Below are positions 1-64,000 of a stretch of DNA of 64,000 nt, one piece after another. Source of the stretch: the human T2T-CHM13v2.0 reference genome, Homo sapiens; the NCBI RefSeq assembly GCF_009914755.1, contig NC_060926.1; one strand, given 5' to 3'. Position 1 is the stretch's first letter, and each line of letters starts with the position of its first letter. The position numbers were made by a program, and so were the translations under genes. The notes beneath the pieces were generated by a model that did no database searches, had not been told where the DNA came from, and saw only the letters and a program-made list of their open reading frames with translations.

Positions 1-779
1 CTTCAAGTTTTCTGTATTTGATCAGTAGCTCTAAAGACATTAGCAGAGATGTCTCCTGATAAACTAAGTAAGCATTTCTCTTGCATAGATAATGCTGGGT
101 CATAATGTAGGTAAAGAATTAATTTAAGGAGGTGTTTGCCCAAGTGTTTCTGTTGATCTATCAGGGTTTTTCCCATTTTATCTTGACATTCAAAGCATTT
201 CTAAGAAAAATTTCCTGTTATCTTATGCAATAAGACCATTGTATCTAAAACTCCTAAACAAAAATTCTGGAGACAACATTATACTAAAGGAAAGCAAAAC
301 ATATGATGGCAAATGACTTCATAATCTCTGTCTCTAGCTCGACACTTTCTCCCCAAGGCAAACATAACCACAGTCTTGTATGAAGATTCGTGCCATAATA
401 TTTAACTTTTCTCCAGTGACACACTTCCCTATGGGTGTTACATGGCAACATGTAGAAGAATTCTCAAAAATTCTCTTTACTGAAGATTTCTTTGTAATAA
501 TCTTGGAAAAGAACCGTGGCTCCCCTAACCCACATCCTACCGCTCCATGCCATTTCTTCCTTCTCTTTTGCTCTGGCCCAGAATGCTGGAGATATCTTTG
601 GGCTCATATACAATTTATCTGCAAATTTGGTTGGTTCTTCCATCAAAGTATGTCTCAAATGGCACTTCACAGCCCTCCCTTGCTGTCACTCAGCTCCAAG
701 TTGGTATCATCTCCTACTAGAGTAGTATGATAGAGGTATATCTTCTTCTATGCTTGTGTCCTACAGACTCTTCTCACAT

Positions 780-1407
780 AGGAAAAGTAACCCTTTAAAC
801 ACATGAATTTCATTACTTCTCTTCTGAAAATACCTCAGTAGGTTCTCAATGAGTTAGCATAAAATTCCAACCCCTTATCATGGGCTTACAAAGACCCTGC
901 ATGCTGCAGCCTTTAACTAACTCTGATTGCATTCCCTATCACTCCCTTCTGGCTTCCTCCTCTCCTGTCTCAGTGTCTTCTTTAGTTTAACTGAAATGAG
1001 TCAACAATGACTCTGCATCAGCACATATGAGTTGTTCTTTACTCTGAACATCCTTTCTCCAAAATTGACAGAGAGCATTTTTTTCCACATATTAACTTAC
1101 CTGCCTCACTTTAAGAATGTTGCTGTTCAAATGTCATCTCTTGATGCCTTACCTTACCATCCTTTCAGAAATTAACCTCTTCATTATCACATTACCTCGT
1201 TTTAATTTTCATCAAAAAACCTATCACTCTCAGATAGATCTCATAAATACATTTGCTTATCTGTTAACTGTAATTCTCCCTGACTAGAGTATAAAATCCC
1301 TGGGGGACAGATTTGTTCTGTCTTGCTCACTACAGGCTCTCCAGCACCTATTAGAGTATAAACACATGGTACTACATTCAAAAAAGTCTTGAATGAATAC
1401 ATGAGTC
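780..1407 (+). mobile_element. L2 LINE 3' fragment (ancient)
   Basis: Degenerate L2 3' motifs (ctccctgactagagtataaa...gtcttgctcact...ccagcaccta...) ending in the tgaatgaat tail at ~1390-1400. Confidence 0.7.
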
Positions 1408-1639
1408 TATCTATTTCATCTAGAGACTTCCAGAACTTTCAAAGTAATTTTCTCTATACTTCATGTTTTCTTTCTTAAGATTTTAACTAATAATTCAACA
1501 AAACAAGTTTTTATCAAGATATTCATTTTTGAAATCTGCTTTTCAATGTTGGGCTTCTGTGAAAAAGTTCTGTGCATAATTTCATTTTTATAAAGTATTC
1601 TGCTGAAAAAATTAAATATCACTGTTAGATATAATCATC

Positions 1640-1800
1640 TCAATAACACAGCTAGGATTGTACCATATACCTGTTTTATTGATGATTATATTAGACCTCA
1701 GAAGCTTTAAGTAATTTGTCCAAATCACATAGATCTTAAATGCTATGGCTCAAATGGGAGTCATTTTTGCTTCACTGTAAAGCTCGTGGTTTTCTCAATT
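1640..1800 (-). mobile_element. MIR SINE fragment
   Basis: Degenerate MIR core: gacctcagaagctttaagtaatttgtccaaatcacatag. Confidence 0.6.
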
Positions 1801-3477
1801 ATCCGCGTCTTTAGGTCCTCATTATAATGAAGGTGAGTGCATTGAATGTAAGATGTGATACAGGACCAGAGATAAATTAAGTATGTTGATATACAGAGAT
1901 GATACCACTATTTTCAAATAATTTCTCAAAGAGCTATGTTTAAATTGTTGAAGTAGAGGGACATGGGAAATACATTGATGGATGTTGTATAAGAGGCTCT
2001 GTTTTATATTAACAGGAATCACATAATATAGTCTGAAAGGCAGAATGGTCATTGGATACATGGGTTTCTTTCCTGAAACTTTAGCACACTGGATATGTCA
2101 ATCTATATGCCATGCCAAGAGCATTTCTCTGTAAATGATTAGGAGAATGGGCTATCCATGATCCTGCTGCCAGAGGTGACTCAGTAGCACCAGTTGATGC
2201 TGGCTGCTGTTCACACAACCTTATTGTATGAACAGAAACATGGGGGAAGGGAGAAGTGATACATGGCCATAGGAAGAGCTACATCTTCTTTGATTTGGTA
2301 TTGCCATGTTTTTCCCTAAATAATGAATGTGGGAATATTTTCAACCAGTAAAAAGAACAAAAAATTAATAAATACCCATAAAACAAAATTCAAATCCCTT
2401 AATGTAAAAGAAGTGTATAAAATTAAACTGTAGACAACAGATAAAAGCCAACAATACCACTGTGAATTATCACAAAACTACTTAATTGCATGAAGATAAA
2501 AATCAGGGAGAATAAATTTGAGGAAGTGCAATTAAGACTAACTTTAAAGAAATTGAATTTTATTTCCTTGTTCTAATTAAAAACAAGCAAATAAAAAATA
2601 AACAGCTGTTGCAATTACTTGGCTTCAGTTAAAAATGTCTATATTTGGGCTTCTTTTCTTTCATTTTTACTTGACATATTTACCTTTTGAGGGAAGCTGA
2701 CCAAATGTGGAGAGTCAGAACTGTTCTGTAGAGTGTCAGCAAAGTGCACTAGTAATTAAGACACCAAACACAAATTAGTAAACTTTGAAGCTCAGCCAAG
2801 ATCTGACTGTGGAAAAATGCAATTATAAACAAAACCATGAAACTTTATTGGGAAATATAAATATTTTAACTGTCATTAAGGACCTTAAGAAATAAAGAAA
2901 CCTCCAAAGAATTTGTTCTGACATTCTTTTTAGATTCTTAAAGTATTATTTTCTTTCTCAGATATGCATTTTTCGTTTGAATGTTCTTTTTATGTGGCAT
3001 AATATAAAAGCTTTACACAACCTAAATCACAATAGTTTTCCCCATTTAATTCTGCAGGGATAGGTTGAGGCTAAGGTCTTGGTGTCCTCTGAGTCATGCC
3101 AGACTGGAAACATTTGGAAATCAAGATGAGATATACCCACATATGAATGATGATGTTAGTAGAAACATTCAATTATAAGTAGTTTACTTGTTTGTCTAAG
3201 AGCAATACCAGTAAGATGGCACAACTGGCATCTAAGAAGATAGAGATCACTGTCAAGCATGTATGATGGTGGGACTCTCAGCTTTGGCAGAGAATTGATA
3301 AGAGCAAGGTGAGAGATGGATGGAAGGAGGAAGGGAGGGAGAGAGAGAAAGACAGAAAGAAAAATGTGTCACAGAGAATCTTTTTCACAAAATCAAGGGC
3401 TCCTAAACTAACAAACAAGCTTTTTACATCACAGTTGACATAGTGAGCAATTATCTGGGCATCTGGGTTGTTTGAAT

Positions 3478-3662
3478 CTAAACGTAGTGGTTGCCAAAGT
3501 TTGGTGTATATTGGAATATGAATTCTTTAAAAAATTCTAATGCTTGGCTTCTACTTCCAGGTATTCCGATGTAATTGGCATGAGATAAGGCATAGGCATT
3601 GGAGTTCTTAAAGCTGCCCAGAAGAGTCTAATATGCAGTAAAGTTTGAAGAAACATGGGCTG
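3478..3662. mobile_element. MER5B-like hAT-Charlie DNA transposon
   Basis: tagtggttgccaaagtt...taattggcatgag...aaagctgcccagaagagtctaatatgcagtaaagtttgaagaaacatggg matches the MER5 architecture. Confidence 0.7.
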
Positions 3663-3839
3663 AAGGTCAGGATTCACTCCAGAGATTCAATGCAGGGTTG
3701 ATAGGTAGAAGGTAGAGAAGTAGTTCTAACTATAGGGGGAAGCTATTTTGATCGAGGAAATTTACAAGTTCCCAGGATCAATTGTGAGTCAGAAATAAGA
3801 ATGGGAGCAACCCCTATTAAGTATTACCCCTATTAAGGT

Positions 3840-4035
3840 AATATGTATGCAATAAAGCTTCAGTAGTTAACACTGGGTGGTATTAGTCATGAACGGATAA
3901 ATATCAATAGAAAAAATAGAGTTCAATATAGATCCAGACGTATGGCAATTTAGTACTTATTCAAGAAAACAACACAAATCAATGGTGAAATGAAAGAAAA
4001 TTCATGAAATTGTGTTGGGACTATCAGTTAGTCAT
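3840..4035 (+). mobile_element. Ancient L1 (L1M/L1ME) ORF2 fragment
   Basis: Degenerate ORF2 3' motifs (acactgggtggtattagtcatg...aatagagttc...aaatcaatggtgaaa). Confidence 0.5.
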
Positions 4036-7000
4036 CAGGAAGGGTCACAATCTCCCAGCCTCTAGAAGCCTATCTCCAGGAAATTTAGGAATATTTTAGG
4101 GCAATAGGTTTGATGATCATAGGCAATTTAGGCAAGGTGATAGCTCTGATAGTTAAGGTGAGGTGTAATCATTTTTCTTCTGTTTTATATTCAGCAACTC
4201 CTCTAAGATTATAGGGGGTATCTTGTTTACATTAGTGCATCCCCAGATGTAACCACAATTTAAGCCACTATATTTTTTTAATTTTTAATTTTTGTAGGTA
4301 CAAAGTAGGTGTATATATTTATGAGCTACATGAGATACTTTAATATAGGCATATGATGCCTAATAATCACATCATGGAAATTGGGTATCCATCCCCTTAA
4401 CCATTTATCTTTTGGGTTATAAACAATTCATTTATACTCTTTTAGTTGTTTTTAAATGTTCTATTAAATTATTTTTACTATAGCCACCTTGTTGTGTAAT
4501 CAAATAATAGGCCTTATTCATTCATTATAACTATTTTTTGTGCCCATTAACCATCCTCACCTTCTACATACTCCACACTATTCTTCCCAGCCTCTGGAAA
4601 CCATATCTCTACTCCCTATCTCTGTGAATTCAATTGTTTTGAATTTTAGACCCCACAAATAAGTGAGAACATGCAGTGTTTGCCTTTCTATGCCTGGTTT
4701 ATTTCACTTAACATAGTGACCTCCAGTTCTATCCATGTTGCTGTAAATAATAAGATCTCATTCTTTTTTTATGGCTGAATAGTACTCCATTGTGTATATA
4801 TACCACATTTTCTTTCTTTATCAAATCATCTGTTGCTAGACACTTAGGTTGCTTCCAACTCGTGGCTATTGTAAACAGTGCTGCAATAAGCATGGGAGTA
4901 CGTATATCTCTTTGATATACTGATTTCCTTTCTTTGGGGTATATATCCAGCAGTGGACTTCCTGGATCATATGGTAGCTCTATTTTTAGTTTTTTGAAGA
5001 ACTTCCAAGCTGTTCTTCATAGCGGATATACTAATTTACATTTCCACCAACAATGTACAAAGGTTCCCTTTTATTCACATCTTTGCCCCCATTTGTTATT
5101 GCTTGACTTTTATATAAAAGCTATTTTAACTGGGGTGACATGATATCTCATTGTAGTTTTGATTTGTGTTTCTCTGATGATCAATGATGTTGAGCACCTT
5201 TTCATAGGCTTGCTTGCCATTTTTATGTCTTCTTTTGAGAAATGCCTATTCATATCTTTTGACCATTTTTTTAATCAAATTATTAGGGTTTTTTCCTTAT
5301 AAAGTTGTTTGAGCTCCCTGTACATTCTGGTTATTAATCTCTTGTCTGATGGGTAGTTTGCAAATATTTTCTACAATTCTGTGGGTTGTCTTTTCACTTT
5401 GTTGATTATTTCTTTTGCTGTGCAGAAGCTTTTTAACTTGATATGATCCCATCTGTCTTATGTTTGCTTTGGTTGCCTGTGGGGATATGACTCAAGAAAA
5501 TTTTGACAAGACCATGTCTAGGAGTTTCCCCAATATTTTCTTTCAGTAACTGCATAGTTTGAGGCCTTAGATTTACGTCTTTAATCCATTTTGATTTAAA
5601 TTTTTATAATGACTTTGGGTGAGAGATACGGGTCTAGTGTCATTCTTCTGCAAATGGATGTCCAGTTTTCCCAGTACCATTCATTGAAAACTATCTTTCT
5701 CCCAGTGTATGTTCTTGACACTATGGTCAAAAATGAGCCCACTATAGGTGTGTGCATTTGTTTCTGGGTTCTCTATTCTATTCGACTGGTCTATGAATAT
5801 GTTTTTATGCCAGTAATGTGCTGTTTGGTTACTATAGCTCTTTTTGCTTAGAATGGCTTCAGCTATTCTGAGTCTTTTGTGATTCCATATAAATTTTGGG
5901 ATTTTTTTTTATATTTCTGTGAAGAATATCACTGGTATTTTGATAGAGATTGCATTGAATCTGTAGATTGCTTTGGGGAGTGTGAAAATTTTAACAATAT
6001 TAATTTTTTTCAATCCATAAACATAAAATATCTTTCCATTTTTTGGTGTCTTTAATTTTTTTCATCACTGTACCATAGTTTTCATTGTAGAGATCTTTCA
6101 CTTCTTTGGTTAAGTTAATTCTTACATATTTAATTTTTATTTGTGGCTACTATAAATGGGATTACTTTCTTGATTCCTTTTTCATATTATTCACTGTTAG
6201 CATATAGAAATGTTACTATTTGTAGGTTGTGCAACTGTACTGAGTTTGTTTATATATGCTAATAGTTTTTTGGTGTAATCTTTAGGTTTTTCTAAATATA
6301 AGATCATATTATATGCAAACAAGAACAATTTGACTTCTTCCTTTCCAATTTGGGTAAATTTTATTTCTTTCTCTTGTCTAATTGCTCTGTGCAGGACTTC
6401 CAGAACCATGTTGAATAACAGTGTTGAAAGTGGACATGCTTGTCATGTTCCAGATCTTACAGGACAGGTTTTTAGTTTTTCCTCATTCAGCGTGATACTA
6501 GCTATGGGTCTATCATATATGGCTTTTAGTATGTCGATGTATGTTTCTTGCATACCCAGTTTTTCCTGGGCCTTTTATCATGAATGAATGTTGAATTTTA
6601 TCAGATGCTTTTTCAGCATCAATTGAAATGATCATGTGGTTTTTGTCCTTCATTGTGTTCATATGATGTATCACATTTGTTGATTTACATATGTTGAACT
6701 ATCCTTGCATCCCAGTGATAAATTCCACTTGGTATGATGAATGATCTTTCTAATGTATTGTTGAATTTGGTTTGCTAGCAGTTTGTGAAAGATTTTCACA
6801 CCAATATTCATCAGAGATACTGGCTTGTAGTTTTCTTTTATTGATGTGTCTTTGTCTGGTTTTGGTATCACAGTAATATAATACTGGCCTCATAGAATGA
6901 ATGTGGAGGTGTTTCCTCCTTCTCTGTGTTTCAGAATACGTTGAATAGGATTGGTATTCATTCTTCTTTAAATATTTGGTGGGATTCAGCAGTGAAGCCA

Positions 7001-7335
7001 TCAGGCCCCAGGCTTTTCTTTACTGGGAGAGTTTGAATTACAGCTTCTTTCTTGTTACTTATTATTTGTCTTGTCTAGGTTTTGGATTTCTTCATGGTTA
7101 AATATTGATAGATGGCATTTGTCTAGGAATGTGTCCATTTCAGCTATATTTTCCAATTTATTGGCATATAGTTGCTCATAGTAGCCACTGATGATCCTTT
7201 GAATTTCTGTAGTATCAGTTGTAATGTCTCCTTTTTCATCTCCTATTTTACTTAGATTATTCTCCTTTTTTTTCTTTGTTAGTCTTGTTAAAGTTTGGTC
7301 GATTTTTTTTATTGTTTCAGAAAACCAGCTTTTCA

Positions 7336-7683
<348 letters not shown>

Positions 7684-9630
7684 CAAATTCACTTATTTCT
7701 GCTCCAACCTTTATTATTTGTTTTCTTCTACTAATTTGGGGTTCAGTTTGTTCTTGCTTTTTTAATTTTGTAAGATACATCATTGGTTTATTTTAATTTT
7801 TTCTTCTTTTTTGATGTAGGCACTTATAGCTATAAACTTCCCTCTTAGTACTGCTTTTGCTGTATTTCATAGGTTTTACTATGTTGTCTTTCCATTATAA
7901 TTTGTTTCAAGAAATTATTCAATCTCCTTCTTACTTTCTTCATTGATGGACTTATTATTTAGGAGCATATTGTTTAATTTCTGTGTATTTGTATAGTTTT
8001 CACAATTTTTATTTTTGTTGACTTATAGGTTTATTCTATTGTGGTCAGAGAAGATGCTTGATATTATTTCAATTTTTTTGAATGTTTAAAAACTTGTTTT
8101 TGGGAACCAATATAGGGTCTATCCTTAAGAATGATCCATGTGCTGAGAAGAAAAATTTGTATTCTGTACTGTTTGGATGAACTGTTCTATATATATCTAT
8201 TATGTCCATTTGGTCCATAATGCAAATTATGGGAGATCTTCACTCTGGGAGATATTTCCAGTGCTGAAAGTAGTGTGTTGACATCTCCAGCTATTATTAT
8301 ATTGGATCCTATCTCTTTCTTTAGCTCTGATAATATTGGCTTTATATGTTTAGGTGCTTCAGTATTGGGTGCATATATATTTACAATCATTATATCCTGT
8401 TGCTGGATTGACTCTTTTATCATTACATGATAACCTTCTTTGTCTCTTTTTATAGATTTGTCTTGAAATCTATTTTGTCTGATGTAAGTCAAGCTACTCC
8501 TTTTCTTTTCTAGTTTCCATTTGCAGGAAATATTTTTTTCCATCCTTTTATTTTCAGTCTGCATGTATTTTTATAGATGAAGTGTGTTGCTTATAGGCAA
8601 CAGACCACTGAGTCTTGTTATCCATCCAGATTCTGTTTGTCTTTTGATTGTAGAGTTTTCATCTAATTTACATTCAATTTTATCATTGATAAGTAAGGAC
8701 TTATTCCTGCCATTTTGTTATCTGTTTTCTAGCTGTTTTGAGGTCTTCTCTTCTTTCTTTCCTTCCTTTCTGTCTTCCTTTTAGTAAAGGTAATCTTCTC
8801 TGGTGGTATGTTTTAATTTCTTGCTTTTAATTTTTTTGTATCCATTGTATTTTTTTATTTGAGGTTACTATGAGGTTTGCAAATAGTTTTCTACAACCCA
8901 CTACTTTAAACAGATGACAACTTAACACTGACTGCATAAACAAACATGCAAAAATAAACTCATAAAAATGCTACACTTTAAGTTCATCCTCCCACTTTTT
9001 AACTTTTTGTTGTTTCTCTTTATTTCTTATTGTACTATGTCTTGAAAATTTTTCAGTTATTGTTTTTGATTGGTTCATTATTTAGTGTTTCTAATTAAGA
9101 ATAGTTTATACAACATAATTACAGTGTTATAATATTCTTTGTTTTTCTGTGTGCTTACTATTACCACTGAGTTTTGTACCATGAGATGACTTCTTTCTGC
9201 TCATTAAAATTATTTTCTTTCAGATGGAGGTACTCCCTTTAGCATTTCTTGTAGGACAGGTCTGATGTTAATGAAATCCCTTAGCTTTTGTTTGTCTCCA
9301 AAGGTGTTTATTTCTCTTCCACGCTTGAAGGATGTTTTGGTCAGATATAATATTCTAGGGTAAAAGTTTTTTATCTGTAGGTAATTTAAATATGTCATGT
9401 CCTGGCCTCTAAGTTTTCCACTGAAAAGTCTGCTGCCAAACATATTGGAGCTTCATTGTATGTTATTTATTTCTTTTCTCTGGCTGCTTTTGGGATTCTT
9501 TATTGTTAGCCTTTGGGAGTTTGATTACTAGATGCCTTGAGATAGTATTTGGGTTAATCTGCTTGGTGTTCTATAAACTTCTTGTACTTGAATGTTGATA
9601 TCTTTCTTTAGGTTTGAGAAGTTCTGTGAA

Positions 9631-10702
9631 TGTTGTGGGAAGTCAGGGACCTGGAACAGAGGTACTGGCTGAAGCCATGGCAGAAGAACATGGATTGTGA
9701 AGATTTCATGGACATTTCTTAGTTCCCCAAATTAATACTTTTATAATTTCTTACACCTGTCTTTACTGCAATCTCTGAAGATAAATTGTGAAGATTTCAT
9801 GGACACTTATCACTTCCCCAATCAATACCCTTGTGATTTCCTATGCCTGTCTTTACTTTAATCTCTTAATCCTGTCAGCTGAGGAGGATGTATGTCACTT
9901 CAGGACCCTGTGATGGTTGCGTTAACTGCACAAATTGTTTGTAGAGCATGTGTGTTTGAACAATATGAAATCTGGGCACCTTGAAAAAAGAACAGGATAA
10001 CAGCAATGTTCAGGGAATAAGAGAGATAACCTTAAACTCTGACTGCCAGTGAGCCAGGAGGAACAGAGCCATATTTCTCTTCTTTCGAAAGCAAATGGGA
10101 GAAATATCATTGAATTTCTTTTCTCTGCAAGGAACATCCCTGAGAAAGAGAATGGGCCCCTGAGGGTGGGCCTCTAAAATGGCCCCCTTGGGTGTGGCTG
10201 TCTTCTGTGGTCGAGACTGTAGGGATGAAATAAACCCCAGTCTCCCATAGTGCTCCCAGGCTTATTAGGATGAGGAAATTCCGGCTAATAAATTTTGGTC
10301 AGACTGGTTGCTCTCAAACCCTGTCTCCTGATAAGATGTTATCAATGACAATGGTGCCTGAAACTTCATTTGCAATTTTAATTTCGCCCCGGTCCTGTGG
10401 TCCTATGATCTTGCTCTGCCTCCATTTGCCTTGTGATATTCTATTACCTTGTGAAGCATGTGATCTCTGTGACCCACACCCTATTTGAACACTCCCTCCC
10501 CTTCTGAAAATCACTAATAAAAACTTGCTGGCTTTATGGCTCAGGGGGCATCACGGAACCTACCGACATGTGATGTCTCTCCCGGACACCCAGCTTTAAC
10601 ATTTCTCTCTTTTGTACTCTGTGCTTTTATTTCTCAACCCGGCCGACGCTTAGGGAAAATAGTAAAGAACCTACGTGACTATCGGGGGCAAGTTCCCCGA
10701 TA
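9631..10702 (+). mobile_element. MER11 (MER11C-like) solo LTR of HERV-K11/HML-8
   Basis: Starts tgttgtgggaagtcagggacc and ends gttccccgata, 1072 bp. Has aataaa at ~10516, an internal ~90-bp duplication, and an exact 6-bp TSD tgtgaa (9625-9630, 10703-10708) typical of ERVK. Confidence 0.92.
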
Positions 10703-11749
10703 TGTGAACATTTCTTTGAATAAGCTTTCTAGCCCTATCTCTTTCTCTGTCTTCTCTTTAAGGATAGTAATGCTTAGATTTGCCCTTTTGAGGCTATTCT
10801 CTAGGTCCTGTAGGCATGCTGCATTATTTTTTATTCTTTTTTCTTTTGTCTCCTCTGATGGCATATTTTCATATATCCTGTTATTAAGCTCACTGATTCT
10901 TGCTTCTGCTTGATCAGTTCTGCTATTAAGAGACTGATGCATTCTTCTGCATGTCAATTGCATTTCTCAACTCTAGAATTTCTACTTGTTTTTAATTATG
11001 GTAATATTTGTTAAAATATCTGATACAGTTTTGAATTTATTATCTGTTTTATTTTGAATTTTTTGAGTTTTCTTAATACAACTATTTTGAATTCTCTGTC
11101 TGAAAGGTCATGTATTTCTGTTTCCCCAGGATTGGTAGCTGGTGACTTATTTAGTTCATTTGTTGAGGTCATGTTTTTCTGATGATTTTGCTGCTTGTAG
11201 ATGTTCATCAGTTTCTGGGCTTTGAAGAGTCAGGTATTTATTGTAGTCCTCATAGTCTGGGCTTCTTTGTGCCTGTCCTTCTTGAAAAGGTTTTCCAGGT
11301 ATTAAAGGGGACTTGGGCCCCAAGCCCAAGAAGATTATTTTTGCAGACTTGTAGAGTTACTGCTTTGTAGTCTTCAATAGGATCCAGATAAATTCTCTGG
11401 ATTATCAGGCAGAGACTCTTGATCTTTCCCTTTACTTTCTCCCAAACAGCATCTCTTTCTCTGAGCTGAGCCACATGGAACTGGGCATGCGGTGATGCAA
11501 GCAACCATTTGGCCACCACAGCTGGGACTACTCTGGGTTTAACCTGAAGCTGGCACACCACTGGATCTTGCCCAAGGCCAGCTGTAACCACTACCAGGCT
11601 ACCACCTTTGTTTACTCAAGACCCCAGGGCTCTATAAACAGCAAGTCATAAAACTAGTCAGGTTTGTGTCCTTCCCCCAAGGCAGGTCTAAAGATACTGT
11701 CTGCAAGCCAGTGATTGGAATTAAAAAAAAAAACCTAGAAATTTATTTC

Positions 11750-12543
11750 TTCCTCTCTCACTCTCTTCCTCTCTGTTTTTTGTATATACTTTTGTGGGGT
11801 GACAAGGTCTCTACTCAGCTCATATTTAGAAGATTCTTTTTTTTCTCCAGAGAATCTCTCATCATTGTCATCAGTGTTAGGGGCCTCCTCCATTAAAATG
11901 GTTGAATTAGCTCCCTGACTGTGCCACAAATATACCGTAGGTAATTTTACTTATAACTTGGAGATCTATATCTGTTTTGATGACAGAGGCATATGCAGTA
12001 ACATCAACAGTAAAGACATTTTGTAAGGTTTTATTGTGCCATCTGCTTTTAGGAGTGTGGATCTTGGCATGCCACCTAGTAACAGCTCCTCTTCTGCTCA
12101 AAGTGAACCCACATATTTTATAGGGTATCAGTCTTTCCCCTGATGACTCTATAGAATGGAAGCCAGTGCCCGGTTAGGACACAACCAAGAGTCACAGGAT
12201 GAGAGTCATTCTTCTCAGCATAAAGTTCTGCCACGGTGTATGTTGAAATTGAGACACACAATAGGTCCAGGCTGAGGCTGAGACACACAAGCCAAGGCCA
12301 CTATAAGAGGGGGCCTCAATTTCATATGACTCATAACAAAGACTGGGTAGAGCTCAGCAAATGCAGCACTGTGCAGCACAGCTGAAGGCACAAACTTGCC
12401 TGAAGGCAGCAACACAGCTCAAAGAGCTTGCTAGCCAGCAAGCAGCTGATCAAAAGGATTGCTCCACTGGCAGGCAGCAGAGCCAGTCATCAAGCCAAAG
12501 CAAGAGAAGAAAGACCCCTGCTAGTGGTGGATATCATCTACAC
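11750..12543 (-). mobile_element. Probable ERV internal (leader/gag) remnant following the LTR and PBS
   Basis: Lies directly downstream (minus strand) of an LTR end and an 18-nt PBS. No recognisable protein motif, so this is inferred from position. Confidence 0.45.
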
Positions 12544-12561
12544 ATCCTGCTCATAGCACCA
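12544..12561 (-). other. Retroviral primer-binding site complementary to tRNA-Ser(CGA)
   Basis: Plus strand atcctgctcatagcacca matches the tRNA-Ser(CGA) 3' end ATCCTGCTCACAGCGCCA at 16/18 and lies 1 nt from the LTR terminal CA. Confidence 0.75.
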
Positions 12562-12562
12562 C

Positions 12563-12909
12563 TGTTTCAGATATTCCACAAAAAGAAGACAGCCTCTCTC
12601 AACACTCAAAGTTTGAAAAGCTTGCTACTCACATAAGGGACTTCCAGGGAGAGTGAGGTGGCACAAACAGACATAGATTGGCTTGAGGGATGCAAAGTGA
12701 GTGGATCAGGCCTTATAGCGGATAGAAGTTTTCATGAGCTGGAATTTTGTGAGGTTTGAATTTCCGGCAGCCACCAAAGGAGGAGAAATGTGCAGGATTT
12801 CTTAGCTTATCTATTTAATAGATGTCAGACCAAAGGATTAGAAGAGGGAGAGGCTTAAAAGAAGTCAGCAGTCATACATCCAAAATATGGAGTCAGGCCT
12901 CTTATTACA
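12563..12909 (-). mobile_element. ERV 5' LTR (LTR47-like, class III/ERVL)
   Basis: Minus strand begins TGTAATAAGAGGCCTGACTCCATATTTTGGATG and ends ...TGAAACA (TG..CA), immediately followed by a PBS. Confidence 0.65.
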
Positions 12910-14059
12910 GTTTTTAATAATTTTTAAATTTTGAATCTTGAGAAAATATTACACGTTCAAAAACTAAATAAACCCTCACCCTCATTCCCTCCAAAAATTG
13001 AAAGCAACGAGGAATCACTATAGGTGATTGAAACTATTATTTTCTATTCATAATTCCTTCCTATCTAAATTATTTCTCTATGCATTATTTTCTCAGGAGT
13101 CTCTTTTCTTGTTAAAAATAGGATCCAAGAGAAACATAAACAATTATTCATAACAGGAAGAAAACTTAGAAATTCTTTCATCTAATACCTTTCTGAAACA
13201 GGTTTTGAAACTAATTCTAGAGATTTAGTCTAAATGCCCAAAGTGGGGTTTAGAATTAGTCTTATCATAAATAATTGTTTTTGTTTCTTAGTTTGTTTTG
13301 GGAGTATCTGAAAGTAACCGTTAACATCTGCATTTCCATAAAGGTATGAGTTTCTCATAACCCCTGTCTTGATTTCTCCACATGAGCTTCTGTCTTTAAA
13401 AAAAGTTTTTTTCTTCTGGGAAAGGAACTGAATTTCAATTCATTTGGATAGAGTTTTGATCCTCATCAAAGGCTTGATAATAAAACACAAGCTTATCCTC
13501 TGTCTCCACGATGGTATTCATGACTAGAAACTGCTCCAAAGATTACACCAACTCTGTCCCACAGCACACCTCAGTGATGGCTGTCTGAAGATTTCTGTTG
13601 CCTAGACCTGTGTTGGCTTAGACAAGTTGAATTTTGCTGTATCGCTTTGAGGCCAGTTCTGTCTCTCACATGAAGTTCTGCTTTTCTCATTGGCTTTATC
13701 TGAATTGTCAACAGTCCTCAGAGCCAAAGCTTATCAGTGTTATAACTTCTTCTAATACCTTATTTTCTTCATGTTCCATTCTTTAGTGGGACAGGAAATT
13801 CAGATTTGGAGACATTTCTGAGCACATGAGAATATGATCCCCCTGCTTCCACATCTCCTGTTCTCTATCTCTGCTTGTATAGCTAAATAATACTCAACAC
13901 AAATTATTCTGCATTTTCACAAAAAGCTCCTTTTTCTCCAACTAACTCAATCTAGTGTAATTTTGAGTACTTATTATACACAAAGGTTTAAGTGTAGAGA
14001 CTGTCTTTTAACTTTCTTTTCCTATCACTCCCTACAATGCCTGAAAGAGCAGTCAATAA

Positions 14060-14400
14060 TACTGGCTTTATAGAGGTCATATGGTACAGTTGTTTAGAAT
14101 TTCTGAGTTATTCGTATACATATTATACACTCAAAATTTTGTTTAGATACTGCCAAATTTCCATTCTAGAAGTTGTACTGATTTGTAATACTTTTAACAA
14201 TAAATATAGATGTCCATTTCTTTCTCTTCTTTGGGTTCACAGTATATAAATCTATAAAATACATTTTCTTAAATTTGCATTGTTGATTACTAAATAAGGT
14301 AAGCATCTTTTCACAAGTTAATTGGATCATAATTCTTTGCACATTTCTTTATAGGTTTGTCTTCTCAGTGATTTGGGAGACCTATTTACTGATATGAATT
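14060..14400 (-). mobile_element. Ancient L1ME fragment
   Basis: tttagatactgccaaatttccattctagaagttgtactgattt motif of the L1ME 3' region. Confidence 0.55.
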
Positions 14401-14454
14401 TTAATTGCTTGTCTTATTTCTAAGCTGCACAGATTTTAGAAGTGTTTTCCTTAA

Positions 14455-15480
14455 TTTTTAATGACTTAAATTTTCAGTTAATTGTAGATTTACATGCAGT
14501 TTTAAGAAACAACACAGAGTGATTCTGTGGACTCTTTACCCAGTTTTCCTCAAAAGTAATATTTTGCAAAACTGTAGTACAATATCACAACCAGGATATT
14601 GACATTTGGGATATTGACAGTCAAGATACAGAACGTTTCTATCACCACAAGGATACCTTATGTTGCCCTTTAATAGGCAAATCTACTTTTCTCCCTCCCC
14701 TACTCACTCTGTAACCCTTAGCAACCACTCATCTGTCCTCCATCTCTATTATTTTGTAATTTCAAGAATGTTAAGTAAATGATATCATGCAGTATGTAAT
14801 CTTTAGGGATTGGCTTTTTTCATACAATGTAATTACTGAGATTCATCTATGTTGTTGTACTAATAATCCATTTCTTTTTATTTCTGAGTAGTATTCCAGA
14901 GTGTGGATATCCCACAGTTTTTTAACCATTTATACACTGATGGGCATCTTGGTTGCTTACCAAGATGTCTGGGGCTGTTATGAATAAAACTGATATAAAA
15001 TTAATGTGTAGGTTTTTGTGCGAACATAGCTTTTACTTCTATTTTCTTTGAAATTTTAAAATAACAATTTATAGAACTGGTGCTATTTAAACATTTGGTA
15101 GAATTCTAATCTTCCGGGCCCAAGATTACTTTTGGGGGAAGGTTTTAAAATTACAAATTCAATTTCTTTAATGGTTTTAGGACTATTCATGTGATCTTTT
15201 TTGTCTTGGCTAACTTTGCATTCTTAAGCTAGCTTATAGTTGGTTTTTAGTGATTGTTAAATTTTTTAGTTGAATTATCCTACTGATTATATGGATTTAT
15301 CCCCCTGGTAAGATGGTTGTCCTGTCTTCTTTCTCCTTAGGGGCAGTCTTTCTCCCAGATGTAGGATTAATTGATTGACTTGCAACCTTAGTTTTGTAAT
15401 AGATTCCAAAAAAGTCACTAATTTGCAATTTGTCTAGTTTTTTTCTTACAGTAAATGTAGAAGTATTGCCTTTGCCACTT
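14455..15480 (-). mobile_element. L1MC-like 3' end with internally deleted upstream pieces
   Basis: tgtagatttacatgcagtt..aagaaacaacacagag..tttacccagtttt..caatatcacaaccaggatattgac is an L1MC-type 3'UTR. Confidence 0.75.
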
Positions 15481-15882
15481 TCTGTATTATTAAGCTATGG
15501 TCCTAAAATAGCTTCATTTGATATTAGCATTTTCTTTTATAAGTATATACTCTTCTGGCTTTGAGCAATAATAATAAAATGCAATACCTATATAGAAAAT
15601 TTATAGTTTAAAAGTTCTTCCACATGTAGCCTTATTTTTACACTTCCTGTCATATTTGGAAAAAAAGTGGTGAAATCATTTACCCAAATTAATCCAGTTA
15701 GCGACACAGAAGGAAAGGAAATTAGAACTTCTAAATCCAAGCGTGTTGCTCTTTCCTGTGAATGGCCTGTCCTTTGTTCACCATCTCTTCTTCCCTGGTA
15801 CCCTCTTTCTCCAAAATCTGTTACCTCCAAGGAGATCTTGGAACACATGGCATAATCTCAGTGTCATGGTGGACAATCTGAA

Positions 15883-15980
15883 ACACAGAAGAAATATGAA
15901 GTAGTGTGTGAATTGGGCCCCAAACTATACATAGAAGAAATATGAAGTAGTGGGTTGAATTGGGCCCCAATCAAAAACTA
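15883..15980. repeat. Two-copy ~46-bp tandem duplication
   Basis: agaagaaatatgaagtagtg..tgaattgggccccaa at 15887-15923 and 15933-15970. Confidence 0.9.
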
Positions 15981-16014
15981 TCTGCCTATATTTCACACTT
16001 TGTATGCTTTAAAA

Positions 16015-16352
16015 CAGTGGTTCTCAAATTGCATAAAGTGCATGAAGAATCACTTGGAGAGCTTGACAAAAACATAGGCTCAGGGATTCTCCTTCAGTAG
16101 GTGGTGGTAGGACCAATGCATTTACATTTCTAACGAGCTCACAGCTGATCCTGATGCTGCTAATTCTCAGGACCACTGAGTGAATAGCACTGTCTTAGAC
16201 CTGTATTTCTTTAATGTGTTCATGGCTCACTCACATCCAAATCACCTAAAGTGCCCACTCCTGACCTACTGAATCAAATTAAGTGGAGGAGGGAGCCATG
16301 AAGCTAAACATAGCATGTCATGATTTCTATCTACACTATTGTTTGTGAAACT
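16015..16352. mobile_element. MER5A plus adjacent MER5-like fragment
   Basis: cagtggttctcaaa...gaatcacttggagagcttg...catttctaacgagctc...gatgctgct...aggaccac; second copy has cctgacctactgaatcaaa. Confidence 0.7.
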
Positions 16353-16356
16353 ACAC

Positions 16357-16786
16357 TGATGCAGGATTTTTTGCTCCTTAGCTCCACTAATCTAGGTTCT
16401 TGTCTAATGACCAGGAAGAATTAGGCATGCAGACACATTGAAGGGTGAAGAGAGCAGAATTTATTAAGCGAAAAGAAAACTCTCACCAAAGAGAGAGCAT
16501 CCTGCAAGCAGGTTTTCATCTCCCAAATTGAAAACCAGGGCCACAACCAATGAGCTGAAGAGGCCAGGCTATACCCCTGCATAAGGCATGAATTCCTGGT
16601 GGCTCCACCCGATTTCCCCAGTGCATGTGGGCTTCTGTCTGCTGTGGGCATGCCCAGGCAAGCCCCCTGTGCAGGTTCCCTCATCTGTACAAAATATCTG
16701 GCATAAACACTTGTGGGGTGGGTCGGAGATTCTCCGGGGACCCTTCCCTATCTGCATAGGCCTTTGTCTGCCTCCTGCCTCTATCA
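16357..16786 (-). mobile_element. MER61 (MER61C-like) ERV1 solo LTR
   Basis: Minus strand starts TGATAGAGGCAGGAGGCAGACAAAGGCCTATGCAGATAGGG; 430 bp; TG..CA ends; 4-bp TSD acac (16353-16356, 16787-16790); minus-strand AATAAA at ~16460. Confidence 0.85.
16646..16665. promoter_or_regulatory. Perfect p53 response element
   Basis: GGGCATGCCC AGGCAAGCCC is two RRRCWWGYYY half-sites with no spacer and no mismatch, inside MER61. Confidence 0.85.
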
Positions 16787-16790
16787 ACAC

Positions 16791-16956
16791 CATGATTCTC
16801 AAACTTTGCTATGTATTGTATTTCCCTGGCAATATATTTCTAATGCTTTTATCTCATCTCTACACATTCTAATTTAATTGGCATGGGGAGCAAGCAGGGC
16901 ATCAGGAATTATAAAAGCTCCCCAGGTGATAATAATATGCAGTGAAACCATGGGTC
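16791..16956. mobile_element. MER5B
   Basis: catgattctcaaacttt...ttctaatttaattggcatgggg...gggcatcaggaatt..aaagctccccaggtgataataatatgcag. Confidence 0.7.
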
Positions 16957-17823
16957 TGAGACATAAAATTGGAGCTGTTCTAGAGAATGTTAGTTATAAC
17001 CACTGAGCAAGTTGAGAGATTCTTCAGTGTTTTTTGTAATTCAGGGTTAGAATTAGTTAAATCTGTTTTGTACCTAAAATTACCATGTTTATTCAGTAAT
17101 AAAAAGAATTCTCTTCATGAAGTCCAAAGGCCTTGTTCTTAAAAGAAACACATATTTAATTCTGGAATTTAATGAAGTCAGCCATTTATACAGGATTTTA
17201 TTACACAGTGTTTTAATTGGAATTTTAGTTGATCTTTTGCCGTTTGACACAAATCTAAAAGTCACAGGGAACAATTAAAACAATGTCATCATAGCCCCAA
17301 GATTTTACATTAATCTCCTAAACTTACTGATAGGGACATTCAAATATTCCAATAATTGAGAACATGCAGAAAGGGTAAAATGCTGGTTGACATATTTTTT
17401 TAAAAAAATGTGAGTGTGTATTTGTGTGTATGTTTCTGGGTGCATTTTTGAATAGCATGCAAAAATAATAGTTAGATCTCATGAGAAATGGCCTGTTTCC
17501 AAATAAATGTTATGAAACATTTGAAAAAAGATATACCAAATCTCCTATCAGTGTAGTTTCTTTTAAATGATTTCACTACATTTAATTTTTTTAAAAAGGA
17601 GGGATTGGTATGTTTTCTATTTGATGGCAGTCCAATGGACAAAAAACCTTTTGGTTAAAAAAATTTATATTTGTGTAGACTCTACTTTCTCTCCCTTTTG
17701 TATATTTAGAAACTATTTATCTGTTCCCACATTCACCTAAGCAGTTACAGTGACTTTTAGAGGTGCTTCTTCTCTCCAATTTTCAGTGATTCTTCACACT
17801 TCAGAGTTCAGGATTTTTTTCCC

Positions 17824-17850
17824 GGTGTAGATATAGGCAAATAGAAATAG

Positions 17851-17903
<53 letters not shown>

Positions 17904-18182
17904 GTCTCTGTGTGTGTGTGTTTGTGTGTGTGTGTCTTTCTCTCTCCCCACATCATCTTTAATTATCTTTAATTACTTGATTAAAGGAATATAAGCAAAT
18001 TCTAAAGGTTGGTGTGGATATAGACAAATAGAGATATAGACATTCTCTCTCTCTGTCTCCCCCCTCTCTCTCTCTTTCTGTATGTGTGTGTGTGTGTGTG
18101 TGTGTGTCTTTCCATCTCCCCACATTGTCTTTAGTTATCTTAAATTACTTGATTAAAGAGATATAAGCTAATTCTAATGGTT
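17824..18182. repeat. Two-copy ~180-bp tandem duplication, each copy with a (TC)n(TG)n microsatellite
   Basis: Copy 1 (17824-18010) and copy 2 (18011-18182) share ggtgt.gatatag.caaataga and tccccacat..tcttta.ttatctt.aattactt..gattaaag..atataagc.aattctaa.ggtt. Confidence 0.9.
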
Positions 18183-19528
18183 GGCATTAGCTGTATCTAG
18201 TATCTTACAGAAAAAAACCACAAAATTCCTGGACTAAAATCAGACAAATCAAGAGGTATAATGTGTAGCATTAAAATAGCTAAGGAAATACAGACTTTCA
18301 TTATAATTAGCTTCTGATGGTGGGTTTTCTACAAAATCTTCCACTTTTCTAATAAGATAACCTTAAAGACCCAGGACAAAAGACCAGTTTTTAAAACTAA
18401 AAAGAATAAAAGACTGACAGAAAAATATTACTATCTATGAGACATTTTTTTCTAAGATAAGAATGAATTTGGATTAAGAAAAATCTACCTTGTTCAAAAA
18501 CTAAGACCAGTTTTCAATGTGGCAAAAACATAAGGAAGCCTTTTGCAAATATCTAATTTAGTGGTCTTATGTGGATTTCACATGTTATTGTATCTAGCAA
18601 AAGGGAGAAATCTAAGAGTGGAAAATATTGCCTGAAGACGAAATTCATAATTATTGAATAAAAAACCCAATTAAAAGAAAATTGAAAGCTAAATAAAAAA
18701 GCAAAACAAAAATCACATTACTAGTTTGAATAAACCTCCCAGAACCGAGAGAAAAAATAAGAAAGAGATTAATATGAAGTACAAAAGCTTATGTGCTAAG
18801 AATGATATCAGCTAAAATAGTAAAGTAGGTAACTCCAAGCACAAGCAAAAACTGCCACAATCCACTTTGTCAGAACTCAGGAAAATAGGAAAAGATCTAA
18901 AATAACCAACTGAACACTGAATCAAGAAAAAGATAATTTAAAAATAGTAGAAATATTTCATGGTCTTTTTTACTTACCCTTGTCCTATCCCCTTCCCGCC
19001 TTGGTGGTTGTCTTCAAGATTGCCGCTTACATTCTCATTGTGGAACTCAGGTTCCCTATTTCTAAGGAAGCAGAAAAGATCTTACTTTTAAAGAATTGTT
19101 TTAGTCTGTTCTAACCTTTCTAAGGCCTGCCTGAAAGACTGAGGCAACATGTACTACCTTTGTTTAGCAAATTATGGAAATTACTCCTGGCAGAAAAGTG
19201 GAAGGCATTTCTTGACAACATTGTAAGGCAAACACCCAACCCACAACTACCTGGGGAAAAAGATTACAACTGAGACAAACAATAGAAAGCCTAAAACTTA
19301 AAAGGAAATACTAGGAATATACTCTTTGAGAAATCAGAGCATTCAGAAGGGCTCATGTATACCAGGGAATTTAGAAACTGACATGCATGCCCAAGGCAGA
19401 ATTCATGCTTAGAAAAGTCCCAAGAAGACCTCAAGCTTGCATCTCTGGGTGATCCTGATTCCAAGCCTCAGTGTAAGCAGGACGGACAGTCTAAGAGTCA
19501 TACATGGCTGAGTTGAAGGAGTGCTTTA

Positions 19529-20041
<513 letters not shown>

Positions 20042-20840
20042 TTATAGTCCACAGCAAACAATAAAAACAAACCTTGAAGAGGGAGAAGAATCTGATTTCC
20101 ATAGTTACTACATTATATGTAAAAAATGTCCAGTTTTCAGCAAAAATTGCAAAGCGTACAAATAAAAAACTATGACACAAAGAAGAAATTATCAGAAACC
20201 GAGGAAGCCCTGACATTGGATTTACTAGAAAAAATTAAGTATCTCAAAGAGTTAAAGAAAACTAAGAGAATAATATCTGAACAAATAGAGAATATCAATA
20301 AAGAGATTAAAATTGTGAAAAAGAACCAATCAAAATCTGGAGCTTAACAATACAATAACAGAAGTGGCAAACTCACTAGAAGGTTCCAGTGGCAGATTTG
20401 AGTGGGCTGAAGAAAGAATCAGTGAACTTGAATACAAGTCAATTAAAGTTATCTAATCTGAGGAGTAGAGAGACATAAAAATGAAGAAAAATGAAACTTG
20501 TATGACACCATTAGCATACCAATATATACATCATAGAAATCCAAGAAGAAATATAGAGAGATAAAGGGGCAGAAAGAATATTTAAAGAAAGAATGCCTGA
20601 AAACTGTGAATTTGATAAAAGACATGAATCTATACCTTTAAGAAGTACATTCAACTCCAAGAAGGAAGAACTCAAAGAGATCCACAAGGAAACATATTAT
20701 AATAAAATTGTTGGAAGGAAAAGCAAAAGAGTGAATTTTGAAAACAAAAAATAAGTGACTCATAATATAAAATGGATCTTCAATAATATTAGCAGCAATA
20801 TTCTCATTAGAAACCTGGAGGCTAGAAGGGAGTGGGATGG

Positions 20841-21191
20841 TGTATAGTTCATTTTTACACTGCTATAAGGAACTACCTGAGATTGGGTAATTTATGAAGA
20901 AAAGAAGATCAATTTACTCAGTTCTGCAGGTGAAGCATGACTGGGAGGCTTCAAGAAACTTACATTCATGGTGGAAGTTGAAGGGGAAACGAGGACCTTC
21001 GCATGGTGGCAGGAGAGAGAGATCAAGAGGGGAATTGCCACACACATTTAAACCATCAGATCTCATGAGATCTCACTATCATGAGAACAGCAAGGGGGAA
21101 ATCCACCCCCCATGATCCAGTAACCTTCTACCAGGCCCCTCCTCCAATTCAACATGACATTTAGGTAGGGACACAAATCCATACCATATTG
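20841..21191 (-). mobile_element. MaLR solo LTR (THE1D/MSTA-like)
   Basis: tgtatagttcattttt..acactgctataaggaactacctgagattgggtaattta...gacacaaatccataccatat; 5-bp TSD gatgg (20836-20840, 21192-21196). Confidence 0.88.
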
Positions 21192-21538
21192 GATGGCATT
21201 TTTAAAGTGCTAAGTGAAAAAAAAGCGTCAACCAAGAATTCTTTATTCAACAAAACTAAGCTTGTTTCAAAAATGAATGAGAACATAAGACATTCCCAGA
21301 TAAACAAAATGTTGTTGCTAATAGAACTATCCTACAAGAAATAATAATGATGGTCTTTCAAGCTGAAATAAGATGTCACTTGACAGTAATTGGAAGGCAT
21401 ATAAAAAAACTAAACAACCCTCATAAACATAACAATGTAGGTAAATGTAAATGCCAGTGCTATTGTATTTTTGGTCTGTAACTCCTCTTTCTATTGTCTA
21501 TATAATAAAAGATAAATTTATAAAATGATAATTCTGTC

Positions 21539-21733
21539 TACGTCAATGGGTATATAGTATAAAGTTGTAATTTATGACAATAACAAGGTAAAGGAAAGTG
21601 ACAGAGCTGTAGGTTAGCAAAGTTTTTGTATGCTATTGAAGCTTAGTTGGTATAAATTCAAACTAGAGTTTTATAAATTTAGAATGTTAATTGTAGTCAT
21701 CCTGATAATCACTAAGAATATGGCTAATATATA
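21539..21733 (+). repeat. Left arm of a 195-bp inverted repeat (native L1 inter-ORF sequence)
   Basis: Ungapped reverse complement of 23078-23272, with 6 mismatches by manual count. Confidence 0.97.
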
Positions 21734-23077
21734 TGTGTATATATATGTATATATGTATACGTATTATATATGTATAATATGTATATATGTATATATTATG
21801 TATATGTTATATATGTAATATATGTATGTATATATTATATATCATATATAATATATAATGTGTATATATGTATATATGTATGTATACATGTATATACTAT
21901 GTATATATTGTATATATTATATATGTATATATACATATACATATATAATATATACATATATTATATACAATATATACATGTATATTATATACGATATATA
22001 CATATATATTATATACAATATATACATAGTATATAAATGTATACATACATACATATATACATATTATATATGTATATATGTATACATAAATGTATATATA
22101 ATATATATACATATATAAATGTATACATACGTACATATACGTATATGTATATGCATATATGTATATATGTGCATACATATATATGTATATACATATATGT
22201 ACATATGTACATATACGTATATATGTACATATGTACATATACGTATATATGTACATATGTACATATACGTATATATGTACATATGTACATATACGTATAT
22301 ATGTACATATGTACATATACGTATATATGTACATATGTACATATACGTATATATGTACATATGTACATATACGTATATATGTACATATGTACATATACGT
22401 ATATATGTACATATACGTATATATGTACATATGTACATATACGTATATATGTACATATGTACATATATACGTATATATGTACATATGTACATATACGTAT
22501 ATATGTACATATGTACATATACGTATATATGTACATATGTACATATATACATATATATGCATATACATATATATGCACATATATACATATATGTGCATAT
22601 GTACACACATATATGCACACATACACATATATGTACACACATGCATGCACACATACACATATATGTACACACATGCATGCACACATACGTATATATGTAC
22701 ATACATGTATGTGCACATACGTATATATGTACATACATGTATGTGCACATACGTATATATGTACATACATGTATGTGCACATACGTATATATGTACATGC
22801 ATGTATGTGCATATACGTATATATGTATATGCATGTATGTGCACACGTATCTACATATATGTACATATATACGTATATATGTATCTACATATATGTACAT
22901 ATATACGTATATATGTATCTACATATATGTACATATATACGTATATATGTATCTACATATATGTACATATATACGTATATATGTATCTGCATATATGTAC
23001 ATATATACGTATATATGTATCTGCATATATGTACATATATACGTATATATGTATCTGCATATATGTACATATATACG
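21734..23077. repeat. 1.34-kb AT-rich alternating purine-pyrimidine microsatellite/VNTR with 26-, 32- and 34-bp sub-arrays
   Basis: (TA/CA/TG)n matrix; unit acatatgtacatatacgtatatatgt at ~22195-22540, gcacatacgtatatatgtacatacatgtatgt at ~22680-22810, gtatct(a/g)catatatgtacatatatacgtatatat at ~22847-23084. Confidence 0.97.
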
Positions 23078-23272
23078 TATATATTAGCCATATTCTTAGT
23101 GTTTATCAGGATGACTACAATTAACATTCTAAATTTATAAAAATCTACTTTTAATTTATACCAACTAAGCTTCAATAGCATACAAAAATTTTGCTAACCT
23201 ACAGCTCTGTCACTTTCCTTTACCTTGTTATTGTCATAAATTACAACTTTATACTATATACCCATTAACGTA
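23078..23272 (-). repeat. Right arm of the 195-bp inverted repeat (inverted copy of L1 sequence)
   Basis: Reads as the reverse complement of 21539-21733; ORF track shows [25 protein letters not shown] (+) vs [25 protein letters not shown] (-). Confidence 0.97.
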
Positions 23273-23699
23273 TATAACATATATATATTATATATACATA
23301 CAAAGGATGACATTATATGTTAATAAAAAAGTCAATTCATCAAGAAGATATAACAATTTTAAATACATAAGCAACAAACAACAGAGTCCTAAGATATATG
23401 AAGCAAACATTGTCAACATTCAAGGGAGGAATAGATAATTGTATAGTAATAGTTGGAGACTTCAATGTCTTATTTTTCATAATGAGAAAAAAATCTAGAC
23501 AGAAGTTTAAGAAGAAAACATAAGATTTGAACAACTCTATATAACAACTAGACCTAACAAATATATAGAATACTCCACCCCACAATAGCAGGAGATATGT
23601 TATTTGCAAGTCACATGAAACATTTTCCAGGACAGATCATATTTTGTGCCACAAAAAGTCTCAACGAATTTAAAAAGATTGAAATAATAAAAAGTATCT

Positions 23700-23764
23700 C
23701 CGCGCCACTGCACTCCAGCCTGGGCGACAGAGCAAGACTCCATCTCAAAAAAAAAAAAAAAAAA
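23700..23764 (+). mobile_element. Severely 5'-truncated Alu (3' ~46 bp plus poly-A)
   Basis: cgcgccactgcactccagcctgggcgacagagcaagactccatctc(A)18; approximate TSD aaaaagtatct / aaaaagatct. Confidence 0.9.
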
Positions 23765-25923
23765 GATCTTATCTGGCTACAATGGAATAAAACTAGAAAT
23801 CAATAGCAGAAAGAAAAATGTAAAATGTACCAATACATGGCAAGGAAACAACAAATTCTTAACTAGCCAATGAGCCAAAGAAGAAATCACATGTGGAATT
23901 TGAAATACTTTGAGACAAATAAAAATAAAAACAACATAGAAGAACTATAGAATGCAGAGAAGGCAGTGCTGAAAGCAAATGTATAGCTATAAATACTTAC
24001 ATTATAAAAGAAGAAAGATCTGAAATCAAAAACCAAACTTTATACTTAAGGATCAAGAAAAATAAAGGAAAACTAAGCCCAAAGCTAACAAAAGGAAGGA
24101 AATAATAAAAATTAGACCGGAAGTTAATTAAATATGAAAACAATAGAGAAAATTAATAAACCCAATGTTTTACTCCTTAAAAAAAGACAAAATTGACAAA
24201 TCTTTAGCTATAATGACTAAGAAAAAAACAGAGAAGACACAAGTAACTAAAATCAGAAATAATAGTGAAGACATTACTGTTGATCTTATAGAATTAAAAG
24301 AGATTATAAGATAATGTTCTGAATGATTGTATGCCAACAAATTAGATAAATGATGAAATAAACTGCAGGGAGTATTCAAATTGCATAAAATGATCCTAGA
24401 AGATCTTAGACCTATATTAAGTAAATAATTGAACCAGTAATCAAAAACTTCCAACAGAGGAAAGTTGAGGACCAGAGAGTTTGATTGGTGAATTGTAACA
24501 AACATTTAAAAAGTAATTAACACCAAATTTTCTCAATCATTTCCAAAATATAGGAGTTGAAAGCACTTTCCAATCATTTTATGAGGCCTGTATTACCGAT
24601 ACCAAAGCTAGGCAAAGACTATTCATTATAAATATAGATTTATCCTAGGAATGCAAGAGTAGTTCAAAATAAGAAAATAATCAATTATAAGACCTCATAT
24701 TTATAAAATGAAGGAAAAATCCACATGATGATCTCTATTGGCGAAAGAAAAGCATTTGACAAAATTCAGCACGCTTTCATGATTAACACACTGAGAGAAC
24801 AAGAATAAAACACATCTTCTTTAATGTGAAAAAAGGTATTGATGAAAAACCTGCAGCTACCATGATAACCAATGGTGAAAGACCGAAAGCTATACTGCTA
24901 AATTGAGGAACAGGGTAAATACGCACATTTTTATGAGTGCTGTTCAATATTGTCCTGGAAATTCTAGCCAGAACAATTAACTAAAAAAAAGAAATAAAGA
25001 ATTGAAAAGTAAGAAGTAAAACTCTCTCTATTTGAAGATGACATGATTGTATATATACAACATTTCTGACTTTCCACAAAAAGCTACTATAGATAATAAA
25101 CATTCAGTATGTTGTAGTGTACAAGATCTATATGCAAAAACCAGTTGTTTCTATATACCAGCAACGAACAATGCTGTAAGAAAATTATGAATAGAATTCC
25201 ATTTACAATAGCATTCAAAGAATAAAACAACTAGAAACAAAAAAGCACAGGAAAGTGAAAGACTTGTTCACTGAAAACTACAAAATAGTGCGGAAAGAAA
25301 TTAAAGAAAAGCTAAGTAAATGCAAAGACATCTCATGTTCATGCATTGGAGGAGTTAATATTGTTAAGATGCCATTACTAACCAAAGTGATCTACAGATA
25401 CAATTCAACTCATATCAAAATTCCAATGACCCTTTTTGCAGAAATGAAAAAGCATATCCTCAAGTTCATGTGGAAATACAAAGGCCCCTAAATATGTAAA
25501 ACAATGTTTTAAAAGAATTACAAACTCATGCTTCCTGATTTCAAAACTTACTACAATGCTACAGTAACCAAAATAGTGCAGTAGTGGCATAGAGTAGACA
25601 TATAAACTAATGGAATGGAATTAAGAGTCGACACGCAAAACCATACGAATATGGTCAATTGATTTTGAACAAGAAGGCCAAGACGATTCAGTAAGAGTGC
25701 CAAGACTCTTTAACAACTGGCACTGGGACAATTGCATATTTACCTGCAAAAGAATACGGTTTTACTTTTACCTTACAACAAATACAAATATGAAATAAAA
25801 ATAGGTCCATGACTTAAAGAGCTAAAACCACAGATCCCCTAAAAGAAAATGTAAGAGTAAATCTCAATACACTCGAATTTGGAAATGGACTTTTGGTATA
25901 ATGCCAAAAGTATGAGCAAAAAA

Positions 25924-26015
25924 ATATTATATGTATATATTATATATATATTATATATATACATGCACAAGCACACGTATACATATATATGTATGTGTAT
26001 GTGTGTATATATATA
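25924..26015. repeat. (TA/CA/TG)n low-complexity microsatellite inside L1
   Basis: atattatatgtatatattatatatat...gtgtgtatatatatatg. Confidence 0.85.
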
Positions 26016-26382
26016 TGACTTCATCAAAATTAAAATTTTGTGCATTAGGGAAACCATCAAGACAGTAAAAAGAGTATGCACAGAATGGGGAAAAATATTT
26101 GAAGGTTGTGTTTCTGACAATGGTCTGCCATCCAGAATATATAAAAAATACCTACAAGTCAACAACAAAAAGACAAGCAGCCCAATTTTAAAAATGGGTA
26201 AAAAACTTGAATACACATTTCTCTAAAAATATACAAATGGCCAGTGGCACATGAAAAGATGGTCAACATTATTTGTCACTAAGGAAAAGCAAATCAAAAC
26301 CACCATGCAATGCCTCTTCTCATTCCCAAGGATTGCTACAGTAATAATATAGATTTTATAAAAAAAGGGGGAATAACAAGTA

Positions 26383-26745
26383 CAATTGGTTCTCCAAATC
26401 TATGAGCACCAGAGGACTGGATTCAATTAACTTCACATCAAAAATATTTGGAAAAAAAATTCTACAAAATTCTGAAAAGCAAAACTTTCATTTGCTCTGC
26501 ATCAAGCACTATGTTGAGTCCACGCAATTAAAGTGCTGTGTAGGCATTCTATTCAGTGCTATAAATAATCTAGGGATGATATAAATATATGAGAAAATGT
26601 GCATAGTTTACATGTAAATGTGGTGCCATTTTATATAAAAGACTAGTGGATCCCCAGAGTTTGGTATCTGGGCATGGGGTCGTGGGGGAAAGAGAATGGG
26701 GGTAGGTCCTGGAACCAATCCTTCACAGATATCAAGAAATTATTT
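26383..26745. mobile_element. Tigger3 (Golem/MER7-type) TcMar DNA transposon
   Basis: Degenerate TIRs caattggttctccaaatc ... gtcctggaaccaatccttcacagatatcaagaaatt; inserted at TA within L1 aataacaagta|ttaccaaggatgt. Confidence 0.8.
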
Positions 26746-27739
26746 TATTACCAAGGATGTAGAGAACCATTAACATTGCTCATGGGAACGAAAAATGGTG
26801 CTGCCACTGAGGAAAATATTTTGGGGGTTCCTCAAAAAGTTAAACATAGAATTATCATATGACCCAGCATTTCTACTTTTAGGTATATGCCCCCTGAAAT
26901 TAAAAACAGGCACTCAAATACTTACTTGTACCTGAATATTCTTGGCAGCACTATTCATAATAACCAAAAGATGAAAGTAACCCAAATGGCCATTAAGAGA
27001 TGAGTGGAGAGAAAATTTATGTTATATACATATGATAAAATATTCTTCAGCTGCAAAAAGGGAATAACGTTATTGATACATGCTACAACTTAGAGGAACC
27101 AAAAAAAAAAAATCCAAGTGAAAAGAAAACAGAGACAAAAGGGGATATGTTCTATGATTCCATTTGTATAAAATATTCAGGATATATAAATCCATCGATA
27201 CAGAATGCGGATTCATAGTGTCAGAGGCTGGGGGAATGAGGGAATGATGAGTAGCTGCGTAAAGGGTTTGAGATTTCTTTTGGGGGTGACAAAACTATTT
27301 TGGGATGAGACGAACATGGCAGTTGCACAGCATTTTAAATATACTAAATGCCATTGACTTTTCACTCTAAAATGTTTAATATTATATTATAAGTAATTCA
27401 CCTTAACGATGTGGTAGACAAACTAATGTAACTTAACATATGTATGTGTGTGTGTGTGTATATATATTTTTTAAAGAAAAAAGAAGGACAATATAGTTAT
27501 TAAACTAAATATACATATATATACACATTTCAAAAGGAAAGGAGAAAAGGGAATCAAACTAATAATAAAAATTAATATTCCCTTCACTAATAGGCCCACT
27601 CATGCCAACATTAACTTATGCATATTCTTTTTAAATTCTGAAATACGAAGTGAAAGAGTGAAATTATAAAGGCACTCAAGAATTTCAGGTCTAATTAAGT
27701 AACATTCATTTGTGAATGCAAAATAATTTATTTCTTTTC

Positions 27740-27858
27740 TTCTTGTTTTCTTTCTGTGTTTTCCTTCCTTCCTTTTTCCCATGCCTTCCGTATCCTTTCC
27801 CTTCCCTTCTTGCTTGCTTTCTTCCTTTTCCTTCCTTCTTTCCTTCCTTCCTTCCTTC

Positions 27859-27889
<31 letters not shown>

Positions 27890-27955
27890 TCTCTGTTACC
27901 ACTTATATTTAAGGGCAAACTAATATCTCTCTTCCTTGCTCTCTCTCTCTCTCTA
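27740..27955. repeat. Polypyrimidine (TTCC)n/(TC)n low-complexity tract
   Basis: Directly visible. Confidence 0.85.
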
Positions 27956-28184
27956 AGGTATTATTTATATGTGGAAGCAAATATTTCTTTTTTTCTTTCT
28001 CTTTTTGAGAATATATCCACCTGCTTCCTGGGGGGCGATAGGTAGGGAAGAGGATCCTTTCTTACCACAGACCTCCTTCTGCTGCAATAGCTGGTTCCCC
28101 AAATAACAACCCTTCCTTTCACTCCTCATTACCCTTCTTTTTTTTCAAGTACAATGACTTATATTAATACCTTTGTGAATGAGC

Positions 28185-28505
28185 TTCTCTTGTCTGGAAA
28201 GTTCTATCCTTGTTTTTATGTGCCCTTCCTCTGTTTTATCCAAGTCTTTGCCCACATTTCTTATCCAGGAAGTTTGACCATTCTGTATAAAATAGTACTC
28301 TTTTTTTTTTCTGTATTTCCTTACCTTGTTAAATTTTTCTTCTTAGCACTTATTACCATCTGATACATGAGGTTATTTTTAATTGTCTCTCCCTACTGAA
28401 TGTACCTTTGTTAGGAGGGATTTTGTTTGGTTTGCTATTGTATTCTTCTGCTTAACTTATAAAACATGGTAAATATGTATTTTATTGAACCAATGAATTT
28501 ATTGA
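28185..28505 (+). mobile_element. L2 3' fragment
   Basis: tgtctctccctactgaatgtacct...agggattttgtttggttt...ttattgaaccaatgaa. Confidence 0.55.
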
Positions 28506-30212
28506 ACACAGGAGTAAACCAACAAGTGTCTCTTGAGTAACTCTTATTTTCAAGACACTCAACCACACATAGTTGAAATTATTTCAGGAAAAGGAATTCT
28601 AAGCAAAGAAAGGAAATGATAATGTAGTTTTGGAATCAATGAGTTTTACCTGGCTAGAGAAAAATACTCATTCTGGTACGTCTTGTGAAATGAAGCATTA
28701 AATAATTTGTAGGAGCCAAATCATAAAACATTTAATGTTAGACTAAGAAATGCCTGGTATCTCGTTGGCAGTAGGGAGAAGGAAGAAAATTGAACGACAC
28801 AGGAGGGATTCTAACATTAAGGGTTAGGATTCCCTGGAAATGTATGTGCTAAAATTTAGCAGTAGGATACAAGATTCACAGGCCTGGTCAGCAATAAAGG
28901 CTGAAAATATGATGGATGAGAACTTAGATACCCGGTCAGAAAGGAGGCTGACTGTTGGTAGAACACTTTGGATATGATTATAACTGAAATGATGGTGCTC
29001 TTCAGTTCAGAGATTGTGGGAACTGGGAGAAGAGTTGCATTAGAGAATCAAGCTGTTATAAGCTAGAAGTCAAGGCAGAGAAAACAGCGCAGTCAGCAGT
29101 AGATAAGCAAGTATGTGGCAACACAACCAAAGTATCCTGAGATTGAACTATTGAGTATCACAGAAAACCTGATACCATCAGTGTAATCATGTTACGGCAA
29201 TGAAAGAAAACATAAGTTAAAGAAGAAATGGGGAAATAAAGCCCTAAAAATATAAGACCAGATAGACTGAAAAATGCCCTGATTAGGGAGCACTTGAGGT
29301 GCCATTAGCTGTGGACTTTTAGAGCCAGCTAGAGAATATTGCGTGCTAGAATCTGACATAAATTCTGTTCAAAGAGCCTGTTGTATGGGATTTAAGGGAG
29401 ACTTTTTCTTGATTACGTATGGAAATTGAAGTATGGAGTCACTGTATACCTTGTATGAGTGTTAATTTTTTTTTTTATTGTAACAGTCCTAAATGCCCAT
29501 GAAAACCTGAATTTAAGAAGTGGTCGGTAATACATCAGGAAAATTGATAATGTCTAAATAGGAAAAATAAGACCAAACTCAAGTATGGAATTTTTACACT
29601 TTTGTCTTTAAACTTGTAGAAAAAAAAGAATTTACTGTGGATATTTAGCTTTCTAGAAGGTGTGTATATAAAATGCGCCTTAAAAGGAGGATATCAAAAG
29701 TCGTCCTGACACCTAAATATTGCCCCAAATGTTTGTACATTTATCAAGAAGAGTAACCCTTGGTTCAGACTAGCCCTCTAAGAAGGTTGCAATTAAAATG
29801 CACTCATTATCATTCTGAGTTCAGTTTTAATAGGAAATATTGAAAAATGCATCAATTCTTTATCTCTTTGGATTGTGAAATTTGGGAAGAACATATTTTT
29901 CCATGATTGTTAAGATCATTATGGAACTAGACTACAGAAGAGAATAATCAAAAATAAAAAGAAATGGTTGGAAAAATATAACTAAGAAAAACAAATTTAC
30001 ATACAAACATGTCCTCATGTGGTCACTATTACATCACTCTGCTTTGATTCTCTGTATAATACTAATTACTAGCTTATATATATGTTTATAGATCTATTTT
30101 TTATTTGTTCTTTGTGTACCCCACTAGATAACTTCTTTGTTTTTTATTGTATATATAAGTTTATATGATCTTGGAGAATTTAGGAAGCATAATGTTTAAA
30201 AATTAGAACGTA

Positions 30213-30320
30213 GACTGGGCTCGGTGGCACGTGGCTGTAGTCTCAGCTACTCAGAAGGCTGAGGTAGGAGAATTGCTTGAGCCCAGAAGTTCAAGTTCAG
30301 CCAGGGCAACATAATAACAT
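30213..30320 (+). mobile_element. FLAM (free left Alu monomer)
   Basis: gactgggctcggtggcacgtggctgtagtctcagctactc...ttgagcccagaagttcaag..cagccagggcaacata; monomer length. Confidence 0.85.
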
Positions 30321-30618
30321 AATGGAACATTGAATATATTTAACAATATGGCCTAATGTTTCAAGAAATTTCTCATTCCTCTTTAAGGCTAGAGTCTCTG
30401 ACCATGGCCCTGGTTTATTGAAATCAAGTAGCTTAGGGAATCAATAGTCCCTTAGAATATGATTTTCTCCCTCTCAATATTTTATTATTTCCCCTTTCTG
30501 CCTAACCCATCTTTTTTGGAATAGTCTTCTCTCCCTCATGCTAGAAAAATCATTCATTCATTTGTTCTATCTGTCTGTTGATATTCACACATTGATTTAT
30601 TTTTCTGTGTATGTGATT

Positions 30619-30682
30619 TCCTCAGTCAAGAACTAAAATCAGTTATAATCTCCTCAGTCAAGAATTAAAATCAGTTATAATC
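30619..30682. repeat. 32-bp tandem duplication
   Basis: tcctcagtcaagaa(c/t)taaaatcagttataatc x2, 31/32 identical. Confidence 0.95.
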
Positions 30683-30749
30683 CTTGGCTCATGACACATT
30701 ATCATTATGGACATTTTATATATATTCAGGTACTCAGTTATTATTAATT

Positions 30750-31285
30750 ATTAGAACCCACTACCCCAAACAAAAGCTTGAAATTGTATAATACTCTATA
30801 TTTATTTCATTATGTAATAATCCTTTAGTAACTTGTCCTCCAGGATCCACCTCCATCTAAGGGAATGATCACCCAAATCCCATGTTCATCTTGCCATTAT
30901 GTTTCTTTGTATGTGTTTCTTATTGCATAACAAGTGCCCTTAAAAATTTTTTTTGTAATTTAGTTTTTTAACTTTGCAAAAAACAGGTAATATGTAATCT
31001 TTTGAGACTTATCTTTTTGTATTATGTAGCTAATATTTATCCATATTGTCATGTGTGCCTATAGTTTATTTTAAATGTTATATACTAATTTCATTGTGTG
31101 AATACAGCAGAGCTCATTCATTCACTTCACCTTTTGTTGATGAGTATTTTATTATTTATATCTTTAAAAATTATTATTATAAACTGTACTGTTATGAACA
31201 TTCTTGTGCATATCACATATCGTATCTGACATTTAGTTATTCATGTTATGCATATTTGTTGGGTACCTACTAAGAATAGGCATCA
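30750..31285 (-). mobile_element. Ancient L1ME 3' fragment
   Basis: atttatccatattgtcatgtgtgcctatagttt...ctgttatgaacattcttgtgcat...tgggtacctactaagaatagg. Confidence 0.6.
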
Positions 31286-32915
31286 TACAATATGCTGGAG
31301 GAAGAATGGAGATGAGAAGAAAGTAAATTGTCATGAAATTTGCAATAAAGAGAGTGTTCTCTCTGACCATAAATGTTAGGTGACACAATAAGCTTGTTCT
31401 CTTAAGAAAATTTGATTAAAACATTCTTCTTGTGTTACATGAAAATAAAAGAAAAGATAGAAAGAGAAAGAGAGGAAGGAAGAAAGGAGGAAAGGAAGGA
31501 AGGATGGACTGAGGGTGGCGGCAACATTGAACTTAAAGAACCGAGCTAAAATGAATTGTCCTTAGCAATTACTTTCCATTTTTCTTTAGTTGTAGAAATT
31601 TTTGTGAGTGGGTTTTCTTATTAATCTCATAACATATTATATAAGCAGTCAGACTATGACCTTGTAAAGCTCATCAATCTTCTTTAAGACTGAAAAAGAT
31701 TTAGTGCAGGTATTTTTTTTTCAAGCCATGTTGTAGATTTAAAAATTTTTATTACAAGCTGTTAGCAAATCAGTGGACAGTTAGGCACACTGATCCAAAC
31801 TGATAAACTAGAAGGAGTGCTGCTGTCCCTATGGAATTTCTTTCAAGTAATAGGAAAAACTTGCTGAGAACACTTAAATCATCAAAGACAGATTAGGTAG
31901 ATGAATATGTGACTTATACTTTTTTCCAATATATAAGAAGACCATTTCCTGATAAACTTATCATTTCAAATGCTGCCAACCGAAACCTTAACTGTTCTTT
32001 GTTCTTCTGTTGGAGAGAAATGGAAAGAGAACTGAGTGGAATGAGGGTATGTGTAGGAAGCTGCAGTAAGTCTTTTAAGGATCCTCCTAGGAAGACCCAT
32101 AGCTTGCCCAAGGAATGAGTCTGACTCTCTCTGAATGCTTGTGTAATTTATCCAGGCAGAGCAGATCAGTGATTCTTCTCTAATCCTGTAAGGCTTGTAA
32201 TAGCCTTCTCTCCCTCATATTACAAAACCCATTCATACTTTTGTTCTGTCTGTCCATTATTATTCATACACTGATTTATTTTTCTGTATGACATTGTCCA
32301 TCTAGCTATATCTACATCTATCAATGTCTATTTATATCATCTATCTGTATATCATATCACGTCATATATATCACATATCTTGCATTCTCATGTGTTAGTG
32401 ATCCTGGCTGGACTAAGAGTTTCTCAAGAGCAAAACTCATGACTTGACCATATTTTTATTTATTTCACTACTTTACACTATTCAAATGCCTACTTTATGT
32501 CTGACATTGGCCTACATTTTAGTATATAAAGCTTGTATGTTTGGCTTTGTTGTAGTTAGAATTCCATTTCCTACATTTTTAATCACATATTTCCTCCTCT
32601 TGTAGTTGGGCCCTCACTGCCTCATCTGATCAAAACTTGCTTGATGACAGCCCTACTCAGACCAAAGTTAAGGAAAAACATTACTGGGAGGCATAAAGTC
32701 TTATTTTGCCAATATAAGATGATTTAAACCTTGATAGAGCTGGTGATTTCAGAGAATGAAGACTGCAAATCACTGACTAAAACCTCTCAAACAAATATTT
32801 CAGAGAACATGTTTGGGAAGAATGCTCTAAGGGAAAAAAGAAAAATAAATTCACTTCTAACACTCATGGAACACTTTCATGTTTACAAAGCATTTGTTGA
32901 GTCCCATGTTATATA

Positions 32916-33323
32916 TAGATGCTCTTTGACTTATGGTGGGGTTATGTCCCAATAAACTCATCAAAAGTTGAAAATATCATAAGCTAAAAATGCATTTAAT
33001 ACATCTTACCTACAGAACATCATAGCCAAGCCTACCGTAAATGTGCTTAGAAAACTTACCTTAGCCTGTTACAGTTGGGCAACCATCTGGCAATGCAGTA
33101 CACGGTAGCACACAGGTTGTTTACAGTAGTGATCACATGCTGACTGGGAGCTGTGGCTAGCAGCCTCTGTCCAGCATCACTAGAGAGTATGGTACAGTAA
33201 ATCACAAGCCCAGGAAAAAATCAAAATTCAAAATGTGAATTATGGTTTGTACTAAATGTGTATTGCTTTCACACCATCGTAAAATCAAAAAAATCTTAAA
33301 TCAGTGTAAGTCAGGACAATCTG
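32916..33323. mobile_element. MER47 (Tigger5-derived) DNA transposon
   Basis: TIRs tagatgctctttgacttatggtgggg ... gtaagtcaggacaatctg flanked by TA; internal gctgactgggagctgtggct. Confidence 0.85.
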
Positions 33324-34719
33324 TAGTTCTTTGAGGCAAGAGGAGGGAAACATTCCCATTCTAGAAAGGAAAAATTTAGTTTTATATTTGGCAAAATGCT
33401 ATCTTGGCTAGAATGTAAGTCTACCCGTTTGAATTCCAAGACAGCTTCTAAGGCACAACTTTGTACTTAGTGTCGATTGTGTTGAACTTTTCCCTTCCCC
33501 AGGAGAATTATCTCCTTAAGCGTAAGTTCAGCATGCTGGGATAATCACAGAGTGAGACAGATGCAGAAAGAACTGTGTTCTGTTTTGTACAATCTACTTC
33601 TTATCTATGTGAAAGAGAGTTTGGATTTAAGAATCATACAAAATGCTGAGCAGATAAAACACGTTGGGACATCTGAGGAAAGACTCTGGACAGGTGAATT
33701 CAAGTTATTCTGTGGCTCTTATAATAGCAATTTATTATGAACTATTATAGTACCAAGAAAGTATTTGATTGCAAAAGCTATATTTTAAAACAACTGAGGG
33801 TAGAACGAGCCGAAGAACATCAAAACAGAGTTAGCTCAAGAGAGTCAAGAAACATTTTACTCATTTTTTTTCCCCAGAAGATAGGCTTTGAACCTAGTTC
33901 CGCCTGTGCTTTTTTCAAGATTATGGTCAGACACAACTGAAAGGGATTGGGGAGAACCTTAAGGCCAAACCCACTGATTCAAAAAGTAAGACACTAGGGC
34001 CAAGGGAGGATAGCTTGATATTTACAGTAACTTAGCATTGTTGTCTTAAAGGCCTTTTGTGAATGTTTAACTACCACACACAGGCACACGCACAAACATG
34101 TGGAAAACAACACATAGGGATCGGTCACATGTGGTATCCTACAGTGTCAAAATGCATTTATGCAGACTTCTAAGGATAGATTCCCTCTCATACTATACTG
34201 ACTTGGCTGATTCTAAACATTCTACGATTAGGTCATTTTGATGCTTCCAGGTTCTCATCAGATATAACAATAGAATGTTGTGTTATTTTAGATTGGAAGA
34301 GTCTTCATCCAAATTGGAAAAATGATAAAAGGATGCTTTCTACAAAACATTACCAAAAGAAAGAAAAAACAGCCAACTGTGCAATACTAAAGATATTACT
34401 CTGCCCTGGAGTCTATTGGCCCTGACATTCCTCAGAAAAGCATAAGGATCTCTTGGGTACAATCCTGTTCTCTATTCTTTTAATATGAAACAAAGAGATG
34501 TATTTGTTATAAGGCAGTGTTTTAAATTTCTATTTATTGTTTACATATTTTTCAATCAGCAGAAACTTTTTATCAAACAGTTTTTGCTTCAATGAAAGCC
34601 CAATATGTATGACAGAAAAAAGTACAGCTCGTTGGGTTGAAGCTGAGAGAGGGCAAGCATCAAACCCCACCTTCTTGTCCCCTTATCCATTCATGACAGT
34701 CTCAAGAGTGGATCTTTTA

Positions 34720-34895
34720 CTGCGATGGTACTCAAAGTGCAATTCCCAGATGAGCCGCATTACTGTCATCTGGACACTTCTTGGAAAAGCTAGACCTGCT
34801 AATCAGAAACTCTTGGGGTTAGATCCAACGCTCTGGGTTTGTATAAGCCCTCCAGATAATTCTGATGCATATTTGGGTTTGAGAAACTCTGTTTG
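34720..34895. mobile_element. MER5A
   Basis: ggtactcaaagtgc...agacctgctaatcagaaactcttgggg...aagccctccagataattctgatgca...gtttgagaaactctg. Confidence 0.75.
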
Positions 34896-34929
34896 ATGAT
34901 TCAAAACTTGGTTACCACTGGTGTAGCAA

Positions 34930-35135
34930 GTATAATCGAATCCTGGACTAAGAGGCAGAGGATATAAAATATAATTATGGATCAATTAATCTATAATATG
35001 AACTTGAGAAAGTCATTGAATCTCTTTAGGCCTCTGTTTTTGTGTACTATTAAGTTGGTGCTAGCTTTCATATCTTCCTAATGGATAGTGTGAGAATAGT
35101 AAAAACTTTGAAAATTTAAAAGTATTTTACATGCA
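34930..35135 (+). mobile_element. MIR fragment
   Basis: atgaacttgagaaagtcattgaatctctttaggcctctgtttt. Confidence 0.55.
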
Positions 35136-35399
35136 AGAAATGTCAAATACATCAATGTTGTAGAAGAGAGCAACTAGAAATAGACTCATCTTTATATAGG
35201 AATTGCATATCATTAGTGTGATTTATTCAAATTGATGTATTGGGGCATGCATTTAAAGGTAAAATTCATAATTTTAAATACATAATTCAAAAAATGAACA
35301 CAATAAAAATTCTAGGGTTCTTAAATATTTAACCATTAAGAATACTTAGTTTTACTCAGTGTACTTCAAATATTTATTGAGTAAATTCAATGTACCAAG

Positions 35400-35610
35400 A
35401 CAGAACAAAGTTAATATTTATTGATTATTTGTATGCCTAAATGCATACATTATTTGTTTAATCCTCACTACCAATCTATTTGTTAATTGTAATTATTATT
35501 TATGTTAGACAGATATGGAAATTGAGGCTTACATAGGTTTTATAATGTGCCCAAAGATATGTAACTATTGAGTGGTGAACACCAGGTTAAAATAAGTCTA
35601 ATTTTATGCA
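35400..35610 (-). mobile_element. MIR fragment
   Basis: tttaatcctcac...acagatatggaaattgaggcttacatagg..tgcccaaagat. Confidence 0.6.
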
Positions 35611-35661
35611 AGTTTTTTTTTTATAACTGCTCTGTTTATAAAATTATAGAGCCTAATTTGA

Positions 35662-35997
<336 letters not shown>

Positions 35998-36089
35998 GAC
36001 CTTTTAAGATTTTCAAATTTCTAATTATTGAACTGATTGACCTTGAACTTGGCAAATTTAAAAATATGAGAAAACTACTAAAAATTGTT

Positions 36090-36850
36090 TTTATATAATT
36101 ACAGTAGAGAGAAGGTCTTTATAAATAAAAACCAAAACCCAAACACCAAGAAAAGACACATTGGTAATGTAAACATTCCAATTTTAATACACTGAATGAT
36201 ATCTTAAGCAAAGAAGAGACTGCAAGGAAAAAAGTCTATTTGTAAGTATTTCACATATAGGAAGGACTAAGATTTATAACACATAGGAACTTCTGTAAAT
36301 GAATAAGAAAAAATGTTGAACAACTTAATAGTAACATTAGCAAACTTACAGAAAGGAAATTAACAGTAGAAATGTAAATCTTTAATAACTATATAAAATG
36401 AGGTTTGTTCTCATGATCTAAGGGATTCCTATGAAAACAATAATGCTAAAAATTAACAAAAATTAGACATTACATATATTCAATATTGTTTAGGGCATTA
36501 GAAAACAGATCCTTTCATATATTATTTCTAAGAATGTAAATTTGAATAGATGTTTCGGATAGAAAATGAAAGTAGACATTTGTCAGTAACTGTGAAACTA
36601 TAAGTTAACATATTATTTGAGCCATAAATTGCCTTTTGTAGACATATTCTAATGGAAGTGTTGCATAGGCCTTCACAGACGTATTTTCAAGGAGTTTATT
36701 TGTAGCCATGATTGTAGAAGCAACATCTAGGAAAAAATTCCCTTAGTTACTAAATTATTAAAATATTATTTTATCTCACATTATTAAAAATTATATAGTC
36801 ATCACAACAGGTTGATATGAATCTAACATAGAAAGATACCCATATTAAAC
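36090..36850 (+). mobile_element. Ancient L1ME fragment
   Basis: Highly degenerate ORF2-end/3'UTR motifs (gaaaacagatcctttcatatattatttctaagaatgtaaattt...tttatttgtagccatgattgtagaagc). Confidence 0.55.
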
Positions 36851-37404
36851 CAGAACCACTAAATCAAGTCAAAAACATTGGCAAATGATATGAGTTTATT
36901 GACCTCATTCAAAACATTTTTACATACTTACATGCACATGAAATTCATATACATTCAAAGAAAGAGAAATATAAATCATGTTGTATGTGCATTTGTTTTT
37001 GACATCAGGCGAATAAATTTTAATACTGTCCATTCTTCTTTCAGATAAAACTAGAAGGAGGGATACCTGTGTAAGATTTTGATTATGTTTCAGAAAATAC
37101 ATCATGTTGAACTAGCTGTGAATAATTAAAGCTTCTAAGGTGGAGGTATGGTATGAGTTGTTCTCTGTTTGGTAAAGCACCTAATGAATTATATTTATCC
37201 TCTCATCATGCACAAAAGCAGCTCTTGTCAAGGCCAGTGATAATTTTCCACTGAAAAAAATGGTGGATGGATTTTTGGAGTTATCCTATTTATTAGTAAA
37301 TTTTAAGTGGTTGCTTGCACTGTAGGTTTTTCTCTATTATGGTAAAGCTTCAGTGAAAGTCTTATTCATAAAACTCCCTTGTATCAGTAGCACTTAGAAA
37401 AGTG

Positions 37405-38960
<1,556 letters not shown>

Positions 38961-40199
38961 AAGAAGACTGAAAAGACTTTTTTTATGATATTGATAACAG
39001 TACTATTTATAATACCAATAAATTAAAATTATTTAAATTCCTAGCAAAAATGTAATATTATTATACATCTAGTTGAATAAATATTTATACCAAAAAATAG
39101 AAAAAGGAAATAAATAAAAATCAAGTCTGTAATGGAAAAATCACCCCAGAAAAGGAGCAATAATCAGTTAGGCAATACTACACAATTCTAAGTTGTGCTG
39201 TTTATTTACAACTTGATATGTGCTGGAGAAAGAAATTCATTCCTAAGATGGAGAATTCATTAGAAGAAGAAAACTGGAGCAAGAGGTAACTAGAAGAAAT
39301 GTAAAGACTTTATAATTCTCAGACGTATTTGGGAAAATCTTTACATGCATTTCACACTGAGCCTATTTTACCTCAACAATTAAAATCATAAAAATTAAAA
39401 ACAGGATTATGAATATAAGTATAAAATATTACTCAAAATTCCCTATTGTTCTGCACTCTTGTGCCCCTGCTGGTATATCATTAATGAATGTTCTCACATA
39501 ACGTACCTAATCAGCCCTGCTTTGTTGCTCGGGACAGAGAAGGGCCCTGGCCCTGGTTAATATATGAACTGTTCTCTCTACAACACTCTTAATACCTTGA
39601 TTCCCTTTGGGGTTATCCACAAAATTGCAGCTCTGTGCCAGCAACCCCACCACTTCTCTGGTCCTTCACTGAGTATCCAAGTACTTCTGGGGGAAAGCAT
39701 CAAACCAAGCAGATCTGTGTCATTAGAAATTCATAATCCTTGAAGTAGGTTCAAAAGTCCCCTATCCAACTTTTCCATATCTCACTCTCAGATGACCATG
39801 ATGCCTACTGTATGGGCAAGAGAAGAGTTTTTTATAAATGATCTAACCAATTTTCAGTAGTTCCACCTATTAACTCCTTCTGTCTCTTTTCCTTTTTTTT
39901 CAATGTAATAAAAATATCTCCACGCTGTGCCTAGAACCCCATTTTATTTACTTCTGTTTTTTTTTAAATTTATACAGTCCAAGTATTTGAACACCTCTTT
40001 ATATTTCTTTTCAATCCTATTCCCTCTCCTTTATTCTCAAAGTCAACAACTACGTGTTTGAACCTATAAAGTCTACATTAATTCCTTTTAAAATGAATAT
40101 CATTCTCTTTTGCGTGTTAAGGCTGTAACTTTTGTATTGTTCCCCTCTCTTTTGTATCTCTTGCCACCCCTTGCCCCTGGTTATTTCCATTAGCATATA

Positions 40200-40520
40200 A
40201 CATCCATCTTAAGAAGAATTCAAAATTCATATTTCCTGCAGCTACTTCCACAATTTTCTATTCCCATTTATAATACTCTGTGAAAGAACAGAAAGAAAAC
40301 TGCTATGTGCACTTCTTTTTGTGCCTTTCTCAATCTGTTTCCCTACCCCTCTACAGAAATTGGTGTTGTCCAAGACACCAATCAGGTGCACAATGTCAAA
40401 TTAAGCATTCATTGTCTGTACTTCATAATACTTGACCTACTAGCATTAGATTTTGCTGCTCATTCTCTTCTTGAAACAGTTTATATGGATTCTGGAACAC
40501 CACACATTTCTAGTTTGATG
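40200..40520 (+). mobile_element. L2 internal fragment
   Basis: gttgtccaagacaccaatc...acttgacctactagcattagat...cattctcttcttgaaaca. Confidence 0.55.
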
Positions 40521-40631
40521 TATATTACATTGAATTTTCTATGTAGATAGATGATTGTGGTGCCTGAAAATAATCACCATTTTATCTTTTCCCTCCTAAA
40601 CCTCATACCTCATCTTTTCTCTTGAATTATT

Positions 40632-40937
40632 ATTTTTTATTTTTTTTATTTTTTTGAGATGGAGTCTCGCTCTGTCACCTAGGCTGGGGTGCAGTGGTGT
40701 GATCTCAGCTCACTGAAAGCTCTGTCTCCTGGGTTCACGCCATTCTCCTGTCTCAGCCGCCCAAGTAGCTGGGACTACAGGTGCCCACCACCACACCTGG
40801 CTAATTTTTTGTATTTTTAGTAGAGACAGGGTTTCACCATGTTAGCGAGGATGGTCTCGATCTCCTGACCTTGTGATCCACCTGCCTTGGCCTCCCAAAG
40901 TGCTGGGATTACAGGTATGAGCCACCGTGCTCACCCC
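40632..40937 (-). mobile_element. AluY/Sc-like (CpG-decayed)
   Basis: Full dimer (gggttcacgccattctcc, gttagcgaggatggtctcgatc); TSD cttgaattatt (40621-40631, 40938-40948). Confidence 0.95.
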
Positions 40938-41884
40938 CTTGAATTATTGTAATATAAAGGAAATATGAAATCCGATGGTGATAACAAAAATCCCAAGCCT
41001 TGTTTCTGACATACAGCACATGTACCACTTCTCATTAATTTTTTTGTCATGGGGTATGTGGCATTTATCAAGTTAAGGAACTTTGGTTACATTTGTGGTT
41101 TTGGGAAGTTTGAAAATATAAAGAAAAGATGAACTTCAGAAAATAAATTTCATGAATCTGTTAAGACCATGATAACATTTATTTCTTTATTTTTTTTTTC
41201 TGAAACAACTTGTATAAGATTGAGATTATATGTATTGCTTGAGCATTTGCTAGAATCCACCCATAAAATTACTAGGCCTAGGGTAGATAATGCATTCCGA
41301 CATTATTTTCTTTACTGCTTATTGTTTTTTTCTTGAGTCACTTTCTGTTCTCTTTAGAGAAAAAATTCCTTATGTAAGTGTCCCACCATGACCCAAAGGC
41401 AGAGACAAAGAAGTCTTTTGTCACGGTATTTTTGTTGCATTTTGTTTCTGTTCTCCTCATTCAGACTTTCACTGAAATTATAGCCTTCTGAGAGTTCCAA
41501 TTTGATGCAGGTTTCTTAATTTGCCCCCCATCCTTTCTTGTTTTTGGCTCTAGGACTTGTCACCTGCCTCCTGTGGTGACCATTCTAGGTCTGCACTGCT
41601 GTTAGTAGGACAGTAGTTCTGGCTTTAGTTACGCTAACCACTCTGGATTCCAGTCCCAGCTTCATTTTTCATCTCCATGGATTCTTTTTGACTTGCCTTC
41701 CAGCTCAGCCATGCAAGTGAAATTATGTTGCTATATATGAATTTCTGATTTGTCCAAGAGCTAATCTGTCAGATTATACAATGCAGAAGTTCTGTTTACT
41801 ATTACTTTTCTAAAAATACTTTTTATAATAATTTCAAGTATGTAGCTAAGAAAGCAGTGACATCCTTCCAGCATCCTATTTATT

Positions 41885-42335
41885 TTTGTTTAAAATTTTT
41901 TCTTTAAATAGTAAAATATATTGTAAAGAGTATATGAAATATGTAACTACATTTTAAAGAAAAACCAATAAAGAGAATACCTGTGTAGCCATCACCTAGA
42001 CTAATAAACATGTATCACTTTCACCCCAGAAGTCCCTCTGTGCCTGTCAACAATCATAGCCTCATCCAAACCCCTCCATCAGATGGTCACTCTTCTGGCT
42101 CTTAAGTTGATAATTCCCTGAAGTTTCATTATAGTTTTACCACTTGTTTGTGTATCCCTAAACAATATATGTTAATTTTGCCTGGCTTTTAAATTTATGC
42201 AAGTGTTATTTAGCTGTACTTCTTCTTTATTTATTTTGTTGAACACTATCAAGATGTTTAATCTCATACCAATATGTGCAAGTGTGATTCATATATTGTA
42301 TATTTCATTTTATCGGTTATTTATTGAAAATTATA
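41885..42335 (-). mobile_element. Ancient L1ME 3' end
   Basis: gaatacctgtgtagccatcaccta...caccccagaagtccctctgtgcc...tatagttttaccac...tgtatccctaaacaatat. Confidence 0.65.
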
Positions 42336-42457
42336 AGGATTGTTTATATATACAAACATTTATATATTGTATATATAAATACATATAATGCAATAAAAAC
42401 ACTAATATAAACTATCTAAACTTATCTTCTGGTACAAGACTTGTCTGAGGTAATGAG

Positions 42458-43398
42458 ATTTTTTTTTTTAACCTTTAATTTTACATTCAGTAATACATGT
42501 GCAGATTTGTTATATAGGTACAGTGCATGCAACAGAATTGATAGACAAATTATTCCATCGCCCAGAAAATCATCATAGTACCCTATAGGTAGTTTTTGGA
42601 TGCTCTCCCTCCTCCCACCCTCCACTTTCAGATAGGCTCTGGTGTCTGCTGCTCCCTTTTTGTGCCCATATGTACTCAATATTTATCGCCCACTGAAAAA
42701 TAGAACATGTGATATTTGGTTTTATGTTCCTGTATTAGTAGTTTTCTTAGGGTAATGTCCTCCAGCTTCAACCATGTTGCTGTGAAGGACATTATCTCGT
42801 TCCTTTTTACGGTTGTATAGTATTCCATGGTGTATATTTACTATATTTTCATTATCCAGACCACCGCTGTTGGGTATTTATGTGGCTTCCATGTCTTTGT
42901 TATTGTGAATAGTGCTGTGATGAATATACATGTGCATGTGTCTTTATGGTACAACAATTATATTCCTTTGGGTATATACCTAATAATTGGATTATTGAGT
43001 CAAATGGCAATTCTGTTTTAAGTTCTTTGAGAAACCACCAAACTGCTTTCCACAATGGCTGAAATAATTTACATTCCCAACAGCAGTGTATGTGTTCCTT
43101 TTCTCCACAACCTCATCAGCATCTGTTATTTTTTGACTTTTTAGTAATAGCCGTTCAGACTGGGATGAGACGGTATCTCATTGTGATTTTGATTTTCATT
43201 TCTCTAATGATTAGTGATGTTGAGCATTTTTTCATATTCTTGTTCAAAACTCAAATCTAATTCCAAATTGTTTCTCTCTTAAATTAGAGATTTCTTATTT
43301 ATTCTATGAGTCGGTGGTCTTACTATTCACATGGTCACCTAAAAGAGGCCACGTATGTGTCCTCTTTTGAAAAGTGTTTGTTTGTGTCCTTTGTCCTT
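42458..43398 (-). mobile_element. L1PA16-like 3' fragment carrying a 98-bp templated insertion
   Basis: atacatgtgcagatttgttatataggta...catagtaccctataggtagttttt; L1 resumes after the insertion at ggccacgtatgtgtcctcttttgaaaagtg. Confidence 0.88.
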
Positions 43399-43399
43399 T

Positions 43400-43920
43400 T
43401 CAGTGCAATAGCTGAATCATAGAGTGTGTACATGTTTAACTTTGCTAAAAAGCATCAAAATATTTCTAAAAGGGTTTCACCAACTTTTACTCCTAAGAGT
43501 AAATAAGATATTTTAATTGGCTAACTATTCATGGCGATATTTAATTTTATCATTTTTTTTGTCAATCTGGTGTATGTGAAATACTATATTATTTTGGATT
43601 TATTTTTGTATTTCCTTACATGCTAATTACATGTGAATCCTTTCATATATTTATCTGCCATTCATCTTTTCTCTTCTGTAATTGCATGCTCACATTTTCC
43701 CCCTAGTTTTTCCCTTTTGAGTCATTAAGCTTTTGTTGTTGTTGATAATTTTATATATACCATATATTAAATGCTTATTTACTGAATGTGCCTCAGATAT
43801 CTTTTCCCAGAGTGTCACCTGTCTTTTCACTTTCATTATGGTCTCCCTGAATAAAAAAAAAATCTTAAATTTAATATTATTGAATTTATTTTGCATTATG
43901 TTCTGTGTGTTTTAGAGATC
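43400..43920 (-). mobile_element. Ancient L1ME fragment (continuation)
   Basis: atagctgaatcatagagtgtgtacatgtttaacttt...gatatcttttcccagagtgtcacctgtcttttcacttt. Confidence 0.6.
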
Positions 43921-44059
43921 TGGTCATTTCACTGTTTAAACATAGATTAAAACTATAATGCCATGGTAAGGCACTAACTGTCACATTAATTACAGTTTTT
44001 TACTTCCTCTGTAAATGAAACTCTTTGCAAATTTGTTATCTTTGTTTATTTCTTTTTTA

Positions 44060-45655
44060 TAAACGTGTGACTGCCTTTGCTTCAGTGACAACTTCTTGGT
44101 TTTCCTTTGTCTTCTAAGTGAGATAGTATTCTACCGCACACCATTTAAAAGTTATTTTGGTCCATTGTCTGTCTTTACTCTATTGTTCTCACTCTCTAGA
44201 TTATTTCTCAGGTAACTTCTCACACTCTCATGATTTCACTTACTACCTCTCAACAAGCCATCTCCTGCGGGTCCTTGGACTCATATATCGAACTTCAGCT
44301 AGACATGTACACTTAGATATCACACAGAAAACTCAAATCTAATTCCAAATTGTTTCTTTCTTAAATTAGAGCTTTCTTATTTATTCTATGAGTTGGTGGT
44401 CTTACTATTCACATGGTCACCTAAACTAACAACTTAAGTGCCATCCTTACTACCTTCTTTTCCATACTGCAACATCTTATTTACTGAGCCCTATTTTTCT
44501 TCTTTAAGCATTCCTCAACTCTACCTTTTTCTTTTTATGCACATTGTCAAACTTCTTGTTCCTCCTCACCTCATGTAGAAGTAATTAATGTTTTTTGACA
44601 GACCTTGTAATTCTGAAACTGACCTTAAGCACAACTACCAGTGAACCATCCAAAATGAAAGGTATTAGAGTTTTATGACATCAATAAACACTATCTTTTT
44701 TCTTCCCTCCCTGAACAAATCAATTAGAGATCAAAATGTTACATTTATTATAGAAAAGCAGACAGTAGAAAGTGTCTTCAAATCTAGAGTAAGAGACAGG
44801 TCAACACTCCGTTAAATTTGACAGACAGCTGCAATCAGTCAGGAGCACAGCTGATCAATCAGGTCTCCCGCATAGTGTCATAGGTTGCCACTCTAAGCCA
44901 TCCACTCAGTGAAGGAGCAGACCAGAAGGCACTCTCAGAAGGAAGGCATACCCAAGAGATAGCCTATAAGAGGGTGATCATTTTCCTTCTAACTCCTCAA
45001 TTAGATAATTCCATTTATACTCAGTGGGAAGCAGGGAGTAGGAGGTGGGGAAAGAGGCAGGGGATGTTTATTTAAGGGAAATCCTAGATCAAAGGAAATC
45101 ACTTATCCTATAATAAAATCTCCCAAACATTTTAATTGCCATCCATCTCTTACAGGCTATTATCTAAGCTTCTCAACATGGCATAATAGAGAACATCTTT
45201 TTTCCTTTACCCACATCCTCTATCCTCCACCATCTTGCCATATTCTCCCTTGCACTTCTATATCTAGCAGCACTTACTTGTTCATTGTTTCCAATATTAC
45301 TTGTTCTGTGTCTTGATTTTATACTTTGGGGCATCTTAACTCTCTCTCCTAGAGTGTTTCTGAGTTTATCATCAGATATCAGTTATCTATTTCACTCCTA
45401 TGTATTCTTTAAGTATAAGCTTGAGCTTCATTTTTTGTTTCAGAGAACCTTTTGTATCTTCCATTCCAACTGCTTTAACTGACACTCCCTTTTGCGTCTA
45501 TAATACTGTGTTCCATTTTCTATGATAAAAAAGTTTTTGTGTTATAGTGATCTATTTATGTGTGTCTCCAACACTAGGATGTGAGCTTTTCAGTGTGGAT
45601 ATCCTCAGACACTAAACACATTGCATGGATTCAAAATGTTTGATAAGTGAATCTT
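44060..45655 (+). mobile_element. Fragmented L2
   Basis: cacactctcatgatttcacttactacctct...cttagatatc...aaactcaaat; 3' end gtctccaacactaggatgtgagc...tttgataagtgaat. Confidence 0.55.
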
Positions 45656-46436
45656 ACTTTCCCTTAAACTTTTGACCTGCTTGTCTAATCTTAGTTATGT
45701 TTTCCCCTTGGATTTGACAACATGTTTGGCTTCTTAGCTTTGATTTCTTTCATTTTTTTAGACATGAGTTCATTCTTAACCTTTCTTGGTCTCAGCCAAC
45801 TCCCACTAGATCAACCTTGTCCTTCAGGGCCCCATCAGAAGTCCACCTGCATTTAGCCTGCATTGCACAGATGAGATATGAAACCTTTTTTTTGTCTTCC
45901 CTTGTCTCATCTCCTCCAGAGATTTCAGCTTAGAACTCTATATAGGATATAAAAAATGAAAACTGTCTTCAAATTTCTGTGCTAAGGGGGAAAAAAGGCA
46001 TATATTTTTCAGCAAACATTTATTAAATGTTACAGTCAATGTTCTTTTTATTTTTTACAGTGTAATCATGTGATCATGACAGCCTAGCAACAGAAAACTG
46101 AATGTAGGGAGCCAAATTTAGAATTATAATCAAATAAAAATTTTCAAAATTAATCTGGCACATAGTTATATTACACACAACAGTTATGCATATGAAAATA
46201 TGATACTAATAGTAAATAGTTATCACAAATAACTGTCAGCAATATTACTTCCTCATAGTGAAGACAATTATTAGTATTTCTCTTTGTTCATTCTCTGGTA
46301 TCTAGAAGCAGCAGCAAATGTTTATAGCTTTCCCTGATAGCAGGTGTAGTTTAATCCTCATCCCTTACACATACTTATGCTGAGTTTTACTGAAATCTTG
46401 GATCTACTTAATTTTCTTCTAAATACCTAGGATTCT

Positions 46437-47451
46437 TTTACATTTTTTATTATACTTTAAGTTCTGGGATACATGTGCAGAACGTGCAGGTTTGTTACAT
46501 AGGTATACATGTGCTATGATGGTTTGCTGCACCTATCAACCCATCATCTAGGTTTTAAGCCCTGCATGCATTAGGTGTTTGTCTTAATGCTATCCCTCCG
46601 CTTGCCCACCACCCCCTGACAGGTCCTGGTGTGTGATGTTCCCCTCCCTGTGTCCATGTTTTCTCATTGTTCAACTCCAACTTATGAGTGAGAACATCTG
46701 GTGTTTGGTTTTCTGTTCCTGTGTTAGTTTGCTGAGAATGACGGTTTCCAGCTTCATCCATGTCCCCGCAAAGGACATGAACTCATTCTTTTTTATGGCT
46801 GCATAGTATTCCATGGTATATATTTGCCACATTTTCTTTATCCAGTCTATCATTTATGAGCATTTAAGTTGGTTCCAAGTCTTTGCTATTGCAAATAGTG
46901 CTGCAATAAACATACTTGTGCATGTGTCTTTTTAGTAGAATGATTTATAACCCTTTGGGTATATACCCAGCAATGGGATTGCTGGGTCAAATGGTATTTC
47001 TGGTTCTAGATCCTTGAGGAATCACCACTCTGTCTTCCACAATGGATGAACTAATTTACACTCCCACCAGCAGTGTAAAAGCATTCCTATTCCTCCACAT
47101 CCTCTCCAGCATCTGTTGTTTCCTGACCTTTAACAGTTTGAAGTCAGGTATCATAATGCCTCCAGCTTTGCTCTTTTTGCTTGGGATTGTCTTGGCTATA
47201 CTGGCTCTTTTTTGGTTCCATATGAAATTTAAGGTAGTTTTTTTCTAATTCTGTGAAGAAAGTCTATGGCAGCTTGATGGGAATAGTATTGAATCTATAA
47301 ATTACTTTGGACAGTGTGGCCATTTTCATATTAATTCTCCCTATCCATGAGCATGGAATGTTTTTCCATTTGTTTGTGTCCTCTCTTATTTCCTTGAGCA
47401 GTGGTTTGTAGTTCTCCTTGAAGAGGTCCTTCACGTACATTGTAAGTTGGA
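46437..47451 (-). mobile_element. 5'-truncated, internally deleted L1PA8-like element
   Basis: ttattatactttaagttctgggatacatgtgcagaacgtgcagg 3' end; jump at ~47133; TSD ttctaaataccta(g/t)gattct (46417-46436, 47452-47471). Confidence 0.92.
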
Positions 47452-50400
47452 TTCTAAATACCTATGATTCTATGCTTCTAATGCTAATCATGACCTTCCT
47501 ACATGATAATTCTGTAGTGGAATTGGTAACTTCTCATTTGCTGTTCAGGTCCCTCAGTACAAGAGCCTATGGATAGCTAATACACCAGATGGCCAACTAG
47601 GCAACATCAGATGAGAGTGAGAAAAACCTCTTTAGCTCATAGCGGTGCACAAGGTGATTGTGTCAATTAAGATTCATTGATAGCATCACATACTAACTTC
47701 ATTCAAGGCTCAGTGTCTATGAACTTACTCACATCTGGGAATTCGGTGAGTGTTGTAACCAAAGTAGTTTTAGATGAGTAAATTCAGTAAAACCTTTATG
47801 AATTGTTTGTACTCTTCTTTAGTACTCTGTGATATGTTAACTACAGTTAGAGAGCTCAGATCAATTTACTTCCTAGAATACGATTATGTCATCATATCTG
47901 TTTAACTGTATTTAAACACCACAGTTAAAACTTGTCATCAGCTATGACTATAATGCTGATAAGATCCATATTTCTTCTAGGAGTTAGTTGCTTCTATATC
48001 CACTTCACAATCTTAAAATTTCCGGTTTTACTGAGAAGAGGTATCCAGTTTTAACTATAAACATTCTTACCAACATTTTCGATCAGCAGAAAACATATAT
48101 AAATTGTTTTAAAAAATATTTTATTGTTTTTCACATCAATGTATTCCTGATGATAAGGAAATTAAGTCATCTGAACACTGTCAAATAATATAGTGAAGGA
48201 GAACATAGGAAAACAGGAAGTATTTAAATACTTTTTCAAATATTTAAACATCTTTCCCTACATTATGTCAGTTTTTCTTTGGCCTTACAAGTCATTTATG
48301 TTGGTTAGCCATAAACTAAGGTTTCATTAACCAATCTAATTAACTGTTGAAAATGAAGACAAATGCCTCAACAACCTTATTTAATGCAGGATTTCCTATA
48401 AGTGCACATATAACAATAAATTGAGTCTAATCCAAGTTAAGATCTTACTTTCTTGAGTAAGCATTCACTAAATTGATCCTCCATTATTTTTGAACAATAT
48501 AAGTTAGTGAATTACTATATTTCTTTCTGGACTTAACTTTGATTCTGCTTTTTACTCTGTAGACAATTTTGAATGTAAATTCTTATCTCCGAGTGAACAG
48601 TAATGAAAGGAGGGTCACGACTCTTTCAAACAAGGCAGCTCTTTTAAAAAGCATTTCAAAAGTCCTCTGGGTCCTCTAAGAAACACTGATTACAATTATT
48701 AGGTTATAACTTTATTTAAAAAGTCAGGATCTTAACTTTCATATAAGAGATCTGACAATGTTGTACATTCAACTGGAGTTGTAATTTATTAACCCACAAA
48801 GTGACTCTGTGACCTTGGTTTTCAGGAGTGTCAGCCTGAAGTTTTAAGGGACCAGAAATTATTACAGCAATGTCATATACTTTCTCAGATTCAGTTCCTG
48901 GCTTAAGACAAGAAGTTGGAGGTTAAAGTTTGTTTCCTCCTGCCCTATTATCTAATGGTATTATAGAAACAACCATCTTGTTTTGTTTTGTTTTTGTTTT
49001 TTAATTTCTCATTTCCTTTAAATTGTTGGAATGGGAATACCTATCTGATCTCTGCCAAATTCATCCCTAATGATGACCTTTTCTTAGGTTCATACAAGTC
49101 AGAACAATTCATCATGGACAATCATTTTGCCATTCTCAGTATATAAACAGGATTTTATTTACATTTCACCTATTTTTAGATTCTAATCTATAGAGAATAT
49201 CTCATGTTGTTTCTGGGGATTCATTGACTGTAATCATTTGTTTAGTACCAATTTTTAAGTCAGACATAATTCTTCAGTTGAAAGCAGTTGATATAGGTTC
49301 TTACTAAGTTTTAGGGGAAAATGGGGACAGATATTAGAAAAATATTGGGGTATTTCAAATAAATGAAAGCAAAGTTGACTATGAAAATATTGGTAAGAAT
49401 TTGGACAAGGACATTTCTGAGGATATTGATTTCAGAATTGATAGGTTGTTGTTCTAAGGACTCTTATCAGACTATCAGATGATTCAACTTGATTGACTAT
49501 CTATTTCCACAATGACTTAAAGTAGGTCCTTTATTCATCACTTAATAGGTAAAATTGTATATGAAGGAAGGACTGAAAAGAATAGCCTCTACAGTGAAAA
49601 ATAAAATAATATGAATAAAGTTTACATTTTAGCATCTGGAACTAATGACCCAGAACAGAGCGAGATAAATAAAAAATATTTCTAGGTATATTCAGTCTTA
49701 ATGAATAGACCATTATCCAAGTTGAAGCATCTAACAAGTGGTTTAAAAATTGGATATTAGAGCATATCAGAAATGGAGGTAAATATTTGGAAATTATTTT
49801 ATACACATGATTTTTAAAAATTTGCTTAAGTTCCTTGTAGATGCTAGATATCAGAACTTTGTCAGATGCATAGTTTGCAAAAATCTTCTTCCATTCTGTA
49901 GGTTGTCTGTTTTTTTCTGTTGATAGTTTATTTTACTCTTCAGAAGCTCCTTAGTTTAATTAGATATAATTTGTCAATTTTGCGTTTGTTGCGATTGCTT
50001 TTGGCATCTTTGTCATTAATTATTTGCCTGTTCTTATGTCCAGAATGGTATTGCCTAGGTTGTCTTTCAGGCTTTTTGTAGTTAGGGGTTTTACATTCAA
50101 TTTGTTAATGGACCTTAAGTTGATTTTTGTATATAATGTAAGGAATGGGTCCAGTTTTAATCTGTATATGGCTAGCCAGTTATCCCAGCACCATTTATTA
50201 AATAGGGAGTCCTTTTCCCATTGCTTATTTTTGTTAGCCTTGTTGAAGATCAGACAGTTCTAGGTGTGTGGCCTTATTTTGGGGCCCTCTATTCTGTTCC
50301 ATTGGTCTATGTGTCTGTTTTTGTACCAGGATCATGCTATTTTGGTTACTGTAACCCTGCAGTATAGTTTGAAGTGAGGTAGCGTGATGTCTCCAGCTTT

Positions 50401-50444
50401 GTTTTTTTTTTTTGTTTGTTTGCTTGTTTGTTTTTGTTTTGTTT

Positions 50445-50480
<36 letters not shown>

Positions 50481-50491
50481 AGTGTGTGTGT
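50401..50491. repeat. (TTTG)n/(TG)n compound microsatellite in L1
   Basis: Directly visible. Confidence 0.9.
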
Positions 50492-53149
50492 AGGATTGCC
50501 TTGTCTATTCAGGCTCTTTTTTGTTTCCATATACATTTTAAAACAGCTTTTTCCAGTTCTAGTTATTTCACCACCTTAGCTCTATTCCTAATTATTTTAT
50601 TCTTTTTGTGGAAACTGAATGGGATTGTGTTCCTGATTTTGTTCTTGGCTTGACTGCAGTGGGTGTATAGGAATGCTAGAGATTTTTCTACATTGGTTTT
50701 GTGTCCTGAGATTTTGCTGAAGTTGTTTATCAGCCTACAGAGCTGTTGTGCCTAGACTATGGGGTTTTCTAGATATAGAATCTAGAAATAGAAACTAGAA
50801 TATAGAATCTGGAAATGCTGTCTGCAAATAGTGATAGTTTGACTTCCTCTTTTCCTATTTGAATGTCTTTATATCTTTTTCTTGCCTGATTGCTAGTTTA
50901 TTGAGAGATTTTAATATGAAGGATGTTGAATTTTACTGAAAGCCTTTTCTGCATCTACTGAGATAAACATGCGGTTTTTGTCTTTAGTTCTATACATGTG
51001 ATGAATCACATTTATTGATTTCAGTATGTTGAGCCAACCTTGCATCCCAGGGATAAAACCTACTTGATTGTGGAGAATAGGCTTTCTGATGTGCTGCTGG
51101 ATTCAGTTTGCCACTATTTTGTTGAGGATATTTGAATCCATGTTCATCAAGGATATTGGCTTGAAGTTTTTTTTTTTTGTATCTCTGCCAGGTTTTGGTG
51201 TCAGGATGATGCTGACCTCATGGAATGAGTTAGAGAGAAGTTCCTCTTCCTCAATTTTTTGGAATAGTTTTGGTAGGAATGGTACCAGCTCCTCTTTGTA
51301 CATCTGGTAGAATTTGGCTGTGAATCCATTTGGTCCTGGCCTTTTTTAGTTGGTAGGTTATTCATTACTGATTTAATTTCAGAGCTTATTATGATCTGTT
51401 CAGGGATTCAATTTCTTCCTGATGGGGTCTTGGGAGGGTGTATGCATTCAGGAATTTATCAATTTCTTTTGAATTTTCTAGTTTATGTGCAAACAGCTGT
51501 TCATAATACTTTCTGTAGGCTATATGTATTTCTGTGGGGTCAGTGATAATATCCCCTTTGTCATTTTTAATTGTGTTTCTTTGAATCTTCTCTCTTTTCT
51601 TCTTTATTTGTCTAGCTAGTGGTCTATTTTATTGAATATTTCAAAAAACCAACTCCTGGATTCATTGATCTGAATGGTTTTTTGTGTCTAAATCTCCTTC
51701 AGTTGACCTATGATTTTGGTTATTTTTTGTCTTTTGCTAGCTTTGGGGTTGGTTTGCTCTTGGTTCTCTAGTTCTTTTAGTTGTGATGTTAGACTGTTAA
51801 ATGGACATCTTTCTAACTTTTTGATGTGGGCAGTTGGAGCTATAAATTGCCCTCCTAACACTGCTTTAGCTTTGTCCCAGAGATTCTGGAATGTTGTATC
51901 TTTGTTCTCATTAGTTTTAAAGAACTTCTTAATTTCTGCCTTAATTTCATTATTTACCCAAAAGTCATTCAGAGGCAGGTTATTTAATTTCCCTGCAATT
52001 GTATGGTTTTGAGTGATTTCATTAGTCTTGATTTCTAATTTGTTTTGTGCTGTGGTCTGAGAGAGTCTTTGGTATAATATCAGTTCTTTTGTGTTTGCTG
52101 AGGATTGTTTTGTGTCCAATTGTGTGGTCAATTTTAGAGTCTGTGCCCTGTGGCAATGAGAATATTATATACTCTATTATTCTTCGCTGGAAACTTCTGT
52201 CGATGACTATCAGGCCCATTTGATTCAGTGCTGAATTTGGGTCCTGAATATCTTTGTAAATTTTCTACCTTGATGATCTGTCTATTACTGTCATAATACT
52301 ATTATGGTGTGGGAGTCTAAGTCTCTTTGAAGGTCTTTAAAAACTTGCTTCATTAATCTGGATGCTCCTGTGTTGTGTGCATATATATTTAGATAGCTAG
52401 GTCTTCTTGTTGAATTTAACCCTTTACATCATTATGTAATATCTTTCTTTGTCTGTTTTGGTCTTTGTTGGTTTAAAGTCTATTTTGTCTGAAATTATGA
52501 TTATAATCTCTGATTTTTTCTGTTTTCCATTTGTTTGGTAGATTTTTCTCCATCCCTTTATTTTGACCCTGTGGGTGTCATTGCCTGTGAGATGGATCTC
52601 TTAAAGACCACATACGATTAGATCTTGGTTCTTTGTCCAAGTTGCCACTCTATGTCTTTAAATTGGTGCATTTAGCCCACTTACATTCAAAGATAGGATA
52701 TATGTGGATTTGATCCTGTCATCATGATGTTGGCTGTATATTCTGCAGACTTGTTTGGTTCTATACACATTTTAAAACAGCTTTTTCCAGTTCTAGTTAT
52801 TTCACCACCCTAGTTAGCTCTATTCCTAATTATTTTATTTAATTAATTAGGAATTAAATTAATTCCTAATTTAATTAGGAATTAAATTAGGAATTTAATT
52901 TAATGTGTGACTGCTTTATAGTGTTCCTGGTCTGAGTACTTCAATGCATTTTTGTAGTTACTGATAACAGTCATTTCCATATTTAGTGCTTCCTTCAGAA
53001 GCTCTTGGAAGACAGGTCTCATGGTAACAGATTTCCTCAGCAATTGCTTGTCTGAAAAGGATCTTATTTCTCCTTTGTTTATGAAGCTTACTTTGGTCAG
53101 ATATGAAATTTTTGGTTGGAATGTCTTTTCTTTAAGGATGTTGAATATT

Positions 53150-53440
53150 GGCCAGGTGCAGTGTCTCATGCCTATAATTCCAGCACTTTGGGAGGCTGAG
53201 GTGGGCAGATCACTTGAGCTCAGAGGTTTAAGACCAGCTCGGACAACAAAGCAAACCTATTCTCTACCAAAAATACAATAAATTAGCCCTGTGTGGTGGC
53301 ATGTGCCTGTGGTCCCAGCTACTTAGGAGGATAAGGTGGGAGAATCACTTGAGCCTGTGAGGTGGAGGTTGCAGTGAGCCGGGATTGTACCACTGTATTC
53401 CAGCCTAGGGAACAGAATGAGACCCCATCTCAAAAAAAAA
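53150..53440 (+). mobile_element. AluJ
   Basis: Full diverged dimer (cacttgagctc, gtggtcccagctac, tgagaccccatctc); TSD atgttgaatatt (53138-53149, 53441-53452). Confidence 0.93.
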
Positions 53441-54929
53441 ATGTTGAATATTGGCCCCCGATCTTTTTTGGCTTGCAGTATTTCTGCTGAGAAGTCTGTC
53501 ATTAGTCTGACTGGCTTCATTATGTAGGTGACCTGACCTTTCTCTCCAGCTTTCTTCAACATTTTTTCTTTCATTTTAACCTGGAAGAATCTGATGATTA
53601 TGTGTCTTAGGGATGATATTCTTGTGAAGTATGTTAGTGGGGTTCTCTGCATTTCCTAAATTTGAATGTTGGCCTCTGTAGCTAGGCTGGGGAAGTTTTC
53701 ATGGATGATATCCTGAAATACGTTTTCTAAGTTGCTTCCATTCTCCCCATCTCCTTCAGGGACACCAATGAGTCATAGATGGGGTCTCTTTACATAATCC
53801 CATAGTTATCTAGTTACCAGGGGTTTTGTTTGTTCATTTTCATTCTTTATTCTCTATTCTTGTGTGATTGTCTTATTTCAGAAAGCCAGTCTTCAGGCAC
53901 TGAGATTTTTCCTCAGCTTGGTCTTTTCTGCTGTTAATACTTTTTATTGCATTATGCAGTTCCTGTAGTGTGTTTTCCACTTCTATCAGGTTGGTTGCAC
54001 TTTTTTCTCTACTGGCTATATTGTCTGTCAGCTCCTGTATCATTTTATTGTAATTCTTAGCTTTCTTGGATTGGGTTTCAATGTACTCGTTCATCTTGAT
54101 GATCTTTGTTTGTATCCAATTCTGATTTCTATTTCTGTCATTGCATCCATTTCATCCCAGTTGAGAACCCTTACTGGAGAGCTAGTGCAATTATTTGGAG
54201 GAAGGAAGGCACTCTGGCTTTTTAAATTGTCAGAGTTCTTGCAGTGCATCTTTCTCATCTTTGCAGGCTGCTGGTACTTCAGTCTTTAAAGTTGCTGCCC
54301 TTTGGATGGGTGTTTTTCTTTTATCTTATTTATTTGATGATCTTGAGGGTTTGTGGTATAAGGCAGGTTCAGTCAACTGGCTTCATTTCTGAAAGATTTT
54401 AGGCAGCGAAGGCTCAGCTCACATATCCTGGACTGTGTGCTCTAACTCTGAGGGACTGATATTGGCCCTGACATTTTAGTCTGGCCGCTCTAGTTTTGAA
54501 ACTCATTGTGCTGGGGTGGTTGAGGTGCTCTTGGACTTCTGGTCACAGCACTTCAATAGGTAGCACCAGCCAAAGCGTCTTTTAGGGAGGTGGCAGTGGG
54601 ATCTGTCCTCATTTTCATGTGCCAGTAGCAGCAGCAGCAGCAGCATGGTGGGATGCATGCTCATCAGCTGTAGCAGTTGCTAGCAGGTGCCAAGGTGCCA
54701 GCCTCCACGTAGGCATTCACAGCACTGAAGGAAGCAGCGTGGCTCAGGGTGTGGGGCAGAGGATCCCCACTGGTGACTGTGTTTGCAGTCACGGTGTTGG
54801 TGGTAGTGGGGTGCTGTCAGGTGCAGGATTGTATACATCCTCTTTGTGTGCTCATGTAGGCAGAGGTGGCCCCTAAAGGGCAGAGGAGGGCCAGCTGTTC
54901 TACACGCCTAGTTTCACTCTGGCAGCAGG

Positions 54930-55078
54930 TACCCTGAGAATCCCACTTGCAGCTGGCATCTGAAGTCCAGTCTTATCAGGGATCTTGACCACCAACTTGT
55001 GGGATCTGAAGCTAACTGAAGATAGTGACAAAATCAAATTGAGTTGTACGATACCCTTCTGGTGTTACAGAATTGATT
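54930..55078 (+). mobile_element. MER21-like LTR fragment
   Basis: acttgcagctggcatctgaagt...cttgtgggatctgaagctaact..gatagtgacaaaatcaaattgagttg. Confidence 0.6.
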
Positions 55079-55904
55079 TCCTAACCCATATACCAACTAA
55101 AATGTTTAGATGATATTATGAAGACATTGCAAATAGTTAAGTTCTTCAGCGTGCCTTTATAAGAAATAAGTAGGACCTTTAAATGAAAACTATATAACTC
55201 CCCTAAGCCATTTAAGTAAAGGCTTGAAAAACAATCCCATGAACCTTCCTGAAAGCCTTAACATTGACATATCTCCAAATTAATATGCTCATAGCAATTA
55301 ATATGCTGAAAGCAATTTTGAATTAATATCAGTGAAAATGTTGGTGAATATGACAGAATAATTCCATATTGTTTGAAAGTTAAATACAACTTCGTGTTTG
55401 CTCTCAAGATTCTACCAAGTAGAATATAGAAAAAGATAAAAGCACTGAATTATAATAAAATGTGATTTAGACATAAATAAAGATCTTCAAGGAAAAAGGG
55501 GAGAGATAAACTATCAACTTTTTAAATGATAATACAGAATACTTTACAATAAAATTATTATTTGGCCTATTTTTTTCCAGGGTGAGAATAATTTCTCTAG
55601 AGGAATAAAGCAGAGAGGAAATTCTAAATAGAAAATATATTTGAACAAATAAATGCACACATACAAAAGAATATCTATGTTATATCAGTATATTTTATTC
55701 ACCAATATAATCAGCCCTCCAGAAAATGTAGCTTCCTACACAGATTCTAGCATATAATCCTCACTGCTTACTTGATGTGCCTGTATTCCCAGAGCAGACA
55801 GGTGGCCAGTGTGGAAGAATGGAACTGTACCTATTAATAAAATGGGATTCAAGTAATAATAATGCTGTGCCACAGTATGATTATGAACTTTACATGGACT
55901 AAAA

Positions 55905-56400
55905 TATGCATCTTGGTTTGTATTTCTCCAAAAAGGAAAGACCTGTGTACAGATAATTTAATGGAGATGATATCCTAGATATTATACGTGATGAGGTAGG
56001 AGAAGTGAGATAGGGAAAAAGAAAAGTCAGCGAAGAGTGTGTTCATGAGTGGATTACAGCTAAGAATAATTGAGTTTCAGTCTTTTTTGGATTCTTTGAA
56101 AAATCATATACAACTAGAATCTTCCTCCTAGATGAGAGGGAGGCTGGGGCATTTATCCAGAGATGTCCATCCCCGTTGATTGCCTGTTGCCGTCTGGAGT
56201 ATGAACTCGTTTACTTTTTTAAGTTGTGGTTGATTGCAGTACAGAGACATCCTATAATGACGGAAATAGCCTTTAAGCAGAGAATAAGGAAGATGCAGTG
56301 ATATAAGATTGTATGCTATCAGCCTCCTAAAAACTCTACTGCAACTGTTGATAACAATCTGGATAAATGTATATGGATCAGGGCCTTAAAACCTGCTAGC
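55905..56400 (-). mobile_element. LTR33-like ERVL LTR
   Basis: gaagtgagatagggaaa..gaaaagtcagcgaagagtgtgttcatgagtggattaca...agggaggctggggcatttatcca. Confidence 0.6.
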
Positions 56401-57649
56401 ATATGTGTTTATTCCCTGAAGATTATCTGAAAAAATTAGCTAATCAGCTTGGTTTTCTATACCTTTGTGGTTGTACTCAACATTATAAGGAGGTTTACCT
56501 TGCATCCTCTTTTTATATACAGAAAGATATGCTCCCATACTCACCAAGGAGGGTATCATTAGTAGTGACCATAATATAAGCAGCGAGACGGTGAATGTGA
56601 CATGTATCCAGTAGAAGATGGCAGAGAACTGGCCACCCATTGTCTTAGATCTTTTTACTCTGTGCTCCTACTGACTTGAAATTATATAGAAAGGACCAAA
56701 AAAAGTCTGCCTCAAAAGATCGTATGAAATTTATTGACATTATGATGCCAAATAACATCGTGGGAAAACCTTTCACATTGAATAATGTTTGATAATAACT
56801 TCCCAGTTCAGCTTTTCCTCCACTCTCTCCCTAATGATACACGTTCCAATAAAAAATGGCAACACAGAGAATGAGGAAATAAATTCCTCAATCTGCCCCT
56901 TACCAGCACTTTAAAGAAAAATGTTTTCAGAGAGATTCTTTAAAATATTTAACTTTTCTCCCCCAAGATGGTGGATTCGAGGCTTTTAGCATGCCTCCAC
57001 CACTTGGAAATAGCAAAATAGTACATAAAGATCAACTCTGTGAGGTTTAATTCAAGAAGGAAAATGAGAGTTCACCAGAATTGTGAAGAACATCTCAGAT
57101 CCCAGGGAGGAAAACATGGGCATATAGCCTCCTGACAGCATCTGACTGATAAAAGTGGGTGAAGCCTCTATACATCACATAGGTAAGAGAGCCTCCCTCT
57201 GTGACCCACCTTTCCACGTGGGATCTGAGCAACTCCAACTGAAGGAGAGCACATCACTTTTCCCTAGCCCTGGAGCTAATTTGGGGAGAGGCTTGGAAAC
57301 ACTGAGAAGAAAATACAACAGGAAAAGTTGCAGACGTTTTCCCAAACATAAGACGAAAAGCAGGACACCATTTTTAATGTGGGTACATACAAAATCATTC
57401 TTTGGTGACCTAGCAGTCACTTTAGTCTTGGGTCATAGATTGGAGTGCTTGCTCTTGAGTAGAGTAGGGGTATCCACAGCCAGAATTGTGAAAAGTGCCT
57501 CAGCAGTAGATGGTAAAATAGTGCTCTCTCCCATCACTGGCCTGAGGATGGAGGAGAGCTGCTACAGCTACAGTTTCTCTGGGGTGATGAGACTTACAGC
57601 CAGGGCCAGCTTAGTGACCTAGAATCATCAGCCTACATCTGTCATTGCT

Positions 57650-58765
57650 GGGTGCCCCAACCTTCTTCCCTGAGATCATGAGGCAGTGGGGCCCCCTCCA
57701 CTCCACCCCAGGCAGATCTCCAGGCATCTGGAGCACCCACTGTCATGGACTAGCAGCCTGCGTTAGTCCATTTTGCATTGCTCTAAGAGAATAGCTGAGA
57801 CTGGATAATTTATAAATGAAAGAGATTTGTTTGTCTCATGCCTCTGCAGGCTGTACAAGCATGGCACCCATATCTACTTGGCTGCTCATACGGCCTCAGA
57901 AAGCTTAAAATCATGATGGAAAGTGAAGGGGGAGCAGGCACATCATACCGTGAAATAGGGGTCAAGATAGAGGAAGAAGTTCCAGACTCTTTTAAACAAC
58001 CAGCTCTCACATGGACAAAGAGAGTGAGAACCAAGTCATCACTGAGTCATTCATGAGGAATCCTCCTCTGTGACCCAAACACCGCCCCCCAGATCTCATC
58101 TCCAGTGTTAGGGATGACATTTCAATATGAAATTTGGAGGGGGCAAATATCCAAACCGTATCACCAAGCCTGAATTGCCTCACCCATCCTGTGCAGAGAT
58201 CCTGATGCAGAGGCCCTTCTCTGCTTTATACCCAGGCAGATCTGCAGGCATTCTGAGCACTCGCTCACCTGGATCAGCAGCCTGACCCACTCCACCTTCT
58301 TGTGCAGAGATCCTGGTGCAGAGGGGCCCTCCCTGTTTCATCCCCAGGGAGATCTCCCGGCATTTGGAGCACCCACTCACCTGGTTCAACCTAAGGCACC
58401 CCACCCTTCCTCGGCTTAGATTGTGGTGCAGTGGGGCACTCTCCACTCCACAGTCAGGCAGATTTCCAGGCTTTCAGAAGACTTGCTCACCTGTATTAGC
58501 AGCTTGACCTGCTGCACCTTCCTGTGCAAAAATTCTAGTTCAGTGAGGGCCATCTCCACTCCATGCCCAGGCAGACCTCCAGGCATTCAGAGCACCTGTT
58601 TGTCTAATTTAGCAATCTGAGCTGCCACACCCTTCCTCTTCAGAGATTGTGATGCAGTGAGACCCTCTACATTCCAAGCCAAGGCCAATCTCCAGGCATC
58701 TGGAGCACCCACTCTTCTGGATTAGGAGTTGAGGCTGCCCCAGCTGCCCATACAGAGAACATGAG
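57650..58765 (+). repeat. ~115-bp tandem repeats of the L1 5'UTR (about 6-7 diverged units, split by the MST LTR)
   Basis: Recurrent cccaggcagatctccaggcat..gagcacccact...cacccttcctgtgcagagat..tggtgcag.ggggccct. Confidence 0.85.
57759..58163 (-). mobile_element. MST (MSTA/MSTB) MaLR solo LTR
   Basis: tgcgttagtccattttgcattgct...agcatggcaccc...atttcaatatgaaatttggagggggcaaatatccaaaccgtatca. Confidence 0.88.
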
Positions 58766-61700
58766 GCCAAAGAGGTTTCCCAGATTTACGACTGGGCATA
58801 TACTTCTGGGTGCTTGGTGGTGCCACCCACTGGAGCACCCTTGGCACTGTGCTTGTGCCTGCCATCCATAGAGGTTCCGTAGGTATGCTGGCCAGGTCCA
58901 TCCACATGCAACTTGCTACCTGCCTCCCACCCAACCAAGTGGCTGAGCAAGGCGCTCAGATCACTGTACACTTCATGGATCAGCCCCACTGTATAAGGCA
59001 ACAGAGACCTTCCCCTGTAAACAAGGATTAAGTATACACCCGACCACTTTGGCCATAACAGATCTTACTCATAAGTGCCGTCTACTGGCTTATCTATTGA
59101 ACTGCACAGCAAAAGTGCTCAGGGCTATAGGAGTAAAGCCAATAGGCCCTACCCAACATTGTCTACATTCACACCACCTAGGGAAGGGGAAGAAGGGAAA
59201 GAGAAAACAAAAATATTTGAGAGAAAGAAAGAAAAGAAAAAAAAACTGATCCAAATGAAAATAATTGCAAAAATTAGAAGTGCTGGCATCTCTAAATGAG
59301 AAGTAACTAGCCCAAGAATTCTGGCACCATGAAAAATGTGAATGTAGTGACACCACCAACGGATTATACCAGCTCTACAGCAATGTTGCCTAAACAAAAT
59401 GGAAACTCAGAAGTGACAGATAAAGAATTAAAAGTATGGACTACAAGAAAGCTCAGAAAGATCCAAGAGAAGGTTGACAATCACCACAAAGAGACTTCTA
59501 AAAAACCCAGGAAGTGAAGGAAGATAAATATATTTAATAGAAATCAGTTAGAGCTTCTGGAATTGGAAAACTTACTTAAGAAATTTCAAGATATAATTGA
59601 AAGCCTTATTAATAGACTAGATCAAGCAGAAGAAAGAATTTCAGAGCTTGATGGCCGTCTTAGCAAAACAAAAATAAAGAAAAAAGAATTTAAAAAAGTG
59701 AACAAAGTTTCTGAGAAAAATGAGATTATGTAATGTGACCAAACCCACAAATTATTGTTATTCTTAAGAGAGAAGGAGAAAAAAATAAACAACCTAGAAA
59801 ACATTTGAGAGAATAATTTAAGAAAATTTTTCTAATTTTGCAAAAGAGGTAGACATTGGGTTATAAGAAATCCAGAGAATGCCTGCAAGGTACTATACAA
59901 AATCAGTATCACCAAGGCATATAGTCACCAGATTGTGCAAGGTCAGTGCTAAAGAAAAAATCTAAAAGGCAGCTAGAGAAAAAGGTCAGATCATCTACAA
60001 AGGGAAACCCATCAGGCTAATGGCAGACTTCTCAGGAGAACTCTTACAAGCCAGGAGAGATTAGGGGCCTATTTTCAGCATTCTTAAAGAAAATAAGTTC
60101 CAACCAAGAATTTTATATTCCACAAAACTAAGCTTCATAACTGAAGAAGAAATAAAATATTTTCCAGACAAGCAAGCACTAAGGGAATTTGGTACCACTA
60201 AACCAGCTTAACAGGAAATACTTAAGGTAGTTCTAACATGGAAATAAAATAGTAATACCTCCTACCACAAAAACAGAATTAAGTATATAGCCCACAGACT
60301 CTATAAAGCAACCACACAATAGAATCTACAAAGTAATCAGCTACCAACTTCATGACAGAATCAAAATCTCACATATCAATATTAACTTTGAATGTAAACA
60401 GTCTAAATACTTTACTTGACACAGAGTGGCAAGTTGGATTAAAAAAAAAAAGACCTAACCCTCTGCTGTCTTCAATGTCACATGTAACAACACCTATAGA
60501 CTCAGAGTAAAGGGTTGGAGTCACATGTCACATGTCTCCATGTCACATGTAACAACACCTATAGACTTAAAGGGTTGGAGAAACCCTATCATGCAATTGG
60601 GAAAAAAAGAAAAAAGAGCAGGAGTCATGATTCTTACATGAGATAAAACAGACTTTAAACCAATAGCAGTAAAAAAAAAGGACAAAGAAGGGAGTTACAT
60701 AATGATAAAGGGTTCAATCCAACAAGAGAACGTGTATATCATAAATATATATGCACTCAATATTGGAACACCGAGATTCATAAAATAAGAACTTCTAGAC
60801 TACAAAAAGATGAGCTAGCAACAAAATAATAGTGAGAAATTTTACCACCCCACTGACAGTGTGACACTGAGGCTGAAAACTAGCACAAAATTCTGGACTT
60901 AAATTGGACACTTGACAAATTGGACCTAATAGACATCTATGGAATCCTCTGCTTATCAACCAAAAAATATACATCCTTCTCATCTGCACACAGAACACAT
61001 GTTTGGTTATGAAGCACATCTCAATGCATACAAAAAAAACTGAAATCATACTAAGCATACTCTCAGACTACAGTGAAATAAAAATAGAAATTAATAACAA
61101 GCAGATATTGCAAAACCACACAAGCACATGGAAAATAAACAACTTGCTCCTGAATTACTTTTGGGAAAAACACTGAAATTGAAGCAGAAATCAAAATACT
61201 CTTTGTAACTAGTAAAAACAGAGACATATACCAAAATATCAAGTATACAGCAAATGCAATGTTAAGATGGATGTTTATAACACCAAACACCTACACCTAC
61301 ATCAAAAAGTTAGAAAGATCTCAAAGTAGCCATCTAACATTGCACATAGAGGAACTAGAAATACAAGAAAAAACGAACTCCAAAGCTAGCAGAAGAAAAG
61401 AAATAACTAACATCAGAACTGAAAAAAATTGAGACCCAAATATCCAAAGAATCAACAAAACCAACAATTAATTCTTTGAAAGAATAAACAAGATTAATAT
61501 ATCTTTATCTAGATTAACAAATAAATAAAGGGAGAAGATCCAAATAAACAACTCAGAAATGACAAAGGTAACATTACAACCAATCACACAGAAATACAAA
61601 AGATCTTTAGAGACTACTATGAACATGTCCATGCACACAAAATAGAAAATCTAGTAGAAATGAATAAATTCCTTCAGATACACAAACCTACCAGGATTGA

Positions 61701-63615
61701 AACAGAAAGAAATTTGACACACTTTGCAGACCAATATTGAGTTCCAAAATTGAATCAGTAATAAGAAACCTACCAATAAAAAAATATTTGACTAGATGGA
61801 TTCATAGCCAAATATCACCAGAGGTACAAAGAAGAGCTGGTACCAATTGTACTGAATCTCTTTAAAGTAATTGAGGAGGAGGGACTCCTTCCTAATTTAT
61901 TCTACAAAGCCAGCATCACTCATTGCAAATCCTGGCAAAGGCACAAGGAAAAAACAAAACTATAGGCCAATATCCCTGATGAACATAGGCACAAAATTTC
62001 TCAACAAAATACTAGGAAACTGAATCCAGCACTTCATCTAAAACTTAATTCACCACAATCAAGTAGGTTTCATTCCTGGGATGCAAGATTGGTTCAACAA
62101 ATGCAAATCAATAAATGTGATTCACCACATAAATAGAATTAAAAACCAAAACCATATGATCCTCTCAATAGATGTGGAAAAAGCTTTCAATAAAATCCAA
62201 TATCCCTTCATTATAAAAACCCTCAACAGACTAGGCACTGAAGGAACATACCTCCAAATTATAAAAGCCATCTGTGAAAAACCCACAGCCAACATCGTAC
62301 TGAATGGGCAAAAGCTGGAAGAACTCCCCATAAGGAACAAGACAAGAAGGTCCACCCTCACCATTTCTATTCACCATAGTACTGGAAGTCCTAGCTAGAA
62401 CAATCAGGCAAGAGAAAGAAATAAAAGGCATCCAGTAGGAATAGAAAAAGTCAAACTATGTCTCTTCACTAACAATATGATTCTATACCTGGAATATCCT
62501 AAAAACTTTGTCAAAAGTCTCCTAGAACTGATAAATGATTTCAGTAAAGTTTCAGGATACAAAATTAATGCATAAAAATCAGTAGCATTTCTATACAACA
62601 ATAACATTCAAGATGAGAGCCAAATCAAGAACAAATTCTATTTATAATAGCCACACAAAAAAATAAAGTATCTAGTAATATGTCTAACCAAGGAGGTAAG
62701 AAGTTTTTACAAGTAGAACTACAAAACACTACTGAAAGGAATCACATGTAACACAAACAAATGGAAAAACATTTTATGCTCATTGATTGGAAGAATCAGT
62801 ATTGTTAAAATGGCCGTACTGCCTAAAGCAATAAAAGATTCAATCCTATTGTTATCAAAATACCAACATCATTTTTCACAGAATTAGAAAAATACTCTTC
62901 TAAAATTCATTTGGAACCAAAAAAAGAGCAAAATAGTAAGGCAATTCTAAGCAAAAAGAACAAAGCTGAAGTCATCACATTATCTGACTTCAACTATACT
63001 ACAAACCTACAATAACCCAAACAGCATGGTCCTGGTATAAAGACAGACACACAGACAAGTGGAAAAGAGTAGAGAATCCAGAAATAAAGCCACACACCTA
63101 CAGCCATCTGATCTTCAATAAAGTCAACAAATATGTGCAATGAGGAAAGGATTTTGTATTCAATAAATGGTGCTATGATAGCTCACTAACGATATGCAGA
63201 AGAATAAAATTTAACCCCAACCTTTCCCCATATATAAAATTAATTAAAGATGAATTAAATATTTAAACATAAGTCATCAATATATAAGAATCCTGGAAGA
63301 AAACCTAGGAATCGTCATCTGGATTTTGGCCTTTGAAAAGAATTTATGACTAAGTCCTCAAAAGCAATTGCAACAGAAACAAAAATTGAAAAGTGGGACC
63401 TAATTATACTACAGAGCTTCTGCACAGCAAAAGAAACTGTTAACAGAGTAAACGGCTATCTGACAAATGGAAGAAAATATTCACAAACTGTGCATCCAAC
63501 AAAGTTCTAATATCCAGAATCTATAGGAACTTAAACAATTCAACAAGCAGAAAACAAATAACCCCACTAAAAAGTGGGCCAAGGACATGAGCAGGCTCAA
63601 AAGAAGACATATACA

Positions 63616-63918
63616 CAGTGGCTCATGCCTGTAATCCCAGCACTTTGGGAGGCCGAGATGGGTGGATCAACTGAGGTCGGGAGTTTGAGACTAGCCTGGC
63701 CAACATGGAGAAACTTCGTCTCCACTAAAAATACAAAAATTAACCAGGCCTGGGGGTGCATGCCTGTAATCCCAGCTACTTAGGAGGCTGAAGCAGGAGA
63801 ATCGCTTGAACCCAGGAGGCAGAGGTTGCAGTGAGCTTAGATTGTGCCATTGCACTCCAGCCCGGGCAACAAGAGCTAAACTCCATCTCAAAAAAATAAA
63901 TTAATTAATTAAAAAAAA
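63616..63918 (+). mobile_element. AluSp
   Basis: Sp diagnostics gaggtcgggag, catggagaaac, ccattgcac, gcaacaagagc; A-rich tail. Confidence 0.92.
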
Positions 63919-64000
63919 AGATACACAAACATTGAAAAAAGCTCCACATCATTAATCGTCAGAGAAATGCAAATTAAAACCGCAGTGAAATACCTCTCAC

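What the first reader, a model, noticed from the sequence alone, without database searches (positions are those of the whole stretch)
21539..23272. 1.7-kb fold-back structure: 195-bp near-identical inverted arms clamping a self-complementary VNTR inside an old L1
Seen: 21539-21733 and 23078-23272 are ungapped reverse complements with only 6 mismatches (~97%), although the host L1MB is heavily decayed. The left arm is native L1 inter-ORF sequence and the right arm is an extra inverted copy. After a short TA stub the L1 resumes at ~23301 within the ORF2 endonuclease region (caaaggatgacattatatg...), so several hundred bp of L1 are missing. The right arm ends in ACGTA, a motif that recurs throughout the array. 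Inference: synthesis folded back inside the palindromic microsatellite, copied the flank in reverse, and switched back at ACGTA microhomology. The result resembles a palindromic AT-rich repeat (PATRR). It could extrude a large hairpin or cruciform, undergo recurrent inversion of the spacer, homogenise its arms by gene conversion, or form a long dsRNA stem if transcribed.
Basis: partly seen in the sequence, partly recalled or inferred. Interest (0 to 1): 0.85.

Follow-up and report, generated by a model that had tools for sequence, protein, structure and literature searches.

The report
Inverted flank duplication around AT-rich minisatellite
An old, dead L1 element on human chromosome 2 carries a real 195-base inverted copy of its own sequence on the far side of a 1.3-kb hairpin-prone AT-rich repeat array, most likely a one-off replication template-switch scar with no sign of function.

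Summary
21539-21733 and 23078-23272 are ungapped reverse complements with 6 mismatches in 195. This is the only high-identity inverted repeat in the 64-kb window, and the two arms are the only copies at 97% or more in the genome.

The host is a decayed + strand L1. ORF1 lies on the left, and ORF2 resumes at residue 94 at about 23301. About 0.4 kb of L1 is missing.

Against 28 paralogous L1 copies, both arms share 25 non-majority bases in 181 informative columns. Each arm also keeps the majority base at sites where the other has changed. So the right arm is a real, late copy of this element's own left flank. It is neither an assembly artefact nor a second L1.

The best mechanism is a single fold-back or inter-strand template switch at a self-complementary TA tract: four-point type 3-2-1-4, with a 195-nt copied fragment and a 0.4-kb skip. 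Arm divergence alone suggests roughly 13-31 Myr.

It is not a PATRR. It has a 1,344-bp spacer, 72-78% AT, and a core that is only 86% self-complementary. I found no evidence of function. It is a new member of a known kind.

The parts
20606..20824 (+). L1 ORF1 RNA-binding (RRM-like) domain remnant of the host element
   Evidence: Pfam PF02994 Transposase_22, E 1.4e-05, 25.8 bits against a cutoff of 22.4. PDB LINE-1 ORF1p chains 2ldy and 2ykp, E 5e-06 to 7e-06, query residues 69-141 of a translation that starts at 20402.
21260..21361 (+). Weak remnant of the C-terminal part of L1 ORF1, so ORF1 ends about 150-200 nt before the left arm
   Evidence: A second, non-significant stretch aligned to ORF1p near its C-terminus, query residues 287-320. 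A weak BLAST match at 76% to another L1 fragment at 60090-60175.
21539..21733 (+). Left arm: native L1 sequence between ORF1 and ORF2, and the template of the duplication
   Evidence: 195 nt with 6 mismatches to the right arm. It aligns to 28 paralogous L1 copies at 69-78% identity. It carries the derived base at 21544 and 21668. AT content 71.8%.
21734..22133 (.). Degenerate, older-looking left part of the array. A TG-type run (21734-21933) is followed by a CA-type run (21934-22133), so the motif polarity flips at about 21933.
   Evidence: TG/CA counts per 40-nt bin. 21734-21933 against the reverse complement of 21934-22133 scores 106 (163 of 189 identical), against 61-95 for ten other comparisons; this is suggestive only. 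Self-complementary block 21843-22080 at 83%. AT content 86.5% over 21734-22141.
22142..22571 (.). Self-complementary core of the array, including 12 exact copies of a 26-nt unit (22212-22543)
   Evidence: 430 nt at 86% self-complementarity with no spacer. Single-strand DNA fold of -159 kcal/mol against -109 +/- 4.6 for 100 shuffles, z = -10.9. Twelve exact units. Two units in tandem (<=2 mismatches) occur nowhere else in the genome: 9 of 9 hits are here.
22572..23077 (.). Right part of the array: a CA-rich stretch, then 32-nt units (3 exact, 22682-22777), then 34-nt units (4 + 2 exact, 22848-23051) running up to the right arm
   Evidence: Exact unit counts, Tandem Repeats Finder rows, sequence.
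23078..23272 (-). Right arm: the extra, inverted copy of the left arm
   Evidence: Reverse complement of 21539-21733 with 6 mismatches. It shares 25 non-majority bases with the left arm and carries the derived base at 21622, 21659 and 21663. Its orientation is opposite to the host L1.
23273..23300 (.). 28-nt stub (93% AT) between the right arm and the resumed L1. It may be array-derived or decayed L1; this is unresolved.
   Evidence: Sequence, AT content. No clear L1 homology in an alignment with 13 paralogs.
23301..23655 (+). L1 ORF2 endonuclease remnant, resuming at residue 94 of human ORF2p
   Evidence: PDB 1vyb, 8sp5 and 8sxt, E about 3e-21; query residues 2-118 align to chain residues 94-211. 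Thirteen paralog alignments start at window 23289-23314. Five stops in these 118 codons.

Best explanation
This is a one-off mutational scar inside a dead L1. During replication or replicative repair, a nascent strand stalled at a short self-complementary TA-rich tract that lay just after the L1 segment now at 21539-21733. Its 3' end folded back on itself, or switched to the opposite strand. It then copied 195 nt of that flank in reverse and switched back to the original template about 0.4 kb further on.

The immediate product was a 195-nt inverted duplication, coupled to loss of the end of the inter-ORF region and the first 93 codons of ORF2. In the four-point template-switch model this is type 3-2-1-4.

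The event happened when the L1 had already decayed by about 14%. Arm divergence of 3.1% puts it very roughly at 13-31 Myr, in ape or Old World primate ancestry.

The TA-rich centre has since grown and turned over by slippage, and probably by further small fold-backs, into a locus-private 1.3-kb minisatellite of 26-34-nt hairpin-forming units. That growth pushed the arms apart, which makes the palindrome tolerable.

Today the locus has no detectable function. Double-stranded, the arms are too far apart to extrude a cruciform. Single-stranded, the whole 1.7 kb can fold into a clamped, branched hairpin, so it is a weak candidate site for replication stalling and length polymorphism.

Shown: the anatomy, the source of the copy, its late date relative to the L1, and the folding potential. 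Inferred: the template-switch mechanism, the single-event coupling with the deletion, the later growth of the array, and the absolute date.
For: 1. The repeat is real and unique.

2. The copy came from this element and was made late. In an alignment with 28 paralogous L1 copies, both arms share a non-majority base in 25 of 181 informative columns.

3. Differences accrued on both arms. The left arm is derived at 21544 and 21668, the right arm at 21622, 21659 and 21663, and 21709 is ambiguous. The right arm keeps the family-majority base where the left has changed, which an assembly fold-back artefact could not produce.

4. The boundaries fit a copy-and-return event. L1 homology of the left flank ends at 21691-21739 in all 22 paralogs that have both hits, which is where arm identity ends (21733-21742). 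L1 resumes at 23299-23301, ORF2p residue 94. The skipped L1 interval is about 0.4 kb: median 403 in 12 paralogs, with 5 of 12 between 354 and 409.

5. The arm's inner end runs into a self-complementary TA run that both arms share. The outer end is a TACGT word, and ACGTA occurs 28 times in the array.

6. The mechanism class is documented. Type 3-2-1-4 (with its mirror case 1-4-3-2) creates an inverted repeat and made up 31% of high-confidence human-chimp events (PMC5453318, passages). Template switching of a leading strand at short inverted repeats, followed by secondary changes that widen the spacer until the arms no longer destabilise, is described in PMC10766186 (passages).

7. The array is young and private. 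It has 12 exact 26-nt units, and the dimer of that unit is found only here (9 of 9 hits).

8. Folding. As single-stranded DNA, 187 of 195 arm nucleotides pair with their mirror partner and 1,167 of 1,344 array nucleotides are paired, MFE -594.8 kcal/mol. The core has z = -10.9.
Against: 1. No outgroup or population data could be reached, so neither the ancestral state nor the date is observed.

2. The present spacer is not a mirror image about the arms' axis. Ungapped complementarity there is 47.6% against a median of 34.9%, ranking 272 of 1,201 axes. A simple fold-back with a large copied spacer therefore leaves no trace. Only 9 nt beyond the L1 boundary are mirrored.

3. Microhomology at the return junction cannot be read, because the 28-nt stub is 93% AT.

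4. The deletion could be a separate event tied to the array.

5. 195 nt may be long for a short-range template switch. The study I read kept events with a copied fragment of 14 bp or more, but the passages I saw give no upper size.

6. Four of the 6 differences are transversions, and three sit within 10 nt (21659-21668). This is odd for neutral decay. It could mean error-prone copying, which would make the true age lower than estimated.

7. The absolute dates rest on mutation rates I recalled (0.5-1.2e-9 per site per year), not on any call. The Poisson interval on 6 differences is 1.1-6.7%.
Confidence: 0.6

Rival explanations
1. Double-strand-break repair rather than a replication template switch. 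A break in the fragile TA tract was resected, and either a hairpin-primed fill-in or the capture of a 195-bp fragment of the neighbouring flank in reverse orientation by end joining produced the inverted copy. The 0.4 kb was lost by resection.
For: The end product would have the same anatomy. The array folds strongly and is the kind of sequence expected to break. AT-rich minisatellites are reported to stall replication and to suffer deletions (PMC2875025, passages).
Against: The copy starts exactly at the L1/TA boundary and continues 9 nt into shared TA sequence. That is what priming from a fold-back predicts, and a captured free fragment would match it only by coincidence. Nothing in one genome separates hairpin-primed repair synthesis from a fork template switch, so the two overlap.
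Confidence: 0.2
2. The inverted repeat is much older than its 3% divergence suggests, and the arms have been kept alike by gene conversion (concerted evolution), as in large genomic palindromes.
For: Shared non-majority bases (25 of 181) are expected under homogenisation as well as under a late duplication. Three of the six differences cluster within 10 nt, which could mark the edge of a conversion tract.
Against: The arms are only 195 nt, with a longest identical run of 77 nt. I recall that efficient mammalian recombination needs roughly 200 bp or more of identity; I did not look this up. The differences are split 2: 3 between the arms, as under simple divergence. No data from other species were available.
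Confidence: 0.1
3. Assembly or sequencing artefact: a fold-back chimeric read built into the assembly.
For: Palindromic TA-rich regions are hard to sequence (PMC4940405, passages).
Against: At 21544 and 21668 the right arm carries the base held by most of the paralogous L1 copies (23 of 27 and 19 of 26 paralogs with a base in those columns), while the left arm carries a changed base. A copy made from the present left arm by a read artefact could not restore the family-majority base twice. The arm is also joined to 28 nt of unique stub and to the correct continuation of the L1.
Confidence: 0.02
4. The structure arose at L1 insertion (twin priming or 5' inversion), or from a second L1 fragment inserted in reverse.
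For: L1 insertions are known to carry internal inversions (recalled, not looked up).
Against: Both L1 flanks are in the same orientation and collinear, ORF1 on the left and ORF2 on the right. Independent L1 copies are 69-78% alike in this segment, whereas the arms are 97% alike and share 25 private changes.
Confidence: 0.01

Closest known systems
Short-range template-switch mutations, four-point model type 3-2-1-4 / 1-4-3-2 (Loytynoja & Goldman 2017, PMC5453318; passages read)
   Same: [quoted passage not shown] The class is documented in human lineage evolution.
   Different: The fragment here is 195 nt with a 0.4-kb skip, and the spacer is now 1.3 kb. The published scans target short mutation clusters (copied fragments of 14 bp or more; the passages I read give no upper size). 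No ancestral sequence was available here to run that test.
Palindromic AT-rich repeats (PATRR11, 22, 17, 8 and others; PMC4940405 and PMC1851657, passages read)
   Same: AT-rich, palindromic, hairpin-prone, probably length-polymorphic, and hard to sequence. A 430-nt spacer-free quasi-palindrome sits in the middle of the array.
   Different: PATRRs are >90% AT, near-perfect and spacer-free. Here the arms are 72-74% AT and 1,344 bp apart, and the core is 78% AT and only 86% self-complementary. No translocation breakpoint is known here. The PATRR sites named in the passages I read are on chromosomes 11, 22, 17, 8, 4, 1, 3 and 9, not 2p.
AT-rich hairpin-forming minisatellites of rare fragile sites (FRA16B, 33-bp unit; PMC2875025, passages read)
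   Same: Units of 26-34 nt, AT-rich, with strong predicted secondary structure. About 40 units by the Tandem Repeats Finder 34-nt row, which is more than the 7-12 copies reported for normal FRA16B alleles.
   Different: Fragile FRA16B alleles have up to about 2,000 copies. The unit sequence here is different and contains CpG and TGTACA words. No cytogenetic fragility is known here. FRA16B is not described as flanked by an inverted duplication in the passages I read.
Widely spaced inverted repeats (Alu-IR model in yeast; PMC10164571, passages read)
   Same: Arms of a few hundred bp, 94-100% alike, with a kilobase spacer. Such pairs are nearly inert in duplex DNA but anneal efficiently once single-stranded, giving fold-backs and dicentrics.
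   Different: Those are pairs of independent transposon copies or engineered constructs. Here the second arm is a local copy, and the spacer is itself self-complementary.
Genome-wide 'inverted duplicates' catalogue (PMC5398296, passages read)
   Same: The same formal object: two reverse-complementary arms and a spacer. 4.3 million were found in human and they are enriched in repeats.
   Different: The 80th percentile of arm length there is 36 nt, and spacers were capped at 1,000 nt. This one (195 nt arms, 1,344 nt spacer) lies in the long tail and outside that catalogue's spacer limit.

Membership tests
PATRR (palindromic AT-rich repeat) | Greater than 90% AT content | tested here: not met
   Arms 71.8% and 73.8%, array 78.3%, core 78.1%, left part of the array 86.5%. 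Definition from PMC4940405.
PATRR (palindromic AT-rich repeat) | Nearly perfect palindrome without a spacer | tested here: not met
   The 97% arms are 1,344 nt apart. The spacer-free core 22142-22571 is only 86% self-complementary.
PATRR (palindromic AT-rich repeat) | Several hundred bp in length | tested here: met
   Arms 195 nt, core 430 nt, whole structure 1,734 nt.
PATRR (palindromic AT-rich repeat) | Lies at a constitutional translocation breakpoint, and size polymorphism affects breakage | not testable with these tools
   No population or breakpoint data. The locus's lncRNA name occurs in 0 papers.
Template-switch inverted repeat (four-point type 3-2-1-4) | A fragment copied in reverse complement from nearby sequence of the same locus | tested here: met
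   The arms share 25 of 181 private (non-majority) bases against 28 paralogs. Only two copies at 97% or more exist in the genome.
Template-switch inverted repeat (four-point type 3-2-1-4) | Order of switch points: copied fragment upstream of the leaving point, return point downstream | tested here: met
   Native arm 21539-21733, copy at 23078-23272, L1 resumes at 23301 after a skip of about 0.4 kb.
Template-switch inverted repeat (four-point type 3-2-1-4) | An ancestral or outgroup sequence lacks the copy and explains the region in one event | not testable with these tools
   The genome tool states there are no relatives for this genome.
LINE-1 (host element) | ORF1 RNA-binding domain followed, on the same strand, by the ORF2 endonuclease | tested here: met
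   PF02994, E 1.4e-05. ORF1p chains, E 5e-06. ORF2p endonuclease chains, E 3e-21, residues 94-211.
LINE-1 (host element) | Reverse-transcriptase domain | tested here: inconclusive
   Pfam found 0 families in the three frames of 24202-27203. RT-like strings are visible by eye at 24940-24981 and 25025-25060 in the translations. 8sxt aligns only to residue 315.
   No repeat library was available. Pairwise identity of 69-78% to paralogs fits an old mammalian L1 but names no subfamily.
FRA16B-type AT-rich fragile minisatellite | AT-rich unit of about 33 bp with a stable secondary structure | tested here: met
   Units of 26, 32 and 34 nt; core fold z = -10.9. Definition from PMC2875025.
FRA16B-type AT-rich fragile minisatellite | Expansion to hundreds or thousands of copies, with cytogenetic fragility | tested here: not met
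   About 40 units by the 34-nt Tandem Repeats Finder row. Fragility itself is not testable.
TA/TG-repeat-derived microRNA families (mir-297, mir-466, mir-1277, mir-3149, mir-568, mir-5014) | Score at or above the Rfam gathering threshold | tested here: not met
   Best scores: 68.9 against 101 (mir-5014), 60.7 against 90 (mir-297), 59 against 85 (mir-466), 54.5 against 81 (mir-1277). Of 206 hits with E <= 1, 150 were listed and none of those reaches its threshold.

The most novel reading that the evidence does not exclude
The locus is a young, primate-specific palindrome caught partway through being tamed. A fold-back first created a near-perfect, almost spacer-free palindrome that behaved like a PATRR. 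That palindrome has survived only because its centre kept breaking and re-growing as a private hairpin minisatellite. Possible traces are the polarity flip at about 21933 and the nested self-complementary blocks. If so, the locus should still be hypervariable in length and perhaps in spacer orientation among humans. It would act as a replication-stalling or breakage site, and, as part of a lncRNA intron, would yield a 190-bp double-stranded RNA stem.
Probability: 0.15. Interest if true: 0.55.

Novelty: new member of a known kind. Interest (0 to 1): 0.3.

Why it matters
This is a clean, datable natural example of a large template-switch inverted duplication (195 nt copied, 0.4 kb skipped). Because it sits inside a repeat family, its paralogs can be used to polarise every difference between the arms without an outgroup. 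That internal control shows the duplication is real and late.

The locus also shows what a palindrome can look like after millions of years: arms intact, centre replaced by a private hairpin-forming minisatellite.

If it proves polymorphic or fragile in humans, it would be a useful test site for how spacer growth stabilises palindromes. If not, it is an inert scar in the intron of a lncRNA, with no other gene within 100 kb (hub annotation). Nothing here suggests a function or a link to disease.

Tried and rejected
- **Mirror-image spacer.** I tested whether the whole spacer mirrors itself about the arms' axis. It does not: 47.6% ungapped complementarity, rank 272 of 1,201 axes. Only certain bins, which are in register with the 26-nt unit, rise to 62-84%.
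- **Nested palindrome in the left part of the array.** This is only suggestive. The inverted alignment scores 106, against 61-95 for ten control comparisons. The polarity flip is the better sign.
- **Pfam on the ORF2 side.** It gave 0 families for the endonuclease stretch and for all three frames of 24202-27203. The endonuclease was recovered only by searching solved structures.
- **A second copy of the inter-ORF segment in the window.** None was found.
- **L1 homology in the 28-nt stub.** An alignment to 13 paralogs showed no clear homology.
- **Rfam.** Only sub-threshold hits to repeat-derived microRNA families, which I take to be a composition effect.
- **Mini-survey of look-alike arrays.** The 22-nt core of the unit occurs 54 times in the genome, 21 of them here. 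Of about 18 other loci I could examine 8, with 1.5-kb flanks. None of the 8 has an inverted repeat of its flanks, and all are 90-500 bp of TA-dense sequence, against about 1,630 bp here. The own locus, used as a positive control, was detected. The sample is small, and the flanks are too short to see widely spaced arms.
- **Literature.** The lncRNA name occurs in 0 papers. I made no search by genomic coordinate.
- **Supplements.** I opened none, so event-size distributions given in the supplements of PMC5453318 may bear on whether 195 nt is unusual.
Full report
**1. The observation**

21539-21733 and the reverse complement of 23078-23272 align without gaps over 195 nt, with six mismatches at 21544, 21622, 21659, 21663, 21668 and 21709.

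- The repeat finder lists the same pair, stretched to 249 nt at 90%.
- BLAST gives 204 nt at 96.1%, so identity runs 9 nt past 21733 into the array.
- Outside the outer ends, complementarity drops to background: 20 of 50 positions.
- With low-complexity filtering on, this is the only inverted match of >=90% identity and >=80 nt in the 64-kb window, out of 11 inverted matches.
- A whole-genome search with 21400-21733 returns two places at 97% or more, the arms themselves. The other 38 scored places are 69-78% identical (345 candidates, 40 scored, so the counts are lower bounds).

**2. The host element**

On the left, one reading frame of 19142-21739 matches the L1 ORF1 RNA-binding domain (PF02994, E 1.4e-05). 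It also matches LINE-1 ORF1p chains (E about 5e-06), with a weak second stretch near the ORF1 C-terminus at about 21260-21361.

On the right, 23302 onward matches the human L1 ORF2p endonuclease with E about 3e-21, starting at residue 94. Both parts are on the + strand.

The element is badly decayed:
- there are 76 stops in the 1,300 codons of one frame after 23302, five of them within the 118-codon endonuclease match;
- Pfam finds nothing on the ORF2 side;
- paralogous copies are only 69-78% alike.

I could not test the label L1MB.

**3. Which arm is native, and how much is missing**

The genome search brought in 28 paralogous L1 pieces with 1.5-kb flanks (L003-L030).

- The left flank aligns to all of them. 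In the 22 that also have a right-flank hit, the left-flank alignments end between 21691 and 21739. L1 homology therefore ends where the arm ends and the array begins.
- Thirteen paralogs align to the right flank from window position 23289-23314 onward, seven of them starting exactly at 23300.
- In the 12 paralogs whose matches reach both junctions, the interval between the two junctions is 64, 199, 354, 382, 385, 397, 409, 538, 694, 725, 730 and 799 bp. The median is about 403. I take the larger values to be later insertions and the smaller ones deletions; I did not check this.
- Independently, 93 missing ORF2 codons account for 279 bp.

So the left arm is native sequence between ORF1 and ORF2, the right arm is an extra inverted copy, and about 0.4 kb of L1 is gone.

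**4. When the copy was made, and whether it is real**

In a MAFFT alignment of both arms with the 28 paralogs, 181 arm columns have a clear paralog majority. In 25 of them both arms share a different base. The right arm was therefore copied from this very element after it had already drifted about 14% from its family.

The alternative is that the two arms have been homogenised ever since; this is a rival explanation below.

The six differences polarise as follows:

| Site | Derived arm | Paralog counts |
|---|---|---|
| 21544 | left | majority base in 23 of 27 |
| 21668 | left | majority base in 19 of 26 |
| 21622 | right | 19 of 26 support the left-arm base |
| 21659 | right | 19 of 26 support the left-arm base |
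| 21663 | right | 16 of 26 support the left-arm base |
| 21709 | unresolved | neither arm has the majority base |

Changes on both arms, with the right arm twice keeping the family-majority base, rule out a fold-back read artefact. They also rule out a second, independent L1.

Arm divergence is 3.1% (Jukes-Cantor 0.0314; the Poisson interval on six differences is 1.1-6.7%). With recalled primate rates of 0.5-1.2e-9 per site per year, that is about 13-31 Myr, with wide error.

An internal clock agrees in order of magnitude. About 1.5% per arm, against about 14% of shared earlier decay, puts the event in roughly the last tenth of the element's residence.

One caution: four of the six differences are transversions and three lie within 10 nt. 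Some may be copying errors, which would make the event younger.

**5. The spacer**

21734-23077 (1,344 nt, 78% AT) is a composite array:

- The left 400 nt is degenerate and 86.5% AT. Its motif polarity flips at about 21933: TG-type bins come before that point and CA-type bins after it. Slippage alone cannot produce such a flip. The inverted alignment of the two halves is the best of eleven comparisons, but not by much (106 against 61-95).
- Next come 12 exact copies of a 26-nt unit (22212-22543).
- Then a CA-rich stretch.
- Then three exact 32-nt units.
- Then six exact 34-nt units in two variants, running up to the right arm.

Two tandem 26-nt units occur nowhere else in the genome: 9 of 9 hits are here. 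The higher-order repeat is therefore private and recent.

The array is self-complementary in blocks: 22142-22571 at 86%, 21843-22080 at 83%, and 22862-23053 at 82%. It is not a mirror image about the arms' axis.

ACGTA occurs 28 times by direct count in the array; the window holds 42, of which 13 lie outside the array.

**6. Folding**

- As single-stranded DNA, the 1,734 nt fold to -594.8 kcal/mol. 187 of 195 left-arm nucleotides pair with their mirror partner, and 1,167 of 1,344 array nucleotides are paired, in three hairpin domains.
- The 430-nt core folds to -159 kcal/mol, against -109 +/- 4.6 for 100 shuffles (z = -10.9).
- As RNA in the orientation of the lncRNA, 190 of 195 arm positions pair, with an uninterrupted run of 83.

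These are potentials, not observations.

**7. Mechanism**

The anatomy is A-B-[TA array]-B'-stub-D, with C missing. [quoted passage not shown]

The likely trigger is the self-complementary TA run shared by both inner arm ends. A nascent 3' end made of such sequence can pair with itself or with the opposite strand.

The ODIRA paper describes leading-strand switching at short inverted repeats. It also describes later changes that widen the interruption until the arms stop being destabilising (PMC10766186, passages). That fits the idea that the centre grew afterwards.

I cannot show three things: that the deletion and the duplication were one event, that ACGTA microhomology guided the return, or how large the TA tract was at the time.

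**8. Comparison with known kinds**

*PATRRs.* These are several hundred bp, >90% AT, near-perfect and spacer-free (PMC4940405). [quoted passage not shown] This locus fails the AT and no-spacer criteria.

*Yeast Alu inverted repeats.* Raising the spacer from 12 to 100 bp cut recombination 300-fold in duplex DNA, and a 1.5-kb spacer cut gross rearrangements 31-fold. In long single-stranded DNA, spacer length stopped mattering (PMC10164571). The arms here should therefore be nearly inert in duplex DNA and relevant only when the region is single-stranded. The self-folding spacer may help by bringing them together; this is my inference.

*FRA16B-type minisatellites.* The array itself resembles these in unit size and hairpin potential, but it is far below the copy numbers associated with fragility (PMC2875025).

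*Inverted duplicates in general.* They are abundant in the human genome, at 4.3 million, with an 80th-percentile arm length of 36 nt (PMC5398296). This one is unusually long-armed but not of a new kind.

*Arrays sharing the 22-nt core motif.* Among 8 others that I could examine, none has a flank inverted repeat and all are much shorter.

**9. Verdict**

- The fold-back template-switch origin is the best reading, at about 0.6. Break repair (0.2) and long-term gene conversion (0.1) are the live rivals.
- The PATRR comparison and the predicted behaviours (cruciform extrusion, recurrent inversion, RNA editing) are not supported by anything I could test, and the first is contradicted by the defining criteria.
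- There is no sign of function.
- The locus lies in an intron of one predicted transcript of LOC105374827, with no other gene within 100 kb (hub annotation). The lncRNA name occurs in no paper of the library.

Noticed in passing
window 20850-21195 (approx.): The L1 ORF1 remnant is interrupted between its RRM-like part (ends about 20844) and its C-terminal part (resumes about 21229) by roughly 350 nt. This stretch translates into a long, nearly open, unrelated reading frame and looks like another interspersed repeat inserted into the L1. I did not identify it.
   Followed up: no
window 23698-23766: A short Alu-like fragment with an A-rich end sits inside the L1 endonuclease remnant. It matches many places in the window at 81-97% identity (for example 35697-35758 at 97%) and caused spurious right-flank hits in several paralog loci.
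   Followed up: partly
window 25924-26010: A second, small TA/TG/CA microsatellite lies inside the same L1 further downstream in ORF2. Part of it resembles the 28-nt stub (31 nt at 87%). It has no flanking inverted repeat in the window-wide scan.
   Followed up: partly
window 22036-23086, both strands: 206 sub-threshold Rfam hits to microRNA families that themselves derive from TA/TG palindromic repeats (mir-5014, mir-297, mir-466, mir-1277, mir-3149, mir-568). None of the 150 listed reaches its gathering score. The array units are therefore shaped like the precursors of such repeat-born microRNAs.
   Followed up: partly
window 21541 and 23269: Each arm keeps a single CpG, at its outer end inside the TACGT word, where most paralogous L1 copies have TG. 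The array itself holds about 28 CpGs inside ACGTA words, which is unusual for old AT-rich human sequence and fits a recent expansion.
   Followed up: no
G000 C2:215.619 Mb, C20:31.032 Mb, C7:9.739 Mb, C8:123.591 Mb and about 14 other places: Other small arrays in the genome share the exact 22-nt core of the unit: 33 of the 54 genome hits lie outside this locus. The 8 I examined are 90-500 bp of TA-dense sequence without flank inverted repeats.
   Followed up: partly
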